11,727 bases of DNA from Fidelibacterota bacterium. GTDB lineage: Bacteria > Fidelibacterota > Marinisomatia > Marinisomatales > TCS55. The notes beneath the pieces are model-generated. The model made no database searches and was not told where the DNA came from. It was given only the letters and a program-made list of their open reading frames with translations. Where the stretch lies: assembly GCA_046861385.1 (NCBI GenBank), contig JBHHTW010000049.1, forward strand, positions 1 to 11,727, read 5' to 3'. A program made the position numbers and the translations under genes. This document shows, piece after piece, positions 1 through 11,727 of the stretch; within the stretch, counting starts at the first letter, position 1; each line of letters opens with the position of its first letter.

Positions 1-50
1 ATATAACTTGGCGCTGGAGTTATAGATTGGGATTAATGAAGAGATCTAAA

Positions 51-473
51 ATGAAAAGATTAATAATTATATTACTAACGCTATTTTGGTTTGGCTGTGA
101 AGATAAGAAGGAAAAAGATTCAAATCATTTAAAAGGTATTTGGGAAATGGACATGATATATAATTTTGACGATTCAACATTTGTTGAAGTAGATGAAATA
201 TTCTGGTACATTGAATTAGATCTAGAATTTAGAGAAAGATATATCAACTACGTGGGCACAGATACTGCCTGTTTTACTGATTGGGAAAACGAGCAAGTCT
301 TTCAATTATTCGATCCCGATTCCGGGACGGTCCTTTGGCTTGCCGGTGGAGGTGTCATTCGTGTTGGGTTAAAAGTCGAAAATGAAAGACTAAATATATC
401 AGTTGAAGATGATGGAATTATTGCAAAAGGGATAAAATCAACTACATCAGACTTCACACCATTATGTGAATAA
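51..473 (+). CDS. Hypothetical lipoprotein (about 140 aa)
   Basis: ATG at 51 gives MKRLIIILLTLFWFG|C, a basic N-terminus, hydrophobic core and lipobox-like Cys16, followed by 'LKGIWE' as in lipocalin-like lipoproteins. Alternative starts are TTG 27 and ATG 36. Confidence 0.75.
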   Translation: MKRLIIILLTLFWFGCEDKKEKDSNHLKGIWEMDMIYNFDDSTFVEVDEIFWYIELDLEFRERYINYVGTDTACFTDWENEQVFQLFDPDSGTVLWLAGGGVIRVGLKVENERLNISVEDDGIIAKGIKSTTSDFTPLCE

Positions 474-478
474 TCGAC

Positions 479-504
479 CCCTGATATCACGACGGTAATC
501 AGGG
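479..504. terminator. Hairpin between the lipoprotein gene and the convergent tRNA-repeat array
   Basis: CCCTGAT (479-485) pairs with ATCAGGG (498-504); no clear U-tract. Confidence 0.3.
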
Positions 505-516
505 ATTCATGAGGGC

Positions 517-559
517 GTACCCGGGGCCGCCTGCCTAGTCGGCAGACAGGGACTCGAAT
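517..559 (-). repeat. tRNA-Leu 3'-end copy 1 with 21-nt hairpin insertion
   Basis: GTACCCGGGGCCG + CCTGCCTAGTCGGCAGACAGG + GACTCGAA. The flanks match 1172-1192 at the 3' end of tRNA-Leu. Confidence 0.9.
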
Positions 560-666
560 GACTATGTTGCTGTTACCAATGGTTATAATAGTTAGAAGTT
601 GAAGTATATTCCGTAACATTGTCGCTGGAGCCGAATGTCCAATACTGCCTTTAATTTCATATAATC

Positions 667-692
667 AAAAACCCCCTTATTTAGGGGGTTTT
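667..692 (-). terminator. Intrinsic terminator, repeat copy (probably bidirectional)
   Basis: AAAACCCCCT-TATTT-AGGGGGTTTT, identical to the terminator after tRNA-Leu. Confidence 0.8.
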
Positions 693-699
693 ACGTCGA

Positions 700-742
700 G
701 TACCCGGGGCCGCCTGCCTAGTCGGCAGACAGGGACTCGAAT
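700..742 (-). repeat. tRNA-Leu 3'-end copy 2 with 21-nt hairpin insertion
   Basis: Identical 43-mer to 517-559. Further tRNA similarity GCTACCAATaGATTTTA continues to about 771. Confidence 0.9.
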
Positions 743-954
743 CACTAAATTACGGCTACCAATAGATTTTATGGATAAGAACTTTGAGTGTCTTCTCTAA
801 TATTGCCGTAGGAGCCGGCTGTCTCTGCTGATTATGACCCAAAAGTAAGACGCCCGAAAATAGTTTAAATGATCAATCAAATATAAATAAATAAGCAACA
901 GGTTTGTTTATTTCCGGCAATTGCTGTCTTACCCTGTCTTTTATTTAATGTAAT

Positions 955-981
955 AAAAAACCCCCTTATTTAGGGGGTTTT
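955..981 (-). terminator. Intrinsic terminator, repeat copy
   Basis: Same CCCCCT/AGGGGG hairpin with A/T tracts. Confidence 0.8.
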
Positions 982-988
982 ACGTCGA

Positions 989-1031
989 GTACCCGGGGCC
1001 GCCTGCCTAGTCGGCAGACAGGGACTCGAAT
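989..1031 (-). repeat. tRNA-Leu 3'-end copy 3 with 21-nt hairpin insertion
   Basis: Identical 43-mer; part of the exact duplication 517-712 = 989-1184. Confidence 0.9.
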
Positions 1032-1138
1032 GACTATGTTGCTGTTACCAATGGTTATAATAGTTAGAAGTTGAAGTATATTCCGTAACATTGTCGCTGG
1101 AGCCGAATGTCCAATACTGCCTTTAATTTCATATAATC

Positions 1139-1164
1139 AAAAACCCCCTTATTTAGGGGGTTTT
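1139..1164 (-). terminator. Intrinsic terminator of the tRNA-Cys/Leu transcript
   Basis: GC hairpin followed by a U-tract on the minus strand, 8 nt downstream of tRNA-Leu. Confidence 0.85.
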
Positions 1165-1172
1165 ACGTCGAG

Positions 1173-1256
1173 TACCCGGGGCCGGACTCGAACCGGCACG
1201 GTATTGCTACCAATGGATTTTAAGTCCATAGTGTCTACCAATTCCACCACCCGGGC
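1173..1256 (-). tRNA. tRNA-Leu(TAA)
   Basis: Reverse complement GCCCGGGTGGTGGAATTGGTAGACACT-ATGGA-CTTAAAA-TCCAT-TGGTAGCAATACCGT-GCCGG-TTCGAGT-CCGGC-CCCGGGTA: full cloverleaf, long variable arm, anticodon TAA, no encoded CCA. Confidence 0.97.
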
Positions 1257-1266
1257 AACATGAATT

Positions 1267-1333
1267 TTTGAGGCGTCGATCGGATTCCCCGCCAACTAAA
1301 AGGCCGGCAGGGAGCCTTGAATGACAGTTTCGC
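1267..1333 (-). pseudogene. tRNA-Cys 3'-half copy with hairpin replacing part of the T-arm
   Basis: 1267-1286 = 1352-1371 and 1318-1330 = 1380-1392. The 8 nt between them in the tRNA are replaced by 31 nt (1287-1317). Confidence 0.85.
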
Positions 1334-1355
1334 TATCTGTTCCTAAATCCATTTG

Positions 1356-1429
1356 AGGCGTCGATCGGATTTGAACCGATGAATGACAGTTTTGCAAACT
1401 GCTCCCTTGGACCACTTGGGTACGACGCC
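1356..1429 (-). tRNA. tRNA-Cys(GCA)
   Basis: Reverse complement GGCGTCG...GCAGT-TTGCAAA-ACTGT...ATCGG-TTCAAAT-CCGAT-CGACGCC-T: anticodon GCA, U discriminator. Confidence 0.97.
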
Positions 1430-1478
1430 AATTGCATGTTAATCTTCATAAAAAAGCCGGTGAATTTACTGAGCTTTT

Positions 1479-1625
1479 TTACACAAATCTGAATAATAAT
1501 TCACGAATGGCATCTACATTTATCTTTAATGCCTGAATCGCCTGGTATTGCATCCATAATTGTAATGATATGGATAGAAATCCTGTAATGACGATAACAT
1601 ATAAATACTTAATATGTTTTTCCAT
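1479..1625 (-). CDS. Small single-pass membrane protein (48 aa), absent from the ORF track
   Basis: MEKHIKYLYVIVITGFLSISLQLWMQYQAIQALKINVDAIRELLFRFV; AAGGAG Shine-Dalgarno (1631-1636) 5 nt upstream; hairpin with T-tracts at 1450-1480 directly downstream. Confidence 0.7.
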   Translation of the reverse strand: MEKHIKYLYVIVITGFLSISLQLWMQYQAIQALKINVDAIRELLFRFV

Positions 1626-1668
1626 GGTTGCTCCTTTTTGGTCATAAAACTTTGTTGTATTTTACACT

Positions 1669-1896
1669 ATGGATTTAATCAAATTAAACATGTATCAGCG
1701 CCTGCGGGATTTTAATGTACCCATTTTTATTTTAGATGAGATTTTTTCAAGCGCAGATGATTTGGAAATATTAACGTCAAACTGGAAAAAATTGGAATCA
1801 TTTAACATGACAGGTGACGAAATTGCCAAAGAAGTGGCAAAAATTATCTTTGACCAGTTAAAAATGACTCCGGATCAATTGATGGACGAAAAGTAA
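1669..1896 (+). CDS. Hypothetical acidic cytoplasmic protein (75 aa)
   Basis: Clean ORF with protein-like composition, filling the gap between neighbours; 22-nt convergent overlap with 1875-2243. Confidence 0.7.
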   Translation: MDLIKLNMYQRLRDFNVPIFILDEIFSSADDLEILTSNWKKLESFNMTGDEIAKEVAKIIFDQLKMTPDQLMDEK

Positions 1897-2243
1897 TATT
1901 TCGTAATTCTGCTTTTTGGGATTGTTTCGGGGAGGTTCATCATTTTCTCAATTCGGCTTTCATTTATTTTTTGTACTATTGATTTTCCCTGCTTTATTAA
2001 ATCATTTTCCAGAAGATCCGGTTTATGCAAGAGCAAGAATAATTTCTCATCAGCGTTCAAAATGGATTGAAGATCTGACGATTTTATGATGCTGGTCATA
2101 TAATATTCGTAATCTTCCAAAACATGCTCCTCAATTCTGGTTGCAATATTGTAATAATGCTTCTTGACTTTAATTGGAACAGAATTTTCCTTGGCATTTA
2201 AACATAGAGTCGAAATAAACCCTAATAAGATTACCAATCTCAT
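1875..2243 (-). CDS. Hypothetical exported protein
   Basis: Signal peptide MRLVILLGFISTLCLNA; ATGA overlap with the upstream peptidase stop. Confidence 0.75.
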   Translation of the reverse strand: MRLVILLGFISTLCLNAKENSVPIKVKKHYYNIATRIEEHVLEDYEYYMTSIIKSSDLQSILNADEKLFLLLHKPDLLENDLIKQGKSIVQKINESRIEKMMNLPETIPKSRITKYYFSSIN

Positions 2244-4324
2244 TCCAAACCCATACTGCGCATAAAAGCGTTTGAATTGGGTTCACGACCTAAAAAGTCC
2301 TTCACCAATGTTAATGGATCTTCTGTTCCTCCTTTTTCAAGAATGATTTTACGATAGCGCAATCCTTCATCTTCATTCATAACACCTTTGTCCTCAAAAA
2401 TGGAAAACATATCCTGTGCGTAGACTTCCGACCATTTATACCCATAATACGCCGCGCCATATCCGTTTAAGTGACCAAATGCGGCTTCCATGTGCGTGCC
2501 TTCTTGATAAGGATAGAATGTAATTTCATTCTGTAATTTTGAAACAATGTCTGTCGTCGTTTCATCTCCATCGGGATTAAATCCATCATGAAGTGTAAAA
2601 TCCAAAAGACCATAATAGACTTGCTGGAGTGCTTTAGTCCCGGAATTAACATTTTTTGCTGCCAGCATTTTATTGAGCAATTCATCCGGTATGATTTCAC
2701 CCGTTATATAATGCTTGGCGAATAATGCCAATGATTCTTTCTGCCAGACCCAATTTTCAAGCATTTGAGATGGGGCTTCAACGAAATCTCTTGCCACCGA
2801 TGTACCGGCATATTCCATCAGGGGTGCTTTAGTTAAAACACCGTGAACTAAATGACCAAATTCATGAAAATAAGTTTCAACGTCGTCATGGGTTAATAAT
2901 GAAGGTTCCAGCTCCGTTGGCTTTGGGAAATTGCAAACCAATGCTGTCGCCGGTTTAGTATATCCATCTTTTGTCATCTTCCCCATAGTGACAGAGAAAG
3001 CTGCTGCATGTCCATATTTATTCGCTCGTGGAAACATGTCCAGGTAGAACCGTCCGATTAATTCATCTGAAACATTATCAAATACTTCGTACATCAATAC
3101 CTCTTCGTGCCAGACCGATGGATTTTCTACCTTTTTGAATTTCACATTAAACAATTTTTGATAAACCGTAAACAATCCGTTTGTCACATTGCTGAATTCA
3201 AAATACTGTCGAACTTCTTCTGGATCAAGATCATATTTTTCTTTCAATAATAAATTTTCATAAAATCCGGCTTCCCAAGATTGGATAATCGAAGCTTTCT
3301 GACCGATTCTTTCGGATTTTATTGAAAGCATTTCTCCAATGTCCATCTCTCCTTTGACCCGGAGTTTGTCTTTTAGATCATTTTCAAAATTCCATACATT
3401 TTCCGGATTTTTTGCCATTCTGTTTTCAGTTCTATATTCAGCATAAGTCTGATATCCAAGAACCTCTACTAACTCCCTTCTTTTCCGAATAATATTATTT
3501 AAAACATCCAAATTTGACTCTACCGCTCTGTTATTAAATTTAAATTTCAAATTTTTCCGGGCATCATCTGATTTAGAATATTTCATAAACGGTCTGTAGG
3601 ATGGATAGGACATATCGATCGCGTATGTGCCATTATTTTGCAATCTAACCTTTTTATAATTTTCAGGAAGACCGGTGATTTCATCTTCAGATACAAAAAG
3701 TGTGTCTTGAAAGTTAGAAATATTTTTATTAAAGGAAAGCCCAAGGTCTGCTAACTCTTTAAAAATAGCCTTGACGTGTTCCCTTTTCTCTTTTGGAAGT
3801 CCAAATCCACTGCGTTTATAATCCAGGAGTTTGTCTTCCAAATACTTCTTTTTATACCCCATGAGTTGATTCGCCTCTTTTGACCTGGAATAAGTAATTA
3901 CTGCATTGTATAAATCTTCATTTAATGAGAAATCAGTTAAATATTTTTGAATTTTACGACTGGATTCTAATCCTTCATCCCGGATTTTTTCGTTCGTGTG
4001 GGTTGAACCCATTAAGTAACCCGGACTCCATACGGATTCAATCACTGCATAAATATCATCAATTCGTACCATAGTATTGTTGAAAGTTCTTTCATTATCA
4101 GGAATGAGTAATATTTCATCTAATATTTGATCGGACACGTCTAAAACATATCGGGTGGCTCTTTCAATATGTCCAGGACGTAATTTTGCAAAATCATGTA
4201 CTTCATTGAATTCCACAATCAATGGATTGGATGACGGTCTTCGAACTTGTGGGTGGTTTTTTGTTAAAACAACCAGAAATACCGCTAAACCAATGATGGC
4301 TACGGTAAGAATATTACGGTTCAT
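2240..4324 (-). CDS. M3A-family zinc oligopeptidase (thimet oligopeptidase / oligopeptidase A-like) with N-terminal anchor or signal
   Basis: YFHEFGH zinc motif, DFVEAPSQMLENW, GRFYLDMFPR and GYGAAYYGYKWSEV are typical of M3A. Confidence 0.95.
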   Translation of the reverse strand: MNRNILTVAIIGLAVFLVVLTKNHPQVRRPSSNPLIVEFNEVHDFAKLRPGHIERATRYVLDVSDQILDEILLIPDNERTFNNTMVRIDDIYAVIESVWSPGYLMGSTHTNEKIRDEGLESSRKIQKYLTDFSLNEDLYNAVITYSRSKEANQLMGYKKKYLEDKLLDYKRSGFGLPKEKREHVKAIFKELADLGLSFNKNISNFQDTLFVSEDEITGLPENYKKVRLQNNGTYAIDMSYPSYRPFMKYSKSDDARKNLKFKFNNRAVESNLDVLNNIIRKRRELVEVLGYQTYAEYRTENRMAKNPENVWNFENDLKDKLRVKGEMDIGEMLSIKSERIGQKASIIQSWEAGFYENLLLKEKYDLDPEEVRQYFEFSNVTNGLFTVYQKLFNVKFKKVENPSVWHEEVLMYEVFDNVSDELIGRFYLDMFPRANKYGHAAAFSVTMGKMTKDGYTKPATALVCNFPKPTELEPSLLTHDDVETYFHEFGHLVHGVLTKAPLMEYAGTSVARDFVEAPSQMLENWVWQKESLALFAKHYITGEIIPDELLNKMLAAKNVNSGTKALQQVYYGLLDFTLHDGFNPDGDETTTDIVSKLQNEITFYPYQEGTHMEAAFGHLNGYGAAYYGYKWSEVYAQDMFSIFEDKGVMNEDEGLRYRKIILEKGGTEDPLTLVKDFLGREPNSNAFMRSMGLE

Positions 4325-4347
4325 TTTAATTTCCTTATTTGAATCGG

Positions 4348-4683
4348 TTAATTACTTAAAATTTTGTATGCGTAAAATATGAAAATGGCTGACGTCGTAC
4401 AATAAGCACATGACACAGTAAATCCTGTCAGTTTCTCTGAATGTTCAAAATCTTTCTCTAATGTTTTATCATTAATCTGCTGAAATATTTTTTTCCCATT
4501 TTCTTCCTTCCTGCAATTCCACATATCCATGATGTATTGAGGCATTTCCTTTACACGAATTGTGCGCATCCCTTCGTTTTTGGCTCGATTGATTAAGTCA
4601 GAATTACATGGAGATTCTTTAATTGTATCTTGAGAAAATCCAAAAGTGGAAAGAATAATCAATACTTTGATACAATTTACCAT
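4348..4683 (-). CDS. Hypothetical exported or membrane protein
   Basis: Signal-like N-terminus ending GFSQ, hydrophobic C-terminus; overlaps the upstream stop by 7 nt. Confidence 0.7.
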   Translation of the reverse strand: MVNCIKVLIILSTFGFSQDTIKESPCNSDLINRAKNEGMRTIRVKEMPQYIMDMWNCRKEENGKKIFQQINDKTLEKDFEHSEKLTGFTVSCAYCTTSAIFIFYAYKILSN

Positions 4684-5342
4684 CCATACACCAAACTAAA
4701 ACTAAAAAGAGGCATATCGGAAATATCGATATCAGGTCCTTTAATGGCTTTTCCGTGAAATTTCCAACTATCACTTTTGTAGTATGTTTCCAAAAAGCCA
4801 ATTTTACCGTCAATCGCCAAAAATGGTTTCACATAGTATCGAACTCCTATGCTGCTGGTCAAACCTAAAAAAGTTTTAGTCATATCGTCCGTATCCGATA
4901 CTTTGATTCCGGAATTATTGAATTCAACCATTAAACTATCCCAAGCTGCACTGGATTGGGATGAAACCAAAGATATTTTTCCGGAATTGATCATCGGCGC
5001 CAAGGTAAAATTCAATTCGAATTTTTTTCGTATATGAAAAAAGGTTTCAATGCTGATCGCTCGATAGCGGAAGGATCTTTTAAAGTCTTCTCCGGAATAC
5101 TTATCGCTGGTAAATGCCGTCCATTGATTATAACCGACCCGGGCATTGGAGTAAAATTGATACGCAAATGATGCGTGTAACATCACGCTTTCAAAAAATC
5201 CCCTTTTGGGGAAAGGACTTTTTGCAAAGGATTTATAATTCGGTGATGCATAACCAAATCCCAAACTACCGCTGAATTTTGGCTGGGCAGTTAAAACGGA
5301 AACTGTCAAAAACAGTGAAACACCTATAATTAATTTTCTCAT
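4677..5342 (-). CDS. Probable small outer-membrane beta-barrel protein
   Basis: Signal peptide, amphipathic beta-strands (SSIGVRYYVKPFLAIDGKIGF), C-terminal beta-signal-like FSFSLVYGW. Confidence 0.75.
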   Translation of the reverse strand: MRKLIIGVSLFLTVSVLTAQPKFSGSLGFGYASPNYKSFAKSPFPKRGFFESVMLHASFAYQFYSNARVGYNQWTAFTSDKYSGEDFKRSFRYRAISIETFFHIRKKFELNFTLAPMINSGKISLVSSQSSAAWDSLMVEFNNSGIKVSDTDDMTKTFLGLTSSIGVRYYVKPFLAIDGKIGFLETYYKSDSWKFHGKAIKGPDIDISDMPLFSFSLVYGW

Positions 5343-5388
5343 AAGAATACTTGAATTTAAACAAGGAATTGCGGATTATTGAACCAGA

Positions 5389-6252
5389 ATGATGCGCTAT
5401 TTATTTCTATTCATGACTATCACAATGTGTTTTTCTCAGGAAGTGAAACATATTATTGTTAAACTGGATGGTTCAACCTCTGTCGGTTTGTTGGATTCTA
5501 TGACGACAGATACGGTTTTCATAACAACCGAAATGGATTCTTCCCAATCCACTATTCCTTTAAAAAACGTTTATTATATTTATAATACCTTTGGAAAACT
5601 TTATTATATAAGTACCCATTATGAGGATAGAATTGATCTAATCGAAGAACGAAGCGGTTTTATTGTTAAAATAAATAGTGATACGCTATATTATTCCAGT
5701 ATTGAAATCGACAGACGCATGGATCAGCCCTATATCTACCTATCCTCACCGGATGAAGAACTGGCACTTAAAGTTTCATTGTTCGATATCCACCTAATTC
5801 GCATAAATACATCATATATGGAACATTCCGTACGCCGGGGAGCCATCACCGGAACATGTCTAATGCTGACAGGGATGGCACTGCAAACATTATTTAATTA
5901 TGGAGATCGGAGAGATAAATTACCAAACAATGCGTCATTATTTCAGAAGGCGAAAACCATGGGGGGAGCCGCTGGAGCGAGTATCATGAACTTTATCCCC
6001 GGCGCTTCATCCGCCGGAAATCAATACCAATCTGTTACAATTATTTTACCTCTCTCGACAATTGGATGGATGATTTATGATTATATTTATGATAAACGAA
6101 CCCATTATTTTCGTCCTATGCTTCGTGATGAACAATTCCCCCATTCAATGTTTTGGTTTAACCCAAAACGGATAATAAAAAACAAAGTTGGAAAAACAAT
6201 TCAAAAAGTTAGAAACGTAATTCAACCATTAACAGAAAAATGGCCATTTTAG
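5389..6252 (+). CDS. Hypothetical exported or membrane protein
   Basis: 287-aa ORF with signal peptide (…MCFSQ) and hydrophobic Gly-rich segments in the C-terminal half. Confidence 0.8.
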   Translation: MMRYLFLFMTITMCFSQEVKHIIVKLDGSTSVGLLDSMTTDTVFITTEMDSSQSTIPLKNVYYIYNTFGKLYYISTHYEDRIDLIEERSGFIVKINSDTLYYSSIEIDRRMDQPYIYLSSPDEELALKVSLFDIHLIRINTSYMEHSVRRGAITGTCLMLTGMALQTLFNYGDRRDKLPNNASLFQKAKTMGGAAGASIMNFIPGASSAGNQYQSVTIILPLSTIGWMIYDYIYDKRTHYFRPMLRDEQFPHSMFWFNPKRIIKNKVGKTIQKVRNVIQPLTEKWPF

Positions 6253-6556
6253 CTATGAATGCAATCTGAAAGGTTTATTTGGAAAACCTGCCCCATCCGT
6301 CCTCTACACTATATTTCAAATGAGGTAGGTGGGAATTCCATCCTTTTTCGATTTATAAATGCACGACTGACATTCTTGTCCGTCGTATTGCAGACAGTAA
6401 TGATTGCAATCCATCTAGAAATTCAACACTGAAAATAAAATCCCTTGTTAGAGTAGACCCAGTTGTACTTTAATACCTTAATTGGAATCTTTATTCAGGA
6501 CGTTATATCCTGCATAATTTTCAAAATAAAATATATACGTAAAAAAACTTTAACGG

Positions 6557-7621
6557 TTATTCAGGTGCCTTAATTCTACCAAAACCTTCATAGGTTAAAC
6601 TACCGAGATATAAATATCCATTATGCTCTTCCACGCTAGTGATAGGTGAAAATGATTCAGGAGAAGGGTCTTGAAGATTATGAATCACATTGCCGTTTTC
6701 ATCAATTCCCATTATAAAACCATACCGATCCGGAGCCGGCTGCATCGATTCCGGTAATCTCATAATCATTTTACGGATAAATGGTTTATCAGCTAAATTA
6801 TCTATGATATCTTTTCTTTTTGATGGGAATGCCACCCAGAAGACACCTTTTCCATTGGACGAAATTCCATCAGGAATCCCAGGTAAATTTTCCATAAGCA
6901 CTTCAGATGTCCCTGTTTTCTCTCCGGCAATCCATATTTTTTGAATTCGATATTCAGATGTTTCGTTCACTAGAACAAATTGTTGATCCGGGCTGACAGC
7001 TACGCCATTTGCAAAATAGAGCTTATCTTTAATGACTTTGGTTTGTTTTGTTTTTGGATAATACGCTAATAATCTTCCATAAGCTCTATGCTCAATGATA
7101 TCAGCTCGATAATTGGATATTTTCCAATTCGATGAGGCATCGGTGAAATAAATAGTACCATCTTTTGCAATATCAACATCATCAGTAAAAACAAAAGGAA
7201 CCCCGTTCGCTTCTGTTGTTAAGGAGGTAATTTGTCCGTCAGGGGCAATGGATAAAAGACCCTTTTTTGCGTCACAAACAATGAGGTTCCCCTTATGATT
7301 AAAATCCATTCCTAGGGGTCGTCCTTCTGTGTTAACGAATTCCTGCCCATGTTGTCCATTTTTATCATAGCGCATAATTCTACCATCTTCAAAAGGTGCG
7401 TAAATTCTCCCTTCGTTGTCCACATCGATGTCTTCCGGACCGATTCCATCGCCTCTGGCAAGGATTTCCGTGGTCTGCAGATATGAGTTGGGCGAATAAT
7501 CTCCAGTTAATTCCGGTGCAGGCATGGGTTCCCAGACAGCGGGGTTAATCTCTACAGGCCAAAAACATAAATATAGGATGATAATAAGAACAACCATTCC
7601 AATGGATTTTAATATTTTCAT
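6557..7621 (-). CDS. Strictosidine synthase-like / SMP-30-gluconolactonase beta-propeller hydrolase (APMAP-like)
   Basis: GPEDI, GRPLG, IYFTDAS, LYFANGVAVSPD, NLPGIPDGI and LYLGSL motifs; N-terminal TM segment. Confidence 0.93.
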   Translation of the reverse strand: MKILKSIGMVVLIIILYLCFWPVEINPAVWEPMPAPELTGDYSPNSYLQTTEILARGDGIGPEDIDVDNEGRIYAPFEDGRIMRYDKNGQHGQEFVNTEGRPLGMDFNHKGNLIVCDAKKGLLSIAPDGQITSLTTEANGVPFVFTDDVDIAKDGTIYFTDASSNWKISNYRADIIEHRAYGRLLAYYPKTKQTKVIKDKLYFANGVAVSPDQQFVLVNETSEYRIQKIWIAGEKTGTSEVLMENLPGIPDGISSNGKGVFWVAFPSKRKDIIDNLADKPFIRKMIMRLPESMQPAPDRYGFIMGIDENGNVIHNLQDPSPESFSPITSVEEHNGYLYLGSLTYEGFGRIKAPE

Positions 7622-8418
7622 TTCTTTATCCTCTTTTTACTTAATTCCGGAACACCAAATATCCGTATAACTGCATCACCTAATTTAGGGGATATTTGTC
7701 CAATCGCTAATAGCGGTTTTATGGGACCGTGATTTACAATGATTTCTGCTTTATTTTTCCTGATTGCTTTTAAGACAGCATCGGCGACTGCCTGAGGTTT
7801 TGACGAACCCAATAACGGAGGCGGATCTACACCCCCGTCAAAAAACATTCCTGTGTCTGAGATATACCCGGGACAAATAACCGAAATTTCTACATTCGTA
7901 TCAACCAATTCTTGTCGCATTCCATCCGTCCACATGATCAGACCTGCCTTGCTTGCAGAGTATGGTGTACTAAAAGGTAATCCTTTCTTCCCTGCTAAAG
8001 ATGCGATGGAAACAATATGCCCGCCCCTTTCCAACATTGATGGCAATAATAATCGTGTTAATTCCATTGGAGCATAAAGATTAATATTCAAAATATCAGA
8101 AACTTCATTTGCTGTATAATTCTGAAATGGCTTATATAATTCAATCCCGGCATTATTTACCAATATATCGATATTTCCACGGATGGCTTTGGCATTATCA
8201 ACCAGTTTTGATAATGCTTGAATACTATTTAAATCAAACGGGAAAGAATAGAATTCACCACCCTCATTTTCAATATCTTTTTTTACCAGGTTAAGGTTCT
8301 CCTGTGATCGAGCTACTCCGATAACAAATGCTCCGTTTTTCGCCAAAGTTTTTGCGATGTATGATCCAATTCCCCGGGAAGCGCCGGTTAATAATACATT
8401 TTTATTTTTTATGTTCAT
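7618..8418 (-). CDS. Short-chain dehydrogenase/reductase (SDR)
   Basis: TGASRGIG, LVNNAG, catalytic YSASK and ICPG; ATGA overlap with the downstream gene. Confidence 0.95.
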   Translation of the reverse strand: MNIKNKNVLLTGASRGIGSYIAKTLAKNGAFVIGVARSQENLNLVKKDIENEGGEFYSFPFDLNSIQALSKLVDNAKAIRGNIDILVNNAGIELYKPFQNYTANEVSDILNINLYAPMELTRLLLPSMLERGGHIVSIASLAGKKGLPFSTPYSASKAGLIMWTDGMRQELVDTNVEISVICPGYISDTGMFFDGGVDPPPLLGSSKPQAVADAVLKAIRKNKAEIIVNHGPIKPLLAIGQISPKLGDAVIRIFGVPELSKKRIKK

Positions 8419-8608
8419 TCTATCTCAATGGGAATTTATTAATGAATAAAATTTACCGTATCGTTCCTTTACTATACATACTTTTTATAAGTATGCTATA
8501 GATTTTATCCGGAAAGATATTCCTTGGATAAAGTGGGTGATTCAAAAAATTATTTATGGTAATATCTCTAAATTATTCCTCATGTAATTCATTGAAAAGG
8601 TAAAGAGA

Positions 8609-8767
8609 TTGTTTAAAAAGCTATTTATTAAATTTCTTGTTGTGGTGGGTATTCTCATCTTTCTATCGAAAATGTATCCTGATAATGCGATTATCCAGAT
8701 AATTGTGGAAAATTATAAGAGTATTGCATCATCAATACTGGAAAAATTGAGTTCATTCTTAAAATAG
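8609..8767 (+). CDS. Possible small membrane protein (52 aa, TTG start)
   Basis: MFKKLFIKFLVVVGILIFLSKMYPDNAIIQIIVENYKSIASSILEKLSSFLK; basic N-terminus plus hydrophobic helix; only a weak AAGG upstream. Confidence 0.45.
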   Translation: MFKKLFIKFLVVVGILIFLSKMYPDNAIIQIIVENYKSIASSILEKLSSFLK

Positions 8768-8855
8768 AATTGGCATCGAATTGTCTATATCCTATTTCAT
8801 CTATTAATGATTAATATCTTCTGTGCTACTATTATCACTTACGAAAAATCATAAA

Positions 8856-9893
8856 ATGAGAACGTTTTCCTTTATATTAGGATTATCCCTCCTCTCCACT
8901 CTAATTGGACAACAGCAATTTCCTTGGAGCGATCTGAATTATCATGAAGCGCTTCAGAAATCCGGTGACAAAATTATTATGATGGACTTCTATACAGAAT
9001 GGTGAAGTTGGTGTAAGCGGCTGGATGCCGATGTATTCCCCGATGAGCGAGTAATAACTTTCGCAAACAATAATTTCACTAGCCTGAAAATTGATGCAGA
9101 AAAAGGTGAAGGACCCGATTTAGTAAAACAATTTAAAATCCCCGGATATCCCACATTACTTTTTGTGAATGCCCATGGAAATGAAATTGACAGAATAATT
9201 GGATACCGACCTGTTGACGAATTTTTAGAAGAGATAAAACGTATCAACAATAATCGAGGTACTATTGAAAACCTCACTGATCAGTTGAAAGCAAATCCTA
9301 AAAATAACTCCCTCCTACTGAAACTGGCCGAAAAGTGGGATCAACGCGGTTCCCACCAACAATCTTTGAAATATTGGGAATTGTTGCTGCATGAGAATGA
9401 TAATCGTAATGACTTAGCACAGGTAAGAATTGCCCAAAATAGAACAAAAATAGAAAACACTCCCGAATTCCTTCTAGAATTAATTGATAATTACCCTGAT
9501 AATAAATATTTACCGGATGCTTATAGGAGTTTACAAAATTATTACCGGTCTGAGCACGATACAATTGCTGAAGCTAAAACGTATGAGAAACTTGTTACTA
9601 TATTACTAGAAACAGATAAAGTATCTGCCGGAGACCTAAATGGATATGCCTGGCGTATGACTCAGTTAGAATTGAACCTGGACGATGCTCTGGAAAAAAT
9701 CCGGCAAGCCGTAGTGTTGATAGCTGACGAAGATGAAGAAACACAAGCACAAACCATGGATACTGAAGCAGAGGTTTTATGGAAACTGGGAAGACCAACC
9801 GAAGCAATTGCCATTATGAATCAATGTATTCTATTACAACCGGAAGACGATTACTATAAAGAACAAAAAGAGAAATTTGAGACCTCTCTTTAA
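8856..9893 (+). CDS. Exported thioredoxin-fold + TPR protein, probable selenoprotein (Sec50, UxxC), 345 aa
   Basis: One frame across TGA 9003-9005: IIMMDFYTEW-U-SWCKRLDADVF...LKIDAEKGEG...FKIPGYPTLLFVNAHGNEIDRIIGYRP (thioredoxin fold), then helical repeats (LNGYAWR, MDTEAEVLWKLGRPTEAI). Signal peptide from ATG 8856. Confidence 0.88.
9006..9037 (+). promoter_or_regulatory. Candidate bacterial SECIS element
   Basis: CGGC (9018-21) - loop TGGAT - GCCG (9027-30). The apical loop starts 16 nt after UGA and has G at position 2. Weak lower stem TGTA 9012-15 / TGTA 9032-35 using G-U pairs. Confidence 0.6.
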
Positions 9894-9936
9894 ACTATAA
9901 TTCAAATTTCTGCTTTAACAGTCTTCATTCGACCTT

Positions 9937-9987
9937 GCGGAAGTTTTACTTGTCCGCCGAAGCCTTGGCGTAGGAGGAAACTTCCGC
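9937..9987. repeat. Nested palindrome (REP-like, possible bidirectional terminator) between convergent genes
   Basis: GCGGAAGTTT / AAACTTCCGC is a perfect 10-bp inverted repeat enclosing TCCGCCGAAGCCTTGGCGTAGGAGGA. Confidence 0.65.
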
Positions 9988-10001
9988 CGTGTTGATTACA
10001 A

Positions 10002-10844
10002 TTAGATTACCATCTCCAGTCCGGTGTGAGCGTACTCGCAACTCATGTCGACTCCAGCCCCACTAATGATGCTTCGAGCCTTCTTGGCCATCTCATCCAC
10101 CTGATCATCCGTTCGTTCCTGATTCAAATGAAACAGGATCAAATGGCCTACCTCACTATCGATTCCAAGTCTCACTGTATCCAAGTAAACTGAATGCCCC
10201 CACCCTTTGGAAAAACTATCGTATTCCTCCGGTAAATATTCGGCATCATGCAACAAAACATCTACTCCATATACAAACTTTATATATTCTTCAATCGGTT
10301 TGGCATTGGGTTGGGGATAGGATAGTTCGTTATCCGGGAATATCGCAATGCTGGTTTCACCTTCATAAAGGCGAAACCCATATCCTTTATTGGGGTGATT
10401 CAAAGGAATACTTTGGCAATGCAATCCAGCAAATTCAAATTCAGGAAGACATTTTTTGTCAAATTTTAGTGTAGCCAAAACAGCACTCAAATCTACCGGG
10501 AAGAACGGAGCGCGCATCGTTTCCTTGAGGATTGATCTGATTGATTCCTGCGCAAATGTGCAACCATGAAAATGCAGTAAGCTGTCTTTGCTGTATAGTG
10601 GCTTGAAAAATGGAAAGCCAATTAAATGATCCCAGTGGGCATGGGAGAATAGAAAGTGAAACTCGGTCCTGCCCTCTTTTAATAGTTTATTCCCTAAAGA
10701 TCTGATACCCGAGCCAGCGTCAATGATGATAGTGTCTCCCCCTTCTGTCTCGATTTCAACGCAAGTGGTATCGCCTCCGTATCGAACAAACTCTTGGCCG
10801 CTTACAGGAATAGATCCTCGTGCTCCCCATATCCTAATTTTCAT
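10002..10844 (-). CDS. Metallo-beta-lactamase-fold hydrolase (RNase Z / PhnP-like)
   Basis: WGARGSIP, YGGDTTCVEI, IIDAGSG, SHAHWDH (HxHxDH), LLHDAEY, GWGHS and LILFH; AAGGAG SD at 10853-10858. Confidence 0.93.
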   Translation of the reverse strand: MKIRIWGARGSIPVSGQEFVRYGGDTTCVEIETEGGDTIIIDAGSGIRSLGNKLLKEGRTEFHFLFSHAHWDHLIGFPFFKPLYSKDSLLHFHGCTFAQESIRSILKETMRAPFFPVDLSAVLATLKFDKKCLPEFEFAGLHCQSIPLNHPNKGYGFRLYEGETSIAIFPDNELSYPQPNAKPIEEYIKFVYGVDVLLHDAEYLPEEYDSFSKGWGHSVYLDTVRLGIDSEVGHLILFHLNQERTDDQVDEMAKKARSIISGAGVDMSCEYAHTGLEMVI

Positions 10845-10967
10845 GGTAGTTTCTCCTTAATATTTTTATGCAACTACAACGTACTATTTTTCCGCAAGTT
10901 GGTAGTGATTGGAAGCGAAACTTGTTCGCCTGCCGACGGAAATTTCCGAAAAATTTTTTATTTACTA

Positions 10968-11066
10968 TTAACAATAAAATTCCATTGACCACAGGAAAAA
11001 TAAAAACACAAATAGAATCAATATTTTCAAAATACGGTTTAGTAGTCGTTTTTGTTTGTCTTTCAT
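10968..11066 (-). CDS. Possible small membrane peptide (32 aa)
   Basis: MKDKQKRLLNRILKILILFVFLFFLWSMEFYC; GGAG SD 7 nt upstream; positive-inside N-terminus plus TM helix. Confidence 0.5.
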   Translation of the reverse strand: MKDKQKRLLNRILKILILFVFLFFLWSMEFYC

Positions 11067-11527
11067 TTAGTTTCTCCAGTTAAATCCTATTCCATCAAAA
11101 TCATCGTCATCACACCAAAAATCAGAAATTTTATGCGTTGAATGTACTATTTAGCATAGACAATTGCAGTATATAAGACCTTATTATACGAATTACATAT
11201 GTGAATTATAAACCCTGTCAACTACCAATAACCACCTTCGATGTATCGGCGTGGGATATAACATATATAATGACCCCCTCCCCTTGGACTGGGCAGTACT
11301 TACATATAAATTTACGTACCTATAATTACGTACCCATTATGACATTACATGATACTATTTGAAGTAGTATGTCATAGTGGTTACTCGAGGACAAAGCCAG
11401 TTTTAGAGGAGGTGTGATTTATATTGGGAAGCTCGGATAATAACCATTGATTGTGTTTGGAGTAGGTGTATCCTTATTATGATTTATTATACATTATTTT
11501 GCACAACATGACACAACAATAAATAAT

Positions 11528-11555
11528 AAAACCCCCGACAATTATCGAGGATTTT
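11528..11555 (-). terminator. Intrinsic terminator of tRNA-Gly
   Basis: Minus strand AAAATCCTCGA-TAATTG-TCGGGGGTTTT, with G-U pairs consistent with that strand. Confidence 0.75.
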
Positions 11556-11561
11556 GGAGAG

Positions 11562-11634
<73 letters not shown>

Positions 11635-11727
11635 ATAAAATTGGGGCGGAAAATTACAGTCTTATTGTAATCCTATCAATCGTATTTTGGTATTAATTCA
11701 AACTTTCTTTCCTGGCGGTTCAATACC

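Follow-up and report, generated by a model that had tools for sequence, protein, structure and literature searches.

The window, i.e., the whole stretch of DNA analysed here (11,727 nucleotides; contig C100 of a Fidelibacterota genome of 2.43 Mb in 104 contigs, 97.85% complete), contains two open reading frames on the forward strand, 8823-9005 and 9165-9893, which share one frame. Translation of 8823-9893 meets a single stop, the TGA at 9003-9005, and the frame contains no further stop or frameshift. The TGA stands in the context DFYTEW-U-SWCKRLD, at the first cysteine of a thioredoxin WCxxC motif, exactly as had been described from the sequence alone (from here on, the sequence-only reading); translation from the ATG at 8856 likewise bears out the 345-residue product with U at residue 50 proposed there (Table 1). 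The stretch between the two frames (9006-9164) lies outside every start-to-stop ORF, yet in the ortholog alignment its conservation equals that of the rest of the gene. The neighbouring genes in the window (SDR, strictosidine-synthase-like, MBL-fold and M3 peptidase genes) show no functional link to this gene. An accA and thioesterase pair is found upstream in 15 of 35 loci and is absent from this position in the host genome.

Table 1. Features of the predicted selenoprotein gene; positions are those of the window.
Feature	Position	Strand	Basis and remarks
Predicted selenoprotein CDS, 345 residues plus TAA (9891-9893)	8856..9893	+	TGA 9003-9005 read as Sec; the equivalent ATG (MK...) starts full-length orthologs
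Putative signal peptide, about residues 1-21, MRTFSFILGLSLLSTLIGQQQ	8856..8918	+	Sequence and alignment; low pLDDT in the model, helix 5-15
Thioredoxin-fold domain, DsbD-gamma-like, about residues 22-131	8919..9248	+	Pfam, PDB profiles, Foldseek
UGA, predicted selenocysteine codon, residue 50, first (nucleophilic) position of U-S-W-C	9003..9005	+	Ortholog codons: 65 TGA, 17 TGT/TGC (82 distinct loci)
TGT, Cys53, resolving Cys of UxxC	9012..9014	+	Invariant in 34 orthologs
SECIS-like mini-hairpin: stem CGGC 9018-9021, loop UGGAU 9022-9026, stem GCCG 9027-9030	9018..9030	+	Consensus structure and covariation
CCC, Pro99, cis-proline of the thioredoxin fold, G-Y-P-T loop (residues 97-100)	9150..9152	+	Invariant in 34 orthologs
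All-helical TPR-like superhelical domain, about residues 137-343	9264..9884	+	Model helices, structural matches, profiles

Among 5.8 billion proteins searched, 186 relatives were found, and their source names are all Marinimicrobia or Neomarinimicrobiota. Standard annotation had been expected to miss the gene, and this is what the public records show: the record of the window gene itself (P0002) is the 242-aa downstream ORF, and about 106 of the 120 matches listed (among the 186 relatives found; counted by hand from the coverage column) cover less than 89% of the query. These shorter homologs most probably begin after the TGA, and contig ends may explain some of them. Seven records were fetched; one (P0003) is truncated, four have Cys at the position of the TGA, and two ENA records designated as 'full-length' (P0007 and P0029) have W there, for which a gene caller applying a table with TGA as Trp is the simplest account. 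No NCBIfam model reached its cut-off with the window protein (the best were the DsbD-like tail of TsoB with 68 against 805 bits and DsbD with 58 against 330 bits), so automated pipelines will go on missing the gene.

The codon at position 50 was compared across orthologous loci. A scan of species-representative genomes gave 216 loci, almost all of them titled Marinimicrobia, Neomarinimicrobiota or Fidelibacterota; a few metagenome-assembled genomes among them are labelled Lentisphaeria, Gammaproteobacteria or FCB group. From 116 loci examined, 3 without the codon and 31 duplicates were removed, and in the remaining 82 distinct loci the aligned codon is TGA in 65 and TGT or TGC in 17, in lineages down to about 35% identity; the prediction that homologs should carry either Cys or TGA at this position thus held. 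L157, an ortholog interrupted by 7 stops within the aligned part, is possibly a decayed copy. Full-length orthologs were found in 12 of 41 related genomes, with TGA at the same codon in 8 and TGC/TGT in 4. In an evenly spread sample of 401 phylum genomes, an ortholog was found in 152 (E ≤ 1e-30); exactly one in-frame TGA is present in 120 of the 150 matches listed and none in 30, of which 4 stop short of residue 50, leaving 26 Cys-form genomes. Note that the position of the TGA was checked base by base in the 65 fetched loci, while the figure of 120 genomes is a count of in-frame TGA codons. Given the 65 of 82 distinct loci, an in-frame TGA at the first redox cysteine lies far beyond chance expectation.

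The occurrence of the same TGA in 65 independent assemblies excludes a sequencing error. Confirmation of the TGA in reads had also been suggested; the Logan contigs of four runs, the only ones to contain the segment completely, include it and show no differing letter over 8700-9978. These runs come from one sample, possibly the source of this very DNA, and give no independent confirmation. None of the runs listed for this DNA is an RNA data set.

The host genome encodes the machinery for selenocysteine decoding that the sequence-only reading had proposed to look for (selA, selB, selC and selD). In a profile search, selA (443 bits) and selB (360 bits) were found as neighbours on contig C72, selD (404 bits) has an in-frame TGA of its own at SHGSG-U-ACK, and tRNA-Sec scored 62.6 bits (gathering score 47) and was identified by ARAGORN as tRNA-SeC with the anticodon TCA; each of the four exceeds its curated cut-off. 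A scan of the genome for CxxU/UxxC contexts gave 67 candidates, mostly noise, and two further convincing genes with a TGA at a redox motif, i.e., an HdrA/MvhD fusion (DCSI-U) and a protein with AhpC-TSA, LVIVD and a T9SS tail (GW-U-PVC). Taken together, the Sec machinery and these additional TGA-containing genes indicate that the organism decodes Sec in several genes.

A hairpin begins 12 nt past the UGA, within the codons for R-L-D-A. RNAalifold applied to the orthologs returned exactly the 4-bp helix and nothing beyond it, with no conserved lower stem or bulge. All four pairs and the 5-nt loop are present at a fixed distance in 65 of 65 TGA forms (260 of 260 pair positions are standard), and two-sided, compensatory changes occur in all four pairs (12 cases: CG to UA, GC to AU and GC to UA, plus GU/UG intermediates). 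In the loop, U-G is invariant and the second G nearly so. None of 500 shuffles reached the observed pairing and covariation values, a significance that is overstated as the aligned sequences are kin, and the same structure slid by 1-3 columns pairs at 3-74%. The compensatory changes recode the protein (RLDA to RLDV, QLDA, WLDA, RLDS or RLDN) with the pairing preserved, an indication that the RNA itself is constrained. The Cys forms have 55.9% of their pair positions paired, and all four pairs are intact in only two of the 17 (L111 and L119). Most stem positions are near-invariant, and selection on R-L-D-A could account for part of this conservation; the Cys forms vary there.

The 3' hairpin that had been assumed from the sequence alone is therefore real across orthologs, but it is tiny (4 bp, 5-nt loop) and invisible to single-sequence folding: the segment 8995-9075 gave no signal (z = 0.20), 105 of 200 shuffles folding equally well. 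A search of 8950-9120 against Rfam with E values up to 10 found no SECIS family and gave two sub-threshold snoRNA matches attributable to chance. A stem of 4 bp is short for a bacterial SECIS. The SECIS of E. coli fdhF has a minimal upper stem-loop about 11 nt past the UGA with G/U in the loop; the hairpin described here is similar in its location just 3' of the UGA within the coding sequence (with a spacer of 12 nt) and in its invariant loop U-G, and differs in having only 4 conserved pairs, no lower stem or bulge and no Rfam match. When the whole genome was scanned for hairpins of this type 3' of an in-frame TGA, 5 pattern matches were obtained, and the window gene is the only one of them flanked on either side by an open frame of 30 or more codons; the remaining selenoprotein genes of this genome thus use other hairpins.

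The distribution of the two forms was followed on a maximum likelihood tree of 79 sequences, with the Sec/Cys residue masked; of the 82 distinct ones, the partial sequences L135 and L158 and, because of its 7 stops, L157 were left out. The tree requires 10 state changes, at least 7 of them forced by well-supported branches. The Cys forms are nested within Sec clades, singly or in small groups, and Sec forms are the sisters of the two Cys forms with an intact hairpin. Sec would accordingly seem to be ancestral, with repeated replacement by Cys, the direction depending on midpoint rooting. The gene selA is present in 305 of the 401 sampled genomes, in 113 of 120 TGA-form genomes (the 7 exceptions, compared by hand, are 60-87% complete) and in 26 of 26 Cys-form genomes. 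The last figure rules out the Cys forms as a mark of Sec machinery loss. Families almost devoid of selA (f12, 1/37; f26, 0/33; f25, 0/2) have no ortholog of the window gene (0/37, 0/33 and 0/2, respectively).

At the protein level, three parts can be distinguished (Table 1). The N-terminal stretch equivalent to the putative signal peptide ends in most of the 34 aligned orthologs with a lipobox-like L-x-[AGS]-C motif; from this we infer that the window protein is probably exported and that most orthologs are lipoproteins. The thioredoxin domain is matched by the Pfam families Thioredoxin (residues 26-128, E 5.7e-13), Thioredoxin_2 (PF13098; 45.1 bits against a cut-off of 27) and Thioredoxin_7, and PF13098 is matched by 34 of 34 orthologs. 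The first of these matches spans the TGA and P99 is invariant, in agreement with the intact thioredoxin fold and GYPT loop that had been noticed past the TGA. The C-terminal part gives a weak TPR match at 302-331 in the window protein itself, TPR families are matched in 20-23 of the 34 family members, residues 136-265 match designed consensus TPR proteins in a profile search (E 9.8e-19), and Foldseek finds consensus-TPR and OGT structures for this domain. Its conserved motifs are NGYAWRM, MDTEAEVLWKLGR and C324, which together with U/C50, C53 and P99 are invariant or near-invariant in the 34 orthologs. An AlphaFold model from the 34-sequence alignment (pLDDT 93.1, pTM 0.82) consists of a thioredoxin fold at about residues 22-131 followed by fourteen helices to residue 343.

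The thioredoxin domain compares with solved structures at Foldseek TMt values of 0.65-0.80, the nearest being 2kuc, DsbH and the gamma domain of DsbD. The closest is the putative disulphide isomerase 2kuc of B. thetaiotaomicron (E 2.3e-27, 38% identity, TMt 0.80), and DsbH of Chlamydia (2ju5) reaches a TMt of 0.68; both are single-domain Cys proteins without TPR, unlike the window protein. The DsbD gamma domain (PDB 1uc7, 2fwe-h, 1vrs) matches residues 28-128 with a profile E value of about 1e-18 and a TMt of 0.65-0.74, and shares the W-C-x-x-C context and an extracytoplasmic location, the latter being presumed for the window protein. In contrast to DsbD, the window protein lacks the alpha and membrane domains, has Sec for Cys and carries a TPR tail, and a complete DsbD is encoded elsewhere in the genome. 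[quoted passage not shown]

Of the whole-length Foldseek matches, the best (E 2.4e-6, 325 columns) is the cytoplasmic 'chaperedoxin' YbbN/CnoX of E. coli (3qou), and its Salmonella homolog (3qdn) is also at the top. Common to both architectures is a thioredoxin fold at the N-terminus with a TPR part after it. However, the TM-score of 0.24-0.31 and the rmsd of 22-23 Å mean that the domains are arranged differently, YbbN/CnoX is absent from the best 60 sequence-profile matches, and the window protein has a putative signal peptide and a DsbD-gamma-like thioredoxin domain. Neither sequence homology to CnoX/YbbN nor a cytoplasmic location was found; the two have the domain order in common, which does not demonstrate common ancestry.

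The features expected of a bacterial selenoprotein gene are found here, i.e., a UGA aligned with Cys, the decoding machinery and a stem-loop downstream (the latter with z = 0.20 in single-sequence folding and no Rfam match). The alternation of TGA and Cys codons, low dN/dS on both sides of the TGA, the Sec machinery and the hairpin of the TGA forms lead to the selenocysteine reading, against which three other accounts of the TGA have to be weighed. The sequence-only reading had itself named one of them, a nonsense mutation that breaks a former Cys thioredoxin gene, and relaxed selection downstream of the TGA as its mark. Standard callers do see two ORFs at this place, public records such as P0002 contain the downstream part only, and the seven stops of L157 would suit decay. 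The selection found past the TGA is, however, purifying: among the four closest orthologs, the 294 codons that follow the TGA give dN/dS values (Nei-Gojobori) of 0.09-0.19, and the 27 codons preceding it give 0.04-0.17 (5 of 6 pairs, the sixth being saturated at synonymous sites). As a covarying hairpin moreover accompanies the TGA, as 65 of the 82 distinct loci share this TGA codon across lineages diverged to about 35% identity, and as no other stop or frameshift interrupts the frame, a pseudogene has hardly any chance of being the right explanation. It is also extremely improbable that the locus makes two products, i.e., a 49-residue secreted peptide ending at the UGA and a TPR protein from an internal start, e.g., the GTG at 9165 with which the ORF 9165-9893 begins. 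Callers do choose various internal starts, but these vary between orthologs (191-305 aa), and an internal start would halve the thioredoxin fold and remove the signal peptide. Besides, the segment 9006-9164, which is part of no start-to-stop ORF, is highly conserved as protein, and the full chain yields a confident two-domain model.

Finally, readthrough of the UGA could insert a residue other than Sec (Trp, Cys or Gly), either because the code has changed or through a near-cognate or suppressor tRNA, as the W in P0007 and P0029 might suggest; the 17 Cys forms imply that Cys is functionally tolerated at this position. However, TGA terminates 359 of the 1205 ORFs of at least 250 codons in the host genome and hence is not reassigned, and the full Sec machinery is present. 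The TGA stands exactly at the redox Cys, together with a hairpin that the Cys forms mostly lack, and TGA-form genomes nearly always have selA (113 of 120), which makes a readthrough of this kind very unlikely. The TGA at 9003-9005 is almost certainly a selenocysteine codon, in the predicted active site of a probably exported thioredoxin-like protein. This identification is strongly supported, directly so by the conservation of the Sec/Cys pair, the presence of the Sec machinery, the TGA-linked hairpin, the purifying selection and the fold. We regard it as highly probable that 8856-9893 is one intact selenoprotein gene, with decoding through a mini-SECIS, a thioredoxin-TPR product and a role as extracytoplasmic oxidoreductase, all taken jointly. 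In the proposed mechanism, SelB and Sec-tRNA(Sec) would decode the UGA as selenocysteine, guided by the minimal SECIS (CGGC/UGGAU/GCCG at 9018-9030) inside the R-L-D-A codons. The product would comprise the signal peptide, the DsbD-gamma-like thioredoxin domain with W-U-S-W-C and the TPR superhelix of roughly 210 residues.

As to function, the protein is most likely an extracytoplasmic thiol-disulfide (selenosulfide) oxidoreductase, the TPR domain of which would hold a protein client or partner. The selenolate would attack client disulfides or oxidised thiols while the TPR domain keeps hold of the client or partner, and the electrons could plausibly come from the complete DsbD of the genome, which has the alpha-TM-gamma architecture and is encoded beside a TlpA-like gene. 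We infer selenium insertion, export, the direction of electron flow and the nature of the clients from these comparisons. The genome (97.85% complete) also encodes VKOR; searches for DsbA (PF01323) and ResB (PF05140) gave no match. A selenoprotein with a different task would be a dedicated cytochrome c maturation factor, in which a CcmG-like reductase is combined with a CcmI-like TPR chaperone for apocytochromes. Among System I genes, the genome indeed carries ccmE, ccmF, ccmA, ccmB and ccmC, together with a short CcmH that has no TPR part, and the TPR domain of CcmH/CycH (PF23914) is weakly matched by 5 of 34 family members. However, the window gene is not adjacent to ccm genes, and across families the ortholog is distributed independently of CcmE: the ortholog is found in 31/38, 18/30 and 6/8 genomes of the families f17, f28 and f15, respectively, and CcmE in 1/38, 0/30 and 0/8 of them, whereas f12 and f9 have CcmE in 35/37 and 12/13 and the ortholog in 0/37 and 0/13. 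With this distribution and PF23914 in 5/34 only, the protein does not fit the CcmI/CcmH type, and we consider a dedicated role in cytochrome c maturation unlikely.

The decoding mechanism of the proposed selenoprotein is textbook, and its thioredoxin domain falls in an already catalogued class. UxxC thioredoxin-fold selenoproteins had been described in the sequence-only reading as known, and they indeed form a well-catalogued class, which includes a UxxC 'thiol:disulfide interchange protein' family (PF13098; PMC13188914). The window protein fits this PF13098/cd02953 UxxC family by its domain score (45.1 against 27 bits) and its U-S-W-C motif; like the family, it has PF13098 above the cut-off, a DsbD-gamma-like sequence, Sec as the first residue of UxxC and Cys homologs. 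Compared by domain and motif, it differs from the family in the addition of about 210 TPR residues and a signal/lipoprotein leader. The main text of the papers cataloguing the UxxC family makes no mention of a TPR fusion or of Marinimicrobia, and their supplements and tables may list the family; similarly, neither 'thioredoxin' nor 'Marinimicrob' occurs in the text of the BSepDB paper (PMC13326102), and the tables of the database may list it. Among the papers listed in a literature search, none was found that ties Marinimicrobia, under this or alternative phylum names, to a specific selenoprotein (in PMC8318568, the phylum is named only in lists of recovered genomes), and a full-text search gave no paper combining selenoprotein, tetratricopeptide, thioredoxin, bacteria and UxxC. 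The additions made here are modest, i.e., the phylum-wide spread, the TPR fusion, a SECIS that is minimal and covaries, and repeated switching between Sec and Cys.

A more far-reaching interpretation, which is possible but rather doubtful at present, would be that the window protein founds an undescribed family of exported Trx-TPR lipoproteins of Marinimicrobia (SAR406/Fidelibacterota) that has been Sec-dependent since it arose, and a periplasmic counterpart of CnoX with selenosulfide capture of TPR-bound clients, a 13-nt SECIS and at least 7 switches from Sec to Cys in genomes retaining the Sec machinery. If true, few natural SECIS elements of bacteria would be as small as these 13 nt, embedded in four codons. 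Marinimicrobia are abundant in the dark ocean, and a sizeable biological selenium demand in the dark ocean could follow as well.

For the annotation of the family, a model flagged for Sec would correct hundreds of public records. The use of Sec is widespread in Marinimicrobia, with selA in 305 and an ortholog of the window protein in 152 of 401 genomes, and the Cys forms do not follow a loss of the machinery, since the Cys-form genomes retain selA. Many natural Sec/Cys pairs on one tree, combined with a tiny SECIS that covaries at the expense of the encoded residues, make this family a compact system for the retention and replacement of Sec and for the minimal needs of SelB.

Besides the thioredoxin-TPR selenoprotein gene of the window, the same genome (G000) carries further open reading frames interrupted by an in-frame TGA (see the table). 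One encodes an HdrA-like/MvhD (FlpD) fusion (L075), in which a hairpin of 7 bp, capped by a GGUC loop, lies 3' of the TGA; this fusion is probably another selenoprotein. The product of L076 is probably a secreted, Prx-like selenoprotein. The selD gene also contains a TGA, at SHGSG-U-ACK, and therefore encodes the Sec form of SelD. In the public databases, two ENA records of relatives of the thioredoxin-TPR protein (P0007 and P0029) have tryptophan at the Sec position (FYTDWWSWCK and FETEWWGWCD, respectively), probably because the TGA was taken as a Trp codon by the gene caller.

Features of the window and further TGA-containing genes of the same genome
Feature	Location	Strand	Remark
tRNA gene	window 1173-1256	-	
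tRNA gene	window 1356-1429	-	
M3 peptidase	window 2240-4324	-	
Strictosidine-synthase/SGL-like protein	window 6557-7621	-	
Short-chain dehydrogenase	window 7618-8418	-	
Strong hairpin, GC-rich	window 9929-9995		between convergent genes 8856-9893 (+) and 10002-10844 (-)
MBL-fold protein	window 10002-10844	-	
tRNA gene	window 11562-11634	-	
HdrA-like/MvhD (FlpD) fusion, 750 aa (L075)	contig C78:56508-58757	-	TGA at DCSI-U-ILGPK
LVIVD-repeat + AhpC-TSA/Redoxin protein with T9SS sorting tail, 678 aa (L076)	contig C93:19987-22020	-	TGA at FFTGW-U-PVC
selD (L010)	contig C97:10536-11462	+	in-frame TGA

The first of the tRNA genes in the window matched the tRNA-Sec model with 39.2 bits, which is below the threshold, and is therefore probably a long-arm tRNA. 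A Pfam scan of the window's open reading frames 4348-4683, 4677-5342 and 5389-6252 gave no match. The strong hairpin located 3' of the selenoprotein gene lies in an intergenic stretch of 108 nt with a folding energy of -33.3 kcal/mol and is present in one copy in the genome. Logan contigs from three runs end at 9949-9979, and the summed depth goes up at the same place. This hairpin may be a bidirectional terminator, or it may represent a repeat common to other organisms of the sample.

Directly upstream of the orthologs of the thioredoxin-TPR gene, accA-like and 4HBT-type thioesterase-like genes (so identified by reading their sequences) are found on the same strand at 15 of 35 loci (among L026-L069); this synteny is absent from the window's genus. 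In one MAG (G393; completeness 74%, contamination 4%), two copies of the ortholog occur (at C25:17900-18871 and C23:4763-5776), one in the Cys form and one in the TGA form; they could be either a paralogous pair or the product of a mixed bin. The ortholog L157, which was left out of the ortholog tree, has seven stops within the aligned region, although its TGA is kept and its hairpin (CGUU/AACG) is doubly compensated; either decay of this copy or poor assembly could explain the stops.

In the phylum survey, family f12 (genomes of ~1 Mb) possesses selA in only 1 of 37 genomes and the ortholog in none of the 37, while CcmE is present in 35/37. None of the 33 genomes of family f26 has selA, the ortholog or CcmE. 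Whole streamlined lineages of the phylum appear to have lost Sec use.
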